Assembly (NCBI GenBank): GCA_963790475.1
Contig: CAWBOS010000001.1
Coordinates: 192,529 to 256,528 of the forward strand
Reading direction: 5' to 3'
Source: an uncultured delta proteobacterium
GTDB taxonomy: Bacteria > Desulfobacterota > RBG-13-43-22
Length of the DNA: 64,000 bases
Shown: positions 1-64,000 of the stretch, one piece after another
How the letters are laid out: each line of letters opens with the position of its first letter
Numbering within the stretch: the first letter of the stretch is position 1
Made by a program: the position numbers and the translations under genes
Notes under the pieces: generated by a model
What the model was told of the DNA's origin: nothing
The model's database searches: none
The model's input: the letters and a program-made list of their open reading frames with translations, nothing else

Positions 1-902
1 TCGGCCATCAGATCCCTGATTACCCGGTCAATACTTTTAATTTCTTTGATCAGGCCGGCCACCTGGCCGGCGCTCATTAGGCCTTTATTAACATCCGGAT
101 AGGTAAAAGGAGCTGATTGAGTTTTCATAAAGGCTTCAATTTCGGCAATGGACAAACCTTTTTTTCCCATATCGAGAAGCTGCAGGGTAAAAGGGTTCTT
201 TAAAACTCTTAAAAGAGCGTCGCTGTGTCCGATCAGGGTAGTATCGTTGTCCCGGGCTTCAATAATAGCTCTCTTGTAATTCTCATGGATTGTGGCTTCT
301 GTAGTGGCCAGAAAGCGTGTCCCCATTTGTATTCCCTCCGCGCCAAGGGATAAAGCGGCCACCAATCCTCGCCCATCGGCGATACCGCCGGCGGCAATCA
401 CCGGTATTTTAACCTGTTCAACAACCTGGGGTATCAGAACCAGGGTAGTAATTTGATCAAACCCACCATGACCTCCCGATTCAGTACCCTCGGCGATGAC
501 CGCGTCTACTCCAGCCTCTTCCGCCTTCCTGGCCAGCCTGACTGATGGAACCACATGCAATACCTTGATCCCGTTTTCTTTGAACACCCTGATGAATTTC
601 GCCGGATCTCCGGCGGAAGTTGTGACTACAGGAATCTTCTGCTCTAAAACCAGATCAACCATTTCGGGAGCGTTTTTTCGACGTACAGAGATATTGACCG
701 CGAAAGGTTTATGGGTGATCCGGCGGACATTCATGATTTGTTGCCTGAGCATGTCTTTGGGAGCGGAGGAGCCAGCCAGAGTTCCAAGACCGCCCGCCAT
801 TGAAACCGCGGCTACCATTTCCGACATACTAATGAACTGCATGGCCCCTTGAATAATGGGATATTCTATGCCCAACAGATCGCATATCCTGGTCTTTTTC
901 AT
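1..902 (-). CDS. Nitronate monooxygenase / FabK-like enoyl-ACP reductase family (runs off window start)
   Basis: Not in the ORF track. Reverse strand from ATG at 902 reads MKKTRICDLLGIEYPIIQGAM...EGTESGGHGG...IAAGGIADGRGL...GIQMGTRFLAT, the FMN TIM-barrel NMO/FabK motifs. Confidence 0.85.
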   Translation of the reverse strand, partial: MKKTRICDLLGIEYPIIQGAMQFISMSEMVAAVSMAGGLGTLAGSSAPKDMLRQQIMNVRRITHKPFAVNISVRRKNAPEMVDLVLEQKIPVVTTSAGDPAKFIRVFKENGIKVLHVVPSVRLARKAEEAGVDAVIAEGTESGGHGGFDQITTLVLIPQVVEQVKIPVIAAGGIADGRGLVAALSLGAEGIQMGTRFLATTEATIHENYKRAIIEARDNDTTLIGHSDALLRVLKNPFTLQLLDMGKKGLSIAEIEAFMKTQSAPFTYPDVNKGLMSAGQVAGLIKEIKSIDRVIRDLMA

Positions 903-935
903 TTGAAATCCCTTTGTCTACCAAACTTTAAAGAA

Positions 936-1739
936 TTATCTTCCTTTAAATTCAGGCTGCCTTTTCTCCAGAAATGATTTTATCCCTTCCCGATAATCTT
1001 CCGACTCGATGCATATCCTTTGGGCATATAGTTCGTATTTCAGCATAGATGACAAATCCGTTCCCATGGCTTTGTAGATAGCCCTCTTGGCTAAACCCAT
1101 GGGGATGGGGGCCCCATTGGCCAGCTTAAGAGCAAATTCTTTGGTCGTTTCGGTTAACTTTTCCTGAGGGACCCGTTTATTCAGGAGGCCTATTTTTTCA
1201 GCCTCCACGGCGTCAATGACCTCCCCGGTAAAGATTAATTCACAGGCCTTAGAAGGTCCAACCAGATGGGGCAAAAAGAAGGTTCCCCCCCAATCCGGAT
1301 GCAAGCCTCGCCTGACGAAAACCTGTCCAAACCTGGCTTTGTCGGACCCTATTCTGATATCACAGGCCAGAGCCAGATTGCATCCTCCTCCGGCGGCGAC
1401 TCCGTTTACCGAGGCTATGACCGGTTTGGCCATTTGTCGGATGGTGATTACTATTAGATTACCCAGATCCTGAGGAGATTTCACCTTGAGGGATGGATCG
1501 GCCAAAGGGGATTGAAATTTTCTGGCGGCCATATCTTCCACATCTCCTCCCGAGCAAAAGCCTTTTCCCGCTCCGGTAAAAACAAGGACGTTTGTGTCCA
1601 GGTCTTTGGCGGCTTCCTGAGTAGCCCTTAGAATCTCCCAGCGCATGGTCATATTCAGAGCGTTCAATTTTTCCGGACGGTTCAAGGTAATGGTCGTGAC
1701 CCTGTTTTCTTTCTCCACAATGATGCATTCGTAACCCAT
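936..1739 (-). CDS. Enoyl-CoA hydratase/isomerase (crotonase, PaaG-like)
   Basis: LNRPEKLNAL, FCSGGD, AAGGGCNLALACDIRI, GLHPDWGG and EKRQPEFKG crotonase motifs. Confidence 0.9.
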   Translation of the reverse strand: MGYECIIVEKENRVTTITLNRPEKLNALNMTMRWEILRATQEAAKDLDTNVLVFTGAGKGFCSGGDVEDMAARKFQSPLADPSLKVKSPQDLGNLIVITIRQMAKPVIASVNGVAAGGGCNLALACDIRIGSDKARFGQVFVRRGLHPDWGGTFFLPHLVGPSKACELIFTGEVIDAVEAEKIGLLNKRVPQEKLTETTKEFALKLANGAPIPMGLAKRAIYKAMGTDLSSMLKYELYAQRICIESEDYREGIKSFLEKRQPEFKGR

Positions 1740-1882
1740 CTTTATCTCCTTAGGCTAATAGAAATTGCCTCAAGAATAGAGTTGAATATGGTAAACTTTT
1801 CATCGAAAACCATAAGCTAAGTCTGTTCTGCAGGGCCTTTACTCCACCGGTTTCCACTTCGGTCCGCCTAACGCGCTTGGAT

Positions 1883-2881
1883 TCAGGACCTGTCCCCCGG
1901 CCCTAATGAGAACAGGATCCGTCCGGCCTCATCTCTTTTGTTGATTTTCCCTTCGGCCTCCAGATAATCAATATGGGCCATGGTTTCGCCAAGGGCGAAC
2001 CATTTTTGAACCGGGGGAAAGTCTTCCCAGGATCGAAAATTAATATCCCAGGTGATATAGGGGGCGATCTGCCAGGCGGTTTTTTCTCCTTCTTTCAAGG
2101 CCTCCAGAACTTCATCCAATCTATCCCGATGATGTTCCTGAAGCTCATCAATCCTTTTCTGGTGATCCGTTATGAGGTTGCGGTGCCCCGGTAAGACGAG
2201 GTCGATCTCAAGATCATAGATCTTTTTCAGATTCGTAAGATAGGATTTAAGGGAATTTTCCAGTTCAGCCCAATTGGTGATGTTGGGGGTAATGTCAATC
2301 AGGATGTGGTCTCCTGAGATAAAAAGCTTTTTTTGGGGTTCATAAAGACACATATGGCCGGGAGAGTGTCCGGGCGTATCAATGCAGGTAAAGGCATAAT
2401 CATTGATCCGTATTCCGTCCCCTTCTTTTAATTGGGTAAAATCCACCTTTCGCTGAGGGCTGTAGCGATACCCCGGATGATTTTCCATGGCCGTTTTCAA
2501 CTCCTCTTCCGGAAAACCGCTGGAGATATAAAATTTCATAATATCGGCGCGTCGCTCTTCGGACGATTTTGCATTACCGGATATAACCCTGGCCTCCGCC
2601 TGGCTGAAATAGACCGTCGAAGTATCGGTTGCCAGATGGCCGATCAGTCCGAGATGGTCGGCGTGCAGGTGGGTGATAAAAAAATCCGTTTTGTTCAGGT
2701 CCACTTCCAGCTCCTTGAGACAGGAGCGCATGGCCTTAAGACAGGTTTCACGGTTCATCCCGGTATCGATAATCAAAAATCGATCCTCACCTCTGATCAA
2801 ATAGGAATTCACGGCTTTTAGAGGGCTTCTCGGAAGGGGAATTTCAAGCTTGTACAAATCATCAAATATCTTTTCAATCAT
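1883..2881 (-). CDS. MBL-fold metallo-hydrolase with C-terminal winged helix
   Basis: THLHADH, TPGHSPGH, SGDH and PGH motifs. Confidence 0.9.
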   Translation of the reverse strand: MIEKIFDDLYKLEIPLPRSPLKAVNSYLIRGEDRFLIIDTGMNRETCLKAMRSCLKELEVDLNKTDFFITHLHADHLGLIGHLATDTSTVYFSQAEARVISGNAKSSEERRADIMKFYISSGFPEEELKTAMENHPGYRYSPQRKVDFTQLKEGDGIRINDYAFTCIDTPGHSPGHMCLYEPQKKLFISGDHILIDITPNITNWAELENSLKSYLTNLKKIYDLEIDLVLPGHRNLITDHQKRIDELQEHHRDRLDEVLEALKEGEKTAWQIAPYITWDINFRSWEDFPPVQKWFALGETMAHIDYLEAEGKINKRDEAGRILFSLGPGDRS

Positions 2882-3029
2882 GTTCTCTCCTTATAAAATT
2901 ATAATTTTCAAACTGGTGTCGGTTTTCATGAACCGTTATCGAATCCATTTGTGTTTTTAATTCATTGTGATCTTACTGTCAAGCCTGCCGTCAACCCTAT
3001 CTTTCTCCTTGACCGTGTTTCCTCTTTTC

Positions 3030-3470
3030 TTATACTCTTTCCATCAAAAAGGAAATTCTTGTTAGACTTCCCGGCGATCTATCCTTCTCGATGCCGTTCA
3101 AGGACTGCCGGGCCACAAAGACCGTCATGGGCACAACCTCGGCGCTGGGCAGTGTAAGACCCGAACGGATAATAATGCGAAAGGCATCCTTAATCGGATT
3201 AATCTGTTCAGCGGTATAACCATTTCGTTGCAAACCGATTTTGTTGACGCGCGAATCTCTGAGGGGGACCCATCGGCAATACAATAGGCAAAATATCTTT
3301 CGCCACCCCGTTGAATCCACCAATAAAGGCGAATTTTCCGATCCGGGCAAACTGAATAATGCCGGTTTTAGCGCCCACATAAGCATAATCGTCGATCTGC
3401 AGGTGAGCAGCCATTTTGGAATCGCTACTGATAATAACATGATTGCCCACATACAATCGTGGGCATTTAA
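3030..3470 (-). pseudogene. lpxA: Frameshifted C-terminal fragment of LpxA-like UDP-GlcNAc acyltransferase
   Basis: AHDC / VGNHVII...IIQFARIGKFAFIGG...KDILP / N.IGLQRNGYT.EQI..IKDAFRII are spread over different frames; no N-terminus. Confidence 0.65.
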
Positions 3471-3800
3471 TTCAAAATGGAGATTTGCGGAGGAAGAGAG
3501 TTTTCAAAAAGTTTCCTATCTCCTTAAAATAAGACCTCATTCCCCCAATTATTCCCTCGAAAACCTCCAGAGTTCGAATGGTAATCAATTAGATAACCAG
3601 ACTATTTCCCATAAATGATATCCATTTTGTTGGGTTTTTACAGTTGTTGGGGTTGCCTCCATTACGAAGATTTCGAATGGATATAAATCGGCACACGGAT
3701 CAAAGCACAGGATCCCTTTTTGCTTCTTCCCCCTGCTCTTTGAACTTTTCAGGGGGATTCTCTCTATATATTAATAAATAGCGATGGATACCGACTGATA

Positions 3801-4643
3801 TCACTTTCCCGGTTTCCACTCCTGAACAGGTCTCCCTTCCGCTTCCAGCATTTCCTTCAGGCTCTCTCTAAATGACGGCCAGTCGAAAGGTTCGTCCCAT
3901 TCGTAGGAGAGATCGACGATTTCACCCGGACTTGTTACCGTAACGAGAAGGTTTAGCGCATCCATGAGAATACCCTTTTGCATGACACTATCGTTAGGCC
4001 TGCCGCATTGATGGCCGAGCGGGAAATTGACAAAAGCGGTCCTGGGTGGCTTGATCTGGGCCATCATACAAAGGCAGGAGCCGAGATATATAGTGGAAAT
4101 CCCCGCTTCTTCAATAGTTCGGGCGATCAGTCCGACCGACTGATGATCGAGCGGTCAGGCCGCAATGAGAAGCACCGCATCGGTATCCTGCTCCCTGAGC
4201 ACCTCGACTATCCGGGGGACGGTCTCCGTCTGCAAGGCCGTCCGCTTGTACAATCTCCCCATTCCGAGGGTGATGGCTGTAGGTGCCAGACGCCCGATAA
4301 ACCCCTCCCTCTCTAATTCTCTGAGCCGCTCCAGGGGAAAGACACAATTCAGGTCCTTCAGGGCATCCCGGTGATCAAAATAATTATGATGAAGTTTGAG
4401 TCTGGTAATGGGAGTATTTTTCGGAATCTCTCGAAAGCTCAGGTCGTTCACCGCCCAGGGATCAAAGGGCTCCTGATCCTCCCTGAAAATACCTGCTGAA
4501 CTGATGAGGGCCAGCGTTGCCTCTCTGAGAGGTTTCTTAAAGGAAGTCCAGGGACTGGAATCAAATACGGACCAGCGATAGGGTGGAAATCCTTGACTCT
4601 GATACATGGCATTGAGACCGGATACGTAATCTACGGGTTTCAT
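3801..4643 (-). CDS. Selenoprotein, glycine/sarcosine/betaine/D-proline reductase selenoprotein B (GrdB/PrdB)-like, ~280 aa, Sec at TGA 4157-4155
   Basis: ORFs 4155-4643 and 3801-4067 are in the same frame. Read-through gives DAVLLIAA-U-PLDHQSVGLIARTIEEAGISTIYLGSCLCMMAQIKPPRTAFVNFPLGHQCG; DLNCVFPLERLREL family motif; SECIS-like hairpin follows. Confidence 0.85.
4126..4144 (-). promoter_or_regulatory. Bacterial SECIS-like hairpin
   Basis: mRNA ATCAGTC-GGTCG-GACTGAT: 7-bp perfect stem, G-starting loop beginning ~18 nt after the UGA. Confidence 0.65.
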
Positions 4644-4775
4644 CTCTTCCCTCCCTTATGAGTCTATTAATATCTTAAAGATTATAAGCCCATTTCCCGG
4701 GCGACGGAATGGCTGAAGCCCTCCATTTCCTTGCTGGCTGCTTGTAGCTCAGCTGTTTACTCCTGGACTCGCTGA

Positions 4776-5717
4776 TCAATTTCGCCGTTCAATCGGTGTC
4801 TTAAAAAACTTCTTCAACAAGTCAGTGAATTCCGAGGCATGATTCAAGTAGGAGAAATGCCCCGCATTGTGAAAGATAAATACTCTCGCGCTCGAATAAG
4901 TTGTTTTCAACGCTTCACGCAAGGCTGGCTCCACCAAGGGGTCGTTGTCTGATTCGATGATCATCACCGGAATACCAAGCGACTGGACATTGGGCGCGAC
5001 AAAAGGCTGAACAACACAGCGATAACGTCCCACCACCTGAGCCTTGCTCATGCGGCCACTACCGATCTCATTTAAAAAAGCCAGGGTTAATTCATCGTTG
5101 CCCGAGGCGGGATAGATGCTATTTTTAAAACTTCCTCGAAAAACATTTATCACGAGCCACTCAGGAAGATACGGAAGCAGTACACCAATGGTTTTATTCT
5201 TCTCAGCGATAATTTTATTGGGCGGAAAGGTATTGGCCAAAACGGCACGCAAAATACGACTGGGATGTTGCGCCACCAAATACTGGGCAAAATAACCGCC
5301 CAAGGATGTGCCGACAAGATCAACTTTGTCAACCTTTTCGTGGTCCAGGATCTTCAAAATTCCCTTACTCATTTTTTCCAGCGAATTCACAGCCGGGTAA
5401 GTAACAGAGATGATGCGGCAATCTTTTTTTAACGATTCGATCTGCTGCCACCAAATATCGTAACTGCCAGTCATCCCGTGCAGAAACAGAATAGGTTCCT
5501 GCCCGCTGCCGACGATGACATAATCCCATTCGATACCGTCAACATATACAGCCTTCATCGGATATGTTTCTCGAAACGAAACGAGGGATTGCGTGGTTTC
5601 CGGGTTGGCTTTTGCATAAAGTTGAGCAAAGGGTAGTCGTTGAACCGGGATGAAATAAATTCCCGCCAGCCCTACCACAATAATTAAGGGAATGATCCAT
5701 GTCAGGTTTTTAATCAC
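4776..5717 (-). CDS. Alpha/beta hydrolase with N-terminal membrane anchor
   Basis: FLHGMTG, GTSLGG nucleophile elbow, DPLV, AGHFSY. Confidence 0.85.
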   Translation of the reverse strand: MIKNLTWIIPLIIVVGLAGIYFIPVQRLPFAQLYAKANPETTQSLVSFRETYPMKAVYVDGIEWDYVIVGSGQEPILFLHGMTGSYDIWWQQIESLKKDCRIISVTYPAVNSLEKMSKGILKILDHEKVDKVDLVGTSLGGYFAQYLVAQHPSRILRAVLANTFPPNKIIAEKNKTIGVLLPYLPEWLVINVFRGSFKNSIYPASGNDELTLAFLNEIGSGRMSKAQVVGRYRCVVQPFVAPNVQSLGIPVMIIESDNDPLVEPALREALKTTYSSARVFIFHNAGHFSYLNHASEFTDLLKKFFKTPIERRN

Positions 5718-6446
5718 ACCAGACTCCTGTTCAATTTGACAAGAAATTTCTTTTTGATGGAACGAGTATAAAACAAGGAAAAAACAGGATCAAGAAAGAA
5801 AATCCGGCAATAAGTTTGATCCAAATTATAAACCAGTTTTTGTTTGACAAGAACGGTATCTACAAGTCCCCGACTATAGCCCCAAATTTATTAATTACCA
5901 TTCGAAATCCACAAAAAGAGGCTGGGCTATTTTGGTTGATCCATTCGGTTAGATTTCCCCCCGGAGAGAAGGATGGCGGATCAGCATCGGTTCCCCAGGA
6001 GCGGGAACTGTCTACCACATACCTGTAAAAATTTTTCAGATAAAGAAATTATCCTTCAGCTATTATTTGAACTTGAGGCTCTTGACGATTTTTCTCGCTG
6101 CATCGTAATCAAATAGACTACTCGGACTCCCAGCTTCCTTTATACGAAGAATTCTTTAATAATGATTTTGAAGTTTCTGTAGATTACCCCACCGTTTAAG
6201 GAAGATTCGGGAAGCAGAGGAGTGGTTCGCTCAAATTTGGGTAGTTCTCCTCTCTTCTTCCTCTCTCATCCTTCTTTATTTGTAAAATCCACCACGATCA
6301 GGCCCCATTTTTTTAAGAAGACTACCCCTCCCATTGCCTTTGGACCTATTTTTCCCTTGACCGACTTCTTTCCCTTTTTTATACTCTTACCAATAAAAAG
6401 CAATTTTTTATCATTCGATGATTTTGGGGCGATGAAAGGACAGTTG

Positions 6447-7079
6447 ATGAAGAGTGTTGACGATCGTGCTGCGGATTTTCCCCGGATGACAGTGGGGGTG
6501 ATGGGCTCTGCCGGAGGTACCCTGGACGAGGCGGTCCGCGGAAAAGTCTACCGGTTGGGCCAGGCCATTGCCACGAGGGGGTGTGTGCTGATCACCGGGG
6601 CTTGCCCCGGGCTGCCCCATGAGGCTGTCAAAGGGGCCAAGCAGGCCGGGGGAATCGTGGTGGGGATTTCCCCCGCACTAAATTTGGAGGAGCACGTCCG
6701 CAAGTATAGCTCACCCAGTCGGGGGTATGATGCCATCGTATATACCGGAAGCGGCCTGATGGGACGGGAAGTGGAGAACATTCGCAGCTGCGATGTGGTC
6801 GTCTTCGCCGGAGGCCGGTCCGGAACGCTGGGTGAGTTTGCCATTGCCTACGACGAAGCCAAAGTGATTGGTGTACTGCAGACAACCGGAGGGATTACTG
6901 AACATCTGAGAGACATCATTGCCATGATGAACAAGGATACGGGTGCTCTGGTCTGCTATGATACCGACCCCGATGGGCTCCTCGATCAGTTGGAGGAAAT
7001 CTATGTCAGGGTGATCAAACCTCGGCACTTGAAGGTGACGGAGGGCGCCGATCCGGATGGGGAGCTTTCGCCTTTCTGA
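6447..7079 (+). CDS. LOG/YpsA-like Rossmann-fold nucleotide-binding protein (SLOG superfamily)
   Basis: VGVMGSAG, LITGACPG, GRSGTLGEF motifs; ATG 6447 follows an AAAGGA RBS. Confidence 0.8.
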   Translation: MKSVDDRAADFPRMTVGVMGSAGGTLDEAVRGKVYRLGQAIATRGCVLITGACPGLPHEAVKGAKQAGGIVVGISPALNLEEHVRKYSSPSRGYDAIVYTGSGLMGREVENIRSCDVVVFAGGRSGTLGEFAIAYDEAKVIGVLQTTGGITEHLRDIIAMMNKDTGALVCYDTDPDGLLDQLEEIYVRVIKPRHLKVTEGADPDGELSPF

Positions 7080-7248
7080 TCTTCGACGACTGCCGATCGA
7101 CTTGCCGACTCTTTCCTTAATTGAGGACTTCAGAAAACAATTCGTCGAATAGCCCTCGATCCCCTTAAGAAAAGCCTCCGGATTGTGCTGTAAATCTGGT
7201 CAAAATCGCAAGATTTCGAATGACAATCATTCAGAAATTCACCGCGTA

Positions 7249-7953
7249 ATGGATCGATTATCCCGGTCGGGCGTGATTTACCCGGAAGGATATGAAGCAG
7301 AGTTGATTCGTAAGTATAAAAAAGAGGGCGTGCGATACCCGCGCATCCTGCAGCGAATAGGCGAGCCGAATATCCGTAAGCATCCACAATACCGGAAAAT
7401 TCTGCAAATGCGAGGAACTCTGTTGGATTATGGTTGTGGGACCGGCGATGACATTCGTGTGCTGGTAGACGACGGATATCCAGGCAGTCAAATCGTCGGA
7501 TACGACGTCAATTGGGATAGTATTAATCTGGGATTCGATTTTTACTTAGACCCCGAAAGGCTAAAGGTACAATTCGTTGTGGACCGCCAGTTTCCCTTTC
7601 CCCCTCCTAATTTTGATCTCATCTATTCTGGGTCGGTATTGCATGTGTTAGTGACCAAACGCGCCATCCGGAAGTACTTGACCAATGTATTTGCGACCCT
7701 AACCGACTGCGGCACCTTTTTCGGGTCAACGCTTAATTTTGGGCAAGGTATACCGAAAAATATTTCGAAAAAACCAATACCAATAGAGTGGCGCCGACGG
7801 AGATGGCACTGGCTCCGCTGGTTAGCACGATGGATCACATTCCTCTCAAAAGAAGGATTGCAAAAAGCATTCGAAGAAACGGGGTTTGTAGAAATCGAGA
7901 TTACCCTTGACGCCTCTTATCGTCGGCTTTGGTTTTACGCAAAAAAACCATAA
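7249..7953 (+). CDS. Class I SAM-dependent methyltransferase
   Basis: LLDYGCGTG motif I, FDLIYSGSVLH; start position uncertain. Confidence 0.8.
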   Translation: MDRLSRSGVIYPEGYEAELIRKYKKEGVRYPRILQRIGEPNIRKHPQYRKILQMRGTLLDYGCGTGDDIRVLVDDGYPGSQIVGYDVNWDSINLGFDFYLDPERLKVQFVVDRQFPFPPPNFDLIYSGSVLHVLVTKRAIRKYLTNVFATLTDCGTFFGSTLNFGQGIPKNISKKPIPIEWRRRRWHWLRWLARWITFLSKEGLQKAFEETGFVEIEITLDASYRRLWFYAKKP

Positions 7954-7981
7954 TTCGCCTATGCACCGCTGAGGATTATTT

Positions 7982-8946
7982 TTAGTGAAAGGAGCCGCAG
8001 GTCCTTTCAAAATGATCTTCATAGACTTGCTCCATGGTTTCAAGGTTCTCTTCGAAGCAATGGTAGCCAGATGATTGTTGAGGGCGTCGAGAGCAATATA
8101 CGGGTGCGGGCACAGGCATGTGCCAAAGATTAAAGATTGCCCGGAGAAGGTATCCGTTAGGAGAATGCCCAACTGGCTGTCTGATCAAGGCTCGTAATAA
8201 ATCGGCTTCAGATCCGAAGTGACTAATGGCCAGAAGGGCGTCCTGTTTATATCGGTCGGCCTTTTCTTTTACCTCCTCCAAACCAATGAGTTTTAATGCC
8301 GTTTTTTTATTCATATCCATTTTAACGTTTTTCCCCACCTCCTGGACCTCAGCCATTGCATCGGCCACATCATCCAGCAGTTGGTAAGAAAGTTCCAATT
8401 TAAGACCGCATTCATATAATGAATCCGCCTGGCCAGGACCGGCCCCGCAGATGACAGCTCCGGCCTTGGCGGCCATAGCATATAAGGTCCCGCTTTTCAA
8501 GTGATAACACATCAGCGTTCCTTGGATAGGGTCGATATCATCTAACGGAAGGATATCCAGTGATTGTCCCTGGACCATGGCTAAGCCGGCTTCGGAAAGG
8601 GCCAAGGCGGCCTTAAGTCGCTGCCCATTCGTACTCCCGAGGTCTGAAAGGCTGATTTTATAGGCCAGGGAGACTAAATATACCGGGGTCAAATCAAGAC
8701 CCGGTGAGGACAGGGTTTCCCTCGGCGAATTCTGGCATTGTCCATGAAGGGAAGATCATCCAAGATGAGTGAAGCGCCATGGGCCAGTTCAACTCCGCAG
8801 GCACCGGGAAGAACCTTCTCGTGGACCTGTGGGTCGAAGATCAGTCCGGAGGCTATAGCCACCATAGCCCTCCATCGATGCCCGCCGTCTAAGATTGTAT
8901 ATCTGGCCACTTGATTCACTTCCGAATCCGGCTGGGAATCAAACAA
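7982..8946 (-). pseudogene. Polyprenyl (GGPP/FPP) synthase, frameshifted/split
   Basis: GGHRWR, SLILDDLPFMDNARIRRGKP (FARM) in one ORF; MVQGQSLD, LKSG, YQLLDDVAD (SARM) in the next; N-terminus appears truncated. Confidence 0.75.
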
Positions 8947-9015
8947 CCGTCCTCTTTATTCATGGGATGTCTCTTTAACGACGAATCATCTATCGGCAAC
9001 TTATAAATTGCTCTG

Positions 9016-10293
9016 TTATAATCGTTGAATTAAATAAAAAAAGACAGGAAGTTGACTCTGATTTTTTATTTCAAAAAATTGTGGTAATAATTCACGTTTT
9101 TTGGGACTATCCTTTATCGGGGATAGGTATATAGCCCCTTTCCCTTTTGAAGGAACCGATGCGTCTCCAAGTAGCTCGGCCAGGGATTGATAATGTTCGG
9201 GGCGAAGTGTTTTTCCCATAAGAAAATTGCCTGTAATTTCTATATTGGGATAGGTAGCATTAATTTCGAGCATCTTCATGAAAGCCTCTTGAACCATGGA
9301 TGCAGATATAGGTTTACCAATAAATTTCAGGGTCGGCGGGTCTATCGATTCGAAACCGATGTTGATATAGGTATAATAGGGTAGGGAACTTATCTTTTCA
9401 AATAATGCACTTTCCGATTTTAGAAAAGAGTCCACGCTTCCAAAAAAGAATAACATAGGAGTGTTTGTGCGTGTGCCTTCAAAGCCAAAAATCCTGCCGG
9501 CCTCAGAACCGGTCAGATAGATCAATTCATCCCCGGCTGCCAGTGCGTCATGATTCCCCAAAAACAGGGCGTTATAATTTTCGAGATTGCGACCATAAAG
9601 AATTTTTAATTGTCGAATCTGTTCAAGAATATCGGTTCTGGATCGCGCCTGAAATTTTTGCGCCGTTTTAACACAACAAAAGCTGCAATGATAAAGACAT
9701 CCGTCTGCGATCATAAGAGGGATGATCTCATAATCGACCTGTCGGGTATCCGGTGGCAGAACCGACACCCGCCCGCCTATAATCGCATTCAATCTTTGTG
9801 ATCGTTCATAGAGTACTTTGTCATCATTGCTTAAAATGAGGGCCATTAAATCTTTGACTTTAGGATGTAACCCATCTTTTCTCGCGCCATATAGATCGCC
9901 ATACAATTGTGACCAGGCGGCAAAGGCATTCATTATTTTCGGATTTGAGAAATAGTTGATTTCCCAAATCGAGTTGCTCGAATAGGGAAGACAAGGCAAA
10001 TAATATTCGCCCATCCAGGAAATAATTCCTTTTTCACCGCTGGTGTCACCGAGGGAATAATACACCCAGTCATTACCGTCAGTCCGCTTCAACTGTTCGG
10101 CGGGATGAGGCCAATTTACATTAAGACCACGGATGAACTTAATTTCTCCATTTAAATTGAACCGGAATTCGTATTCCGATGTTGTTATCTCTGAATATTT
10201 TCCATATCGAAGCGGAAAACTCGACTTTGCAATAGTTCTGGGGGCTTGCTTTTCCACGCTGATAGCGAAGTTACTTGAGTTGGGAGATACCAT
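9016..10293 (-). CDS. Radical SAM protein with uncharacterised N-terminal domain
   Basis: CLYHCSFC (CxxxCxxC), INIGFES. Confidence 0.8.
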   Translation of the reverse strand: MVSPNSSNFAISVEKQAPRTIAKSSFPLRYGKYSEITTSEYEFRFNLNGEIKFIRGLNVNWPHPAEQLKRTDGNDWVYYSLGDTSGEKGIISWMGEYYLPCLPYSSNSIWEINYFSNPKIMNAFAAWSQLYGDLYGARKDGLHPKVKDLMALILSNDDKVLYERSQRLNAIIGGRVSVLPPDTRQVDYEIIPLMIADGCLYHCSFCCVKTAQKFQARSRTDILEQIRQLKILYGRNLENYNALFLGNHDALAAGDELIYLTGSEAGRIFGFEGTRTNTPMLFFFGSVDSFLKSESALFEKISSLPYYTYINIGFESIDPPTLKFIGKPISASMVQEAFMKMLEINATYPNIEITGNFLMGKTLRPEHYQSLAELLGDASVPSKGKGAIYLSPIKDSPKKRELLPQFFEIKNQSQLPVFFYLIQRL

Positions 10294-10351
10294 TTTTTTG
10301 CCTCAGTTTGATTCCTGGAACATCTTTTGTATAGGATATTTGGGGCTATTT

Positions 10352-10525
10352 GGGGTCGGGCCTGTTGGTCCACGACAAGTTATTGAGTGGCACGTTATGA
10401 CTCCTAGAAATGGGCATTTTCGGGGCCTATAGTCTTTTTTAACCTCGAAAAGAGCCTTATAGTGAGCGGCTCCCGCTTTGAGATGATACCCTTCGCCGTC
10501 TTCTATGACCTTTCCCCTTTGGCTC
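10352..10525 (+). repeat. Repeat family A, truncated copy 1 (MITE-like)
   Basis: Aligns by eye with 11109-11280 and 13360-13525 (CCACGACAAG..AGAAATAGGC..GGGCCTATA..AAAAGAGCCTT..GAGATGATACC). Confidence 0.7.
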
Positions 10526-10553
10526 CAAATATGAAATATGGATTAATCCGAAT

Positions 10554-10809
10554 TTAATGCTGGGGGATGAGGGATCGAAGTGCCTTATTCACCGATTCAG
10601 GGTTTGGAAAATGTATTTTTACGTCGGGGTCAAGCATAATAGCCCTCCTCCTGGGAAAAATACTGAATCAATTTAGTCCCATCCTTTTTGTTTACTGTGA
10701 CGGTATGTCCTTCATGATAGGCTTTATAATGCTTTCCCCTAATACCCTTTGACCAATCATACTCTTCCCTCATGGCGATTTCATTTGGATCTTGCTTAGC
10801 CTTTTTCAT
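10554..10809 (-). pseudogene. BrnA-like antitoxin, frameshifted
   Basis: MREEYDWSKGIRGKHYKAY, then IMLDPDVKIHFPNPESVNKALRSLI in a shifted frame. Confidence 0.7.
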
Positions 10810-11074
10810 ACATTTTCCTTTCACATCGGATTGCTTTGCGACAACCGATTATTCGGATATTATCGTTTTTTTCGGTATACCAGACAACCAGAATCCTTCC
10901 TTTCGATGAAAGTTCGATATCAAGATATCGATCTTCTTCAATCGAATGAACAGGATCACCAATTGTGATGCAAACGGATCATTTGAAAATAGTTTTGGCT
11001 CCCTCAAAATCAACGCCGTGTTTTTTCAAGTTACGATTTGATTTATTTTTATTCCATTCAAAGGTTGATGCCAT
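10796..11074 (-). pseudogene. BrnT-family toxin with in-frame TGA (10981-10979)
   Basis: MASTFEWNKNKSNRNLKKHGVDFEGAKTIF...HSIEEDRY...RILVVWYTE...IRIIGCRKA; overlaps the antitoxin start. Confidence 0.75.
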
Positions 11075-11108
11075 ACATTATATCCTATTTTTATTGAATT
11101 TTGTATAT

Positions 11109-11395
11109 GGAATCTGGCCACGATAAGTTTTTGATTATTTAGCTTAAAAGTTCCAGAAATAGGCATTATCAGGGCCTATATCTTTTTCAATCTCAAAAAG
11201 AGCCTTATCGCGAATAGCTCCCGATCTGAGATCATTCACTCCGTCGTCTCCTACGACATTTCCCACCCTCAACTCTAAAGTCCAAGAGTGCGAAAAACGG
11301 TCTTTTTACCCTCCAAAAACGCATTATAGGCCACTTTTAAGAGATAGAGTTGACAGTATTCTTTCCCTAATCAAATACTTTGCGTGGCCCGACCC
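11109..11395 (+). mobile_element. Repeat family A, apparently full-length MITE (~285 bp)
   Basis: Right end CGTGGCCCGACCC is the exact reverse complement of the left end GGGTCGGGCCACG seen in the 13360 copy. Confidence 0.6.
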
Positions 11396-11994
11396 TCTTT
11401 GACCCTGTTTGGCATAGCGGTCTCTTCCGCACCACGTACCCTCGGGATGTCCGATCCAGTCGGTCTTCCAGAAAATTTATTTGTTCCTTGCCAGTCTAAC
11501 TGGTCTCACAGGACCTGTGGTTGTGAGCCAATCATATTTTAGCTCATGGCAGTGGCGGATGAGACGTCGAACGGTCTAGCCGGCTGTCATAGTCCAAAAC
11601 AAGATAGTACGTCAGTGCATCAAAGTCTCCCAATAAAGTTCAATATTGGGAAGCGGATGGTTATTATGGCTAATTGTGTCCATCTCATGGGGAATGGGAT
11701 TGATGATTTAACCAAAGAAGATTTAACAGCTCTTCCAGGAATCTTTTTAGCTAGAATTTAAATACAGCCTTGTTTTCAAGAAAATACGATATTGACACTA
11801 TTTGTTTATCCTGGAATTTCCGTTAAATTAGAAAATAATTTATTTCTAAGCAGAATGGGCGTTAGTTAGCAGTGTTTGAAAAGAGAAATGCGATTACGTC
11901 CGACGGCAATATCTCCAAGAAATGAGATTTGAGTGTTGGCGAAGGTCTGGGATGGCTTGGGGGCTTTAAATCGATTCAGTAAAGGGAACAAGTT

Positions 11995-12354
11995 ATGAAG
12001 GTATTGATTGTAGACGACGACCGGGCAATAGCCTCTTTTGCCCAATTTTTGTTGGAATATAAAGGGCATGAGGTAAGATTGGCTCTGAGTGGGGCGGAGG
12101 GGTATTTGATCTATCTTCAATTCCTTCCGGACCTGGTGATTACAGACATCCATATGCCTGGGGAGAGTGGGCTAGAACTGATAAATCACATCAGGGAGCA
12201 TGATCCCTTGGTAAAGACCATCTATATGAGTGGTGACTTGAATCATTTCTATCCCCTCCTTGAAGAAGAGAGGACAAAGTATCCCGTTAACTTTTTGGAG
12301 AAACCCTTTTCTGGAAAGGAATTGATCGGGCGGGTTTCCCAGTTCGCCCATTAA
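11995..12354 (+). CDS. Stand-alone response regulator receiver
   Basis: VLIVDDD, DLVITDIHMPGESG, MSG, LEKPF. Confidence 0.9.
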   Translation: MKVLIVDDDRAIASFAQFLLEYKGHEVRLALSGAEGYLIYLQFLPDLVITDIHMPGESGLELINHIREHDPLVKTIYMSGDLNHFYPLLEEERTKYPVNFLEKPFSGKELIGRVSQFAH

Positions 12355-12588
12355 GCAGACACGGATAAAAGTGGAGAAATACGGGCATACCTTTCCTTAA
12401 GATTTACAAAATTAATGACATGGTTTTTCTTCTGAAAGAGAGGAAAAGCCGAAACCATTCAGGTGGCGGAAGCCTTTAGGTTGGTTAAAGCAAATGAATG
12501 GTGCATAATGTTCACAAAAGCTTGAAAAGAATTTTATTCAAAATGGTCAACTCAGGTTAATACCCGGAAAGGAGAAAAAGCATAATAA

Positions 12589-13246
12589 TTGGAACAGAAA
12601 AAATTGGTGCTTTTTTTTTATGCCTGTTGGTGTTTATTCCTTTCCCTTTATGTGCAGCGGATGGCAATCCTCCAACTGAAACCCAAAACGGGGGATTTTT
12701 AGATAATCCGGAATCTTTATTTCTGGAATCGGAGGGGGATTTCGCCCCGGAACAAAAGTGGTTGGCCTATCCCTCGGGGTAAGCGATGGCTGGATGATGT
12801 TAGGGGACGGGACACGACATGATCTGGCACTGGTCTCAGTTTCGTATGGTCGGATGATCGGAAAGGTTAAAGGAATGGACCACTGGTATCAAGGCAACTG
12901 GGAACTCCGTGGGGAATTATTCGGCGGCATTCAGTTTGATCCGGAAACCCGCTCACTCGTAGGAGTGGCCCCGCACCTGCGATATCATTTTGCAACGGGC
13001 ACCCGCTTCATTCCTTATATCGATGTCGGGGCTGGCTTGTCTTTCACGGAAATCAGGGAACCGGACCTTGGCGGCCCTTTCGAATTTAACCTGCAGGCCA
13101 TCACCGGAGTGAATTATTTTTTGCGGAATAACCTGAGCATCAATATCGCCCTGCAATATCTTCACCTCTCGTCAGCCGGTATTTACAAACCCAATCATGG
13201 CATAAATGCGCTGGGCTGCTTTCTAGGTGTTCAGCGGTTTTTTTAG
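12589..13246 (+). pseudogene. Lipid A 3-O-deacylase PagL / acyloxyacyl hydrolase-like outer-membrane beta-barrel; signal peptide out of frame
   Basis: FEFNLQ, YLHLSSAGIYKPNHGIN (H-x-S), terminal Phe; the signal-like segment FFLCLLVFIPFPLCAA lies upstream in another frame. Confidence 0.65.
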
Positions 13247-13359
13247 AACTAAAAGTCCAAAGAGTAATGACCTGACCTTGGTCCAAGAGCTCATAGCTGA
13301 CAACTCATAGGGAAAGCAAGAGAAAAGATGAAAAGAACGACAGGTCCTTTTCCTTAAAT

Positions 13360-13525
13360 GGGGTCGGGCCACGACAACTTATTGATTCTCAGTTTTAAAC
13401 TTTTCAGAAATAGGCGTTTTTAGGGCCTATATCGTTTTTTTTAACCTCGAAAAGAGCCTTTTAAGGAGCGGCCCCGCTCTGAGATGATACCCTTCGCTGT
13501 CTTCTACGACCTTTCACCCTTTGGC
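13360..13525 (+). repeat. Repeat family A, truncated copy 3
   Basis: Starts GGGGTCGGGCCACGACAAC; similar to the 10352 and 11109 copies. Confidence 0.7.
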
Positions 13526-13534
13526 TTGGCAGGC

Positions 13535-13675
13535 TATTGATTGCCGGCCGATTGTCGGCTCCTCACCGGCAATCAATAAATCAGGTTGTCTCTGCGACTC
13601 TGAGAGCTCTGTGAGAGATAGGCCTTTGTCCGGTTGTAGTCGGTGTGAGTCTGTGGCAAAAAAACATTTGATAAA
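13535..13675 (+). repeat. Composite partial repeat (ATTGATTGCCGG...CCGGCAATCAAT hairpin of family C plus right end of family B)
   Basis: Matches 22873-22902 and 50303-50390 / 20680-20752. Confidence 0.65.
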
Positions 13676-13683
13676 CAACTAAT

Positions 13684-15603
13684 TTATAGACCCAACTTTT
13701 CGGCTACATCGGCCAGGCCGAACTTCTCCAGGGTCTGACGAGTCGGAATCCCTGTTTGCAGGTCCCAACCCATGATCTGATAATAGTCATCCTTCATTTT
13801 TTCCAGCTCGGCCTCGGAGAAACTTAGTTCGGGCATCAACTTCCCTTCGGGACGGATTCGATCATAGAACCCCTTGGACACCCGGTCATCGTTGCGGGAC
13901 AGGCCGCATTTACTGGTGAAGGCCCTTTCCAGGTTACGCATCCTCAACCCGGCTTCTATCAGGGCCTCGGCCTGAACGGAGGTGCCTGATCCCAGGGTCA
14001 TGAATTCAGCCATAACCGCCGCATCAACCGGCAGTCCGATAAAGGAGGTCATCCAGGTGCAGACGCCGGCAATATCCGCCATGTCGGTCCGCTCTTCATC
14101 CCGGCGAACCAGGGCGGCCTTACCTTCCGTAACCCGGGGATCGGCGGCCTCCCGGACGCCGACCTCTTTTTCCGCCCGATCCTTATATCGTTTTATCGCT
14201 TCATCAAAGGAGAGGTCATCTTTGGCCCGGACATATCTCCTGGCTGAAACGCTGTCCAGGAAAGGTTGTACCTGGGCATCTTCCCCGATGGCCGATACGG
14301 CACTGGCCAAGGCCCTGGTTTTAAGAGGGGCGACATGCATGTCGGAAGGCGAGCCCTTGGCGATGATCAAACAGTCTTCAGCGCCATTACCGATCTTCCT
14401 GGCCGCGGCCGGGAGCCCATCCGCCAGTAGATCTCCAATCCCTTCCCGATAAGTTATCTTTCGGGCCATGGGTAAAATGGCCTCCGGACTGCCCCAATCC
14501 ATAATCTGGCCGTCGGTATCCCTGGAAGAGATGATGCCTTTTTCATTTAATTCCATAAGCCAGGCAATGGTGTTAGACAAAGAACGGGCATCCAATCCGT
14601 ATCGCTGACATTCGACAAAGACCTTCCAGAAGAGCATCAGGTCGGGATTTTGTAAGTCCCAGGTCAAGTCCCCATAGGGACTGCACTTGGCCGTCCCGGC
14701 TCCCACCCCCAGAATATTATAGGAATCAAAACAGGCCACCGGGCAGGCGAAACATCCCACTCGGTTGTGGAGGTGTTTCTTTAAAAAATCCCCTTCGCAG
14801 ATTGTCGTGCATTCCTCGGTGGCGTTTTCCAAAAGCTCGTAGAGGGACCGCATCTCCCGGTCGTGAATCCGGGTCAGCCCGGCCTCATGAAGGTCGTTAT
14901 AAAAATGGGCTTCCCGGATAGAGGCCAGCAGTGCCCGACACCCTTCCAAAAACTCCCAGGGCTGAGCCACCTTGATCCCCTGCGTTCCCCGCGCGGCAAT
15001 GGCCTTCAGGTTCTTTGAACCCATAACCGCACCCATCCCGGTTCTGGCGGCCGCGTTACCCGTACCCGAATTAATCGAGGCATAGACCACCAGCCTCTCC
15101 CCTGCCGGCCCGATAGATACCACCTTGGCCGCCGGGTCCCGCAATTCCTGCCTCACCATTTCCGGCGTCTCATAGGTGTCATGGCCCCAGATCGCCGAGG
15201 CATCGCGGATCTCCACTCGATCGTCCCGAATGGACAAATAAACCGGTTCTTCAGCCTTCCCTTCAATCACCAGATGGTCATACCCGGCGAATTTCAACTC
15301 CGAACTCAGGTATCCGCCCATGCCCGAATCGCCCAAGGCCCCGGTCACCGGTGATTTGGCCATTACATCCGTCCGACAGGCCCCGGGAAAGGGTGTGCCG
15401 ACCAGAGGGCCAGCTCCAAAGATAAGGAGATTGTCCGGGTCCAGGGGCTTCGTGGCCTGCCCGACGCCGTCAAAAAGGATCTTGAGGTTGATGGCCTTGC
15501 CGCCGGTGAAGCGCTCCGCATAAGGTTCGACCGGCTCGCGGCGAATCTTCCCCTCTGTTAAATCGACTCTAAGAATCCAGCCTCCCCGCAGGTATCCCAT
15601 CAT
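13684..15603 (-). CDS. aor: Aldehyde:ferredoxin oxidoreductase (tungsten AOR/WOR family)
   Basis: ILRVDL, KSPVTG, SIGPAGE, RTGMGAVMGSKNLKAI, GCFACPVAC, YYQIMGWD..TGIP. Confidence 0.9.
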   Translation of the reverse strand: MMGYLRGGWILRVDLTEGKIRREPVEPYAERFTGGKAINLKILFDGVGQATKPLDPDNLLIFGAGPLVGTPFPGACRTDVMAKSPVTGALGDSGMGGYLSSELKFAGYDHLVIEGKAEEPVYLSIRDDRVEIRDASAIWGHDTYETPEMVRQELRDPAAKVVSIGPAGERLVVYASINSGTGNAAARTGMGAVMGSKNLKAIAARGTQGIKVAQPWEFLEGCRALLASIREAHFYNDLHEAGLTRIHDREMRSLYELLENATEECTTICEGDFLKKHLHNRVGCFACPVACFDSYNILGVGAGTAKCSPYGDLTWDLQNPDLMLFWKVFVECQRYGLDARSLSNTIAWLMELNEKGIISSRDTDGQIMDWGSPEAILPMARKITYREGIGDLLADGLPAAARKIGNGAEDCLIIAKGSPSDMHVAPLKTRALASAVSAIGEDAQVQPFLDSVSARRYVRAKDDLSFDEAIKRYKDRAEKEVGVREAADPRVTEGKAALVRRDEERTDMADIAGVCTWMTSFIGLPVDAAVMAEFMTLGSGTSVQAEALIEAGLRMRNLERAFTSKCGLSRNDDRVSKGFYDRIRPEGKLMPELSFSEAELEKMKDDYYQIMGWDLQTGIPTRQTLEKFGLADVAEKLGL

Positions 15604-16109
15604 CGTCCTCCTTTTCCCGGGACACTATCCGTCAGCCCTTCCGCTTCCAAAATGCCGGCCAGCCTTTCAACCCTTTTCGGATTGCCGGTCCGGTCATTGT
15701 CCTCCAGGGTTAAACAATCCGAATGGCACAAGGAAATACATTGAGGCCGGCCCTGGCACAGGTCACAGGAGATGAGCAGATTGGTCAGTTGGTCCAGGGA
15801 AATACACCCCGCCGGACAGGCCTCGACACACATCCCGCACCCGGTGCATTTCTCTTGATCAAAGGTTAAAGGGGAGCCCTCGTTTTCGCGCCAAATGGCT
15901 TCGGTCGGACAGGCCTCCAGGCAAGAGGCTTGCCGGCACTGCTGGCAAACCAGGGGCAGGGAAAAAACCAGCCCGCCTCTCTCCCGACGGATTACGCGAA
16001 TGGCCGACTTTTCAGGGTTGCACTCCCCAAAATGATAAAGCGAACAGACCACTTCACAGGTTCGGCAACCCGTGCATACGGAATGATTTACAGCGATGAA
16101 TGGTGACAT
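15600..16109 (-). CDS. 4Fe-4S dicluster electron-transfer subunit of AOR
   Basis: Four Cys clusters (CTGCRTCEVVC, CQQC...CPT, CTGCGMCVEACP, CDLC...C); 4-bp overlap with aor. Confidence 0.9.
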   Translation of the reverse strand: MSPFIAVNHSVCTGCRTCEVVCSLYHFGECNPEKSAIRVIRRERGGLVFSLPLVCQQCRQASCLEACPTEAIWRENEGSPLTFDQEKCTGCGMCVEACPAGCISLDQLTNLLISCDLCQGRPQCISLCHSDCLTLEDNDRTGNPKRVERLAGILEAEGLTDSVPGKGGR

Positions 16110-16468
16110 GATCGATCCCCCTTTATGGGAACTGGATAAGGAAAAATAATTTGGAAAGGATATTTAGACTAAACGAAACGCTTAATCGTTATTTTAAAAA
16201 CTCAAAAAAAAAATTTTCCAATAAGCATGGGACCGAAGCCAATAATCCAGTTTCAAACCAGCCGTCGTCTTAGATTAAGATGATTTAGAAAATCGGATTT
16301 GTCAAGGCCAAACGGGAAAGGCCGGGCCCCCATCATCCTTCAATTTCATTGACCTCGGTGTTCCTTTAATTTATACTCCTACCATTAAAAAGGTCTATTA
16401 AAAACATCAAGAAGATTCAAAGAAGTTACCCTAAGCCCTTTTTTGGATTAAACATCCTGGAGGAAAAA

Positions 16469-17659
16469 TTGAATATCGATTACACCGGCCTGCCCAACGG
16501 CAGATTTACTGTTCAGGCCCAGGAGTCCATTGTTTTCGGTCAACCGGCTGGCAAGGCCCTTTTGACTGAGGCCGAACGTTACGGTTCGAAGCGGGTATTT
16601 GTGATCTCGACCGGCTCGTTGGGTCGTCTGGAAAAAGGTCCGCTGCAGGGGATCCTTTCTGACCTGGGGTCTCGTCTTGTTGGAACCTACACGGCGATCC
16701 GGGCCCACAGCCCCCGCGAAGACGTCATCGCCGCGGCTACCGCCGCCCGCACTGCCAAGGCGGATTTATTGGTCGCCGTCGGCGGCGGCTCGGTGATTGA
16801 TGCCACCAAGGCGGTACAGATGTGTCTGTGGCTCGGGCTCACCAGCGTGGAATCGATGGAGCCTTATCGCGGAGGCGCCGCGGCCGACATCCGCCGCAAA
16901 ATCGAACCGCCGGAAAATCCGATCCGCATGGTCTCCGTCTCGACTACGCTTTCGGCCTCGGAGTTCACCTCCACCTCCGGCGTTACCGATACCAAGGCCA
17001 ATGCCAAGCAGTCCTTTACTTATCGTTTGCTGGTGCCCCGTTCGGTCATTCTCGACCCGGCGGCGACGCTCAATACACCGGAGTGGCTTTTATTCTCCAC
17101 CGGCATCCGCTCGGTGGATCATGCGGTGGAGTCCTATTGCTCGCCCCTGGCCAACCCGGCGACCGAGGTCCTCTCCCTCCAGGGCCTTCGCCTGCTTTCC
17201 CGGGCCCTTCCCAGGATCAAGGCCGAACCGCATAGCCTCAAAGCCCGGCTCGATGCCCAGTTCGGCATGTGGCAGGCCATTGCCGGCTCCGCGGCCGGTG
17301 CCGGTTCGGGTGCCAGTCACGGCATCGGTTATGTACTGGGGGCGACATTCGGCGTGGCCCACGGTCATACCTCCTGCGTCATGCTGCCGGCCGTGTTGCG
17401 CTGGAACTCGGCCGTTAACCAAGATCGCCAGCGGGGGCTGTCTGAAGCCATGGGATCGCCCCAAAAACCGGCGGCGGACCTCGTGGCCGAGTTGATCGCT
17501 TCCCTTGACCAGCCAGGGTCTTTACGGGCCGTGAATATCAAGCGTGAGAACTTCGATGAGATCGCCGAACGGGCCATGACCTACGGGCCGGTGCGGATGA
17601 ACCCGAGGCCGATCAAGAGTCCGGCCGATGTGAAGGAAATTCTCGAACTCGCCTGGTGA
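16469..17659 (+). CDS. Iron-containing alcohol dehydrogenase (maleylacetate-reductase-like)
   Basis: VAVGGGSVIDATK, TTLSASE, DHAVE, SHGIG...HG, NPRP. Confidence 0.9.
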   Translation: MNIDYTGLPNGRFTVQAQESIVFGQPAGKALLTEAERYGSKRVFVISTGSLGRLEKGPLQGILSDLGSRLVGTYTAIRAHSPREDVIAAATAARTAKADLLVAVGGGSVIDATKAVQMCLWLGLTSVESMEPYRGGAAADIRRKIEPPENPIRMVSVSTTLSASEFTSTSGVTDTKANAKQSFTYRLLVPRSVILDPAATLNTPEWLLFSTGIRSVDHAVESYCSPLANPATEVLSLQGLRLLSRALPRIKAEPHSLKARLDAQFGMWQAIAGSAAGAGSGASHGIGYVLGATFGVAHGHTSCVMLPAVLRWNSAVNQDRQRGLSEAMGSPQKPAADLVAELIASLDQPGSLRAVNIKRENFDEIAERAMTYGPVRMNPRPIKSPADVKEILELAW

Positions 17660-17673
17660 GAATTAGATGCTTT

Positions 17674-18078
17674 TTATTTGGGCTTTTCGAGTAACTCGAT
17701 CATCATTCCCCGGGCGGACTTGGGGTGAATGAATACATTAGCCCCTTTGGCTCGCGCTTCGGCCTCGGCGTTGATGAGGCGGATACCTTTCTTCTGTAAG
17801 GTCTGAATGGTTTCCTCCAGATTCTCGACTTCCCAGGCCATCATATAGACCCCCTCACCGCGGTTCTTAAGGAATTGCGCCAACGGCCCTTTATCGGGAT
17901 CCAACGGTTCAATGAATTCAATAAAAGCGTCCCCCAGGGGGAGCAAAGCATTGCGAATCCCCATCTCAGGCATCTCACCCGATCTGGATGGGGTAAGGCT
18001 GAAATTTTCCGAAAATTCTTTCACCGCATCATCAACACTTTTGACCGCGACATGGACGGCCCTGATTCTGCTAAACAT
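17674..18078 (-). CDS. VOC family protein (methylmalonyl-CoA epimerase-like)
   Basis: IEFIEP, FLKNRGEG, FIHPKSARGMMIEL; the usual His metal ligands are not clearly conserved. Confidence 0.8.
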   Translation of the reverse strand: MFSRIRAVHVAVKSVDDAVKEFSENFSLTPSRSGEMPEMGIRNALLPLGDAFIEFIEPLDPDKGPLAQFLKNRGEGVYMMAWEVENLEETIQTLQKKGIRLINAEAEARAKGANVFIHPKSARGMMIELLEKPK

Positions 18079-18215
18079 CGGCTTCTCCTTATTCTGAGGT
18101 TTATCCTGATGCTATTTTTTACTCTCAAAATATGGAAGGCGGAAGAGGAAAGTCTCCTTTATTCCCATAAACTCTTTGGCACTCCCAACTTGTATCCCTT
18201 CATCAAGTCTTCATG

Positions 18216-18665
18216 TTATGGTAAATGTTCCAGATCCTCTAAGTCTTTATGTCTGCCGGCTGCGTTTTTATTTTTTTTTAGGTCCTGAAGAGAAATAAGA
18301 TTTATTTGAATCCCTTCAATCTCAACAAGTTCCCGATTAGAGTAACATTCATTGAAATCCACTCCAGAGGCGCTGGTGATTATTTCAAGCCGTACCGGAG
18401 GAACACCCATCCGAATTACTTTGTTCGTTTCTATGAATAGTTTTTCTGAAAGATCTTCTACGGGCACCCCAAAATCATGAAAGGCTGCGGCAACTTTTTT
18501 AGAATTAGGTTCGCTTATTTCAATCCAAATGTCCATATCACCGGTTGCCCGCGGGTATCCATGGTAACCCACAGCGTAACCTCCGACAAGAAGATACCGG
18601 ACATCATGTAAGTTCAGCAACCTCAAGAAATCTTTGAAGTCTGGATGTAACTCTATCTTGGCCAT
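18216..18665 (-). CDS. Nucleotidyltransferase-fold protein (putative TA component)
   Basis: LLVGGYAV..HG.PRATGDMDI...NK.AAGR.KDLED. Confidence 0.8.
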   Translation of the reverse strand: MAKIELHPDFKDFLRLLNLHDVRYLLVGGYAVGYHGYPRATGDMDIWIEISEPNSKKVAAAFHDFGVPVEDLSEKLFIETNKVIRMGVPPVRLEIITSASGVDFNECYSNRELVEIEGIQINLISLQDLKKNKNAAGRHKDLEDLEHLP

Positions 18666-18804
18666 AAACCATCCTTCTATTAATCTCGATAGCTTCAATT
18701 CGTTCAATGGGGGTTTTTGCTATCCAATATCTCTTTTCTTCTTCGATGTCATTTAGACGGGTAACCTCAATCTTTTTTTTATCAAGACGTGGAAGTTTAT
18801 CCAT
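18604..18804 (-). CDS. Small hypothetical partner of the nucleotidyltransferase
   Basis: 66 aa, YW..KTPIERIEAIE..R motif, GGAGG RBS, overlaps the downstream gene. Confidence 0.7.
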   Translation of the reverse strand: MDKLPRLDKKKIEVTRLNDIEEEKRYWIAKTPIERIEAIEINRRMVYGQDRVTSRLQRFLEVAELT

Positions 18805-19029
18805 GTAGCCTGTCCTCCAGAATTTATTCCCGCTACAACAAGTGTAACTTATTATAAAAGATAAATATTTTCTTTACAATTCATTTTTCAAGATTAGTCC
18901 CGGAAGTCCTTCCTGAGTTTTAGCCGCCGCAGGTCAAGAAAAAATCTGTCGTTGAGGTGGTGCTTGTATTGAATCCTTTCTTTTGTTATCATCCGCAGAA
19001 TTGTTAAGATAAACGGAAATGGAATATAG

Positions 19030-20502
19030 ATGCCGGAACCTTTCCTGAAAGAACAGGATCAGCAGTCAACTTCTCTCCTGCGAGTGCTGGCTGAAGAAGT
19101 ATTTTCACGAACAGCCGGGGCAGCTTTGCAACCGGGCAACAAAATCAAAATCCTGAAAGACGCCAAAGAGAATTACCCGGCCTGGATCGAGGCCATTTCC
19201 GCCGCAAAAAAGTACATCCATTTTGAATCCTACATTATATTTGAGGATGATATCGGCAATCAATTCGCGGACCTCCTGATCGCTAAAGCCGTGGAGGGGG
19301 TAAAGGTTCGGGTCATATATGACTGGTTGGGAGCGGTGCACAAGACCTCTCGGCATTTCTGGAGCAGACTCAGAACCGCCGGAGTGGAGGTGCGATGTTT
19401 TAATCCTCCCCGAATCGACAGCCCCCTCGGATGGCTTACCAGAGATCACCGAAAGATGATTTCCGTAGATGGACGCCTCGCTTTTGTTACCGGCCTGTGT
19501 GTGGGACAAAAGTGGGTTGGATATCCGGAGCGGTCGATTGAACCCTGGCGCGATACGGGTTTGGCAGTTGAGGGCCCGGCAGTGGCTGATATAGACCTGG
19601 CCTTTGCCGAAGTATGGGGGGCAACGGGTGAACCGCTCCCGGAGAACGAACTGGTAGAGCCGGAGGCCATTCCCGCGGCAGGCCGTATTGCCGCGCGGGT
19701 AGTAGCCAGTTTGCCTAACACAGCCGGCCTTTATCGACTCGATCAGCTGATTGCCGCCCTGGCCTGCAACTCCTTGTGGCTCACCGATGCCTATTTCGTC
19801 GGGGCAACCCCCTATATTCAAACGCTGCGGTCGGCGGCCCTTGATGGCGTGGACGTGCGGCTGCTGGTCCCCGGAAGTACGGATATTCCTGTTCTGCGCG
19901 CCATATCCAGATCAGGCTATTATCCGCTTCTCGAGGCCGGCGTCAGGGTCTTTGAATGGAACGGTCCGATGATGCACGCCAAAACGGCGGTCGTGGATGG
20001 GCGATGGGCGCGAGTAGGATCAACAAACCTCAATTTGGCGAGTTGGTTCGGAAACTACGAACTGGACATCGCTATTGAAGATGAGGGTTTTGCCCAGGCG
20101 ATGGAGGAAATGTTTCTGGAGGATTTGACCCGGACGACTGAAATCGTTCTGAGCGAACATAGAGTCCGCCCGGCGCAAAAAAATCCACGATGGTCCCAGA
20201 CGCGAAAAAAATTGGGTACAGGGAGTGTGAGCCGCGCAGGGGTCGGCGCGATTCGCCTCGGGAGCGCGGTAGGCGCCGCGATCACCAACCACAGGATACT
20301 GGGTCCGACGGAAGCCAAAATAATGCTTTTCATAAGCATCATTCTTCTTGTCCTCTCGGCCATCTCCGTAATTTGGCCGAGGGTGATCACCATCCCGGCC
20401 GCGTTTTTCGGTACCTGGTTGGCCATTTCTCTGGGGATCAGGTCCTATAAACTGTATATCAAGCGGACTCGGACGAGGGAGGAACTGTCGGACAAGGAAT
20501 GA
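19030..20502 (+). CDS. cls: Cardiolipin synthase / phospholipase D family
   Basis: Two HKD motifs ([20 protein letters not shown]); C-terminal TM helices. Confidence 0.85.
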
Positions 20503-20507
20503 TCTCT

Positions 20508-20752
20508 TTTTTTTGCCACAGACAACTGCAGGACAGGAGTAAGACGACTTGTCTTCCTCCTACCGTCAGGCCCTGCGGGCGTAAATTCTATCCTCTCAAC
20601 CGCAATGAAAAAAGCGAAGTCTAAATTTTGATCTTTGAGTTTTTCTATCAGCTATGAGCTTTGAGCTATTGGCTCCTTTCTCTGCGTCTCTGAGAGCGCT
20701 GTGAGAGAGGTGCCTTTGTCCGGCTTTTGTCTGAGCGAGTCTGTGGCAAAAG
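20508..20752. repeat. Repeat family B MITE (TIR TTTTGCCACAGAC / GTCTGTGGCAAAA)
   Basis: 13-bp terminal inverted repeats; longer copy at 49845-50390. Confidence 0.75.
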
Positions 20753-20803
20753 GCATTTTAAAAACAGCTATAATGTTACGGAAGTCTTTATTTCAATATC
20801 CAA

Positions 20804-21619
20804 TCAGCTTACATCCTTGAATCGAGGTTCCCTTTTTTCCAGATTGGCTTTGACGGCTTCCACCTGATTCGGTTGGCCGATAACGGATCGTTGAAGTGCC
20901 GCTTCAAGTTTTAAACCCTCTTCCAGGCTAAGGACTCTGGAGGAATTTAAAAGTTTCTTTCCGGCCCTGATAGCGTCGGGGGATTTGGAGGCGATCTCCC
21001 GAGCTAATTTCATGGCCTCCCCGTGAGGGTCTTCACTGACCCGGGTAGCCAGACCCAGTTCGACAGCTTCCTTTCCGGAAATGACACGACCGGTAAAAGT
21101 CAATTCTTTAACCACATCCAATCGAACCAGATGGCGCAAGAGTTGAGTCCCGCTCATATCCGGAACCAGCCCCCATTTAATTTCCAATACCGACAAACGG
21201 GCGTCCGGGGCAACGATACGAATATCCGCACCCAGGGCTACCTGGAGTCCTCCGCCGTAGGCTACTCCGTGCACGGCGGCAATGACCGGGACCGGAAGCA
21301 CCTGCCAGATAAAGGCGACCTGTTGGGCGAAATTGGCCGGGCTCTCCTTGTCCGTTTCGAAAATTCCTTGCCCCAATTTCTCAACGTTTGAATCGGTCAT
21401 GGCCTGGAAACTCATAAAGTCCAAACCGGCGCTGAAGGCCTTTCCTTCACCGGACAGAACCACCGCCCGAAGGGAATTGTTGGCCGCCAGCTCTTTCCCC
21501 GTTTTGGTCAATCCCTCGAACATGGCCGGGTCAAGGGCATTCATTTTGTCCGGACGGTTCATCCGGACATCGGCCACCCCGTCGGCCATTGAATAAACAA
21601 CTCGGGCAGACATGTTCAT
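20804..21619 (-). CDS. Enoyl-CoA hydratase/crotonase family
   Basis: NRPDKMNAL, FSAGLD, AYGGGLQVALGADIRI, EIKWGLVPDMSG. Confidence 0.9.
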   Translation of the reverse strand: MNMSARVVYSMADGVADVRMNRPDKMNALDPAMFEGLTKTGKELAANNSLRAVVLSGEGKAFSAGLDFMSFQAMTDSNVEKLGQGIFETDKESPANFAQQVAFIWQVLPVPVIAAVHGVAYGGGLQVALGADIRIVAPDARLSVLEIKWGLVPDMSGTQLLRHLVRLDVVKELTFTGRVISGKEAVELGLATRVSEDPHGEAMKLAREIASKSPDAIRAGKKLLNSSRVLSLEEGLKLEAALQRSVIGQPNQVEAVKANLEKREPRFKDVS

Positions 21620-21681
21620 TTCTCCTTTTGTAACAATTTAGGATTTTGAGAATTAAGTCTTTTCAAGACAGCGTTAGAGTC

Positions 21682-21760
21682 AAAATCCCCCTCAATCCCC
21701 CTTTTTCTAATCCAGCCAACGGCGGGACTCCCTTTGAAAAAGGGAGGTCGGGAGGGATTT
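21682..21760. repeat. Repeat family E (REP-like), copy 1
   Basis: AATCCCCCTCAATCCCCC...AAAGGGAGGTCGGGAGGGATTT; inverted copy at 51172-51244. Confidence 0.7.
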
Positions 21761-21791
21761 AATGATACCTCCTTTTTTCTTCATTTATCGT

Positions 21792-22757
21792 TTAAGCCAG
21801 TTGATCCAGCCGTTTTTTGGCCTCCGCGGCTTCCTTCATGATCCGCTTCATCAGGTCGGCAACGGTGGGGATGTCGTCGATGAGACCGATGACCTGCCCC
21901 ATGGGATAAATTCCCTCACTCAGATCGCCGCTGTTCCAACCTTGAAAACTTACCTTGCCACTGATCATGGGAGCCAATTCTTCCAGAGAGGCCTTTCGCC
22001 CTTCCATTTCGATGATCTTTTCGGTCCAGGGGGTTCTCAAGACCCGGGCCGGATTCATCAGGGATTCCATGACCAGAACGGTTCCTGTTTCTTCGGATTC
22101 CACGATCTTGGCTTTGGCCGCCGGATGGAGAGGACACTCCTGGGTGGCCAGAAAACGGCTCCCCATGTTGACCCCCTCTGCGCCCATGGCCAGGGCCGCT
22201 AAAAAAGTCCGTCCATTTCCGAAACCACCTCCGGCAATCAGGGGGGCCTTGATTTTAGCTGCGGCCTTGGGGATTAAAATCAAGGAAGTGACTTTTTCCA
22301 TACTGGGATGGCCGCCGCACTCGGTACCGACGATGGAGACGATGTCCACCCCCATGCTATCGGCTTTGACGGCATCCCGGACCCGGGCGCATTTATGAAT
22401 ATGGACCAACCCGGCCTTGGAAATCATCTCCCGGTAAGGTTGGGGGCTGCGGCCGGCGGTTTCCAGAATCTTTACTCCGGCCTTGATGATGGTTTCCAGC
22501 ATCTCTTCTGGCGGTTTGGGCATAAGGGACGGGAACAGGGAAATGTTCACCCCGAATGGTTTTTTGGTCAATCCTCTCGTTTTCTCGATAGCCTCGGTCA
22601 ACTCCTCCGATGTAGGATAAATGGCAGCGGCCAGGCAGGCCAGTCCGCCGGCATTGGCCACGGCGGCTACCAACTCGGGTTTGCTTATGGACATCATGGT
22701 TCCACATTGGATCGGATATTCTATTCCTAACAACTCGGTCATTCTGGTTTTAAACAT
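21792..22757 (-). CDS. Nitronate monooxygenase / FabK-like family
   Basis: KTRMTELLGIEYPIQ, GTECGGHP, IAGGG, GVNMGSRFLAT. Confidence 0.9.
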   Translation of the reverse strand: MFKTRMTELLGIEYPIQCGTMMSISKPELVAAVANAGGLACLAAAIYPTSEELTEAIEKTRGLTKKPFGVNISLFPSLMPKPPEEMLETIIKAGVKILETAGRSPQPYREMISKAGLVHIHKCARVRDAVKADSMGVDIVSIVGTECGGHPSMEKVTSLILIPKAAAKIKAPLIAGGGFGNGRTFLAALAMGAEGVNMGSRFLATQECPLHPAAKAKIVESEETGTVLVMESLMNPARVLRTPWTEKIIEMEGRKASLEELAPMISGKVSFQGWNSGDLSEGIYPMGQVIGLIDDIPTVADLMKRIMKEAAEAKKRLDQLA

Positions 22758-22834
22758 TGAGCCTCCATTCTTTGTTCGTCATTTATTTATTTTTACAAGC
22801 ACCATATCAATTTAGATTTTTGAAATAAATGTTC

Positions 22835-23025
22835 CCACCGCAAAGCCGCAAAGAACGCAAAGAGAAATATTCATTGATTGCCGTGAGGGGCCGGCAATCA
22901 ATAACCTTCGCTTATCCTCGGTAATTACTTGGCCGGAGGCCAAGGCTGTTATATTCAATCCCGTCTTTCATGGGATTGAATAAAGCTAAATATCTTTGCG
23001 ATCTTTGCGCCTTTGCGGTGAATAA
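22835..23025. repeat. Repeat family C (CACCGCAAAG...CTTTGCGGTG), intact copy
   Basis: Inverted termini and internal hairpins; the second copy at 30177 is interrupted by an IS110. Confidence 0.75.
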
Positions 23026-23061
23026 GGTTTTTTTTCAAAAACCTGAAGTGTTACCAAATAT

Positions 23062-23586
23062 CTAATTTTCCTGGATCGCTTTTAATATTTCCCCCAGGGC
23101 ATTACGGGCGATGGCCCTCATTTCATCATCCGTCCTGTCCTGGATGGGATGAGGCACAAACACGGCCGCCGGATCAAATCCCAGGGCCCTGGCTTGCGAC
23201 TCTCCGGCCTGCTTAAATTCTGCTGAAGCAACATAAACGCCGGCCACGCCCCGTCCTTCCAGATCAACGATGTCGTGCACACTGCACGACGTGCAAGACC
23301 CTCAATCGGCCAGGGCTTCAATCACCACTTCACATTGGGACCTGATCTCCTGTTTAAGCTCCAGGGGGGCCACTCTGGCAAAGGTGGGTTTTTGATACCG
23401 ACGGACTTTCAGTCCTTGTCCGGTAAGCTGTTTCTCCACTTCATCCAAAAAGATGTCTCCCCGGGGTTTGGAAATATTCAGCAGCCCGATAGTTATCCCC
23501 TTCAGATCGTCAGGGCGCTTTACCCGTTCCCGCATCTCCGGCGACCGCTCAGCCGTGGGGTCCAGTAAAACGGTTGTTTGATTCAT
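23062..23586 (-). CDS. UGSC-family selenoprotein, ~174 aa, Sec at TGA 23304-23302
   Basis: ORFs 23302-23586 and 23062-23280 are in frame; read-through gives VIEALAD-U-GSCTSCSVHDIVDLEGRG. Confidence 0.88.
23272..23290 (-). promoter_or_regulatory. SECIS-like hairpin of the UGSC gene
   Basis: mRNA GTCGTGCA-GTG-TGCACGAC: 8-bp stem, loop ~20 nt after the UGA. Confidence 0.6.
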
Positions 23587-25022
23587 TTTCGAACCTCCTT
23601 GGTTACAAGCTGGCTTCCTCTTGGGCCGCTGGCCACCCAGCCGCCGATAATGGCTGAAAACTTTCCGGCAGTACCCCCGGCATAAACAAGAGTAAGACCA
23701 CCTGGCCGAAATTTGGGAAAGGTCATGTCCTTCATTTCTTCAGGGATTCCCTCGGCAATCCCCTGGGCCCCGCGCACCAGCTCTTTACCGGGGACTTGAA
23801 GCCAGGTGTCCAATTCCTTTTTTAACCGGGCCTTGGTCCAACCGGCCTGCCGGAATATCTGACCGTGTTCCGGTGAGATCACCAAAAGGGCATCGGCGGC
23901 CAGGGGGATTTTGGGATGGGCCACGGTCCGCAGGCACAAGGCCAAGGACCGGGCCAGGGATTCGGGTGTCCGGGAAAGCTGGTCCACCACGGCCTGAACC
24001 CCGTCTCCGGCAAAAAGGCTTACTGTGGAGGCCCCTTCCGGAAATCCCCGTTCCACAGAAAGGGGCTCCCAGGGGGAATCTAACTCGTCCTCGGCGAAAC
24101 AAAAGGTATATTTTCCGGGATTACCCAGGACTGCCCGATCGATCTCTCCCGGCCTTCCGCCTCCTACATTTCGGACTATCAACTGGAGGGCCCGACCGAT
24201 GGTGGCATTGGCCCGATTCCCTTGACCGAGGGCATTGACCCCGGAGTTCATTCCGATGGCCCGGGTAACGGGGCCGTTGACGATCACCACCGGACCGGAA
24301 AAATAAGTTGTGGCCAGAAGACCATGCAAACAGAACTCATCCAAACAGGCCGCTTCCACGGCTGCCAGCACAACCGGCAGATACTCCGGTTTACATCCGG
24401 CCATGACGGCATTGATGGCCGCTTTTTCCACAGTACAGGGCGCCTGGTTGGGGGGAATGATTCCCACTAATTCATCCGGGGATCTTGAGGTTCCTTCCAG
24501 CATGCGTACCACACGGACTTCAGTGGGCGGCACAACGGGCAACCCGTCTGTCCATCCCCGGGAAAAACAGGTTTCCATCTCGTCTTCCAAGGGTGGCGAG
24601 GTTATGCGCCGTGAAGCCAGATGAATACCTCCGAAGCGGACCGCCAATTCCTCCACTATTCCGGGTTCGCAATTTTTGGAACCGCAACCCGGTCGAAAAG
24701 GGGGAAGCCCTTCTCCCAGTCCTTTGATTCCGGTCATGGCCCGCCATTCTTCCCGGTCCCAGCCGACGGTTCGCCCGATCTCCCGGCCGTTTTTCAGACT
24801 AATCAAGGTGGGGACGGTTTCAATTTGGAAATGGCAGGACTTTTCCAGTAAGGTATCGTTGACGACACCCGGTATTCCTTCCGGAAAACCAGGGTCATCC
24901 TGGGTAAAGATAGAAAGCGATTTATCACCTTTGGAAATGGCTTTCATAACCGGCACAATCATCGTGCAGGTAGCGCAATCCTTTTTACAAAACAGAATCA
25001 ATCCGTCCGTTAGTTTCTCCAT
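23583..25022 (-). CDS. Thioredoxin-like (CxxC) domain fused to UGSC-associated domain
   Basis: N-terminal KKDCATC and ETVPTL; RPGCGS; RGWTDGLPVVPPT, NAVMAGC, RANATIGRA; 4-bp overlap with the UGSC gene. Confidence 0.75.
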   Translation of the reverse strand: MEKLTDGLILFCKKDCATCTMIVPVMKAISKGDKSLSIFTQDDPGFPEGIPGVVNDTLLEKSCHFQIETVPTLISLKNGREIGRTVGWDREEWRAMTGIKGLGEGLPPFRPGCGSKNCEPGIVEELAVRFGGIHLASRRITSPPLEDEMETCFSRGWTDGLPVVPPTEVRVVRMLEGTSRSPDELVGIIPPNQAPCTVEKAAINAVMAGCKPEYLPVVLAAVEAACLDEFCLHGLLATTYFSGPVVIVNGPVTRAIGMNSGVNALGQGNRANATIGRALQLIVRNVGGGRPGEIDRAVLGNPGKYTFCFAEDELDSPWEPLSVERGFPEGASTVSLFAGDGVQAVVDQLSRTPESLARSLALCLRTVAHPKIPLAADALLVISPEHGQIFRQAGWTKARLKKELDTWLQVPGKELVRGAQGIAEGIPEEMKDMTFPKFRPGGLTLVYAGGTAGKFSAIIGGWVASGPRGSQLVTKEVRK

Positions 25023-25100
25023 GGCTTTCCCTTACTGTTTGGTCAATGAAACCTTTAACTGAAAACGGAACCCCCAAACAGATATGATGAACATGAAACA

Positions 25101-25243
25101 GGTCGTCACCCCTTCTGGCGAATCCCGGGTCCAGGAGATTATAATTACTTAAAAACACTGAATTCCGGCTGGAGTCTTTCCCGCACTTGATGCGGGACCG
25201 GAATGACCTGATTTCGGTTTTGGCGACTTTTGTGAGTCCATCA
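25101..25243 (+). repeat. Repeat family D copy with extra TTCT in its first hairpin
   Basis: GTCGTCACCCC(TTCT)GGCGAA..GGGTCCAGG...ATTCCGGC...CCGGAATGAC...GCGACTTTT. Confidence 0.75.
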
Positions 25244-25258
25244 GGTATAAGGGGTTCA

Positions 25259-26350
25259 TTACCTTCGGGACACCGCGGCTTTTATGGCTTCCCGCAGGGC
25301 CTTTCCATCTTTCGGGGGTTCAAGAAAACCGGGTTTATTGACCATGGCAATGGCTTCGGTCGGGCAGCCGGTGGCGCAGACGGCACACCCAAAACAGCGG
25401 TCGAGGTTTACCATCGGGAGATCATTCTCTCCCATGGTCAAGGCCTCGGGCGGGCAGCGATCGATACAAGTGCCGCAGGCCGTGCAAACATCGGCATCAA
25501 ATCGAGGTTCGAAACCCGAATTGAAATACAGGCCAGGTTTGGCCTTGGCCAGGACATTTTTTACGGCAAAACAATGCCAGCGGTCGCAGTTGCAAATAAA
25601 ACCGATATCCTCGGTCATATTCTGACTCATGTGAATCAACCCGGCCTCTTCGGCCCGATCCAGTACCTGGCGAGCCTCTTCCTTGGTCACTTGCCGGCCG
25701 CCTAATCTTTCTATGACATATTGGGCCATAGGTCCGAATTGCATACAGACATCATTGGGCATCCCATGGATATCTTCCCCCTGCAACAGCGCCGCGTGCC
25801 GACAATAACAGGTGCTGATAGCAATAGGGTCGTATTTGTCGATAAAGGTTTGAACCTGGTCATAGGTGTGGACCTGGTTGTCGACCTGCACTACGGCATC
25901 GACAGTGATGACCCTGATCCCGGGAAAATCCGGTCCCGAACGATCCGTTTTTTGATCATAAGCCTTTTTATAGGCATAAATGAGCTTGGCTATTTTTTTG
26001 TCGCGCTCGGTGGTTTTCCCGGGCATGAATTGAAATTCCAATATGCCGGGCATAAACCTGGCCGCCTGGTAATATCGGGTTTGATCCACTTTCAAAGTCG
26101 TACAAAGTCCTTTGTCGGCCATGGCCTCGAGGATCTTCTCGATCTCTCCCTCGTCCCGGCCCATGGCCTCGGCCAGGCCCTTGGCCGTAAAGGGACCCCT
26201 GGGCATGGCATTGTTGACTTCCGCTTCCTGAGGGGTGAATAATTCTTCCACCAGGGAAAAGAACTCGGGAATATCCATTCCGGCATATCCTCCTCCGCGC
26301 CTGGTCATGACTGTAAGTAAATGCTGGTAGACTTCCTGACTCATCTTCAT
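25259..26350 (-). CDS. 4Fe-4S binding protein (HTH + Cys-rich domain + C-terminal ferredoxin)
   Basis: CYCRH, EEAGLIH, FICNCDRWHC, CTACGTCIDRCP, CFGCAVCATGCP. Confidence 0.85.
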   Translation of the reverse strand: MKMSQEVYQHLLTVMTRRGGGYAGMDIPEFFSLVEELFTPQEAEVNNAMPRGPFTAKGLAEAMGRDEGEIEKILEAMADKGLCTTLKVDQTRYYQAARFMPGILEFQFMPGKTTERDKKIAKLIYAYKKAYDQKTDRSGPDFPGIRVITVDAVVQVDNQVHTYDQVQTFIDKYDPIAISTCYCRHAALLQGEDIHGMPNDVCMQFGPMAQYVIERLGGRQVTKEEARQVLDRAEEAGLIHMSQNMTEDIGFICNCDRWHCFAVKNVLAKAKPGLYFNSGFEPRFDADVCTACGTCIDRCPPEALTMGENDLPMVNLDRCFGCAVCATGCPTEAIAMVNKPGFLEPPKDGKALREAIKAAVSRR

Positions 26351-26357
26351 TTTCTCC

Positions 26358-26963
26358 TTAAGGTTTTTTATTATTGGGCGACGATGAACCCAGAATGCGT
26401 TCAAAAATCATCCGATCAAAGATTTTATAGGGAACAAGGCTTTTGGAAACCTTCATCTGCATCAAAGTGCCTTCCCAACTATTGAGGATGAAATCCGTGC
26501 TTTCCTCAACATCAATCGAATCGGGTATTTTGCCCTGTTGCCTGGCTTGAGCCAGATGGGCGGCCAGATTCTTTTTAATATCAATAAAGGCCTGATTCAG
26601 TTTTTTTCTGAAGGCAGGATTCCGGCCTCCCATTTCCTGGGACAGGTTGCCGATGGGGCAACCGCCTTTGAAATCGCTACGCTGGAATGATTCCGCCTGC
26701 CCTTTAAAAAGATGTCTAACCTTTTCCAGGGGGGAGAGTTTTTCGTTCCGGTAAAACCCCTGGGCATTGGATTCCAAATATCCTGCAAAGAGGTCAATAA
26801 GCTGCAGGCCGAAGTCCTCCTTGTTTTTGAAATAAAAATAAAATGATCCCTTGGGGACTTTGGCTTTTTCCAATACTTCGGCCAGCCCGGTATTAAAAAA
26901 GCCTTTTTGCAGGACAATTCCCGCACCGGCTTTCAGAATGCGTGTTTTGGTGTCCGTTTTCAT
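26358..26963 (-). CDS. TetR family regulator (NemR/AcuR-like)
   Basis: HTH VPKGSFYFYFKNKE, GCPIGNLSQE, WEG. Confidence 0.9.
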   Translation of the reverse strand: MKTDTKTRILKAGAGIVLQKGFFNTGLAEVLEKAKVPKGSFYFYFKNKEDFGLQLIDLFAGYLESNAQGFYRNEKLSPLEKVRHLFKGQAESFQRSDFKGGCPIGNLSQEMGGRNPAFRKKLNQAFIDIKKNLAAHLAQARQQGKIPDSIDVEESTDFILNSWEGTLMQMKVSKSLVPYKIFDRMIFERILGSSSPNNKKP

Positions 26964-26969
26964 CTTTGC

Positions 26970-27686
26970 TTAATCAGCGGAGAGGCTCTGTCTGGCGGCG
27001 AGATAGGCCGGATCATCAATATCCATAACCCTCAGAATATGCTTGAAGCCCACTTCTTTGATGGGTTTCAGGATATTCCTTCCCTTGTTCATGGTTTTGG
27101 AAAAGGCTATGACCTCCTTCATCAGGTCATCAAGATGACAGGCCTTAAATACCGCTTTGTGGGCCTCCAGTTCCGCGGCCGTGTAACGTTTGCCGGTCAA
27201 CTGGGCTTCCAGAGAAAGATGACCGGGCAGGGCTTTCTTAATGAGGGCGTCCATACCCGGCATAAAGGGGATATGGATGTCGACCTCAGGAAAGCAGAAA
27301 TAGCCGCGGTCGGTACGCATAAAGCGGAAGTCGAAAGCGCAAGCCAGGATGGCCCCCCCGGCAAAGGCGTGGCCGTTGATGGCGGCAATGGTGATCAGGG
27401 GATAGGTTAAAATGCGGCGAAGGACGTCCATAATCCGCATGGAAAACCGTGACCCCGTTTCCGGGTTTTCGGCCACGGCGGCCCGCAACCAGTCCAGGTC
27501 TATCCCGTTGGACCATATTTTGGAGTCGGCGCTCTTAACCACCAGGACGGTGGCCGGTGTTTTATTTTCGATTTCATCCAGAATGTTTAAAAAGGCCTCC
27601 AGGAAGGAGAGGGTGAAGCGGTTTTCACCGCTTTTCATCGTCAACACAGCCACATGTTCATCCAGCTGATACTCGAATAGGTCCAT
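26970..27686 (-). CDS. Enoyl-CoA hydratase/isomerase (delta3-delta2 isomerase-like)
   Basis: ENRF, WSNGIDL, INGHAFAGG, FRFMRTDRGYFCFPEVDI. Confidence 0.85.
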   Translation of the reverse strand: MDLFEYQLDEHVAVLTMKSGENRFTLSFLEAFLNILDEIENKTPATVLVVKSADSKIWSNGIDLDWLRAAVAENPETGSRFSMRIMDVLRRILTYPLITIAAINGHAFAGGAILACAFDFRFMRTDRGYFCFPEVDIHIPFMPGMDALIKKALPGHLSLEAQLTGKRYTAAELEAHKAVFKACHLDDLMKEVIAFSKTMNKGRNILKPIKEVGFKHILRVMDIDDPAYLAARQSLSAD

Positions 27687-27714
27687 CGGTAAAATATCCT
27701 TTCTATTTTTTAAT

Positions 27715-27865
27715 GATGAGTTCGTTAAAAGTCGTCACCCCGGCGAAAGCCGGGGTCCAGGAAATTTATAACCAGTTAAAAACACTGGATTCCGGCTGGA
27801 GTCTATCCCGCGCTTGATGCGGGGCCGGAATGACGAATCCGGGCTTCCGGCGACTTTTTGCGAAG
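27715..27865 (+). repeat. Repeat family D copy
   Basis: AAAAGTCGTCACCCCGGCGAAAGCCGGGGTCCAG...GGAATGAC...GCGACTTTTTGCGA. Confidence 0.8.
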
Positions 27866-27965
27866 TTGGCATTTATTGAGTTACAGTTTCATTGAACCGT
27901 TCCCGGTCTGTTGACAACCCGCTTTTCAACATGTAGACGATTTCATCTCAAATGGTTTATGGGGA

Positions 27966-27994
27966 ATAGTAGACCGGTCGTCTACACCTGTCAA
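27966..27994 (-). promoter_or_regulatory. Sigma70 promoter of the crotonase-TetR-ferredoxin operon with a TetR operator between -35 and -10
   Basis: TTGACA-17nt-TACTAT on the minus strand; palindrome GTAGAC-CGGTC-GTCTAC (27969-27985) resembles the NemR-type TAGACC..GTCTA box. Confidence 0.7.
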
Positions 27995-28051
27995 GTTGTT
28001 TTTAGACTTTCCTTCTCCTTTTGTTTTTAATAATGCTGTTTTTAATAATGC

Positions 28052-28080
28052 TTGACAGGCAACCCCTTCCTGGTTATAAT
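28052..28080 (+). promoter_or_regulatory. Consensus sigma70 promoter of the DEAD-box helicase gene
   Basis: TTGACA-17nt-TATAAT, exact consensus. Confidence 0.8.
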
Positions 28081-28319
28081 ACCTTCATTATCAGTTGGAA
28101 GTTCTTGTCAATAGCTCCGGAAGCCGAATCGATCAGGCCCTGCCTGGGGCACAAAAGCCAAGTGCTAGCGGACAGTTTTACAGCCTGAGCGGCGGTTTCA
28201 CCGGCAACCCCTCCGTATTCATCCTAAAGTCCTCCAAATTTATTATCAACCAGCCGGATCATTCCATTGGGCGGAACTTTACCTTTCGAGGAAAGCCGAC
28301 CCGAGGAAAAAGGAGATCT

Positions 28320-29705
28320 ATGTCATTTTCATCTTTTGCACTTCACCCCCAACTATTAAAGGCCCTTGAAGAAAAGGGTTTTCATCAGCCCACTCCGATT
28401 CAGGAACTGGCCATCCCCGCCCTGCTACAGGGCAGTGATGTCATGGCTTCGGCCGTCACGGGAAGCGGCAAGACGGCCGCCTTTTTACTTCCCATCCTCC
28501 ATCAACTGATCGGACAGCCCCGGGGAAAAACCAGGGTACTGGTTCTGGTACCCACGCGGGAACTGGCCGTGCAGATTGCCGAGCATCTGCATGATCTGGC
28601 TTTGCATACCGCGTTGAAAGGCGCCGCCGTCTACGGAGGAGTCTCACCCGTTCCGCAGGAACAGGCTTTTAGAAAGGGAGTGGATTTTGTGATTGCCACG
28701 CCCGGACGCCTCCTGGACCATATGCGCAACAAATACGCCAAACTGGAGGGGTTAAGTCATCTTATTCTTGACGAAGCCGATCGTATGCTCGATATGGGAT
28801 TTCTCCCCGACATCCGTCGTATTCTGGACGGCATTCCGAAGAACCGTCAGACCCTTTTCTTTTCGGCCACACTTCCTCCACCGATTGTTGCCCTGGCCAG
28901 GGAGATGCTCAATAACCCGATTGCTCTCAATATCACGCCGAAACCGATACCGGCCTCACAAATCACCCATGTGGCCTATCCCGTGCCCCATGAATTAAAA
29001 TCAACCCTTCTGCTCGCCCTGCTTAAACAGAGTGCTACTAAGAGCGTCCTGGCCTTTACCCGGACCAAACACCGGGCCAACCGGCTGGCCGACTTTCTTG
29101 AAAAACACGGGGTCTCCTGTGCCCGGATACACGGCAACCGTAGTCAGAGTCAACGGACCGAGGCCCTGGCCGGATTCAAACGGGGGAGGTTCCGGGTCCT
29201 GGTGGCCACGGACATCGCCGCCCGGGGGATCGATGTGGAGGCCATTGGTCTGGTCTGCAACTTCGATGTGCCCCACCTGGCTGAAGAATACGTTCACCGG
29301 GTTGGCCGGACTGGCCGGGCCAGCGCTTCAGGGGATGCCTGCACCCTGGTTTCACCTGATGAAGAGCACACTTTCCGATCTATCGAACAGAATCTTGGAC
29401 GGCGAATGCCCCGGGAGACGGTCCAGGGATTTGATTATAAGAAGAGGCCATCGGAACGTTTCGAAATCCCTCTTAACGAGCGGATTGCCGCTATCCGGAC
29501 CCGGAAAGCCGGGGAACGGGCCCGCCACCAGGAAAAAGAGGAATCGAGAGGCCATAGACCAACCAGGGCGAATGGTTCGGTGTCCAAAGAGGTCTCCCAA
29601 CCCGGATTTGCCCGCGAGCACCGGGGAAACAGCACCATTTTCGGATTTTCCAAGGGGAAAGGAACGGCCTTAAGACGGCCTTCCCTGCAGGATCGATCGC
29701 GGTAG
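28320..29705 (+). CDS. rhlE: DEAD-box RNA helicase (RhlE-like)
   Basis: Q motif PTPIQ, TGSGKT, PTREL, TPGRL, DEAD, SAT, ARGID, HRVGRTGR; AGGAG RBS before ATG 28320. Confidence 0.9.
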   Translation: MSFSSFALHPQLLKALEEKGFHQPTPIQELAIPALLQGSDVMASAVTGSGKTAAFLLPILHQLIGQPRGKTRVLVLVPTRELAVQIAEHLHDLALHTALKGAAVYGGVSPVPQEQAFRKGVDFVIATPGRLLDHMRNKYAKLEGLSHLILDEADRMLDMGFLPDIRRILDGIPKNRQTLFFSATLPPPIVALAREMLNNPIALNITPKPIPASQITHVAYPVPHELKSTLLLALLKQSATKSVLAFTRTKHRANRLADFLEKHGVSCARIHGNRSQSQRTEALAGFKRGRFRVLVATDIAARGIDVEAIGLVCNFDVPHLAEEYVHRVGRTGRASASGDACTLVSPDEEHTFRSIEQNLGRRMPRETVQGFDYKKRPSERFEIPLNERIAAIRTRKAGERARHQEKEESRGHRPTRANGSVSKEVSQPGFAREHRGNSTIFGFSKGKGTALRRPSLQDRSR

Positions 29706-29758
29706 GCATCAGGCATTCAAACCTCTGTAATTAATAAGCGGAGAATCCATCATATTTT

Positions 29759-29789
29759 TGTAGGGGTCGGTTTAAATCCGGCCCCTACA
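29759..29789. repeat. REP-like hairpin GTAGGGG..CCCCTAC
   Basis: TGTAGGGGTCGGTTTAAATCCGGCCCCTACA palindrome. Confidence 0.55.
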
Positions 29790-29926
29790 GGGTGGGGGAG
29801 AACCTATTTATACCTTTACCGAAAAGAGGCAGTGGGTTGAACTTAGGAGAGGTTATTGAGTTTGACAATAACCCGTGTTAGATTATAATCGTCCTCAAAA
29901 ATATCCCTATTGGAAAAGGAGACATC

Positions 29927-30112
29927 ATGGATACAGAAAAGATAATGGATAATTTATTTAAGGAATTGGGGGTGGCCTTGAAGGCCATATCTACCGCCAA
30001 AACCGTAGAAGACAAAGTGGCCTACAGCGAAATTATTAAAAATTTAAGTGAATCCCTGGGAATTTTTCTGGATTTGGCCACCACGATCATGGAAGACGAA
30101 ATCGAAGACTAA
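29927..30112 (+). CDS. Small acidic hypothetical protein
   Basis: AGGAG RBS; TTGACA-16nt-TATAAT at 29862-29889. Confidence 0.65.
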   Translation: MDTEKIMDNLFKELGVALKAISTAKTVEDKVAYSEIIKNLSESLGIFLDLATTIMEDEIED

Positions 30113-30176
30113 CCTTATCACGATCCGTTTTAATACATTTAAGTTATGCATCAATTTAGCTTTTTGAAAACTGTTT

Positions 30177-30355
30177 TCACCGCAAAGGCGCAAAGAGCGC
30201 CAAGAGGAACTTTTATTGGCTGCCGGTGAGGGGCCGGCAATCAATACCCTTCTCTACCCACCAGGTAATTATTTGGACGGAGTCAGAGCTGTTTTATTCA
30301 ATCCCGCCTCTCACGGGATTGAACAAAAATGATTCTCTCTGCGTCCTTTGCGTCT
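30177..30355. repeat. Repeat family C copy interrupted by IS110 (remainder at 31954-31968)
   Basis: Rejoining the flanks gives CTTTGCGT-CT-TTGCGGTGAATAA, matching 23003-23025. Confidence 0.8.
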
Positions 30356-30414
30356 GGTTTATTGTTGTCAAGAGTTTTTTAAATATTATTAAACAAACTG
30401 GTAACTATCTTAGA

Positions 30415-30570
30415 GTGACACCTTGCCCAACTCTGGTAATTTGAGAGTCTCAACAGAGCTCTAACCTTGCTTTATTGGGGTTAAGGTGCAAGCGGAGAGT
30501 TATTTAAGCTCTGCGAGAAGGTCGACTTAGTCGCCTTAGATGCCGCAAACGATAATCTCTCCGCTTACAC
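30415..30570 (-). ncRNA. Candidate bridge RNA of IS110 element 1 (target loop 30490-30566, donor loop 30419-30488)
   Basis: Two stem/internal-loop/hairpin domains whose loop strands match the target and donor junction sequences. Confidence 0.7.
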
Positions 30571-30581
30571 GCTAAGAAGGT

Positions 30582-31841
30582 CTAAGCAGCCAGTTTTAAC
30601 GTTGCTCCTTTTGAATAATTTTCCATATATTCGTTATGATCACGCACCAAGGCAAAAATAACACCGAGAAGCTTCCGGGCAATGGCTACCAGGGCCTTGA
30701 TCTTGGGCATTCCTTGATCCAGATGCCTTTGATAGGCCGTATGCATCACTCCCCCTTTTCGAACCGTATTGATAGCGGCAAAAAAGAGGATTTTCCTAAG
30801 AAGCGACCGGCCTCTTTTGGATATATGACGATTCCCTTGGTGCCTTCCAGAACTGATTTCAAAGAGGTTCAGTCCGGCCAACTTCAGGACTTCAGCCAGC
30901 GTATGAAATTTACGAAAATCCCCGACTTCTCCAATCAGTCCGGCGGTGGTAACCTCTCCTATCCCTTTCAAGGACAGAATCGAATGACTATAGGGGATCT
31001 CGGGAAGAAGGGCCGCCATCTCCTGTTCCGCCTTCTCAATAAACTGGTCAGAAGATTCAATCTCAGAAAGAAGTTCTCGTATCTCAAAAAGAATCGCCTT
31101 GCGGCCTTCTTGAAGACCTACGGAATGGCCAGCGGCCGCATAAAGGGCCGGGGCTCGCTCTTTATCCAGCTTCCCTCGGCTAACCCGTCTCAGCGTGGCC
31201 CTCAAGGTCCCAAGACCACATTGGATAATATCTTCCGGGCACGGATAATGCCGCAACAGATATTGGGCACTGCGGGTTTTAATATTCTTCATCACTTGCA
31301 GAAACTCGGGGAAGACAATAAAGACCAAATCCTGAATCTGGTTCAAAAGGCCCGTTCGTCTTCGTATGGCTCTCTCCCTGGCATGGGTCAGTCGGCGAAG
31401 TTCAGCTGCCGCGCCTTCGGGAATGACCACGGTAAGGGCATGACCCAGCTCAATAATATCCGCAATGACTTTGGGATCTTTCCTATCCGTCTTATTGGGC
31501 GAGTTACCCTGGACTTCCTTCAACTTCTTCGTATGCATAGGATTAACCTGAACCAGTGTCACCGGCCGTTTCATCAGAAAATGTTGCAAGGGTTCTCCAT
31601 AAGACCCGGTGGATTCAAAACCAACCACGATTTCTTCCAAGTGATTGGCCTCTTTGGCCTCAACCATCCGATTCCAAAATTTCGTAAATCCTTGATCATT
31701 ATTGAAAAACTCAAAAGGTTTGATTTCCGTCCGGTCTGGACAGCGGCCATATCCCATATTGGTCGTTTTGCCTATGTCCACGGTACCGATAAGGGTTTTT
31801 TCATTGACCTTCTTAAGTTTTTTTGTTTCAATCTTATTCAT
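30582..31841 (-). CDS. IS110 family DEDD recombinase/transposase
   Basis: VDIGK, FESTG, KTDRKD, SSG catalytic Ser, SKRGRSLLR, ALVAIARKL. Confidence 0.95.
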   Translation of the reverse strand: MNKIETKKLKKVNEKTLIGTVDIGKTTNMGYGRCPDRTEIKPFEFFNNDQGFTKFWNRMVEAKEANHLEEIVVGFESTGSYGEPLQHFLMKRPVTLVQVNPMHTKKLKEVQGNSPNKTDRKDPKVIADIIELGHALTVVIPEGAAAELRRLTHARERAIRRRTGLLNQIQDLVFIVFPEFLQVMKNIKTRSAQYLLRHYPCPEDIIQCGLGTLRATLRRVSRGKLDKERAPALYAAAGHSVGLQEGRKAILFEIRELLSEIESSDQFIEKAEQEMAALLPEIPYSHSILSLKGIGEVTTAGLIGEVGDFRKFHTLAEVLKLAGLNLFEISSGRHQGNRHISKRGRSLLRKILFFAAINTVRKGGVMHTAYQRHLDQGMPKIKALVAIARKLLGVIFALVRDHNEYMENYSKGATLKLAA

Positions 31842-32000
31842 GGCTATACTCCTTTCCTTGGTTTGGGTTTAACCAACTTGCAAATTGGACCTCAAATCAA
31901 GAAAGAGTATAGCCTTTTTTGTACGGCTTAACTACTTTCTAAAATATAGCAAGCTTTGCGGTGAATAAAAATTCTTTTTTCAAACAAAAGTGTTACTAAG

Positions 32001-32357
32001 TTACCAGAGGCGAAGGATGACCTGGTCGCCTACTTTTTCTCCACGGGCCTTTTCCATGTGCCTCAGGGAGGCGAATTCCCGTTCCAGTTCTTTAGGAGTG
32101 ATGTTCAACTCCCGGCAGAGGATATCCGATCTGACTCCGCCGTTTTCCTTTAAATAGGCCAGAATTTTTGCCTGGAGTTCGTTGAACTGATCGCCGGAGC
32201 CCATTTGTTCCAGGCGCTTGGCGGAATGAACCGCCCAGGGGTCGCAGGCCTTCAGGGGTGATAAGGCATCCATATAACAATCCTCGCACAAGGTTTGGCC
32301 GAGCAGGTCTCTTTCCTCGCCGGTATCAATGGCCTGACCACATTTTTGGCAGTGCAT
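32001..32357 (-). CDS. Hypothetical protein (CxxC..CxxC Zn-ribbon + winged HTH)
   Basis: CQKC...LCEDC, CDPWAV, LEREFASLRHME. Confidence 0.75.
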   Translation of the reverse strand: MHCQKCGQAIDTGEERDLLGQTLCEDCYMDALSPLKACDPWAVHSAKRLEQMGSGDQFNELQAKILAYLKENGGVRSDILCRELNITPKELEREFASLRHMEKARGEKVGDQVILRLW

Positions 32358-32865
32358 AAAATAACCTCCTTAGACATAATAGGTCGTAAAGTCATCAAAA
32401 CTGTCAACGGCGGGGCTGAAGTCAGTCTCTCGGCGGGATTAATGGAAATAGACTTTTGACGACTTATTACGAGTTTGCAAGGTTTGAGCATATCAAATAT
32501 TGATAGGGATGGCAAATCCCTTTTCCAATCGCTTCCTCTTGAGCCTCCCCAGGGGATTTAGTCCCCTTCTATTTTTTGTGGGTATTCCCACTTGACAATC
32601 CCGTTCCTTTTTTTTATCATTCAAAAAAAATGAAAGAGAGATTAACCATAAAAAAAGTCCAAAAAGGTCTTTCTCAGTCAGGAACCGTCAAGCGGGATTC
32701 CTTTGCAAAATATGTCGACGAATGATCGCCGGATTTTCTGGTATTACGGTCCTCATAAGAATCAAATAACCATCGCCGCTATTACCCCCCACCGATAACC
32801 TCGGAAAAATCGGTTTTAAGAAAACCGGTTGCCCAAGGGTGTTTTTAGATAGAAAGGGAACTCTT

Positions 32866-33642
32866 ATGAAAATAATGCGTTTTGTTTATCAGGGCCAGAC
32901 CTTCTATGGAATAGTCAGTGGAGATGGTCTGCGGAAGATTGAAGGATGGCCTTCCGGTCCCTATAAAATAGCGGACTCAACAATCCCGGTGAACGAGGTT
33001 AAAATCTTGGCTCCCCTGATGCCCAGCAAGATTGTGGCCGTGGGCTTGAATTACGCCAGTCATGTCACCGAAATGAATATCGATCGGAAAGCCCCTGTCG
33101 CCCCGCTCTTATTCCTGAAGCCCCCCACGACCATCATCGGTCCGGAGGAAGGGATCTTCTATCCTGTAGACAGTCGGGTACTCCATTTTGAAGGGGAGCT
33201 GGCGGTCATTATCAAAAACCGGACTCGCATGATCCGGCCGGATCAAACCTCGGATCATATTCTGGGATACACCTGCCTGAATGATGTCACCGCCCGGGAT
33301 TGGCAGGCAACAGACGGGCAATGGACACGGGGTAAGTCCTATGATACCTTTTGTCCGATCGGCCCGGTCATCGCCCTGGATATCAAAAATCCAAATGCCC
33401 TGAAGATTGAAACCCGGCTCAACGGCCAGGTGAAACAGTCCGCCTCCACCGCCGATCTTTTGTTCAAAGTGGAGGAGTTGGTTAGTTATATCTCCCGTCA
33501 CATGACCTTACTGCCGGGAGATATCATCGCCACCGGGACCCCGGAAGGAGTCGGTCCCATGAAGGTCGGCGATACGGTGGAGGTGGAGATCGAAGAAATC
33601 GGGGTCCTGCGTAACCAGGTGATCGAAGACCCGGGTCATTAA
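32866..33642 (+). CDS. Fumarylacetoacetate hydrolase family protein
   Basis: KIVAVGLNY, FLKP, EGELAVII, NDVTARD, KSYDTFCPIGP, TGTPEGVG. Confidence 0.92.
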   Translation: MKIMRFVYQGQTFYGIVSGDGLRKIEGWPSGPYKIADSTIPVNEVKILAPLMPSKIVAVGLNYASHVTEMNIDRKAPVAPLLFLKPPTTIIGPEEGIFYPVDSRVLHFEGELAVIIKNRTRMIRPDQTSDHILGYTCLNDVTARDWQATDGQWTRGKSYDTFCPIGPVIALDIKNPNALKIETRLNGQVKQSASTADLLFKVEELVSYISRHMTLLPGDIIATGTPEGVGPMKVGDTVEVEIEEIGVLRNQVIEDPGH

Positions 33643-33743
33643 GTTGGTTATTAAACCAGCAAATAAAGTTCTAAATAAGTTCGGATCGAAATTCTAAGAA
33701 GTTTAATTTCCGGATAACGTTATTTCTGATAATCTCGTAATAT

Positions 33744-33848
33744 AAAGTCACCCCGGTGAAAACCGGGGTCCAGGAGTTTTCTAACTTGCAAAAGTCCCTG
33801 GATTCCGACTTTCGTCGGAATGACAAAAATTGGCTTTCCGTGATTTTT
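33744..33848 (+). repeat. Repeat family D copy (empty-site reference for IS110 element 2)
   Basis: GTCACCCCGGTGAAAACCGGGGTCCAGG...CCCTGGATTCCGACTTTCGTCGGAATGAC. Confidence 0.8.
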
Positions 33849-33949
33849 CCCCCGGGTTATCTTTGATGGATTCCCCTTATTTTTACAATTACAATTTTAG
33901 ATATTTTATTGCCGCAGTAATATAAGGCGATCGGTCACAACCCCTTCCC

Positions 33950-34250
33950 TCCCAACTGGTATTTTGTGAGGTTGGGCAATGCTTTTTCTCAGATGGGTGA
34001 ATATAATCGGGCAGTCGAAGCTTATAAAAAAACCATTCAAAAAACCCCGATTTTCTTTTAGCCTACATTGGACTGGCCGCCTGTTGCGGTGCGGCAAACC
34101 GTGCGGGGGAGGCACATGATTCAACCGCACAGAATCCTCAAGATTGATCCCAAATTTTCCCTTCAGGTCTACTCGGCTGGTCTGCCGTATAAAAGCGAAA
34201 AACACCAGGATTTTTGGATTGCCAGTCTGTGGAAAACGGGCCTGAAGTGA
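33950..34250 (+). pseudogene. Degenerate C-terminal TPR fragment (adenylate cyclase/TPR-like tail)
   Basis: ILKIDPKFSL...LPYK...SLWKTGLK resembles such tails; the upstream part is frameshifted. Confidence 0.4.
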
Positions 34251-35106
34251 GTAACGGGAACCCGGCGAAATAATTCCTTCCAACCATTGACGTCAATGAT
34301 CAGTGAGGGGTGTAAGGGATAAGCCGACCCAAACCAAAATCCCTCGAACTCCAGATAGACTTGTTTGATTCCCAGCTTCTTTTCTATTTCAGTATTTCGA
34401 CATTTTTTCAGGTGATTTTTAAACCTAAATTGAGAAGCTGAATTTCAATCGACCCTATATCTTATTTTTGATCCTGATCAGACCTGTCAAGGTTTTGAGC
34501 AGAGAAGCCCATCTTGTATTTGGAGCTTATTCATTTTGTTAGGCCCATTTCTTCAAAAGATCCTTTATAAGTTTGTCGCTTTTTTGTGACAATTATCTCA
34601 CCAGTAAAATACAGGGGAATTCTTTTTCATATACAGTTTTTGCCCTATTCAATTTTTTGTTCATTAGTGAGAAGATTATCCATCTTCTAAGAAAGTCTAC
34701 ACCATCATCTAGAAGCTATCAATAAGAAGCGCTGGTTTATTCATGGATTCAACAGACCAAAATTGAAATAACAAAAGCCAATAGCATAACTTGACTTCTC
34801 ATATTTAATGCTTAATTTAAAAATAGAAGTATTTAACGATCATACCTGCAATTAAGAATATAGTGGAATTTTTCTACATATACAGTTCCCGCGCCATTCA
34901 TTTTTTAAGTAATTAGAAAGAAAAAGTATCTTACAATAATCAATTTGGCCGATTCGACCAAAAAGACTTAGCGCTGGTTTGCGAAAATATTTTTTCATAT
35001 TCTCTACTATCGATTCCAAAGACATCATTATTCTCCGACAAGAAATTATCCCAAGGTAAAATTGCCTTGGAGTAGTCGTACGTTAACCTTTATAAAGGGT
35101 GCCTGC

Positions 35107-35808
35107 ATGCATATTCTTTGGATAAAAAGAATGTCGTTTGGTGTGGTCATTGTTAACTTAGTAATGGTCTGCGGTTATTTATTCTTAACCATTTTGGTCT
35201 TATTCACCCCCACGTCAATTCGGAATCGGGCCGAAGTGAGCAAGGCCCTTTCAAACTTAGTTTATAATTCATTTACCCCTTCGTCATTTTGGAATCCGAC
35301 TGAAATCAACGTGGCCCTTCCCAGCTTTGGCCATAATTTATTTACCCCTTCGTTTGAAGTCCGACAAACTTCAGGTTCAACCTATGATCAATGGATCAGG
35401 GCCGCCTGCCGAAAATATTCTCTGGATCCGGCCCTGGTCATGGCCGTCATCCATGCCGAATCCCAATTTGACCCGCTGGCCGTTTCTCCTAAAGGGGCGG
35501 TGGGGCTGATGCAATTGACTCCTGTGGTCACCAGGGAATTAGGGATCGATGATCCTTTTGATCCCCAACTTAACATCGATGGGGGCGTGCGTTATCTGAA
35601 GGGTCTACTGGTTACTTTTGATGGTGATAAGGAACTGGCCCTGGCCGCTTACAATGCCGGTCTTACTCAAGTCTACCGTTACAACGGGGTTCCTCCTTTC
35701 AAAGATACCCAAAAGTATCTTAAACAGGTTTTCCACTATCTGGCCTTTTATCAAAAAAATCCCGTCTACAAAAATTTAAGTCTTAAACCTCATAATCCGC
35801 CCGCCTAA
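35107..35808 (+). CDS. Lytic transglycosylase (SLT domain), membrane anchored
   Basis: AVIHAESQF, SPKGAVGLMQL, ALAAYNAG; start uncertain. Confidence 0.88.
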   Translation: MHILWIKRMSFGVVIVNLVMVCGYLFLTILVLFTPTSIRNRAEVSKALSNLVYNSFTPSSFWNPTEINVALPSFGHNLFTPSFEVRQTSGSTYDQWIRAACRKYSLDPALVMAVIHAESQFDPLAVSPKGAVGLMQLTPVVTRELGIDDPFDPQLNIDGGVRYLKGLLVTFDGDKELALAAYNAGLTQVYRYNGVPPFKDTQKYLKQVFHYLAFYQKNPVYKNLSLKPHNPPA

Positions 35809-36323
35809 AAATCCAATTTTTCGCTTGGCCTGAATTAGATCGATGAAGTCCCCGAGCCAAGGTCTGATCAAAGTTCAAAAAAATATCCCTAAACCCCTTA
35901 AACCGCCTCCCTGCTTGTGTTCCCGCCGGCTGGTGCTGGTTGCAGCCCGCCCAAACGGGTTGGTTGCCCTATCACCGGGCCTTATCCTCAGAATGGTTTT
36001 AGCTGCCCTTGTGGTTTTTTTAGCTCCGTTTTCCCCCTCCGTCGCCCTGTTTCTATTGCTTTCTGAGGGTCCTTTGCCTTTGTTGTTTTTAGTCATTTAG
36101 GGTGGGCGGCTGCTGCTCCCCGCGCCCCCCGCCGTTCCTCTATCATCTCCCCCTATTTTTCTTCTTGATCCTTCCTTCCCCCTGTTTTATACTCTTTCTT
36201 TAAAAATCAGGTTCTTATCAATGATTGCCTTTACTCAGGCCGACGTCTTTTTCATTCTGCCGCACATGCGCGACCTTGATGGCCCTTTATATAGCTTTGC
36301 AACTGATCAATTCAGGAGTAAGT

Positions 36324-39101
36324 ATGGCAAATCAAACCCCGGAACAAATTGCAAGAGATATTATCGACAGTCAGTTGATTGATTGCGGCTGGATAATTCA
36401 AAATAAGAAACAAATTAACCTGAACGCGGGGCTGGGTATAGCAGTGACGGAATATCAAACCGATGTCGGCCCCGCGGATTATATCTTGTTTGTATCAGGT
36501 AAACCTGTGGGGGTGATTGAGGCAAAAAAAGAGGAAGAGGGCGTTCGATTAACGGTTCACGAAGATCAATCAAAATATTATGCCGACAGCAAACTGAAAT
36601 ATCTCAATAATGATCCCTTGCCTTTTGTATATGAAAGCACCGGCACATTAACCCGCTTTACTGATTACCGCGACCCCAAGCCTCGTTCCAGACCGGTTTT
36701 CAATTTTCAGCGTCCAGAAACGTTTCGGGAATGGCTAAGGCTTGGCAACTCACTAAGGCAGCGGTTATTCAATATTCCTCCTTTGTTAACCGCAGGGTTG
36801 CGGGATTGTCAGATCGTTGCCATCAACAATCTGGAGGATTCCTTTCGCAGAAATCAACCCAAAGCTCTTATTCAAATGGCCCCGGGTTCTGGAAAAACCT
36901 TCACGGCCATTACCGCGATTTATCGCCTGCTCACTCATGCCAAAGCGAACCGGGTGTTATTTCTGGTGGATACAAGAAACCTTGGCGAGCAGGCCGAACA
37001 GGAATTCATGGCCTATATGCCCAATGACGATAATCGCAAGTTTTCCGAATTGTATGGCGTCCATCGTTTGAAATCAAGCTTTGTGCCTGCCGACAATCAG
37101 GTGTACATCAGCACAATTCAGCGTTTATATTCGATCCTGAAAGAAGAAGAATTGGACGAAAAAGCCGAAGAGACAAATCCAGGTGAAATAAAATGGGAAA
37201 AACGGCGACCGATGCCGGTGATCTACAATCCCAAATTACCCCTTGAATATTTCGATTTCATTATAATCGACGAATGCCACCGCAGTATTTACAACTTATG
37301 GAAACAAGTTCTGGATTATTTCGATGCCTTTTTGATCGGCCTCACCGCCACGCCGGACAACCGAACCTTTGGTTTTTTCAACCAGAACATTGTCAGTGAA
37401 TACACCCACGAGCAAGCTGTTTCCGATGGCGTGAATGTGGGCAGCGATGTGTATCTGATCGAAACGGAAATTACCCAAAAGGGGGGCGTGATCTGGAAAG
37501 GCCAGTATGTGGATCATCGTGAGAAGCTCAGCCGCAAAAAACGATGGGAACAGTTGGATGAAGATGTAATCTATTCCCAAACAGAGTTAGACGACAAAGT
37601 CGTAAATCCTACCCAAATCCGCACTGTCATTCGTACCTTAAAGGAGCATTTGCCGGAAATGTTTCCTGATCGTTACAATGACAATTTAGAATTTGAAGTC
37701 CCCAAAACACTGATATTTGCCAAAACAGACAGTCACGCCGATGACATTATCCAGATCGTGCGGGATGAATTTAACGAAGAAAACCGCTTTTGCAAAAAGA
37801 TCACCTACAACAGTCCAGAAGACCCCAAAAGCACGCTGGCCCAGTTCCGCAACGACTATTACCCGCGCATTGCCGTTACCGTGGATATGATCGCCACGGG
37901 TACAGATGTTAAGCCTCTGGAATGCTTGCTCTTTATGCGGGATGTTAAAAGCCGCAATTACTTTGAGCAGATGAAAGGCCGGGGCACACGTACCATAAAC
38001 TTTGATGATCTGAAAAAAGTTACGCCTTCGGCCAAACACATCAAAGACCATTATGTTATTGTCGATGCCGTCGGTGTCACTAAGAGCTTGAAAACGGACA
38101 GCCGTCCTTTGGAGAAAAAGCCTGGTGTTCCGCTGAAGGATTTACTGACGGCTATTACTGTGGGGGCAAGAGATGAAGACCTGTTCACCTCTCTGGCCAA
38201 TCGCCTTGCCCGTCTGGAAAAGCAATTAACCGATAAAGAAAAAACTGTTTTTGCTGAAAAGGCAAAGAGCAAAACTATTACACAGGTTGTTAAAGAACTG
38301 CTCAATGCCTACAACCCCGACACATTGGAAGATATTCGCCTTAAAGTAGAGCAGGAAAATCACGACGCGGCGCCTATTGAAAAAGAAAAAAAACTAAAGA
38401 CTCTAACCACCGCCCTGCAAGATCAGGCTGCGAGTACCTTCAATGGTGATCTCAATGACTACATCGAAAATGTGAGGAGGGTTCACGAACAAATCATTGA
38501 TCTGATAAACCTCGACAAGGTAACCGGTGTGGGCTGGGAGAAAGACAATAAAGAAAAAGCCCAGGAATTGGTAACATCATTTACCGATTGGATAGGCCAG
38601 CACAAAAATGAAATCACGGCCTTACAAATATTTTACAGTCAGCCCTACCGGAGACGCGAGCTAACCTTTAAGATGATTAAGGAGCTGGTAGAAACCATTA
38701 TTGCCGACAAACCCACGCTTGCCCCCTTGAGTGTGTGGCGGGCTTATGAGCTGTTAGAAAACGTCAGCGGACAACCCAAAAACGAACTGGTGGCCCTGGT
38801 TTCTCTTATCCGTAAGGTAGTAGGGATTGATGACACGCTCACTTCTTATGATAAAACAGTGGATAAGAATTTTCAAAATTGGGTATTTAAAAAACAGGCA
38901 GGCAAACTGAAATTTACCGAGGAGCAAATGCAGTGGCTTCGGATGCTCAAAGACCATATCTCAGCGTCGATTTCTGTCACTGCCGATGACTTGGATTATA
39001 CGCCATTTGACGCACAAGGCGGCAAGGGTAAGATGTGGCAACTCTTCGGTAACGAGACGGAAAATATAATCAATGATCTAAATGAAGCATTGGCGGCATA
39101 G
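36324..39101 (+). CDS. hsdR: Type I restriction endonuclease subunit R (EcoEI-like)
   Basis: ADY..VIEAK nuclease, GSGKT, DECHRS, GLTATP, QMKGRGTR; AGGAG RBS. Confidence 0.92.
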   Translation: MANQTPEQIARDIIDSQLIDCGWIIQNKKQINLNAGLGIAVTEYQTDVGPADYILFVSGKPVGVIEAKKEEEGVRLTVHEDQSKYYADSKLKYLNNDPLPFVYESTGTLTRFTDYRDPKPRSRPVFNFQRPETFREWLRLGNSLRQRLFNIPPLLTAGLRDCQIVAINNLEDSFRRNQPKALIQMAPGSGKTFTAITAIYRLLTHAKANRVLFLVDTRNLGEQAEQEFMAYMPNDDNRKFSELYGVHRLKSSFVPADNQVYISTIQRLYSILKEEELDEKAEETNPGEIKWEKRRPMPVIYNPKLPLEYFDFIIIDECHRSIYNLWKQVLDYFDAFLIGLTATPDNRTFGFFNQNIVSEYTHEQAVSDGVNVGSDVYLIETEITQKGGVIWKGQYVDHREKLSRKKRWEQLDEDVIYSQTELDDKVVNPTQIRTVIRTLKEHLPEMFPDRYNDNLEFEVPKTLIFAKTDSHADDIIQIVRDEFNEENRFCKKITYNSPEDPKSTLAQFRNDYYPRIAVTVDMIATGTDVKPLECLLFMRDVKSRNYFEQMKGRGTRTINFDDLKKVTPSAKHIKDHYVIVDAVGVTKSLKTDSRPLEKKPGVPLKDLLTAITVGARDEDLFTSLANRLARLEKQLTDKEKTVFAEKAKSKTITQVVKELLNAYNPDTLEDIRLKVEQENHDAAPIEKEKKLKTLTTALQDQAASTFNGDLNDYIENVRRVHEQIIDLINLDKVTGVGWEKDNKEKAQELVTSFTDWIGQHKNEITALQIFYSQPYRRRELTFKMIKELVETIIADKPTLAPLSVWRAYELLENVSGQPKNELVALVSLIRKVVGIDDTLTSYDKTVDKNFQNWVFKKQAGKLKFTEEQMQWLRMLKDHISASISVTADDLDYTPFDAQGGKGKMWQLFGNETENIINDLNEALAA

Positions 39102-39102
39102 G

Positions 39103-40488
39103 ATGGAAGAAGGAAGGAAAATCCCAAAAGGGTGGTTAAAAATATGTTTGGGAGAAGTGTGTAAACTTAAAAATGGATACGCCTTTAAAAGCTCTGATTA
39201 TTTAGAAGAAGGAATCCCCGTAATTAGAATTTCGGATATCAATGAGGGTGTAGTTTCTGTTAATAATTCTGTAAAAGTTATAGCTGATGAAGAGTATGAA
39301 AATCATATTGTTAGAAAGGATGATATTCTTGTAGCGATGTCTGGTGCTACAACAGGCAAATTTGGAATTTTTAGAAATAATATAATAGCATATCAGAACC
39401 AACGCGTAGGAAAGTTCCAAATTCATGATAAAAATGCCCTTAATAATACTTTTCTTTTGTTTCTGCTTTATTCTTTAAAAAGAAAAATATTAGAAGACGC
39501 GTATGGTGGAGCGCAGCCAAATATTTCTTCTGGTAAAATTGAGGAACTCAAAATACCCCTTCCACCTCTCCCCGAGCAGCACCGCATTGTCGCCAAAATA
39601 GAAGAGCTATTCAGCAGTTTGGATAAAGGCATCGAATACCTCAAATCCACACAGCAACAACTTAAAGTCTATAGGCAGGCCGTCTTAAAATGGGCATTTG
39701 AAGGGAGACTGACAAATAGGGATGTGGTCGAAGGTGAATTGCCAGATAGTTGGACCGAGAAAAAAGTCTCAGAAATTTCAGACATTTTTGGTGGTTTTGC
39801 TTTTAAAAGTGGGGAGTTCAAGGATAACGGGAAATACCAAGTTTTGAGAATGGGAAATATTCGCCCTGGAGTTTTACGATATGACGAAAAGGCAATTTTT
39901 CTTGATGAGGTTGAAGAAAATATATTGAATAAAGCGTTATTAAGACAGGATGATGTTGTCATTTCACAAACTGGGACAAAAGGAAAAAGAGATTATGGCT
40001 ATACTGCATTAATCCCTAAAAAGAATTTACTCTTAAATCAAAGAATTTCCGCAATTAGATGTAACGAAAAATGTCTCCCTAAGTTCTTTCTTTATTATAC
40101 ATGGACTGATAGATTCAAAAATCAATATTTTGCTAATGAGACAGGTAATGTTGGGCAAGGTAATGTTGGGATGAAAGCGGTAACAGATACCTTGGTTTAC
40201 CTTCCAAGCATAGATGAACAACTCATCATAGTCGCCGAAATCGAATCCCGTCTCTCTGGCTGCGACAAAATCGAAGAGATCATAGAGCATAGTCTCAAAC
40301 AGGCGGAGTCTTTGCGTCAAAGCATTCTGAAAAAGGCCTTTGAGGGGAAACTCGTTCCCCAGGACTCAAACGACGAACCGGCAAGCCTCCTATTGCCCCG
40401 GATCAAGGGTGAGAGAGAAAAAAATAAATCGGAAACCCCAACACGCCGGCCGGTAGGGAAATTAAAAATGAAAAAGGCAAAATTATGA
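39103..40488 (+). CDS. hsdS: Type I RM specificity subunit S
   Basis: Two AT-rich TRDs with conserved PLPPLPEQHRIV and LRQSILKKAFEGKL spacers. Confidence 0.92.
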   Translation: MEEGRKIPKGWLKICLGEVCKLKNGYAFKSSDYLEEGIPVIRISDINEGVVSVNNSVKVIADEEYENHIVRKDDILVAMSGATTGKFGIFRNNIIAYQNQRVGKFQIHDKNALNNTFLLFLLYSLKRKILEDAYGGAQPNISSGKIEELKIPLPPLPEQHRIVAKIEELFSSLDKGIEYLKSTQQQLKVYRQAVLKWAFEGRLTNRDVVEGELPDSWTEKKVSEISDIFGGFAFKSGEFKDNGKYQVLRMGNIRPGVLRYDEKAIFLDEVEENILNKALLRQDDVVISQTGTKGKRDYGYTALIPKKNLLLNQRISAIRCNEKCLPKFFLYYTWTDRFKNQYFANETGNVGQGNVGMKAVTDTLVYLPSIDEQLIIVAEIESRLSGCDKIEEIIEHSLKQAESLRQSILKKAFEGKLVPQDSNDEPASLLLPRIKGEREKNKSETPTRRPVGKLKMKKAKL

Positions 40489-41993
40489 GTAACGGAACCA
40501 ACCATACATCAGGTATCATCAGCAAGGTTTGGAGCTTTTGTAATACCTTGCGCGATGATGGAGTGGGCTATGGGGATTATTTAGAGCAGCTTACCTACCT
40601 GCTATTTTTAAAAATGGCCGATGAGTTCAGCAAGCCTCCCTATAACCGGAAATTACCCATTCCAAAGGATTTCACCTGGGAAACCCTTACCGTGAAACGG
40701 GGGGCTGAATTAGAAGCGCATTACATGACTTTGCTTCGTGAGCTGTCTTTTTCTAAGGGCATTTTGGGTCAGATATTCACCAAGAGCCAAAACAAGATTC
40801 AAGATCCGGCCAAGCTCTTCAAGCTTATTGATATGATAGACAAAGAACAGTGGGCCGTGATGAGTACAAATGTCAAAGGCGAGATTTACGAAGGTTTGCT
40901 GGAGAAAAACGCCGAGGATATCAAAAGCGGCGCGGGGCAGTATTTTACACCGCGTGCCTTGATAAAGGCCATGGTTGCCTGTGTGCAGCCTCAACCCATG
41001 AAAACCATTGCCGATCCTGGCTGCGGGACCGGCGGGTTTTTTCTGGCGGCTTATGATTATATTTCCGATTCTAAAAACTTCACGCTGAATAAAGAGCAAA
41101 AAGAGTTTTTGAAAAATAAATCGTTTTACGGCAACGAGATCGTAGCAGGCGCCCGCAGGTTGGCGCTCATGAATATGTTCCTGCACAACATAGGTGATAT
41201 TGATTCGGAAACATTTATTTTGCCTACCGATTCACTTGTGGCCGACACGGGTTTGCGGGTTGATTATGTACTCACCAATCCACCCTTTGGGAAGAAAAGC
41301 AGCATGACCTTTACCAATGAAGAAGGGGAACAAGAGAAAGAAGACCTCACTTATAACCGGCAGGATTTCTGGGCGACGACAAGCAATAAACAACTCAACT
41401 TTGTTCAGCATATCCATACGTTACTCAAAACCAGTGGTAAAGCGGCGGTTGTCTTGCCTGACAATGTATTGTTTGAAGGTGGAGCAGGCGAGACGGTTCG
41501 GGAAAAATTGCTGGAAACAACAGAGCTTCACACAATCCTACGACTGCCGACAGGCGTATTCTATGCACAGGGCGTCAAAGCGAATGTCTTATTTTTTGAT
41601 AGTAAATCAGCAAGTAAAGATCCGTGGACAAGTGAGGTTTGGATATATGATTACCGAACCAACATCCACCATACCTTGAAAAAATCACCGTTAAAGTTTG
41701 AAGATCTCCAGGAATTTATTGTCTGTTACAATCCTGCCAACAGGCATAAGCGCAAAGAAACCTGGCATCCTGAAAAGAATCCTGAAGGGCGCTGGCGTAA
41801 ATTTACTTACGATGAAATTGTAAACCGTGACAAGACCAGTCTGGATATTACCTGGCTCAAAGATAAAAGTCTTGCCGACCTCGACAATCTCCCCGACCCG
41901 GATTTGTTGGCCAACGACATCATTGAGAATTTGGAGGCAGGTATTAACAGTTTCAAAGAGATAATGGAATCATTAAATGGGAATGAAAGGTAG
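40485..41993 (+). CDS. hsdM: Type I RM N6-adenine methyltransferase subunit M
   Basis: GQYFTPR, DPGCGTGGF, NPPF, ILRLPTG. Confidence 0.95.
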   Translation: MSNGTNHTSGIISKVWSFCNTLRDDGVGYGDYLEQLTYLLFLKMADEFSKPPYNRKLPIPKDFTWETLTVKRGAELEAHYMTLLRELSFSKGILGQIFTKSQNKIQDPAKLFKLIDMIDKEQWAVMSTNVKGEIYEGLLEKNAEDIKSGAGQYFTPRALIKAMVACVQPQPMKTIADPGCGTGGFFLAAYDYISDSKNFTLNKEQKEFLKNKSFYGNEIVAGARRLALMNMFLHNIGDIDSETFILPTDSLVADTGLRVDYVLTNPPFGKKSSMTFTNEEGEQEKEDLTYNRQDFWATTSNKQLNFVQHIHTLLKTSGKAAVVLPDNVLFEGGAGETVREKLLETTELHTILRLPTGVFYAQGVKANVLFFDSKSASKDPWTSEVWIYDYRTNIHHTLKKSPLKFEDLQEFIVCYNPANRHKRKETWHPEKNPEGRWRKFTYDEIVNRDKTSLDITWLKDKSLADLDNLPDPDLLANDIIENLEAGINSFKEIMESLNGNER

Positions 41994-42003
41994 GTGGTAA
42001 AAA

Positions 42004-43134
42004 ATGATAACTTCATATGAATTTATTGGAGCACCAAAAGAACCATGGCATTTTTTCCCTGCTAATTTTGGGAGGATTAATCTATTGGTTGGGGCTTCAA
42101 GCTCTGGGAAAACGAGATTCTTGAATACTCTATTCAATTTTTCCGGTTCCATCGCAAAAGGCTCACCTTTTAGAGCAGGGAAATGGAATATTGAGGTATT
42201 ATCAGGATCAAATAGATATCAATGGCAATACGATGGTGGTGATCAACCAGGGACCAAGAATGTTATCCAACGGGAAATACTGAAACTTTACGACTCGGAA
42301 AGAAATGAAAGAATAATAATAGACCGCACACCCGACCAATTTAAATTTCTGGATAATGTTCTCCCGAAACTTCAGAGTGATGTTCCGAGCGTCACGCTCC
42401 TAAAAGAGGAACCTTTAATTCAGCCATTACACCATGTGTTCTCTCATATGCAGCGCCGAACTTTCCATGATGCAGGTCTAAGCGACGCTATAGCCCTTCA
42501 AAATGTTCCCCAGGAAATCATCAACCGCCTTAAAGAACACAGCAGCCTCGAACAAATCTGGTCACAGGAATTTGCTGTCAGTGCCAAGATATTTTTATTA
42601 GAAAAGTTTTATCCTGATTTATATCAAGAAGCTCTTAAGTTCTTAATAGAAGTGTTTCCATTTATACAAGAGGGGAAAATCCGGTTTGTTGCTGGGTCCC
42701 ATAGCCCTCTTCCAACCGGAGAACAGCTTCCAGTTTTCACGATTAAAGAAAAAGGAGTCGAGCGGTGGATACCACTGGCCGAGCTTTCTTCAGGTATGCA
42801 AAAAGTGCTTTTAATAATTACAGATATATTAACTCTTCCGGGAGATTCCATTTATATAATCGATGAATATGAAAATTCTTTAGGTATTAACGCAATAGAT
42901 TTTCTCCCTTCATTTCTCATCGATCATGCTGGCAATAATCAGTTTTTTATAACAACCCATCATCCATACTTGATAAATAATATGCCTATGAAAACTTGGC
43001 GAATATTTACTCGGCAAGGATCAAATGTTCAGATCAGATTAGGTGAAGATTTTGAAGCTCGATTTGGGAAGTCCAAGCAAAAGGCTTTTATCCAGCTCAT
43101 TAATGACCCTATCTATACAGAGGGGGTTCAATGA
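42004..43134 (+). CDS. ABC/AAA_21-type ATPase (defence-associated)
   Basis: Walker A GASSSGKT, signature LSSGMQK, Walker B IIDEYEN, TTHHP. Confidence 0.85.
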   Translation: MITSYEFIGAPKEPWHFFPANFGRINLLVGASSSGKTRFLNTLFNFSGSIAKGSPFRAGKWNIEVLSGSNRYQWQYDGGDQPGTKNVIQREILKLYDSERNERIIIDRTPDQFKFLDNVLPKLQSDVPSVTLLKEEPLIQPLHHVFSHMQRRTFHDAGLSDAIALQNVPQEIINRLKEHSSLEQIWSQEFAVSAKIFLLEKFYPDLYQEALKFLIEVFPFIQEGKIRFVAGSHSPLPTGEQLPVFTIKEKGVERWIPLAELSSGMQKVLLIITDILTLPGDSIYIIDEYENSLGINAIDFLPSFLIDHAGNNQFFITTHHPYLINNMPMKTWRIFTRQGSNVQIRLGEDFEARFGKSKQKAFIQLINDPIYTEGVQ

Positions 43135-43790
43135 ATATCTACTTAGTCGTAGAGGGTCTTGTTGGAGAGAAGCTGGTATATGGTTATTGGGTTCCCTTAG
43201 TTAATCAGTCTTTAAAAGTTGTTGATAGTATAGAGGATGTTACTGATGATTGTCTTTACATCATTTCAGGGGGAGGTTATCCAAACTATTTTGAGGTCAT
43301 TTCAGCCGCTATTGAAGATGTTACAAGTGGCGGTCTTTTTAACAGGCTTGTTATTGCTATTGACTCCGAGGAGATGACATACGAAGATAAGAGGACAGAA
43401 ATTCAAAGCTTTGTGGATGGCCATAATATTCAAATCGATTGCCGGATAGTCATTCAGCATTTCTGCCTTGAAACATGGGCATTAGGAAATCGTGTAATCA
43501 TTACCAGAAATCCAAGAAATTTGCGTATTCGGGAATATAGAAACTATTTTGATGTTCTCCTGAATGATCCTGAGTTACTTCCCTATTATCAAAGAGAAGA
43601 TCTTACCAGATCCCAATTTGCGGAAAAGTATTTAAGGGCCATTTTAAACGAAAAATACAGAAATCTATCATATTCAAAGAGAAATCCACAGGCATTATTA
43701 AACATTAACTATTACGATAGAGTGCGAAGTAGATATTTTGATACGGGGCATATTAGAAGTTTTAGGGACTTTCTTGATGCATTTATCTGA
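43131..43790 (+). CDS. Putative TOPRIM-like nuclease (RloB/DUF4276-like)
   Basis: YLVVEG..GE, IAIDSEE, HFCLETW; ATGA overlap with the ATPase. Confidence 0.6.
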   Translation: MNIYLVVEGLVGEKLVYGYWVPLVNQSLKVVDSIEDVTDDCLYIISGGGYPNYFEVISAAIEDVTSGGLFNRLVIAIDSEEMTYEDKRTEIQSFVDGHNIQIDCRIVIQHFCLETWALGNRVIITRNPRNLRIREYRNYFDVLLNDPELLPYYQREDLTRSQFAEKYLRAILNEKYRNLSYSKRNPQALLNINYYDRVRSRYFDTGHIRSFRDFLDAFI

Positions 43791-43857
43791 AAACGCTTTC
43801 CTGTGAGTCCCCTTCTCACTTGTGGGTGAGGTTATTTTCTGATAGTTATGTTTAACT

Positions 43858-44148
43858 TTATTTTAATTCCGGATCCTCTTCCATAAGGATTGCTTCTTTT
43901 GTCGCCATCTCCAGAAAACGATTCGCGGCTGAAATCAGTCGTTCGCCATCCCCGATTTTAGGAAGAAGCTTGTCAAATTTCTTCTTGAACTCTTTTTCCA
44001 TTTCTTTATGTTTCCGTGCTTGAATTTCGGCCCAGTGTTTCTGTTCATAATCCCGTTGCTTGATAATCGCCTTCCTTAAGGCGGCCAGACCCTGGAATTC
44101 CCTTTTCAGAAACGGGTACTTAGTTCCTGTTTCTTTTTCTTCCTCCAT
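43858..44148 (-). CDS. Hypothetical protein
   Basis: 96-aa charged helical ORF with no recognisable motif. Confidence 0.35.
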   Translation of the reverse strand: MEEEKETGTKYPFLKREFQGLAALRKAIIKQRDYEQKHWAEIQARKHKEMEKEFKKKFDKLLPKIGDGERLISAANRFLEMATKEAILMEEDPELK

Positions 44149-44488
44149 AATACTTTTTATCCGGTCTTACTGCTGCTCTGCAAGGTCCTCTAATTCGTCT
44201 GCCGGCGTCCTGTCGGTTCCGCCGACCTGACTCTCCCGGGGTGAAAAAGGTGCGCCAACCCCGGCATGGGTGATTAATAGATGGGCGATTCTTCGTTTGA
44301 ACTTTAAAACTGTTATCCCCGCTCAGAAACTATGGGCAGCCCGGATCAATACCTGATCAAAACAACCCAAAAGGATATTCTCCCGGAGTGTTTCTCGCAT
44401 TAAAACAGCTAAGGCCATCGGCTATTTTAAAAATATGTAATATGATGTTTGTGCTTGCAATTTGCATATTTTATGCTAACCTTCAGGT

Positions 44489-45658
44489 ATGATTAAAAGA
44501 ACGATTCAACCTGTCCTCGTCGATCTGGCGCGGCGTTATCCGGTAGTGACCATCACCGGGCCTAGGCAAAGTGGAAAAACCACCCTCTGCCGCAAGGTTT
44601 TCCCGACCCTGAAGTATGCCAATCTCGAAGCTCCGGATGTCCGCAGATTCGCCACTGAGGACCCTCGCGGCTTTCTGGCAGGGCACAGCGGCGGGGTTAT
44701 CCTCGATGAGATCCAACGGGTGCCCGACCTTCTTTCCTATATCCAAACTATCGTTGATGAGGACAAAAAGCCAGGGCAGTTTATTCTGACCGGCAGCCAA
44801 CAGTTTGAAGTGATGAATACTATCAGTCAATCTCTTGCCGGAAGGACGGCGCTCCTCAAACTCCTGCCTCTTTCTCTTGCCGAGATCAAGCAAATACATC
44901 CTACTGAAAACATTGACCGGCTCCTGCTCACCGGTTTTTATCCCCGTATCCATGATCAGAAACTAAATCCGACGCAATCGCTTGGTGATTACCTTGAAAC
45001 CTATGTAGAAAGGGACCTTCGCCAGCTCGCCACTGTGAAAGATCTTACCCTTTTCGAAAGGTTTCTGAAACTCTGCGCCGGACGAGTAGGGCAGATATTG
45101 AATCTTCAAAGTCTCGGTAACGATACCGGCATCTCGCATTCCACCGCCCGTTCATGGATGACATTACTTGAGGCCAGCTATATCGTCTTTCTTCTCCAGC
45201 CGTGGTATGCGAACATCTCCAAAAGGCTTATCAAGGCACCCAAGCTCTATTTTCATGATGTCGGTCTGGCTGCATTTCTACTCGGCCTGGAAAATGAGAC
45301 GCAGATCGTCAGAGATCCCCTACGGGGGAACCTTTTCGAAAACCTGGTGGTAGTGGAGGCGTTGAAATACCGATTTAACCGAGGCAGACGGAACAATCTT
45401 TTTTTCTACCGGGAAAGCAATGGAAATGAAGTCGATCTTCTCGCCGAAAACGGCCGAAAGTTGTTTGCGGTGGAGATAAAGTCCGGGGCAACGATCAATC
45501 CGGATTATTTTAAAGGGCTTCATCACTTTGTAAAAGCAGTTGGACCCCACCGGCAGATAAACGGCGGGGTTATCTATGGTGGAAGCGAGACTCAGAAAAG
45601 AAGTGATTTTCCAGTCTATCCAGTAACCCAATGTGAAGAGCTGTTTGCCGAATACTGA
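44489..45658 (+). CDS. AAA+ ATPase with DUF4143 (PD-(D/E)xK-like) C-terminus
   Basis: GPRQSGKT, LDEIQ, LTGS, KAPKLYFHDVG, EVD...VEIKS. Confidence 0.88.
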   Translation: MIKRTIQPVLVDLARRYPVVTITGPRQSGKTTLCRKVFPTLKYANLEAPDVRRFATEDPRGFLAGHSGGVILDEIQRVPDLLSYIQTIVDEDKKPGQFILTGSQQFEVMNTISQSLAGRTALLKLLPLSLAEIKQIHPTENIDRLLLTGFYPRIHDQKLNPTQSLGDYLETYVERDLRQLATVKDLTLFERFLKLCAGRVGQILNLQSLGNDTGISHSTARSWMTLLEASYIVFLLQPWYANISKRLIKAPKLYFHDVGLAAFLLGLENETQIVRDPLRGNLFENLVVVEALKYRFNRGRRNNLFFYRESNGNEVDLLAENGRKLFAVEIKSGATINPDYFKGLHHFVKAVGPHRQINGGVIYGGSETQKRSDFPVYPVTQCEELFAEY

Positions 45659-45716
45659 AAAAAGATCAAGTCACCGTTTGACTTATCAATACGATTCCAG
45701 TTAAAATCTAATCTGT

Positions 45717-46004
45717 TTGCCTTTCCTTCCGCTTTTAGGGGAGATCAAACGGTCTTTTGCAAGCGCGTGCAAAAAGGCGGGGATTAAAGTTTTCACCTTC
45801 CATGACCTCCTGCATACTTGTATAAATAATCGACACCTTCAAGGGCACAACTTCCTCCGGATCATGGCCGCCTCGGGTCACAGGACCATGGAGGTCTTCA
45901 AACGATACAACACAGTGACGGAAGATGAACTAATGAAGCTGGTCAGGGAGCCGATGGACACCTATATGGACACCAAAGAAAAAAAGGAGTTAGTCCCGCT
46001 TTGA
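45717..46004 (+). pseudogene. Tyrosine integrase C-terminal remnant 1
   Basis: FHDLLHT (degenerate HxLRH), SGHRT, RY catalytic Tyr. Confidence 0.75.
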
Positions 46005-46030
46005 ATGGCGGGACTAACCCCTTGAAATTC

Positions 46031-46100
46031 TGGCGTGCCCAAGAGGATTCGAACCTCCGACCGACGGATTCGTAGTCCGGTACTCTATCCACTGAGCTAC
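46031..46100 (-). repeat. 5'-truncated tRNA-Arg copy (att site)
   Basis: ~69 nt matching 47265-47333 with 2 substitutions; lacks the 5' acceptor strand. Confidence 0.85.
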
Positions 46101-46183
46101 TTTTCAATTGATTCCTTGACCCTTTGCCTCGAATCCTTTCTTATGCCTCGTGTCGCCCTACAGGAGCAGGGAGTTTAAAACAC

Positions 46184-46221
46184 TTGACCTAAATCTGAAT
46201 ATCTGATATTCAAATATTCAG
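46184..46221 (+). promoter_or_regulatory. TA promoter/operator
   Basis: TTGACC -35 and perfect palindrome TGAATATC-T-GATATTCA (46196-46212) just before the GGAGG RBS. Confidence 0.6.
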
Positions 46222-46231
46222 GAGGTGGCCT

Positions 46232-46525
46232 ATGGAACTAAATACAACCCGAATAGGGAAAAGGGGGACGGTTGTCATTCCAGCAGGACTTCGTCGTAAA
46301 TACCGGTTGGACGAAGGGTCTTTACTGGTTGCCGAAGAAAAGACGGATGGTATTCTCTTGCGCCCCGTAGTGGCCGTCCCGGTGGAGATTTATTCGCCTG
46401 AACGCCAGGCCGAATTTCTCTTGAATAATGTCACGGATTTAACCGACTATGCCTGGGCTAAAGAGGAGGTTCGAAAATTGGGGCTTGACCCAAATAAAAT
46501 CCCCCATGAAAAACCAAAGAAGTGA
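46232..46525 (+). CDS. AbrB/MazE-type antitoxin
   Basis: IGKRGTVVIPAGLRRKY...GILLRP. Confidence 0.88.
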   Translation: MELNTTRIGKRGTVVIPAGLRRKYRLDEGSLLVAEEKTDGILLRPVVAVPVEIYSPERQAEFLLNNVTDLTDYAWAKEEVRKLGLDPNKIPHEKPKK

Positions 46526-46966
46526 ATGGCTGTTTCTCCCCTCAAGATGAAAAACACGGCCGTCAAAAAAGACCGGATTTTTCTTGATGCTAATGTTTTA
46601 TTTTCCGCCGCTTATGGCAGTCCGGGTTTGAAACGTTTTTGGGAGTTAGCCCGAGAGGGTCGTTGTCGTTTATTAGCCTCCGGCTATGTCGTGGCAGAGG
46701 CCCGACGAAATCTCTCCGATCCGAGGCATTTAAAAAATCTGGAAGATTTGCTGTCCGAGGTTCAAATCATAACGGATGTTGTTTTTCAGATACCCTGCCC
46801 AATTGACCTGCCGGAAAAAGATCGTCCGATATTCTTAGCTGCCATGGCCAGCAAGGCCGATTATCTCATCACTGGCGATCGATCCCACTTCGGAAAATAT
46901 TTCGGCCAGACCATAAAAGGAATAAAAATTCGGAAGCCTAAAGATTATTTCTCAAACCGCCCCTGA
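46526..46966 (+). CDS. PIN-domain (VapC-like) toxin
   Basis: FLDANVLFSA, EARRN, KDRPI, LITGD..HF. Confidence 0.88.
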   Translation: MAVSPLKMKNTAVKKDRIFLDANVLFSAAYGSPGLKRFWELAREGRCRLLASGYVVAEARRNLSDPRHLKNLEDLLSEVQIITDVVFQIPCPIDLPEKDRPIFLAAMASKADYLITGDRSHFGKYFGQTIKGIKIRKPKDYFSNRP

Positions 46967-47104
46967 TCCCTGAATTAGACCCCTCACAGCCTTTAAATTA
47001 ATTGAATTGGCATCTGAATGCACCCCAGAAGATATCCAAACTTATATCGGGGACATGCTGGAAATAGCCGGCAGCTTTTGATTTATGTGTCAGGGCACTT
47101 GCGG

Positions 47105-47225
47105 GCAAAGGGCCGCTTCGGGACAAAGGACCATGGTGGAGGTCTTCAAGCGGTACAACACGGTTTCGGAAGATGAACTGATGAAGCTTGTTAAGGAGCC
47201 GTTGGACACCAAAGAAAAAAAGGAG
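47105..47225 (+). pseudogene. Tyrosine integrase C-terminal remnant 2
   Basis: AASG.RTM.EVFKRYNTVSEDELMKLV; diverged duplicate of 45865-45990. Confidence 0.7.
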
Positions 47226-47255
47226 TTAGTCCCGCTTTGTGGCGGGACTAACCCC
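47214..47255 (-). terminator. Rho-independent terminator downstream of tRNA-Arg (duplicated at ~45979-46021)
   Basis: GTTAGTCCCGC/GCGGGACTAAC stem followed by a T run on the minus strand. Confidence 0.75.
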
Positions 47256-47264
47256 TTGAAATTC

Positions 47265-47340
47265 TGGCGCGCCCAAGAGGATTCGAACCTCCGACCGACG
47301 GATTCGTAGTCCGGCACTCTATCCACTGAGCTATGGGCGC
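47265..47340 (-). tRNA. tRNA-Arg (anticodon ACG)
   Basis: GCGCCCATAGCTCAGTGGATAGAGTGCCGGACT-ACG-AATCCGTCGGTCGGAGGTTCGAATCCTCTTGGGCGCGCCA; full cloverleaf with CCA. Confidence 0.96.
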
Positions 47341-47634
47341 ATTGAAGAAAATATAAACCGAAAGGCCGAAACTGTCAACCCCATTCGGGATTGAAATAAT
47401 TTTAAAAAAGGAGTAAAGGTAACGCTTTGGAATAGTATCTGTTTGGAATAGTATCTGTTACGAGATTACGGTTTGAGGGATTAAGCAAAAGGATTCTGGG
47501 GCTGGTCCGGAAACTTGTAACTCGTAACCCGTAACCTGATGAGGGACTCGCAAAAAGTCGTCACCCCTTCTATGTTGAAAAGCAAGTCTTTTTTATTAGA
47601 GAATGACTTTTTTAAGGTTTTTAAGGTTTTTAAG

Positions 47635-47975
47635 ATAAACCTCTTCACGGACGGCTGCCTGGATGATTTCCTGAGGAGGCTGAACTACCTGCGATAGAAA
47701 CAGGCGGCCATCCGTGAAGAGGTCACTTTTGGCAATTCCTTTTTAACCGCAGGAGATAGCCAAGGAAGCCGATCCGTCGATTAATTGATACCAAACTTGA
47801 GGGCTGGACCAATCTTTCAAATCAACCTTCTATCAGCAGACATATCTTGATGGATCGCTGCAGAATCTTGATAATGTTAAAATCGTGGGCACGGAGTCTA
47901 GTGAAGAGCAGGCATCATCTGCCGATGAGCTGCAGGGGTGACGGACCGTTTATGCCCACGAGCCGATTTATCGGA
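47635..47975 (-). ncRNA. Candidate bridge/seek RNA of IS110 element 2, multi-domain
   Basis: Target loop 47883-47961 with CGTCACCCCT (10/10 to left flank) and TTCACTAG (pairs with the right flank); further stems at 47770-47857, 47730-47762, 47639-47723. Confidence 0.72.
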
Positions 47976-47997
47976 TTGGAAGCACCTCTTCGGGTTA

Positions 47998-49068
47998 TTA
48001 TTGAACTACACCAGGCACATATTCCACCTGGTTCTTTAACACATAACGAATGCGGTTGAGCAGTTTCCGGGCGATCTTGATAATGGCCCTGGTTTTCTTC
48101 ATCCGTTGGCAATATTCATTAAAGGCCAAAAGCAGGACCGGGTCCTTGCGGGCCGCCACCCAGGCGGCTTCGATGAGCAAAGCCCTTAATTGGGGGTTTC
48201 GCCGGTGGGTTAAGTTTTTTATATGTTCGGTCTCCCCACTGGATTCGACATCGGGGATTAATCCGACATAACTGGCCAACTTGTCGAGGGAGGCAAAGCG
48301 GGCCAACTCACCCAGCTCGGTCAGGAAAATCATGGCCGCCAGGGTACTGATCCCCGGGATCGTTTTTAACAACCGGACCATTTCGCGATATTCTGCTTCC
48401 CGGGCAAGCAAAATGATGGACCGGTTTAAAGAAGCGATGATCCGTTTCAGATGATGGAGTTCGTCCAAGTGGGCCTTGAGGGCCACATCGCCACTGGTCC
48501 GCTCCATACGAAGATTTTCGAGACAGCCAAGAAATTTTTGAGACCAATGGCGGTCAACAACTTCTTCGGGCAGAGTAATCCCATAGAAGTAAAGGAGCGC
48601 CTTAATTTGATTTTTACACCGGGTTTGCTTTCTCACCATACTTTGGCGGGTTCGAACCAGACTGCGATCCTCCAGCTTCGGACGGCTCGGGACGTAAATC
48701 CCTTTCAGTTCCCCGCTCCGGAGGCTCCTGCCCAGCTTGCGGCTGTCGGTTCGATCCCGCCTAGTGGTCCGTTCTTTATTGGTCGTCGGGACATCGGCCG
48801 GGTTGACCACGATGCAATTCACCCCTTTTTCCTGAAGCTGATCGTGAGCCCAGAAGCCGCTAAACCCGGCCTCATAGGCCGCCTGATAGCTCGCTCCAGG
48901 AAAGTTCTTTCGAAGATAATGGACCAGTTTGTCTGCTTCTGGAGGTTGGGTAAAAGTCTTATGCTCGCACTGTCTAGAAAAAATGCTCACGCTCCAACTC
49001 TTCTTGTGGACATCCAGTCCCACGTAAATCGATTGACCCGAAAAATCCAATTTGTTAATCTGTACCAC
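47998..49068 (-). CDS. IS110 family DEDD recombinase/transposase
   Basis: VGLDVHK, YEAG, RDRTD, IPGIS, YVGLIP..ESSG, IARKL. Confidence 0.95.
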   Translation of the reverse strand: MVQINKLDFSGQSIYVGLDVHKKSWSVSIFSRQCEHKTFTQPPEADKLVHYLRKNFPGASYQAAYEAGFSGFWAHDQLQEKGVNCIVVNPADVPTTNKERTTRRDRTDSRKLGRSLRSGELKGIYVPSRPKLEDRSLVRTRQSMVRKQTRCKNQIKALLYFYGITLPEEVVDRHWSQKFLGCLENLRMERTSGDVALKAHLDELHHLKRIIASLNRSIILLAREAEYREMVRLLKTIPGISTLAAMIFLTELGELARFASLDKLASYVGLIPDVESSGETEHIKNLTHRRNPQLRALLIEAAWVAARKDPVLLLAFNEYCQRMKKTRAIIKIARKLLNRIRYVLKNQVEYVPGVVQ

Positions 49069-49156
49069 GGCAAGTCTCCTTTCGGTTTGTTTTTTTACCC
49101 TAAAAAAAGTATATCCGAAAGCTTCGAGACTTGCCTTTCTTTTTCAATCATAAGGT

Positions 49157-49265
49157 CTGGTGAAAACCGGGGTCCAGGGGTTTTATAACCTGTTGAAGTC
49201 CCTGGATTCCGACTTTCGTCGGAATGACTCAAATGGGCTTTCAGCGACTTTTTGCGAGTCCATCA
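49157..49265 (+). repeat. Right part of the interrupted family D repeat (left part 47537-47568)
   Basis: Closely matches 33755-33848; outer TIR GACTCGCAAAAAGTCG / CGACTTTTTGCGAGTC. Confidence 0.8.
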
Positions 49266-49315
49266 CCTGATAACGGCCAACAGGTATTACATAAGACAAC
49301 GTCTGATAATGGAGG

Positions 49316-49750
49316 ATGAAAGATTCTATGACCACAACGAATTGTGTCTTTTGTAAAATTATTGCCGGAAAAATCCCGGGCATAAAAGTGCTGGAAGACG
49401 ACCGGTCTTTGGCCTTTATGGATATCAATCCTCGTTCAGATGGTCATTGTCTGATAATCCCCAAGACTCATGCCCCGACCCTTTTCGATATCGGAGAGGA
49501 TGATCTGCAGGCGGTAACGCACACGGCCAGGAAAGTGGCTATGGCTATCAAGACCTCGCTGGCACCGGACGGCATGCTTGTTTATCAGCTTAACGGACGG
49601 GCGGCCATGCAGCTTGTCGACCATTTTCATCTTCACCTGGTCCCGCGGTGGGAAAACGACGGGGTGGATTTGTCCCACGGCTTTCAGCCCGGGGACCCGG
49701 AAAAGATCCGGGCAATTGCTGCCAAGATCGTTGGGGCGATATCGGATTAA
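49316..49750 (+). CDS. HIT family hydrolase
   Basis: CVFCKI, AFMDINP..GHCLIIPK, HFHLHLVPR. Confidence 0.92.
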   Translation: MKDSMTTTNCVFCKIIAGKIPGIKVLEDDRSLAFMDINPRSDGHCLIIPKTHAPTLFDIGEDDLQAVTHTARKVAMAIKTSLAPDGMLVYQLNGRAAMQLVDHFHLHLVPRWENDGVDLSHGFQPGDPEKIRAIAAKIVGAISD

Positions 49751-49844
49751 GGTTCAAGGTTCAGGGTTCGAGGTTAAAGGTTAAAATTGAAAGAACGAGC
49801 GCAAAAGCATTAATTAAGTCGTTTGAAAAAAGCACCGCAATTTC

Positions 49845-50390
49845 CTTTTTTGCCACAGACAACCGCAGGATACGAGTAAGACGATTTGTAGAGACCTTTG
49901 AGAAACGCCCTCTTTTGCCCAATTTCTGCGTCAGAACTCAAATTTTAATCCTCGAAATACTAAATGTATTCCTGTGGTTAAAATTTTTGTCTTCCTTGAC
50001 CTTGGACAAAACTGAACATTCTTCAAAGGTTTCTGTCTTCCTCCTACCGTCAGGCCCTACGGGCACAAATTTTTCCTCTCGCCCGATCCCTTACGGTCAC
50101 TCGAGCCCTCAGAGTTCTCAGAGGAGAACTTTCATTTTCAGGAAAATCGTTGAGTGGGCCGATTTTCCTGACCCCGCTATCCTGTGGAGGCGAAGAGCAG
50201 GTTTTTCATTGCGGTCCCCTCAACCGCAATGAAAAAAATGAAGTCTTTATTTTGATCTTTGTATTTTTTCTATAAGCTATGAGCTTTGAGCTATCGGCTC
50301 TTTTCTCTGTGACTCTGAGAGCTCTGTGAGAGATAGGCCTTTGTCCGGTTTTTGTCTGTGTGAGTCAGTAGTAATAAAGTATTTGATAAA
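49845..50390. repeat. Repeat family B long copy containing a nested MITE
   Basis: Colinear with 20508-20752 apart from two extra segments. Confidence 0.75.
49890..50034. mobile_element. 145-bp MITE (family F), TIR AGAGACCTTTGA / TCAAAGGTTTCT, GT duplication
   Basis: Absent from the 20508 copy, where the empty site reads GACTTGTCTTC. Confidence 0.7.
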
Positions 50391-50440
50391 TAGTAAAATG
50401 CTACCGTAAACCTTATACTGTAAACCTTATACCTTATACC

Positions 50441-51073
50441 TTAAACCCTTCCAAGCAATTCATCCAGATCCTCTAAAATCTCCGCCCCTTTTTTTTGAAT
50501 CTCCTCCAGGGCCTGGGCCGAGGTTGCCGGGTCAACTCCCCGGCACAGGGATTTTATCACCCGAATTTTGTAGCCCATGGCCAAACCATCCAGGGTGGAC
50601 CAACGGACGCAATAATCCGTGGCAATCCCAAAAATAATTAGTGTATTGATTCTTTGTCTTTTTAACATTGAATCCAGTTCCGTTTCCTGTCCCCCATCAT
50701 CTCGAAAGCAAGAGTAGCTGTCGAATTGAGAGTCCTGTCCCTTTTGGATGACGGCTTGGAATGAGGGCGGGTCTATCAACAATTCCGCCCCTGAGGTACC
50801 CTGCACACAGTGTGGCGGCCAGAGGACCTGGTCCTTCCCCCGCAGGTTGATCCGGTCATAGATCTTTTTTCCGGGGTGATTGCTGAAAAAGGACAGGTGA
50901 TCGGCAGGATGCCAATCTTGGGAGGCCCAGAGAGGAATTCCCAAACTCTTAATCCGGTCAATAGCCTTATTGATTTTATTCAAATAGTCCAAACCGGTTC
51001 CCGGTACGGCCAAAGAACCACTCATCAGTTGGGTAAAATCCCCCTGGATATCAACGACGATTGCTCCGTTCAT
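50441..51073 (-). CDS. pncA: Nicotinamidase/pyrazinamidase
   Basis: VDIQGDF, GSLAV, QDWHP, WPPHCVQG, DSYS, GIATDYCV. Confidence 0.92.
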   Translation of the reverse strand: MNGAIVVDIQGDFTQLMSGSLAVPGTGLDYLNKINKAIDRIKSLGIPLWASQDWHPADHLSFFSNHPGKKIYDRINLRGKDQVLWPPHCVQGTSGAELLIDPPSFQAVIQKGQDSQFDSYSCFRDDGGQETELDSMLKRQRINTLIIFGIATDYCVRWSTLDGLAMGYKIRVIKSLCRGVDPATSAQALEEIQKKGAEILEDLDELLGRV

Positions 51074-51171
51074 AACATTCTCCTTATGATTTGGCAGGAT
51101 TAAATCCTCACCGGACGCTTAAAAGAAATTATTAAATCGAATCAAGTTAGCTTTTTTGGAAAAGCTATCTT

Positions 51172-51244
51172 AAATCCCTCCCGACCTCCCTTTTCCAAAG
51201 GGAGTCCCGCCGCGGGATTTGAAAAGGGAGATTGAGGGGGATTT
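51172..51244. repeat. Repeat family E, copy 2 (inverted)
   Basis: Approximate reverse complement of 21682-21760. Confidence 0.7.
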
Positions 51245-51459
51245 GGGTTCTAATAATAGTCTGATTGGTCATACGTTAAAAAAACTAAGGTGTAGCGTTA
51301 ATTTCTAATCATCATTATACCAAACCGGCCAGGTAACTGCCAGACTTTAATAACGGTATCCTCAGCACCGAAACGCTGAATATTTTTCCTTGACTTATCC
51401 TTATAGGCTGTTTAAGAGATTAATAATCATTATCTTTTCGGAGATATCACAAGGAACCC

Positions 51460-52233
51460 ATGATCACCCGTTTCTTTTTCGTTATTGGAAGTAAAGCGCT
51501 GGCCTTCCTGTCTGAACTGGGAGGGATTTTGCTGATATTTTTCCAGAGCATGGTCTGGACCTTTCTTCCTCCCTTCCGCCTGAGGAATTTGTTTAAACAG
51601 ATGGAATTTATCGGGGTTAAATCCCTTTTTATTGTCGCCCTGACCGGAGTTTTTTCCGGAATGGTTCTGGCACTCCAAAGTTATTACGGGTTCAGAAAAT
51701 TCGGCGGGGAAAGTCTTATGGGAGGGATCGTGGCCTTATCCCTGGCTCGGGAGATGGGGCCGGTGATGACGGCCCTGATGGTCAATGCCCGGGCCGGCTC
51801 GGCCATTGCTGCGGAATTGGGGACTATGCGGGTCACGGAGCAGATCGACGCCCTGCAAATGATGGCCATCAATCCGGTCCAGTATCTTTTTGTCCCCAGG
51901 ATTTGGGCCGGGGTCCTGATGGTCCCCCTGCTTACGGCTATTAATATCTTTGTGGGGATCATTGGGGGCTATTTTGTCGGAGTCACCTTGTTAGGAATAA
52001 ATTCCGGTGTATTTCTGAACAAAATGATTAACATGATGGAGTTGTCCGACCTGGTTCAGGGGTTAGTTAAATCGATCTTTTTTGGATTGATCCTCACCCT
52101 GGTTGGGTGTTATAAGGGATACAACACCTCCGGTGGTGCCGAAGGGGTCGGCCGGGCCACCACCGAAGCGGTGGTCATCTCTTCGGTCTGTATATTGATC
52201 GGGACCTATGTGTTAACCTCATTATTATTTTAA
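51460..52233 (+). CDS. mlaE: MlaE lipid ABC transporter permease
   Basis: REMGPV, AELGTMRVTEQIDAL, GAEGVGRATT. Confidence 0.93.
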   Translation: MITRFFFVIGSKALAFLSELGGILLIFFQSMVWTFLPPFRLRNLFKQMEFIGVKSLFIVALTGVFSGMVLALQSYYGFRKFGGESLMGGIVALSLAREMGPVMTALMVNARAGSAIAAELGTMRVTEQIDALQMMAINPVQYLFVPRIWAGVLMVPLLTAINIFVGIIGGYFVGVTLLGINSGVFLNKMINMMELSDLVQGLVKSIFFGLILTLVGCYKGYNTSGGAEGVGRATTEAVVISSVCILIGTYVLTSLLF

Positions 52234-52344
52234 TAATTATATGGAATGGAATTCAGAATTCAGGAGTCAAAATCCAGAATATAAAAGGGCAGAGTTTTGT
52301 CTTTATTCCGGCTCCTGGCTTCTGGATTCTGACTACAGTCATTT

Positions 52345-53085
52345 ATGATCCGCTTAGTCAATGTCAGTAAATCCTTTAGAAGCCAGCAGGTCTTACTGGA
52401 TTTGAATCTGGTCATTCCCACTGGACAGACATCCGTGATTCTCGGCCGAAGCGGTGGCGGGAAAAGTGTTTTGCTTAAACATATTATGGGCCTGATCCGG
52501 CCGGACAGCGGCGAGATATGGATCGACGATGATGAAATCAACCGCTTAAACCAGAGGAACCTTTACCGGGTCCGCAAGCGGTTCGGAATGCTCTTTCAGG
52601 AAGGGGCTCTTTTTGATTCCATGTCCGTGGGAGAAAATGTGGCTTTCCCCATTCGGGAGCATAGAAAATTGAACGCTACTGAAATTGAAAAATTGGTCTC
52701 CGAAAAATTGGCCTTGGTGGGACTAGAGGGGATTGAAGATAAGATGCCCTCGGAATTGAGCGGTGGCATGCGCAAGAGGGTGGCCCTGGCCAGGGCCATC
52801 GCCTTGGATCCGGATATCATGCTTTTTGACGAACCGACTACGGGTCTGGATCCGATCATGACCGCCTCCATCGATCATTTAATCATGGAGACCCAAAAGC
52901 GGTTCCAGATGACCTGTGTGGTTATCAGTCATGACATCCAGAGTGTTTTCAGGATTGCCCATAATATTTTTATGCTTTACGAAGGAAAGATCATCGAAGG
53001 AGGGACCCCGGAGGTTTTTCGCCAGTCCACCAATAAAATCATTCAGGATTTTATATTGGGCCAAGTCTCGGAAGACTCGCATTGA
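52345..53085 (+). CDS. mlaF: MlaF ABC transporter ATPase
   Basis: GRSGGGKS, FQEGALFDS, LSGGMRKRVALARA, DEPTTGLDP. Confidence 0.92.
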   Translation: MIRLVNVSKSFRSQQVLLDLNLVIPTGQTSVILGRSGGGKSVLLKHIMGLIRPDSGEIWIDDDEINRLNQRNLYRVRKRFGMLFQEGALFDSMSVGENVAFPIREHRKLNATEIEKLVSEKLALVGLEGIEDKMPSELSGGMRKRVALARAIALDPDIMLFDEPTTGLDPIMTASIDHLIMETQKRFQMTCVVISHDIQSVFRIAHNIFMLYEGKIIEGGTPEVFRQSTNKIIQDFILGQVSEDSH

Positions 53086-53168
53086 CCAAAAAATTTCGGG
53101 ACCGGAAAAGAGGCTGGATTTTGCTTTCAGCCAAGAGTTATCGGCTATGAACCATTAAAGGAGGCATC

Positions 53169-54209
53169 ATGGAAAGAAGGGGAGTGAGCACTGAGGTCAA
53201 AGTCGGCATCTTTGTCTTTCTCGGTTTGATCGTTCTTGCCTACATGACCCTGAAGGTTGAAAAATTTAAGTTGAAAACGGCCCAAGGTTATGAAATCTTC
53301 GCCTTCTTTGACTCGGCTTCAGGTTTGGTCAAAGGCGGCGTGGTCCAGATCGCCGGGATCGAAGTGGGCCGGGTAAAAGATATCCAGTTGACCGGCAGAC
53401 AGGCCAGGATTGCCATGACGATCCGCAAGGATATCCCGATCTATTCCGATGCCCGGGCGAGTCTTAAGACTCAGGGGGTTCTGGGAGACACCTACGTTGA
53501 GATAAATCCGGGAAGCGACAAGACCCCTCGTCTCTTGGCCGGAGGAATGATTCGTGACACCCTTTCCCCCATGGAACTGGGCGAAATCCTGGCCAGAGCC
53601 ATGCCGGTGGTTGATAATATTCGTGAGGTCACAAAAACCTTAGCCGATGTCCTCAGCTCGGAACCCGGAAAAACCGATCTCAAGGATACCTTTGCCAATT
53701 TAAATAAAGTGACTGGTGATATCCGGAGCATGACGGGGGGACTTTCCCGTGGAGAAGGAACCTTGGGAAAATTAATACGGGATGACACCCTTTATAGAGA
53801 TATGCGGATCACCATGACGGGCTTAAAGGACACCGTGACCCAAATCGATGAAGGGAAAGGGACGCTTGGAAAACTGATCAAAGATCAGGATTTTTATGAT
53901 GAAACAAAAAAGACCATGACCAGCCTGCAAAAAGTGGCTGACAAAATCGATTCGGGGCAAGGGACCCTGGGGAAATTAGTCAATGATGATTCCCTGTACC
54001 GAGAGGCCAAGGAAACCGTTGACAATCTGAATCAAGCGACCAACAAAATTAATCGGGGGGAGGGAACCATCGGTAAATTAATCAATGACGACTCCCTGCA
54101 CAAGGAGATCAAATACACCTTGAGAAGCGTGACCAAGGCCACGGAAGGGCTTTCCGAGCAGGTCCCGGTGAGTATATTGGGGACGATTATTGGAACGATC
54201 ATAAAATGA
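53169..54209 (+). CDS. mlaD: MlaD/MCE protein with four GxGTLGKL repeats
   Basis: TM + MCE domain (VQIAGIEVGRV, GVLGDTYVEI). Confidence 0.9.
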   Translation: MERRGVSTEVKVGIFVFLGLIVLAYMTLKVEKFKLKTAQGYEIFAFFDSASGLVKGGVVQIAGIEVGRVKDIQLTGRQARIAMTIRKDIPIYSDARASLKTQGVLGDTYVEINPGSDKTPRLLAGGMIRDTLSPMELGEILARAMPVVDNIREVTKTLADVLSSEPGKTDLKDTFANLNKVTGDIRSMTGGLSRGEGTLGKLIRDDTLYRDMRITMTGLKDTVTQIDEGKGTLGKLIKDQDFYDETKKTMTSLQKVADKIDSGQGTLGKLVNDDSLYREAKETVDNLNQATNKINRGEGTIGKLINDDSLHKEIKYTLRSVTKATEGLSEQVPVSILGTIIGTIIK

Positions 54210-54264
54210 GCCGGCAAAGCTGCCGGAGCTGGGATTAAACCTGAAAGGTGAAAGAAGTTAGAAT

Positions 54265-55815
54265 TTGAATTCCCCGCCTATCGTTCAAAGTTCAAAGTTC
54301 AAAGTTCAAAGTTCAAAATTCAAGGCAAGAAAAGTTGCTTTGGGCTTTCAGCTTTCAGCCTTCAGCTTGCTTTTGCTATTGATGGCCTCCGGTTGTGCCC
54401 ATCTTTCTCCCGATGCGGGACCGGAAAATGTCTCTCCCTTTTTTCATATCCAGACCGACACGGAAAACCAGAGCCGTCGATTGGACGCCGCCGGACCTTT
54501 CTACTCCCAGTCGGAGACTCCGGAAGAACGGGAATGGACTTTCCGCCCTTTTTTTTCCTACCGGGAAAACCTGAAGGAACAAACCGAAGAACTGGAATAC
54601 TTATACCCCCTGGGCCGAGTCCGAAAAACACCCGAGGGAAAACTCTCCCGCTTTATTCCTTTCTACTCCTCCTTCAAGCCGAGTTTGGAACAAAAGGAAG
54701 AGGACCAGAGAGAGAATGTGGACCTTTTCCTTATTTTTTGGGGAAAGGGTAAAACCGGGGCCTCCTATGGCGGGTTCTTTCCCTTCGGGGGGGAATTCCG
54801 TGATCGTTTCGCCCGGGATGAAATCCAGTTTTTCCTCTGGCCCCTCTACACCCGGATCCGGGAAGGGGAAACCCAAACGGTTAATATCCTCTGGCCTATT
54901 TTTTCCATAACCTCCGGGGGAGAGCGTTCGGGGTTTCGGGTTTGGCCGCTTTATGGACAGGAGAAACAAGAAGGTATAGGGGCCTATCAAAAGACTTTTT
55001 TCCTCTGGCCCATCGGTCTTTATCAGCAACGTGATTTAGACACCGATTATCCGAAGACTTATTTTTATCTTTTCCCCTTTTACCTTTCCGAACAGAGTCC
55101 AAACGAGCATAAAACCATTTTTCTATGGCCTTTTTTTAATTTTTACTCCGAGGACCGTTTTAACTATTATCAGGTGGATTTTCCTTGGCCCATCATTCAA
55201 TTTGCCCGGGGAGAAAATACGGAGGCTTTTAAATTCTGGCCCCTCTTTACCTACCGCAAAGTTGGACAGCGAGAAAAGATGTCTTTTTTCTGGCCGATCT
55301 TTATCCAGGAAAAAGAGGAAAACGAAGATAGGGACGAGGTCCTGAATCGATTTTTGTACATCAGTAAATTCCATCAAATTTATTTTAAAAAGGAAAACCG
55401 CTGGGAAAAGCTTACCAAGTTTTGGCCCTTCTTCCACTATGCCGAGGATGGAAGGGGGATGGAGCATTTTTATTTCCCGGACCTGATGCCGGCCGATTGG
55501 GAGGGTCTGGAGAGAAATTACGGGATGCTTTTCCGGATCTATGAATATTATCAGGACGGAAAAGGCAAGGAGGTTTCCAAATTCCTGTGGGGTTTGTATT
55601 ATCACCAGAAACAAAAAGACCTGAACCGGATCGAGGTCAGCTTTCTTTTTACTTATCTGAAAGAGAAACAGACCTTCCAGCTCTCTTTCCTGAAAGGCTT
55701 GCTCGGGTATCGCCGGGACGGTCCCAAACGCGAAATGAAAATTTTCTATATGCCTATTTCCTGGGAGGAGAAGGAAGAGCCTGGGAAACCACCCGGGTCC
55801 CCTCCGGAGGGGTGA
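54265..55815 (+). CDS. Putative outer-membrane lipoprotein with aromatic (F/L)WP repeats
   Basis: Lipobox-like LMASG-C; about ten FLWP/FFWP-type motifs; start uncertain. Confidence 0.7.
   Translation: MNSPPIVQSSKFKVQSSKFKARKVALGFQLSAFSLLLLLMASGCAHLSPDAGPENVSPFFHIQTDTENQSRRLDAAGPFYSQSETPEEREWTFRPFFSYRENLKEQTEELEYLYPLGRVRKTPEGKLSRFIPFYSSFKPSLEQKEEDQRENVDLFLIFWGKGKTGASYGGFFPFGGEFRDRFARDEIQFFLWPLYTRIREGETQTVNILWPIFSITSGGERSGFRVWPLYGQEKQEGIGAYQKTFFLWPIGLYQQRDLDTDYPKTYFYLFPFYLSEQSPNEHKTIFLWPFFNFYSEDRFNYYQVDFPWPIIQFARGENTEAFKFWPLFTYRKVGQREKMSFFWPIFIQEKEENEDRDEVLNRFLYISKFHQIYFKKENRWEKLTKFWPFFHYAEDGRGMEHFYFPDLMPADWEGLERNYGMLFRIYEYYQDGKGKEVSKFLWGLYYHQKQKDLNRIEVSFLFTYLKEKQTFQLSFLKGLLGYRRDGPKREMKIFYMPISWEEKEEPGKPPGSPPEG
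54283..54368 (+). repeat. Heptamer tandem repeats (GTTCAAA)x5 and (GCTTTCA)x3
   Basis: Directly visible in the sequence. Confidence 0.85.
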
Positions 55816-56497
55816 ATTCAAAACGGGAGGCGGCCAAAGGCACCTTGGTTTGCACCCGGCTGAAACGAAACCGCGTCCCGTCTCCCATCAGGTTATCAAA
55901 GGTGAACTCCATAGGGAGAAAGGTGGTCCTGGAAATCCGGAGCTTGATCCGCTGCAAATCCGGCTGGGGGATTTTGGGTTTTAGAATAAGCTGATCAAAA
56001 GAGTCCTCTTCGGAAGCCGGGGTATCCAGTCGGACGGAGAAATTTTTATCCAACCCTCCCAGCCCGGAGAGAAAATCGATGATCGGTTTGATCTGCAGAT
56101 AATAATCCTTTAAGCGGTAAACGTTTACCACCTTTTCCTCCGGCAGATACCACCAGACCTTATCGCCATTGCAAATCAATTGCTCCGGATGGGGTTTTTT
56201 CTGGTCCAGCCGGAGCTTGTTGGGGAAAAGAAAAAGAAGCTGTCCCTCGGCCTGGAAAGTGGAAGAGGGCAGTTTAGAGGCGATTTTAGGTACTATCTCC
56301 CGGACATAATCGGCCTGAAAGGTTTTCGAGGCAGCAAAACGCTCTTTTAATCGGGACAGGATCATGTTTAAGTCCCTGTTATTTTGAGCCCAACCCCAAT
56401 TGTTATCCCCAGCCAACAGAAAAAATATCCCCAAAATAATCCCTGACAAAATCTTTCCCATAATCTTTTTCCTTTGGACCATAGAATCCTCTTTCAA
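55754..56497 (-). CDS. lolA: Outer-membrane lipoprotein carrier LolA-like
   Basis: Signal peptide, FQADY, P..LRLDQ..P, NGDKVWWYLPE, FEFTPPEG; lies downstream of ftsK. Confidence 0.8.
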   Translation of the reverse strand: MKEDSMVQRKKIMGKILSGIILGIFFLLAGDNNWGWAQNNRDLNMILSRLKERFAASKTFQADYVREIVPKIASKLPSSTFQAEGQLLFLFPNKLRLDQKKPHPEQLICNGDKVWWYLPEEKVVNVYRLKDYYLQIKPIIDFLSGLGGLDKNFSVRLDTPASEEDSFDQLILKPKIPQPDLQRIKLRISRTTFLPMEFTFDNLMGDGTRFRFSRVQTKVPLAASRFEFTPPEGTRVVSQALPSPPRK

Positions 56498-56565
56498 AAA
56501 TACTGAATTCCGGGTATTACCGGGTTAACGTTATAGGACATCGGCCAACTTCTATTTCCGATCCC

Positions 56566-58743
56566 TTAAAAATTCTTGATCAGGACTTCCCGGGGACGGC
56601 CGCCCTCCCCGGAGCTGACGATCCCTTCCCGTTCCATGATTTCCACCAAACGGGCGGCCCGGTTATAGCCGATGCGCAGTTTTCTTTGGATCATGGAGAT
56701 GGAAACCTGGCGGGTATCTTTGACGATCTGGAGCGCAGCCTCGTATTTTTCATCGATGTCGTCATCGGTATCCGAGGGTTCCGGTTCTTCCATGGTCAAC
56801 AAGGTTTCATCATAGACCGGTTGTTTTTGTTTTTTCAAAAAGTCGGTCAATCGTTTGATTTCCGATTCGGAGACAAAGGCCCCGTGAATACGCTGGACCT
56901 TGGATACCCCGGGAGGCAGAAAGAGCATATCGCCGGCTCCCAGAAGGGCCTCGGCCCCATTGGCGTCGAGGATGGTGCGGGAGTCGGTCTTGGATGAGAC
57001 CTGAAAGGAAATACGGGCCGGGAAATTGGCCTTGATGATCCCGGTCAGGATGTCCACTGATGGGCGTTGGGTGGCTATAAGCAAGTGAATACCGGCGGCC
57101 CGGGCCATTTGGGCCAGGCGGGTCAGGGACTCTTCCACATCGCGGGAGGAGACCAGCATCAGGTCGGCCAGCTCGTCAATGACAATGACCACATAGGGCA
57201 GCCATTCTTCCGGATATTTTTCAGAAGTCCCTTTTTTCTCTTTCAGCAACCTTTGATTGTAGGTATCGATATTCCGGGCCCCTTTGTCGGCCATTTTCTG
57301 GTAACGGTCTTCCATCTCCCGGATGGCCCAGCGCAGGACCCTGGTGGCTATTTTGGCATCGGTGACCACCTCGTGCAGGAGATGAGGGATCCCCTCGTAG
57401 GGCAACAGCTCGATCCGTTTGGGGTCGATGAAGAAAAAGCGGACCTCCTCCGGTCTGGCCTTGAAAAGGATACTGCTGATCAAGGCGTTCAGGCAAACGC
57501 TCTTGCCGGTCCCGGTGGCCCCGGCGATCAGCAGGTGGGGCATCCTGGCCAGATTGGTGACCACGGGAAAACCCAAAATATCTTTACCCAGGGCCAGGGT
57601 CAATTTGCCCTTGGGACTGGAAAATTCCTGGGAGGACAGAATATCTTTCAGACCTACGGTCTCCCTCTGGCTGTTGGGGATTTCTATCCCGATGACCGGT
57701 TTGCCCGGCAGAGGGGCGACAATCCGGATGCTGACGGCCCGCATGGCCATGGCCAGGTCATCGGCCAGGCCGGTGATCCGGCTGATCTTGACCCCGGGGG
57801 CCGGTTCAAATTCATACATGGTAATGACCGGCCCTGGTGAAACTTCGGTAACCTGACCTTCCACCCCGAAGTCCTTCAGTTTTTTCTCCAGGAGCCTGGA
57901 ATTCATGAGCAGGCTTTGCTGTTGGACCTCCTGATCGTTTTTTTCATAAGTATCCAATAATGATAAGGGGGGCAGCTCAAAATCGCCGGGGTCTTTCATG
58001 AAAACGAATTGTTCCTGTTGAGGCTGGGGGCGGGGCAGAGGCGCGGCCGGTTTGAGCACCGGACTTTGGACGATAGTCGGCGGGTGGGCCTCTTTTTCCT
58101 TTTGGATTTCTTTTTCCGCCTTTAAAGACTTGACTTTGCGTTTTCGCTCCCTATTTTTTTGATACGAATCCCGCAGGCGGCTGGTCTGATCCAACAACCG
58201 GGAATGCAGCCTCTCTGCTACTCGGGCCAGGGAAACCCGCGTGATCAGGATAAACCCGGTCAATAGAATAACCAGCAAAAAAATATGGGTCCCCGGCGGA
58301 TTTAATAACAGGGAGGAGTAGTGGAAAATCAGTTGGCCCAGGATCCCTCCCCAGGGGAAATTCCAGCCGAAGTATTGGAAATTTTGTTCTCCTCGGGAAA
58401 GTAAGGCCGCAAAAGAAAATATCAATAAAACGTATCCTGTCGCCTGCCAGACAGGTGAAGGAAGGGAGTCTTTGCGAAAGGAATAGAGGGCCAGTTGAAA
58501 AAAGATGAAACTGAGCCAGAAGGAGGCCAGGCCCAACGATTCAAACAGGAAGGTTGAGGAATAGGAACCGATCTTTCCCACCCAGTTTTTTATGGGCAGA
58601 TCACCCATCTGCGGAGAACTGAAAGACGGATCGGCCGGGTGATGAGAAATGAGGGCCAGGAGAATCAATATCCCCACGGCCCCCAGGACCAGCCCCAGGA
58701 TTTCATAATAGATGGGTTTTTGCGGACGGTCTTCTTTAGGCAA
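56566..58743 (-). CDS. ftsK: DNA translocase FtsK
   Basis: 4TM N-terminus, GATGTGKS, IDELADLM, ATQRPSVD, gamma domain IGYNRAAR. Confidence 0.96.
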   Translation of the reverse strand: MPKEDRPQKPIYYEILGLVLGAVGILILLALISHHPADPSFSSPQMGDLPIKNWVGKIGSYSSTFLFESLGLASFWLSFIFFQLALYSFRKDSLPSPVWQATGYVLLIFSFAALLSRGEQNFQYFGWNFPWGGILGQLIFHYSSLLLNPPGTHIFLLVILLTGFILITRVSLARVAERLHSRLLDQTSRLRDSYQKNRERKRKVKSLKAEKEIQKEKEAHPPTIVQSPVLKPAAPLPRPQPQQEQFVFMKDPGDFELPPLSLLDTYEKNDQEVQQQSLLMNSRLLEKKLKDFGVEGQVTEVSPGPVITMYEFEPAPGVKISRITGLADDLAMAMRAVSIRIVAPLPGKPVIGIEIPNSQRETVGLKDILSSQEFSSPKGKLTLALGKDILGFPVVTNLARMPHLLIAGATGTGKSVCLNALISSILFKARPEEVRFFFIDPKRIELLPYEGIPHLLHEVVTDAKIATRVLRWAIREMEDRYQKMADKGARNIDTYNQRLLKEKKGTSEKYPEEWLPYVVIVIDELADLMLVSSRDVEESLTRLAQMARAAGIHLLIATQRPSVDILTGIIKANFPARISFQVSSKTDSRTILDANGAEALLGAGDMLFLPPGVSKVQRIHGAFVSESEIKRLTDFLKKQKQPVYDETLLTMEEPEPSDTDDDIDEKYEAALQIVKDTRQVSISMIQRKLRIGYNRAARLVEIMEREGIVSSGEGGRPREVLIKNF

Positions 58744-58866
58744 GGATCAGCTCCAGTTATAATAGCAGAAATAAGGTTTAAGGTCCAAGGCCTGCGGAGC
58801 ATGGCAGGAGCGTTTTCAAGGAAAAACCGTATTCCATACCGTAGACCTTATTCCTGCTCCATTTCC

Positions 58867-60549
58867 TCACATCGGTATGATCAAAGGCAGTACTACCGGC
58901 CGGCGTTCAAGAGAATGATCAAAAAAACGCCTCAAGGTCTTGCGTATCTCTTCCTGGATCTCGGACCAGTCCTTTATACCCTCTTTTTGCCTGAGGTACA
59001 AGATCTCCAAGACCATTTCTTTAGCCTCCTGGATCAACTGAGGATACTCTTCTTCGGAGATAAATCCCCGGGAGATGATGTCCGGCCCGGAAAGAAGCTC
59101 GCCGGTCTGGTTGTTCAGCACTACCTGAACCACCACCAGCCCTTCATTGGAAAGGTGGCGCCGGTCTCTTAAAATAAGATTGCCCACATCGCCTACCCCT
59201 TTTCCATCCACGAAGACCCGGCCCACTTCCACTTGATCCACAATCCGGCCTCCCTCCTGATCAAAACGGATGACCTGGCCGTCTTCAGCCAGAATCAGAT
59301 TTTCTTTAGGGATGCCGATCTTATGAGCCAATTGGGCATGTTTGACCAGATGGCGGTATTCTCCATGGATGGGGATGAAATATTTCGGGCGGGTCAGATG
59401 AAGCATCAACTTCAATTCTTCCTGGTTGGCATGACCGGAAACATGGATCTCGGAAACTTTTTCATAAATAACTTCCGCTCCGAAGCGATACAGGTTATTG
59501 ATCAGACCGTCAATAGCTTTTTCGTTTCCGGGAATGAAGCGGGAGGAAAGGATGACCGTGTCCCCTTTTTTTATTTTAATCTGCTTATGGTCGTCCCGGG
59601 CGATCCGGGTCAAAGAGGACATGGGTTCGGCCTGGCTGCCGGTGGTGATCATGGTAACCTGGGAATCAGGCAGTTGGAGCATCTCTCCCAGTGACAGTTC
59701 CACCCCGGGGGGAATAGTTAACAGCCCTATTTCCTGGGCGATCCGGCAATTGGTAATCATGCTTTTTCCGTTAAAAGCAACCTTGCGCTGATAGCGGACG
59801 GCCGAATTCACCACTTGCTGGATTCGGTGGATGTTGGAGGCAAAGACGGCCACGATAACCCGGCCTTCGCAGTCACGCATGATCTGGTCCAGGGTCTCGC
59901 CGATCCGTTTTTCCGGCAGGGTATGTCCTTCCCGCTCGACATTGGTGGAATCCGACATCAGGGCCAACACCCCTTTGGCCCCGTAAGCGGCAAAGGTATT
60001 GATATCGGTGATCACGCCGTCCAAAGGGGTCTGGTCGATTTTGAAATCCCCGGAATGGATCAAGGTGCCCAGCGGGGTTTGGATAGCCAGGCCGAGACCG
60101 TCCGGGATGCTGTGGGTGACCCGGATGAATTCCAGTTGGAAAGGCCCGATGGTCAGGAATTCTTTGGGTGAGACCATCCGCAGATCGGATTGTCCCAGGA
60201 GGTGATGTTCTTTCAATTTTTCCTTGACCAGTTCCAGGGTAAACCGGGAGCCATAAACCGGGACCGATATCTCTTTGAGCAGGAAAGGTAAGGCCCCGAT
60301 ATGGTCTTCATGACCGTGGGTCAGGACAATGGCCCTGATCCGCTCTTGGTTCTTTAACAAATAGCTGAAATCCTGAATGACAATATCGATGCCCAGCATA
60401 TAGTCTTCCGGAAACATCAGGCCGGCATCGATGATCAGAATATTCTCCTCATATTCAATCAGGAGCATATTCAATCCAATCTCTCCCAAACCTCCGAGGG
60501 GGATGATCTCCAGGCCAGCCTTTGTTCGCACCGAGGTATCTTGGTCCAT
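58867..60549 (-). CDS. rnj: Ribonuclease J
   Basis: LGGLGEIG, THGHEDHIG, GDFKID, TGSQAEP, HVSGH, PIHGEYR. Confidence 0.95.
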   Translation of the reverse strand: MDQDTSVRTKAGLEIIPLGGLGEIGLNMLLIEYEENILIIDAGLMFPEDYMLGIDIVIQDFSYLLKNQERIRAIVLTHGHEDHIGALPFLLKEISVPVYGSRFTLELVKEKLKEHHLLGQSDLRMVSPKEFLTIGPFQLEFIRVTHSIPDGLGLAIQTPLGTLIHSGDFKIDQTPLDGVITDINTFAAYGAKGVLALMSDSTNVEREGHTLPEKRIGETLDQIMRDCEGRVIVAVFASNIHRIQQVVNSAVRYQRKVAFNGKSMITNCRIAQEIGLLTIPPGVELSLGEMLQLPDSQVTMITTGSQAEPMSSLTRIARDDHKQIKIKKGDTVILSSRFIPGNEKAIDGLINNLYRFGAEVIYEKVSEIHVSGHANQEELKLMLHLTRPKYFIPIHGEYRHLVKHAQLAHKIGIPKENLILAEDGQVIRFDQEGGRIVDQVEVGRVFVDGKGVGDVGNLILRDRRHLSNEGLVVVQVVLNNQTGELLSGPDIISRGFISEEEYPQLIQEAKEMVLEILYLRQKEGIKDWSEIQEEIRKTLRRFFDHSLERRPVVLPLIIPM

Positions 60550-60630
60550 TTATTCTCTGCCTTTTATCTCTCGAATCGAATATCGAATCCGAAAGAAATG
60601 CCAAAAGTCCGTCTCGAAAATCATTGCCGA

Positions 60631-61371
60631 TTATTTTTCATTCTGACTTGACTTCGGATTTTTTTTGGATAAATTCTCTTCAATCGCTTCCCTGACCTTT
60701 TTCATCAGAATCTCAGCATCCTTTTTCTGATAACCTTCGGTGGGGATCGGGTTTCCTAATACAATGGTTACGGTCCCCGGGGTTATCCGATATTCGCCTT
60801 TAGAGAGTACCCGGCCGCTTCCCTTTATGGCCACGGGAACAAGAGGTTTTTTTGATTTTAAGGCCAAAGTAAACCCCCCTTTTTTAAACTCTCCCAACTT
60901 GTCCGTTGCCTGCCGGGTCCCTTCCGGGAAAATGACTATTGAAGTCCCTTCATTAACCTTTTGGGCGGCCTCGATGAGGCTTTGATAAGCCTGCTTGGGA
61001 TTGGAACGATTGATGGAAATATAACCGGTTCGTTTCATGGCCCAGCCAAACAGGGGAATTTTAAAATAGCCTTCTTTGGCCAGCCAGCGAAATTGAATCG
61101 GCAGTTTGGCAAGAAGCACCGGAATATCAAAGGCACTCCGATGGTTGGCGGCAAAGATATAAGACTGGCCGGGAATGAGAACTTCCTGGTTGAAAATTGT
61201 GGTTCTAACCCCGCCGATAAACAAAGAAATCCTGGCCCAGAGGACAGCAACTCGATGCGAGTGGTTACCACTCGAATCAAATAAGGCGGTGAAAAGGGCC
61301 ACCAAACTGAACACCATGGTAAGGATAATATAGCAAGGCAAGAAGAATAGATTTCGAAAAGACATAACCAC
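60631..61371 (-). CDS. plsC: 1-acyl-sn-glycerol-3-phosphate acyltransferase
   Basis: NHRSAFD, FPEGTR, FKKG. Confidence 0.9.
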   Translation of the reverse strand: MVMSFRNLFFLPCYIILTMVFSLVALFTALFDSSGNHSHRVAVLWARISLFIGGVRTTIFNQEVLIPGQSYIFAANHRSAFDIPVLLAKLPIQFRWLAKEGYFKIPLFGWAMKRTGYISINRSNPKQAYQSLIEAAQKVNEGTSIVIFPEGTRQATDKLGEFKKGGFTLALKSKKPLVPVAIKGSGRVLSKGEYRITPGTVTIVLGNPIPTEGYQKKDAEILMKKVREAIEENLSKKNPKSSQNEK

Positions 61372-61457
61372 CTTTTAACCGGATCAAATATTTAAAATAA
61401 TAAACTAATGCAGTGAATTAGTCAATCGGCGAATCGTGTTTCGGTTGGTCTTCCCGA

Positions 61458-63165
61458 TCAGGTTATGGTTTGTTTAATGGACTGTATTCCCTTTTTCATG
61501 GCCCACCAACCGGTGAACAGGTGAAGGATGAGTACCCCTCCGAAAGAAGAGATCATCCACCAGCGATCCAAGGTTGAAAAGGGGATCGATCGAATTTCGG
61601 TCATCAGCAAACGATAGACCGGACCGGCTTCCAGGCCGATAGTCACTCCGATCAGGACCAGGGAAAAAATCATATAAAGAAATCCGCCAAAACCTGTGGG
61701 CATCTGTCCCAGGTTCTCCGAGCCGTATTGGGGATACATGGCCCCCAGGCCGATAGCCAGACCCACCAAACCGAAATCCAAACTGATCATGGTCAGGGAG
61801 GAGATCCATTGCATGCTGGATGAGACCTGCAATTGCCGGTTGGTAAAATAAATCAAAACCTCGGAAAGGATCATTAAGGGGATGAAGTAAAAGATAAACT
61901 TGTACCAGAGGAACTTTTTTAAAGAAATGGGAGAACTGCGGATCATCCAGAAGGCATAGCCTTCGGCACTGACCGCCGGAAAAACAAACCGCACCGCCAC
62001 TGAAGCCAGGACAAACCCGGCCAGCCCCAAATTCAGGAAGGCAATGAAATTTTTTAAGTAAAGGGTAGGCAAGGGAGACCTGTGAAGGGGCAGGACACTG
62101 AAATTATAGACATAGATTATGATCAGGACCATCAGGATGAAAAGCTGAGACCATTGGGTCTTGTCCCGGTAAAAGGTCTTCACATCCTTCAGAATCATCC
62201 CGGTCATCCCCGGAGAAAAGGGTAAGCACCTCCACAACCGGGTATCGAACCTGTTTTTAACCTGGCCTCCTTTGTAGGCCCCTTCCTGGGCCCGGGAATA
62301 GGAAGAAAAATAATACTGTTCGGCCAAGAGGAGATTCGTGTTAAATACCAACCAGGCACTGCTCCACAGCACCATTAAGGGCAACAAGCCCGAAAAGAAA
62401 TCTCCTTTCAGAAAAGACCAGAAGGCCTCTTTAGCCCAGGAACTGGGAAGATAGGGTGACTCCTGGGCGGTCAGGCCTCCCAAATATTCGACCAGAGTGG
62501 AAAGCTGATCGGGGTTGACCAATTGCTCCGGCCGCATAAGACGAAAGACCATAAACAACAGGGTGACCATCAGGATACTTAGGATCACCAGCAGATCACG
62601 GGTCCGGCGGACAGGCAAAAAGGCGGTCAACAACAGGGTGATCAAAATTCCCAGGCTTCCGGCCAGAAAGACGAAGGGGAGAAATATCAAAGGCAAACTT
62701 ATATAAAACCCGACCGGGGCCTGAAAAATAATCCCGTAACAGAGGAAGATCGGCAAGCCCATCAGGATGACCATCCAGGAGGCATCGAACAGGCTTTCCA
62801 GATATCGGGCGGAAAACAGGGTCAGCCTGGGGACCGGGGTTTCATGGATCAGGGAAAGGTCCTTGGAAAGAAAAAAGTTGGAAAGGGCGGTGATCAAATG
62901 GCTGTAAATCAGGATGGTAAAGAAAGTCAGCAGGATCATGGACAAAACCTTCCGGGACAATACTTCGCCGAAACCCGGGATCCCGTTAAAGTAACTAAGG
63001 ATACGGAAGAAGGCATAGAAAATCCCGGCCCAAAAGGCCAGGCCGATGGCGATAAAGAGCAGAAATTTCCAACGTGTCCCCGGTATTCTATTTGAGACGG
63101 TTTCTGAACCCCAGGATTCGGGGTTGAAGGAGAAGAAAAATTTCGTTTAAATTCTTATAAACCAT
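61458..63165 (-). CDS. Putative ABC transporter permease; apparent frameshift near 63090
   Basis: Multi-TM; KDVKTFYRD..QWSQL, SAEG.AFW..RSSP; the frame extends upstream of 62960 and joins ATG 63165 with one indel. Confidence 0.75.
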
Positions 63166-63267
63166 TATCTGAGAATTTATATATAAGATATTGTTATGGG
63201 TACGGATTACGGTCACGGTTAGTGAGTTTGGAAATTAAACCTGGTCTCTAAGGACCCGCAACCCGCA

Positions 63268-63418
63268 ACTCGCAAAAAGTCAGCGAAACCCGCATTAGTC
63301 ATTCCGGTCCCGCATCGAGTGCGGGAGAGACTGCCAGCCGGAATCCAGTGATTTTAAGTAGTTTTGATCTCCCGGACCCCGGCTTTGGCCGGGGCGACGA
63401 TTTATTGCGAGTCCATCA
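63268..63418 (-). repeat. Repeat family D copy (inverted)
   Basis: CTCGCAAAAAGTC...GTCATTCCGG...GACCCCGGCTTTGGCCGGGGCGAC...TTGCGAGTCCATC. Confidence 0.75.
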
Positions 63419-63464
63419 CTCGTAACCCGCAAAGACAATATTTCAAATATTTCTGATCAAAAGG

Positions 63465-64000
63465 TCAATCAAGAGACTCCTCATCCATATCTCCGGTCAG
63501 TTTCAAGAAAAGGGCTTCCAGTCCCTTGGCCTTCCAGTCCGCCTCTTTGGAAAAGACTCCAGGGAACCGAGGGCAATCAAGGCCCCTTTTTGGATGATTC
63601 CGATCCGCCCGCAAATCTCCTGGGCCGTGGACAGGGTGTGTGTTGAAAGGAAAATAGTCATTCCCCGGGCGCTTTCTTTCTGAAAAAGTCGTTTTACGAT
63701 CCGGACCCCTTTAGGGTCCAAGCCGACCATCGGTTCGTCAACGATCAAGCACCGGGGGTGGTGGATCAGGGCCGAGCAGATGATCAGTCGTTGTTTCATC
63801 CCGTGGGAGAGCTCTCTATCAATTCATTTCGCCAGTCCCAGAGATCAAACAAGTTCTAGCCGTTCCTCTATCTCGCGTGTCAATTGGTCTTGGGGCTGGA
63901 GCCCGTAAAGGCCCCCGACAAAATGAAGGAATTCCAAACCGGTGAGTTTGTCATACAAGTAGGGTCGGTCGGGGATGTAGCCGGTCAGGGCTTTGGCCCG
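63465..64000 (-). CDS. ABC transporter ATP-binding protein, C-terminal part, with apparent indels
   Basis: GYIPDRPYLYDKLTG.EF, SHGMKQR, VDEPMVGLDP, LSTH, LEALFLKLTG across shifting frames. Confidence 0.8.

What the first reader, a model, noticed from the sequence alone, without database searches (positions are those of the whole stretch)
30354..31955. IS110 element 1: RNA-guided recombination system readable from sequence
Seen: the element interrupts a family C repeat at a CT core (target TTTGCGT-CT-TTGCGG; circle junction TAGCAAG-CT-GGTTT). Circularisation assembles TTGACA-17-TATATT. Downstream of the recombinase, the same strand folds into two loop domains. The target loop carries GCATCT (vs GCGTCT) and CGCAGAG (pairs CTTTGCG with one G-T wobble). 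The donor loop carries AGCAAGGT (vs AGCAAGCT) and ACCAG (pairs CTGGT). Known: IS621 bridge RNAs use such paired guides and a CT core. Unusual here: the RNA is 3' of the gene without obvious subterminal IRs, and the guides read the strand opposite the recombinase, so the core is AG in gene orientation. The guide matches are short and imperfect. Inference: a programmable bridge recombinase of a distinct architecture.
Basis: partly seen in the sequence, partly recalled or inferred. Interest (0 to 1): 0.85.

Follow-up and report, generated by a model that had tools for sequence, protein, structure and literature searches.

The report
Insertion sequence with downstream bridge RNA
This is an active mobile element whose recombinase is steered by a small RNA encoded just after the gene, a layout already described for related elements in 2024, so it is a clear natural example rather than a new kind of system.

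Summary
Window 30354-31955 is a 1600-bp IS110-family element plus a repeated CT core. The genome has 10 copies, 9 identical and 1 at 99.94%, all at ...TTTGCGT|CT|YYG... in a REP-like repeat. Joining the ends gives TTGACA-17-TATATT on the gene strand.

The 148 nt after the recombinase gene (30418-30565, minus strand) form two stem/internal-loop/hairpin domains. Across 24 homologous RNAs, 26 of 39 pairs show compensatory changes and 98.3% of cells pair.

The first loop's guides covary with each element's own flanks:
- 3' guide: 4.54 of 6 matches against 1.97 when permuted.
- 5' guide: longest complementary run 6.74 against 3.33.
- No permutation reached either value (0 of 20000 each).

The second loop matches the invariant element ends. 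So it is a bridge (seek) RNA system.

The "distinct architecture" is not new. A downstream RNA and reversed guide order were published for IS1111-type elements (PMC11208160, PMC11187229).

Extras:
- A handshake-like base after the donor guide equals the first flank base in 25 of 27 sites.
- In this genome only sites with T at that position are occupied (10 of 10, against 19 of 110 empty sites).
- The antisense frame of the gene is open in 15 of 21 homologs.

The parts
30354..31955 (-). Whole insertion sequence: 1600 bp plus the CT core present at both junctions (AG in gene orientation)
   Evidence: 10 copies with identical ends in the own genome. A contig joint skips exactly 1600 bases.
30354..30355 (.). 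Core dinucleotide CT at the junction next to the right end (gene orientation)
   Evidence: AG precedes the left end in 23 of 23 homolog loci where the flank is visible.
31954..31955 (.). Core dinucleotide CT at the junction next to the left end (gene orientation)
30582..31841 (-). Recombinase gene, 419 aa, DEDD RuvC-like domain plus Tnp domain
   Evidence: PF01548 at 2.5e-24, PF02371 at 5.7e-20, NF033542 at 216 bits. E76, D119, D122 and S331 align with the catalytic motifs of IS621 chain 8wt6_A.
31842..31953 (-). Short left end (112 nt). It starts CTTGCTATATT and carries the -10 half (TATATT, 31948-31943) of the junction promoter.
30356..30581 (-). Long right end (226 nt) holding the bridge RNA. 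It ends ...TTGACAACAATAAACC, with the -35 half TTGACA at 30371-30366.
30418..30565 (-). Bridge RNA core: target-binding domain 30491-30565 and donor-binding domain 30418-30489
   Evidence: Consensus structure of 24 homologs: 39 pairs, 26 with compensatory change, 98.3% of cells paired, and 0 of 500 shuffles reach the observed percentage paired, pairs or cells changed on both sides, or covariation score.
30542..30549 (-). Target loop, 5' guide UUUGCGGC. It pairs with the gene-strand DNA of the core G plus the flank beside the right end (7 of 8 here, mismatch at the first flank base).
   Evidence: Register taken from homologs. Cognate longest run 6.74 against 3.33 permuted.
30538..30543 (-). It overlaps the conserved CAU(CU) linker. 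An alternative bulged register would pair UCU with the first flank base and the core.
   Evidence: Not resolved.
30509..30515 (-). Target loop, 3' guide CGCAGAG. It has the same sense as the flank beside the left end plus the AG core (perfect for CCGCAG sites, one G-T wobble for CCGCAA sites).
30506..30508 (-). CUU after the 3' target guide, equal to the first three bases of the left end (handshake-like)
   Evidence: CTT in 14 of 24 guide sets, and C first in 23 of the 23 sets where it could be read.
30464..30471 (-). Donor loop, 5' guide AGCAAG(GU), complementary to the left-end start CTTGCT
   Evidence: Invariant in 24 of 24 homolog RNAs, alongside an invariant left end.
30433..30437 (-). 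Donor loop, 3' guide ACCAG, same sense as the right-end terminus ACC plus the AG core
   Evidence: Invariant in 24 of 24.
30432..30432 (-). Handshake-like A after ACCAG, equal to the first base of the flank beside the right end
   Evidence: Matches in 25 of 27 sites and 15 of 17 guide sets (2 of 20000 permutations reach this). In the own genome, occupancy goes with T at this position in window orientation.
30360..30363 (.). Residual subterminal inverted repeat TATT, partner at 31943-31946
   Evidence: The repeat is 5-8 bp and covaries in homologs.
30300..30353 (+). Left part of the REP-like host repeat (hairpin plus the TTTGCGT half of the target)
   Evidence: 48 genome matches to the query, mostly to its first 56 bases. 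Target census.

Best explanation
This is a currently or recently active IS110-family insertion sequence that moves by bridge-RNA (seekRNA)-guided recombination.

Proposed cycle:
1. The element excises as a circle.
2. Joining its ends at the CT/AG core assembles a strong promoter, TTGACA-17-TATATT.
3. The promoter transcribes the 419-aa DEDD/Tnp recombinase gene and, downstream on the same transcript, a bispecific RNA of about 150 nt. The RNA is then presumably processed out.

Target loop (first internal loop):
- The 5' side pairs with the gene-strand DNA of the core G plus about 7 bases of the flank that ends up beside the right end.
- The 3' side has the sequence of the other flank plus AG, and so pairs with the opposite strand.

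Donor loop (second internal loop): it reads the circle junction in the same way, with AGCAAG against the left-end start and ACCAG against the right-end terminus plus core.

Handshake-like bases: one to three bases following each 3' guide match the partner DNA across the future junction, like the handshake guides of IS621.

[quoted passage not shown] The layout of short left end, long right end with the RNA, and reversed guide order relative to the gene is the one published for IS1111-type elements.

Shown here: copy number, ends, target, conserved RNA structure, guide-flank covariation, promoter geometry, and conserved catalytic motifs.

Inferred: circle formation, transcription and processing of the RNA, and the chemistry.
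For: - Ten copies with the same ends and target, 9 identical in sequence and 1 at 99.94%.
- Protein families and catalytic motifs.
- RNA structure: 26 of 39 pairs have compensatory changes and 98.3% of cells pair, against 35-48% when the partners are slid. No shuffle of 500 reaches the observed values.
- Strand: 42 cells are one-sided G-U type changes. These would be A-C mispairs on the other strand, so the RNA is on the gene strand.
- Guide-flank covariation over 24 distinct guide sets from 43 RNA-bearing rows (42 homolog loci and the window's own copy):
  - 3' target guide: cognate identity 4.44 of 6 (n=34) against 1.89 non-cognate (n=748).
  - 5' loop: longest complementary run 6.93 (n=27) against 3.05 (n=621).
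  - Permuting the site sets never reaches the observed means (0 of 20000 for each).
- The donor guide cores AGCAAG and ACCAG are invariant in 24 of 24 RNAs. The element ends CTTGCTAT... and ...AACC are conserved likewise.
- The base after ACCAG equals the first flank base in 25 of 27 sites.
- Own-genome census: 10 of 10 occupied sites have T at window-orientation position 7. Of 110 unoccupied near-matches with an intact core, 19 have T (Fisher p = 1.7e-7).
- The composite promoter is conserved in 21 of 22 end pairs.
- The scan found no sigma-70-like promoter on the gene strand and no terminator inside the linear copy, which fits junction-dependent expression.
- Contigs from one RNA library cover 30336-30559. 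This is weak, because such contigs may derive from DNA.
- Published precedent: PMC11208160, PMC11187229, PMC11208158.
Against: - There is no direct evidence here of the RNA, the circle or the activity. The laid runs are contigs only, and no circle junction was seen.
- The donor loop cannot be tested by covariation, because the ends do not vary in this clade.
- The 5' target guide of this copy mismatches its real sites at the first flank base (G opposite A). It would fit perfectly the commonest repeat variant in the genome, which is never occupied.
- The register of the 5' guide shifts by one or two bases in some homologs (loci L042, L046, L051, L060, L062).
- The core C is not matched by the 5' donor guide (GU, AU or AA in place of CU).
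Confidence: 0.9

Rival explanations
1. Same system, but the 5' target guide works in the reader's register or a bulged register. UUUGCG pairs with the flank, GCA bulges out, and UCU pairs with the first flank base and the core. On this reading the target loop itself specifies the T next to the core.
For: This gives 9 of 9 pairs with the real sites. It also explains why only T-bearing sites are occupied.
Against: L041 has the same 13-nt loop type ending in CAUCU. It fits the standard register perfectly (8 of 8), and its UCU does not match its own flank. CAU is conserved in most homologs whatever their target.
Confidence: 0.25
2. The element is an ordinary member of the IS1111 group proper, not a separate lineage of the IS110 group that carries a 3' RNA.
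For: RNA in the long right end, a short left end, the top-strand match 5' of the bottom-strand match, and a covarying subterminal repeat of 5-8 bp in homologs. These fit the descriptions in PMC11208160 and PMC11187229.
Against: - The recombinase is 419 aa, against 330-350 aa given for IS1111 transposases (PMC11187229 section 6).
- The repeat is only 4 bp in this copy and mostly below the quoted 7-17 bp range.
- The donor loop is a simple internal loop, whereas many IS1111 RNAs are said to use a multi-loop.
- No tree was made.
Confidence: 0.3
3. The structured 3' region is only a terminator, a stabiliser or a protein-binding site, and the protein alone selects the target.
For: No RNA or activity data were obtained here.
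Against: The loop sequences change together with the flanks across 24 guide sets, while the stems are kept by compensatory changes. There is no terminator-like site.
Confidence: 0.03

Closest known systems
IS621 bridge RNA system (IS110 group; Durrant 2024, Hiraizumi 2024)
   Same: - DEDD plus Tnp recombinase with the same catalytic motifs.
- One RNA with the target loop first and the donor loop second.
[quoted passage not shown]
- The CT core is shared.
- Handshake positions lie next to the 3' guides.
- The promoter is assembled at the junction.
- The target is REP-like.
   Different: - The RNA lies after the gene, not before it.
- The DNA frame is flipped relative to transcription, giving AG in gene orientation.
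- The recombinase is 419 aa against a 328-residue chain, with only local similarity (E = 4e-8).
- The 3' guides are longer, at 7-8 nt.
IS1111-type seekRNA / bridge RNA elements (ISEc11, ISPa11, ISKpn4; Siddiquee 2024, Durrant 2024)
   Same: - Downstream non-coding region encoding the RNA.
- Short left end and long right end.
- The top-strand match lies 5' of the bottom-strand match.
- Junction promoter.
- Subterminal inverted repeats flank the donor bases.
   Different: - Transposases are given as 330-350 aa, against 419 aa here.
- Repeats are given as 7-17 bp, against 4 bp here and 4-8 bp in homologs.
- The donor site here is a simple internal loop.
- Relatedness across the full protein length was not tested.
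ISPpu9 / ISPpu10 of Pseudomonas putida (IS110 group; PMC12288879)
   Same: Inserts into REP sequences. The crossover is at an invariant AG in element orientation. Circles form.
   Different: There the bridge RNA is upstream in the long 5' UTR. ISPpu9 has a strong native promoter and no junction-promoter effect (passages).
IS900 of Mycobacterium avium subsp. paratuberculosis (IS110 family), hed ORF
   Same: A long open frame on the strand complementary to the transposase gene, running through the element (PMC8141618 passage; here).
   Different: IS900 is a high-GC element, where such frames arise easily. Here the frame stays open in genes of 39-48% GC. No expression or function is known in either case.

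Membership tests
IS110 family (RNA-guided DEDD recombinase elements) | Recombinase with DEDD_Tnp_IS110 and Transposase_20 domains | tested here: met
   PF01548 at 86 bits, PF02371 at 72 bits, NF033542 at 216 bits against a cut-off of 140.
IS110 family (RNA-guided DEDD recombinase elements) | Catalytic D, E, D, D of the RuvC-like domain and the Ser of the SG motif | tested here: met
   E76, D119, D122 and S331 align with the IEATG, KTDxxD and SG motifs of IS621 chain 8wt6_A (residue roles from PMC11208158). The first D (D22) is inferred only from where the Pfam match starts.
IS110 family (RNA-guided DEDD recombinase elements) | Site-specific insertion at a short core, without a longer target duplication and without terminal inverted repeats | tested here: met
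   10 of 10 copies sit at the same site with only CT shared by both junctions. A joint skipping exactly 1600 bases is seen in a contig.
IS110 family (RNA-guided DEDD recombinase elements) | Non-coding RNA with a loop whose two sides covary with the two strands of the target | tested here: met
   (0 of 20000 permutations for either guide). Structure.
IS110 family (RNA-guided DEDD recombinase elements) | A second loop complementary to the donor (circle junction) | tested here: inconclusive
   AGCAAG and ACCAG match the ends and are invariant in 24 of 24 RNAs. The ends are also invariant, so covariation cannot be tested.
IS110 family (RNA-guided DEDD recombinase elements) | Circular intermediate with a junction promoter, and RNA bound to the recombinase | not testable with these tools
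   The promoter geometry is present and conserved. No circle junction appears in the laid contigs.
IS1111 group | RNA-coding non-coding region downstream of tnp; short left end and long right end | tested here: met
   Left end 112 nt, right end 226 nt holding the RNA.
IS1111 group | Top-strand match 5' of bottom-strand match in the RNA | tested here: met
   The 5' guide is complementary to the gene-strand DNA and the 3' guide to the other strand. The criterion comes from PMC11187229 sections 9 and 12.
IS1111 group | Subterminal inverted repeats of 7-17 bp | tested here: not met
   This copy has 4 bp (TATT/AATA). At the same offsets the longest exact repeat is 4-6 bp in 11 of the 21 homolog end pairs and 8 bp in one (L070); in the other 9 the longest repeat found lies elsewhere. 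The repeat covaries (TATTG with CAATA, TGTTG with CAACA), so a short one is real.
IS1111 group | Transposase of 330-350 aa related to that of IS1111 over its full length | not tested
   The length of 419 aa falls outside the quoted range. No labelled IS1111 reference could be obtained: annotated hits carried only generic names. No tree was made.
IS110 group in the narrow sense (IS621-like layout) | Bridge RNA in a long left end upstream of the gene | tested here: not met
   The left end is 112 nt and the conserved RNA lies downstream.

The most novel reading that the evidence does not exclude
The clade of about 410-430-aa recombinases may be a third architectural type between IS110 and IS1111. 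It includes a 35.6%-identical Lachnospira relative with the same short-left, long-right layout and AG core. Its features:
- an IS621-like RNA with two simple internal loops and handshake positions;
- the RNA encoded after the gene and reading the flipped DNA frame;
- only a 4-8-bp subterminal repeat.

In this type the handshake base of the donor loop, rather than the target loop, would decide which base is accepted next to the core. That would explain why the commonest repeat variant, which fits the target loop perfectly, is never occupied. The conserved antisense frame might also encode a second product.
Probability: 0.3. Interest if true: 0.55.

Novelty: new member of a known kind. Interest (0 to 1): 0.32.

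Why it matters
The system itself is established biology since 2024, so the value here is as material.

- The family offers a compact, well-resolved guide code: fixed anchors, an 8-nt 5' guide and a 7-8-nt 3' guide. There are two dozen natural reprogrammings and invariant donor ends. This makes it a convenient candidate for testing 3'-encoded bridge recombinases, which have been studied far less than IS621-type ones.
- The own-genome census is a natural specificity experiment. It suggests that the base next to the core is read by the handshake nucleotide rather than by the target loop, which is directly testable.
- The element's burst into a REP-like repeat (10 copies, 9 identical and 1 at 99.94%, with only 2 perfect sites left empty) shows how such elements saturate their targets.

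Tried and rejected
- Rfam scan of 29500-32800 at E up to 1: only two chance-level hits outside the element, and no family covers the RNA.
- Promoter and terminator scan of 30250-32050: nothing on the gene strand, 0 terminators.
- Sequencing runs: all 20 listed runs are kept as Logan contigs. Four were laid.
  - No circle junction was seen.
  - Contigs from the RNA libraries cover the RNA region and flank. Of the gene they cover only short stretches (one bin in X19 and 30750-30926 in X20).
  - Contigs show neither strand nor level, so the lack of cover elsewhere means nothing. The cover that exists is only a weak hint.
- Covariance model R1: it finds only the 10 copies in the own genome. It finds nothing in the Klebsiella, Shigella or Lachnospira loci. 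It finds matches in 8 of 151 sampled genomes of the phylum, the own genome included.
- Phylogenetic placement against named IS110 and IS1111 references was not done. The plasmid tblastn gave 2653 records, the best at 35.6% identity. The regions I opened were annotated only as "IS110 family transposase".
Supplementary Table 5 and the data files of PMC11208160, and the supplementary trees of PMC11187229, may already list this clade. I cannot say it is absent from print.
- Long subterminal inverted repeats: none of 9 nt or more links the two ends.
- RNA on the plus strand: rejected, because 42 G-U type cells would become A-C mispairs.
- Lachnospira relative. An empty site in a second strain fixes its ends at 1841 bp, with a left end of 119 nt, a right end of 428 nt and an AG core. 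Its right end holds a 9-nt word equal to the left junction and an 8-nt word equal to the right junction. 7-mer matches number 18 against 3.5 in shuffles (2 of 500 shuffles reach 18). I did not work out its RNA fold.
Full report
WHAT IS THERE. Window 30354-31955 holds an insertion sequence with one gene on the minus strand (31841-30582, 419 aa). The protein carries the two IS110-family domains: PF01548 at 2.5e-24 and PF02371 at 5.7e-20. It also matches NCBIfam NF033542, "IS110 family RNA-guided transposase", at 216 bits against a cut-off of 140. Its nearest solved relatives are the IS621 and ISCro4 recombinases (E = 4e-8 and 1e-5). In those alignments E76, D119, D122 and S331 fall on the IEATG, KTDxxD and SG motifs of IS621. 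The catalytic roles of those motifs are given in PMC11208158 (passages).

COPIES, ENDS, TARGET. The window's own genome (20 contigs, 6.34 Mb) holds 10 full-length copies, 9 identical and 1 at 99.94%. All 10 have the same ends. In window orientation they all read ...GCGT | CT-GGTTTATTG ... ATAGCAAG-CT | YYGYG... The element is therefore 1600 bp plus a CT that stands at both junctions.

The target lies in a REP-like repeat, a hairpin followed by two similar octamers. A contig from one run joins 30352 to 31953 and skips exactly 1600 bases. That is the uninterrupted repeat.

PROMOTER. On the gene strand the right end supplies TTGACA and the left end supplies TATATT. After joining at the core the spacer is 17 (read). 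The same composite, TTGAC[AT]-17-TAT[AG]TT, is found in 21 of 22 distinct end pairs of homologs. The consensus scan found no sigma-70-like promoter on the gene strand and no terminator inside the linear copy. This fits expression that depends on the circle, as published for this family (PMC12288879 introduction).

THE RNA. The 232 nt after the stop codon fold on the gene strand at -67.9 kcal/mol, with z = -4.9.

A scan of one genome per species returned 43 loci that encode relatives. Identities run from 46% to 67%, with one partial hit at 26%. The hosts are Nitrospirota, Desulfobacterota and several other phyla. Their ends are nearly invariant:
- AG | CTTGCTAT(A/G)TT at the left end. AG precedes it in 23 of 23 loci where the flank is visible.
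- TTGACA..AATAAACC | AG at the right end.

An alignment of 24 distinct downstream regions gives a consensus of two domains. Each domain is an outer stem, an internal loop and an inner hairpin.
- Of 39 pairs, 26 show changes on both sides that keep the pair.
- 98.3% of cells pair, against 35-48% when the partners are slid by 1-3 columns.
- None of 500 shuffles reaches the observed percentage paired, pairs or cells changed on both sides, or covariation score.
- Forty-two cells are one-sided G-U type changes. They would be mispairs on the other strand, so the RNA is on the gene strand.

In the window the RNA core is 30418-30565.

GUIDES. In the alignment the stems are conserved and the two sides of the first loop are hypervariable.

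The 3' side ends in AG. The six bases before that AG have the sequence of the flank beside the left end:
- this element: CGCAG-AG;
- L042: AUGCGG-AG against flank ATGCGG;
- L046: UUCGU-AG against TTCGT;
- L062: CACGA-AG against CACGA;
- L067: AAUUUU-AG against AATTTT;
- and so on.

The 5' side follows the conserved GAUUAUC. Positions 2-8 are the reverse complement of the first seven bases of the other flank. Position 9, the C of a conserved CAU, faces the core G:
- L035: CCCUCCCC against G+GGGAGGG;
- L041: UUCGCGCC against G+GCGCGAA;
- L054: UUGAAUCC against G+GATTCAA.

Statistics over the 24 distinct guide sets:

| Measure | Cognate | Non-cognate |
|---|---|---|
| 3' guide, identity out of 6 | 4.44 (n=34 site pairs) | 1.89 (n=748) |
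| 5' loop, longest complementary run | 6.93 (n=27) | 3.05 (n=621) |

Permuting which site set goes with which guide set gives 0 of 20000 permutations as high as the observed value for either guide (21 and 17 guide sets).

Results against a simple fixed register: the 5' guide is shifted by one or two bases in L042, L046, L051, L060 and L062.

The second loop carries AGCAAG, complementary to the left-end start CTTGCT. It also carries ACCAG, the right-end terminus ACC plus AG. Both words are invariant in 24 of 24 RNAs, as are the ends. This agrees with a donor loop but cannot be tested by covariation. The core C is not matched by the 5' donor guide (GU, AU or AA).

HANDSHAKE-LIKE BASES. The base after ACCAG equals the first base of the flank beside the right end in 25 of 27 sites and 15 of 17 guide sets. 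Only 2 of 20000 permutations reach this. The exceptions are L071 and one site of L046. The three bases after the 3' target guide are CUU, the first bases of the left end, in 14 of 24 sets. Each 3' guide therefore runs on into the partner DNA across the future junction. IS621 has handshake guides at the equivalent places, next to its right target and right donor guides (PMC11208158 passages).

A NATURAL EXPERIMENT. In this genome the exact 15-mer target is left unoccupied only twice. Among unoccupied sites identical at the other 14 positions, position 7 in window orientation (the base before CT) is G 18 times, C 10 times, A 5 times and T twice. The four occupied sites of that class all have T. 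Over all sites, 10 of 10 occupied have T, against 19 of 110 unoccupied near-matches with an intact core (Fisher p = 1.7e-7).

The 5' target guide of this element has G at the matching place. It mismatches the real sites, and it would fit the G variant, which is the commonest and is never occupied. The handshake-like A after ACCAG does match T. So either the handshake base sets specificity at that position, or the loop pairs in a bulged register, UUUGCG[GCA]UCU. The data do not settle the matter.

COMPARISON WITH WHAT IS KNOWN. In IS621 the first loop reads the target and the second the donor. [quoted passage not shown] The core CT is included (PMC11208160 passages). If the window's plus strand is taken as the top strand, the present RNA follows that scheme point for point. 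The gene and the RNA, however, are on the other strand, and the RNA follows the gene.

It is not new.
- Durrant et al. describe IS1111-group elements with short left ends, long right ends and the bridge RNA in the right end.
- Siddiquee et al. purified seekRNAs from the downstream region of four IS1111-type elements. [quoted passage not shown] They also note that some IS110-type elements have a 3' non-coding region.
- A 2026 review repeats this (PMC13604230 passages).
- ISPpu9 recombines at AG in element orientation.

WHICH GROUP. By RNA position, end lengths and guide order the element behaves like the IS1111 type. By the classical criterion it does not. Subterminal repeats of 7-17 bp are expected, and this copy has 4 bp. 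In 12 of the 21 homolog end pairs the longest terminal inverted repeat, 4-8 bp, lies at the same offsets. That repeat is real because it covaries: TATTG with CAATA, and TGTTG with CAACA. The recombinase is 419 aa, outside the 330-350 aa given for IS1111 transposases. The donor loop is a simple internal loop, whereas many IS1111 RNAs are said to use a multi-loop.

A Lachnospira plasmid relative at 35.6% identity has its ends fixed by an empty site in a second strain. It shows the same layout: left end 119 nt, right end 428 nt and an AG core. Its right end holds words equal to both junctions. I made no tree with labelled references, so the placement stays open.

VERDICT. The claim of a distinct architecture is not supported. 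This is a clear, active, well-resolved new member of a known kind. Its features are intermediate between the two described groups, and it offers a testable hint about the handshake base.

Noticed in passing
window 30636-31931 (+), antisense to the recombinase gene: The codon-aligned antisense frame is open for 431 aa here. It is open for at least 400 codons in 15 of 21 homologs, including genes of 39-40% GC. The own gene has 2 TTA/CTA/TCA codons where genome usage predicts about 8. Only 4 of 821 long ORFs of the genome lack them over 400 codons. IS900 of the same family has the enigmatic 'hed' ORF on the complementary strand (PMC8141618 passage).
   Followed up: partly
own genome; target 15-mer centred on window 30347-30355 and 31956-31961: The IS has filled almost all perfect targets: 4 occupied against 2 empty. 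It never sits in the commoner repeat variants with G, C or A before the core (33 sites identical at the other 14 positions).
   Followed up: yes
flanks of OWN, L041, L052, L060, L062, L065 and others: In about half of the homologs the target is an imperfect tandem pair of octamers, each ending in AG (here CCGCAAAG then ACGCAAAG in gene orientation). The two target guides are therefore complementary to each other and pair in the minimum-energy fold of the free RNA.
   Followed up: no
window 47998-49068 (-): A second, different IS110-family gene (356-aa ORF, PF01548 at 49 bits) has a twin on contig C13. The genome also has three copies of a 401-aa type. None of them matches the RNA model R1.
   Followed up: partly
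L076 1380-3220 (Lachnospira eligens plasmid) and L099: A 1841-bp relative (429-aa recombinase, 35.6% identity) is present in one strain and precisely absent in another. It has an AG core, a junction promoter TTGATT-17-TATAAT read by eye, and right-end words equal to both junctions.
   Followed up: partly
L046, L047, L048: Two copies (L046, L048) share 260 nt of left flank but differ in the right flank beyond the first ten bases. A third copy (L047) sits at a site lacking the GG that follows the core in the other two. This suggests rearrangement between copies, or a flexible register.
   Followed up: no
window 28095-29705 (+): The upstream neighbour is a DEAD-box helicase-like ORF (the DEAD motif is visible in the translation). 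I see no functional link to the element.
   Followed up: no

Follow-up and report, generated by a model that had tools for sequence, protein, structure and literature searches.

Does the long non-coding region downstream of the recombinase gene in a 1.59-kb IS110-family element (positions 47567-49158 of the window, that is, of the whole 64,000-nt stretch of DNA that we analysed) encode one expanded guide RNA with extra domains, as the original prediction proposed, or a guide RNA of standard build with something else attached to it? We favour the latter, with a probability of about 0.72: the element would be a site-specific, RNA-guided IS inserted in one copy of a family of REP-like palindromes, equipped with a two-loop bridge RNA and with a hairpin insert that is a lineage add-on without guides. 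The sequence features on which the original prediction was built were all found where it had placed them, or no more than 1-2 nt away; it is their interpretation that changes.

The transposase gene lies on the minus strand, and the boundaries of the element were set by 5-6 further copies (full or partial) in the same genome, which have common ends and different REP flanks. Conservation of the element ends in 160 relatives provided a second basis.

47567-49158, minus strand: the whole IS element, a copy of the CT core (AG on the transposase strand) being included at each junction.
47569-49156, minus strand: the IS body minus the cores, with the ends taken from the same-genome copies and the relatives.
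47998-49068, minus strand: an intact IS110-family DEDD transposase of 356 aa, with domains PF01548 and PF02371.

The transposase matches PF01548 (E = 3e-12) and PF02371 (E = 5e-21), and against NF033542 ('IS110 family RNA-guided transposase') it reaches 201.6 bits, with a cut-off of 140; its sequence similarity to the transposases of ISCro4 and IS621, whose structures are solved, is weak. The translation contains GLIPDVESSG, corresponding to the GL-P----S(t)G motif that, located in the C-terminal domain, marks the IS1111 group (PMC11187229). The predicted ~430 nt of non-coding DNA 3' of the gene measures 431 nt (47567-47997, downstream of the stop codon), as compared to 88 nt upstream of the gene. 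Judging by its domains, the motif, the subterminal inverted repeats (sTIRs), the position of the non-coding region and the site specificity, this is, as predicted, an element of the IS110 family, IS1111 group, with the guide RNA encoded downstream of the gene.

49069-49156, minus strand: left end, with a -10-like TATGAT, the left sTIR arm and a hairpin.
49147-49152, minus strand: TATGAT, -10-like, read from the sequence.
49127-49139, minus strand: left sTIR arm, from an inverted-repeat search.
49069-49078 / 49126-49135, minus strand: left-end hairpin in which the sTIR region pairs with the ribosome-binding region, from the same search.
47569-47631, minus strand: right-end terminus, with an A/T-rich CTTAAAAA repeat, the second IR arm, the sTIR arm, TTGCTT and the terminal ..CAACATAGA.
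47577-47589, minus strand: right sTIR arm, pairing with 49127-49139.
47606-47617, minus strand: second IR arm of the right end, pairing with 49099-49110.
47580-47585, minus strand: TTGCTT, -35-like, read from the sequence.

The right-end terminus is conserved in the alignments of relatives. The subterminal inverted repeats noted earlier are present as two pairs, both 92% complementary: the sTIR pair of 13 nt (47577-47589 / 49127-49139; the IS1111 range is about 7-17 bp) and a second pair of 12 nt (47606-47617 / 49099-49110). When the ends are joined over one 2-nt core, TTGCTT (47585-47580) and TATGAT (49152-49147) come to lie 17 nt apart, in agreement with the proposed TTGCTT-17-TATGAT spacing of a predicted junction promoter. 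No circle junction was seen in four DNA contig sets, which yielded only two weak joints at the element. One metagenome contig skips 47588-47809 (side of 23 nt) and looks like a short-form relative. The other, a contig of 151 nt, connects 47567 with 49161 across 2 intervening letters (side of 21 nt); since this joint could come from any REP copy, it is uninformative about the state of this site before insertion.

The flanks of the element are the two halves of a REP-like palindrome, as established from the flanks of the copies and from an alignment of the repeat.

47544-47568, unstranded: left flank, downstream of the right end; one half of the palindrome, ..CGTCACCCC(T).
49157-49185, unstranded: right flank, upstream of the left end; the other half, (CT)GGTGAAAACCGGGGTCCAGG.

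Copies A, B, C, E, F and G all interrupt a REP-like palindrome at the same point; for copy D, such a palindrome matches on one side only. In the relatives, too, insertion is at a single position within a conserved target. At the insertion point, CCCC-GG is the reading of nearly all 203 repeat copies found, and the target reconstructed at the window site is indeed 1 nt longer than this native repeat. The earlier hint at a tolerance of core mismatches survives in a modified form: to judge from the junctions together with the REP variants, tolerance would apply to the first position of the core and to the register of cutting. Among these variants, +T, +TCT and +TTCT may be excision footprints.

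What recognises this target? The first domain after the stop codon had been proposed to carry both target guides, in a stem with an inner hairpin.

47883-47961, minus strand: target-binding loop of 79 nt, seekRNA-sized, assigned from its stem, guides, fold and covariation.
47883-47891 / 47953-47961, minus strand: outer stem of the target loop, TCGTGGGCA / TGCCCACGA, 9 nt, 100% complementary.
47908-47933, minus strand: inner hairpin of the target loop, assigned from covariation of the inner helix.
47934-47943, minus strand: guide 1 (CGUCACCCCU), a 10/10 repeat of the flank CGTCACCCCT.
47898-47905, minus strand: guide 2 (UUCACUAG), assigned from its flank match and flank covariation.
47896-47897, minus strand: AC directly after guide 2, identical to the first two bases of the left end.

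The stem and the inner hairpin were both recovered, and the loop folds with z = -3.1. The flank CGTCACCCCT (47559-47568) recurs, as claimed, on the minus strand at 47934-47943 with 10/10 identity; the 64-kb window contains this 10-mer 3 times, as compared to 0.11 expected, and none of 100 shuffles reaches 3. Guide 2, which reads TTCACTAG on the RNA strand (47898-47905), differs from the flank CTGGTGAA (49157-49164) at one T/C position, the single wobble of the original prediction. Further evidence comes from the relatives. Guide 1 and its own right-end flank agree, on average, at 9.2/10 positions (88 unique pairs) as compared to 7.4 for permuted flanks, and guide 2 matches its own flank at 4.9/8 (66 unique pairs) as compared to 2.7; in neither case did any of 2000 permutations score as high. 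This co-variation of both guides with the flanks extends over 26 and 47 distinct guide variants, respectively, and some relatives have entirely different targets. By these sequence comparisons, the first domain is a real target-binding loop, as had been proposed, and it would pair with both strands of the REP target around the 2-nt core.

The two loops were aligned from 149 segments, reduced to 75 at 93% similarity, of which 69 were aligned; left out were L155 (out of range), L079 and L082 (short loci), and L028, L086 and L089 (over-long). The covariation score of the two-loop alignment is 0.210, as compared to 0.102 after shuffling (0/500 as high) and 0.036-0.062 in slid controls. Double changes are seen in 5/6 pairs of the apical helix of the target loop; the outer helix is 44.7% paired across the 69 rows, a value that we attribute to a 2-column shift of the first rows.

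The original prediction could assign no canonical donor loop. A loop that matches the donor on its right-end side does exist, after the target loop.

47821-47872, minus strand: donor-binding loop, with outer stem AUCAA / UUGAU, inner stem GCAG / CUGC and an apical hairpin.
47827-47833, minus strand: donor guide AUAGAAG, identical to the right end plus core.
47838-47841, minus strand: invariant GUCU, a candidate left-end guide, complementary to the core plus the first two left-end bases.
47797-47820, minus strand: conserved linker after the donor loop (..AAAGAUUGG..), seen in the alignments and present in short-spacer relatives too.

The donor loop is conserved in 69/69 aligned relatives, with double changes in 4/4 pairs of its apical helix, and its 7-mer agrees with the sequence of the right end at 113 of 115 unique loci: the variants ATAGAAG, ATAAAAG and ATAGGAG (99, 9 and 5 loci) co-vary with the right end. 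Three short matches to the element ends had been noted in the region (ATAGAAG, TTCTAT and AATCAT); all three are present, and ATAGAAG alone is conserved in relatives. A left-end guide was sought across relatives on the 5' side of the donor loop, but none is assigned, since that strand is variable and the left end is nearly constant, the latter in lineages with and without inserts alike. Since the donor-guide variants track the right end so closely, donor recognition looks canonical on at least one side. Both loops together span ~160 nt, with 79 nt for the target loop; reported seekRNAs measure 70-100 nt, and long seekRNAs 145-170 nt (PMC11187229). [quoted passage not shown] Rfam searches returned no bridge-RNA-like family in the window region (E <= 1) or in eight relatives (E <= 0.1); the matches seen were one tRNA and chance miRNA- or snoRNA-like matches to hairpins.

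The remainder of the non-coding region is dominated by a segment between the donor loop and the right-end IR.

47632-47796, minus strand: clade-specific insert of ~160 nt, missing in short-spacer relatives.
47639-47723, minus strand: long hairpin of the insert, stem arms 47639-47661 / 47701-47723, 23 nt, 91% complementary.
About 47729-47766, minus strand: small hairpin of the insert, from the alignment.

The ~23-bp stem had been called correctly. Among the relatives, 164 sequences have a transposase match and 132 have both anchor motifs, the rest being truncated contigs or having diverged motifs. In 91 of the 132 scorable relatives the spacer from the donor loop to the right-end IR is 60-99 nt long and unstructured; it is longer in 41, which fall into discrete groups, and the ~160-nt insert of the window element is confined to its closest clade. 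The non-coding region measures ~265 nt in most relatives, as compared to 431 nt here. Three other lineages carry structured inserts at the same spot, unrelated in sequence. The inserts of all four groups are strongly structured (z of -3 to -10), whereas short spacers have z of about 0 (mononucleotide shuffles, n = 100). A quick transposase tree, built from 100 distinct full-length proteins (of 125), places the groups in separate clades and explains the long-spacer state with 6 changes, of which good branch support forces at least 4.

The insert occurs with the IS alone. A profile search of this genome matched its 5 IS copies and nothing else, and the inserts of the three other groups were found only with their own IS copies in their three host genomes; with no stand-alone copies in the four genomes, an origin from a host repeat or a MITE is without support. 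Self-comparison revealed no internal copies of the IS ends within the element, so that the insert shows neither the end copies of its own nor the stand-alone occurrence of a MITE-like hitchhiker. By eye, no convincing half-matches to the donor ends are present at its boundaries. It contains no conserved guide-like matches, TTCTAT and AATCAT inside it not being conserved among clade members.

Structure is what the clade has retained. The long hairpin is present in 15/16 clade members and folds alone at -50.1 kcal/mol (z = -7.8), and 15 of its 24 consensus pairs show compensatory double changes, in what is the least conserved segment of the element (50-68% identity as compared to 75-80% for the transposase gene). 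In the subgroup of the window element an A-run precedes the hairpin, and UUUAUCUU follows it directly on the transposase strand; members of the other subgroup (L011, L014, L015, L016, L099 and L101) have a weak U-tract on the transposase strand and a better T-run on the opposite one. A terminator scan, the rules of which allow loops of 3-8 nt only, did not flag the long hairpin. On the transposase strand the hairpin is the more stable in 6/15 cases, with 45 G-U pairs as compared to 25 on the other strand; the pair table holds about 15 G-U and 15 A-C cells, and folding each sequence individually gave 44 G-U as compared to 8 A-C/C-A single mismatches, with 5/16 rows using non-homologous hairpins. 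The strand comparison thus gives no bias and offers no evidence of RNA-level selection on the transposase strand; the hairpin may act at the DNA level, or not at all.

We propose that the clade acquired the ~160-nt insert between the donor loop and the right-end IR, and that its ~23-bp hairpin may act in cis, as a terminator or insulator or by protecting the 3' end of a transposase-bridge RNA transcript; in this way, transcription would be kept from passing beyond the hairpin into the right end and across the junction promoter. Among possible functions of the hairpin we hold this one tentatively, at rather less than even odds. Most relatives (91/132) manage without any such structure, which counts against this reading. 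More doubtful is the generalisation that the right-end module is a functional accessory of IS1111-type bridge RNAs, a terminator/insulator or stabilising 3' cap invented repeatedly, in at least 4 lineages; if true, it would shield the junction promoter and the recombination site from read-through, or raise bridge-RNA levels.

The alternative that survives best, unlikely as we consider it, is that the insert is a functionless or selfish passenger, a palindrome lodged in a permissive right-end spot, the hairpin of which persists by self-correction at the DNA level. The insert is the fastest-evolving segment, the stability of the hairpin lacks strand bias, copy F of the same genome and one metagenome contig are without the segment, and parts have been lost within the clade: the long hairpin is gone from L094 and the small one from L093 and L096, and L012 retains half. 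A preprint on extended IS110 elements describes stepwise growth of 3' non-coding regions by capture (10.64898/2026.08.14.744561). A mere passenger sits poorly, however, with compensatory double changes in 15/24 pairs at an identity of only 50-68%, with strongly structured inserts at the same place in four independent lineages, and with the absence of stand-alone copies from this and the three other host genomes.

We consider it very improbable that the insert is a separate small-RNA gene on the plus strand, acting as an antisense regulator of the bridge RNA or transposase transcript in the manner of Asr9/Ssr9 of ISPpu9, an element for which IS-associated sRNAs are reported (PMC12288879). A promoter-like TTGAAA-18-GAGAAT on the plus strand (47575-47604) does point into the insert, the hairpin is equally stable on that strand, and T-runs follow it there (in the L015/L016/L099 subgroup, seven T's 5 nt past the stem). 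The promoter match is weak, though (9/12 positions, and one of 6 such sites in the region as compared to 1.5 expected), and the T-runs do not abut the stem.

Least probable of all is the expanded guide RNA of the original prediction, in which the whole ~430 nt would form one bridge/seek RNA with extra helical domains joining in recombination, for example by non-canonical recognition of the donor ends: although the insert lies on the same strand directly downstream of both loops, has a structure conserved in the clade with compensatory changes, has counterparts that arose at the same site in at least 4 lineages, and could be called upon for the part of donor recognition that goes without explanation as no left-end guide was found, the supposed extra domains are missing in 91/132 relatives that have the same ends and the same two loops, diverge fastest, contain matches (TTCTAT, AATCAT) that are not conserved in the clade and are unrelated in sequence between lineages, a conserved donor loop with a co-varying guide exists already, and the left end is almost invariant whether or not a lineage has inserts.

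The main value of the analysis is accordingly negative: what appeared to be a large multi-domain guide RNA would be a standard two-loop bridge RNA plus an add-on, and no new mode of donor recognition is needed. On the positive side, the lineage is a rich natural source of target-guide reprogramming, having 26 and 47 guide variants and a donor guide that co-varies with the right end, and the recurring structured inserts mark a permissive, possibly useful, right-end spot for 3' modules. Such points, together with the tolerance suggested above for the core and the register, may be of interest to users and engineers of bridge recombinases.

Our search of the literature for comparable right-end modules found only the ISPpu9 paper (PMC12288879) and a 2026 preprint (Hu et al., 10.64898/2026.08.14.744561); the supplements of PMC11187229 and PMC11208160 may show long right ends, or additional hairpins, too. 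The extended IS110 elements described in the preprint resemble ours in having additions inside their boundaries, non-coding extensions included, and so in deviating from the compact model. It describes extensions that share homology with the chromosomal DNA alongside and have half-matches to the donor ends at their borders; for the insert here, the profile search found nothing homologous elsewhere in this genome. ISPpu9 with MITEPpu9/ssr9, as presented in PMC12288879, shares several features with our element: it is an IS110-family element residing in REP sequences, with an AG core and an extra structured, RNA-like module downstream of the transposase gene that is missing in close relatives. 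This ssr9 module was shown to be dispensable for transposition; unlike the insert of the window element, it is described there as having IS end boxes of its own, stand-alone copies and separate minicircles.

With the IS621 bridge RNA (PMC11208160; PMC13626964) the window element shares target and donor internal loops and a 2-nt core. As in the handshake guides described for IS621, core-adjacent bases match the other partner (here AC after guide 2 and T after guide 1), and a promoter, predicted in our case, spans the circle junction (PMC11208160). Differences from IS621 as described in these sources are the position of the window RNA, which is encoded 3' rather than 5' of the gene, its inverse order of guides, long subterminal repeats, a core that reads AG on the transposase strand and CT on the opposite one, and the assignment of a single donor guide. 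There is also a likeness to ISPa11, ISEc11 and ISKpn4, as they are described in PMC11187229: a DEDD transposase of ~340-356 aa with GL-P----SG, subterminal IRs and a long non-coding region downstream of the gene. The guides follow the order given there for IS1111 seekRNAs, RNAs of 70-100 nt in which an internal loop carries the top-strand match on the 5' side of the bottom-strand one, and ISPa11, too, targets a REP. The window element differs from these three in its 431-nt region, the excess of which is the clade-specific hairpin module.

The element is a member of the IS1111 group, not previously described, with a standard two-loop bridge RNA and a lineage-specific structured insert. Its 356-aa transposase carries both IS110-family domains (PF01548 and PF02371), scores above the curated cut-off of the NCBI model 'IS110 family RNA-guided transposase' and contains in translation GL-P----SG, given as the motif of IS1111 transposases in the excerpted text of Siddiquee et al. 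(PMC11187229). The parts of the element are:

47569-49156: the element, its boundaries fixed by comparison with other copies in the genome
47998-49068, minus strand: transposase gene
47883-47961: target loop
47821-47872: second loop, assigned as the donor loop
47632-47796: insert, separating the donor loop from the right-end inverted repeat
47639-47723: long hairpin within the insert

Both junctions carry the dinucleotide CT, which reads AG on the strand of the transposase gene. The same genome (G000) holds a second intact copy, 99% identical, as well as one copy with a frameshift near residue 240 (89% identity), one internally deleted and three remnants, one of which is just the two loops joined straight to the right end (decayed copies at G000:C12:171499-173087, C12:1483070-1484522, C15:486196-486889, C13:444756-445049 and C12:755206-755482). 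An unrelated second IS110-family transposase gene lies in the window at ~30729-30983 (G000:C1:223257-223511; open frame of 428 aa); a PF02371 search of the genome listed 10 further places for this type and 3 for a third type (401 aa). A tRNA gene (47268-47340, minus strand, 65.2 bits) lies ~230 nt from the element's right end, and the neighbouring ORFs within 46232-46966 and 49316-49750 presumably encode an AbrB/MazE-type antitoxin with a PIN-domain protein, and a HIT-family hydrolase.

Among the relatives fetched (80 from species genomes and 80 from metagenomes; 53-89% protein identity), two blocks are similar to the window's non-coding region – the first ~200 nt past the stop codon and the last ~35 nt – and the spacing between them is far shorter in most relatives than in the window. 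The first block comprises two internal loops of like build, in which an outer stem leads via two single strands to an inner GCAG/CUGC stem and a variable apical hairpin. Over 69 dereplicated and aligned sequences, this structure reaches a covariation score of 0.210, as compared to 0.102 in shuffles (0/500 as high) and 0.036-0.062 in partner-slid controls, with double changes in 5/6 and 4/4 pairs of the apical helices.

In the target loop, the 10 nt before the inner stem (guide 1) are the reverse complement of the DNA past the right end, while the inner stem is followed by ~6 nt and AG (guide 2) equal to the DNA preceding the left end. Guide 1 matches its own flank at 9.2/10 positions versus 7.4/10 when permuted (88 unique locus pairs), and guide 2 at 4.9/8 versus 2.7/8 (66 pairs), with 0/2000 permutations doing as well in either case. 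There are 26 and 47 distinct versions of the two guides, respectively, and some targets are quite unlike REPs. The 10-mer common to flank and RNA occurs three times in the window, with 0.11 occurrences expected. The 3' strand of the second loop carries AUAGAAG, that is, the last five right-end bases plus the core; relatives with right ends in ..ATAAA or ..ATAGG have AUAAAAG or AUAGGAG, and this guide agrees with the right end in 113 of 115 unique loci. Judged by this sequence agreement, the second loop is the donor loop that the original prediction could not assign. The TTCTAT and AATCAT matches to the element ends that the prediction listed map to the loop region of the long hairpin, and the window's clade does not conserve them. 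For the left-end guide, an invariant GUCU with complementarity to core plus AC is no more than a candidate.

All copies, except for one side of one copy, occupy the same position of a REP-like palindrome, a family with 203 matches in the genome, most commonly of the forms ..GTCAYYCC|GG..hairpin..GGRRTCCAG. A larger palindromic unit encloses the insertion site: GGACTCGCAAAAAGTCG on the left (47544-47561) is mirrored by CGACTTTTTGCGAGTCC on the right (49244-49262), and a second REP-like hairpin lies in the interval, giving an arrangement like that of a BIME/REPIN.

Guide 1 can pair in two registers because of the C-run. In the register of relatives with a guide ending in ..CUU, the window's guide 1 reads CGUCACC + CC + U, which suits a native REP with a GG core. 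As that register predicts, the left-end junction is AG and the right-end junction GG in 28 unique insertions of relatives that target REPs, and therefore the first core position differs between donor (AG) and target (GG). By our own reading of the junction lists, 13 unique insertions, both intact copies of this genome included, show a single additional base where the right end meets its flank. Rare REP copies of this genome have +T, +TT or +TCT at precisely the point where the IS inserts, and one within the window (25104-25120) has +TTCT. Since +TCT and +TTCT equal the residue that would remain if excision took place at the AG lying three bases in from the right end (..AG-A-AG), these forms may be excision footprints. 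The junctions and the extra-base REP forms support, from sequence alone, the tolerance at the core at which the original prediction hinted.

The sequence features described initially are all present, including subterminal inverted repeats and a TTGCTT-17-TATGAT arrangement spanning the joined ends. A perfect 10-nt inverted repeat (49069-49078 / 49126-49135) sets the left subterminal repeat against the ribosome-binding-site region just before the GTG start, and this hairpin could be a translation-blocking structure in the 5' leader. In the integrated state, the left-end TATGAT has a -35-like TGGACC from the REP flank 18 nt upstream (49147-49176, minus strand), a pairing that could constitute a target-element hybrid promoter. 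In one relative (L095), AG and a repeat of the right-end terminus come after the right end, and another (L021) has a tandem duplication of a 17-nt stretch of right end and flank.

In the 132 relatives with both anchors, the spacer from the donor loop to the right-end repeat measures 60-99 nt in 91 and is longer in 41, the latter forming discrete groups. A quick maximum-likelihood tree built from 100 distinct transposases places these groups in separate clades; the long state takes 6 changes on it, and well-supported branches force at least 4 of these.

Long-spacer groups on the transposase tree (L numbers, fetched relatives)
Window's clade: 14 rows, support 99
L023 group: 11 rows
L047 group: 6 rows
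L028 group: 3 rows
Singletons: two

Inserts of different groups have no sequence relation. Four groups have strongly structured inserts (z of -3 to -10), whereas z is about 0 for short spacers. In the window's clade, the insert diverges faster than any other segment (50-68% identity versus 75-80% for the gene); the long hairpin is kept in 15/16 members, with compensatory double changes in 15/24 consensus pairs, and a small hairpin upstream of it differs in form between members, two of which lack it. The insert segment is missing from one copy in the same genome (copy F) and from one metagenome contig.

As judged from the sequence, we favour the insert acting in cis, in transcription or RNA stability, and its function is probably accessory. 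The long hairpin folds very stably (-50 kcal/mol, z = -7.8), separates the bridge RNA from the junction promoter's -35 element and, in the window's subgroup, has an A-run before it and UUUAUCUU after it, all of which count for a cis role. Counting against it, the other subgroup has only a poor U-tract, a terminator scan (loops of 3-8 nt) did not call the long hairpin, a two-strand comparison of hairpin stability detected no strand bias, and most relatives do without any structure like the insert. It is possible that the insert is a neutral passenger, or that it is an antisense RNA gene. A profile search of this genome matched five IS copies and nothing elsewhere, and the inserts of three other groups were found in their own host genomes with their IS only; because in these genomes inserts thus occur only in IS copies, a host repeat or a hitchhiker with its own ends, like ssr9 in the excerpted PMC12288879, is unsupported.

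As for known systems, an extended right end as such is not new, because a 2026 preprint (10.64898/2026.08.14.744561) already reports, in its excerpted text, that natural IS110 elements often have extended 3' non-coding regions and that these elements grow by additions. The sizes of the target loop (79 nt) and of both loops together (~160 nt) fit the 70-100 nt of seekRNAs and the 145-170 nt of long seekRNAs reported in the excerpts of PMC11187229, where the guide order of IS1111 seekRNAs is also that of this element. The U after guide 1 and the AC after guide 2 are identical to the adjoining element-end bases and resemble, by analogy, the handshake guides of IS621, as excerpted from PMC13626964.
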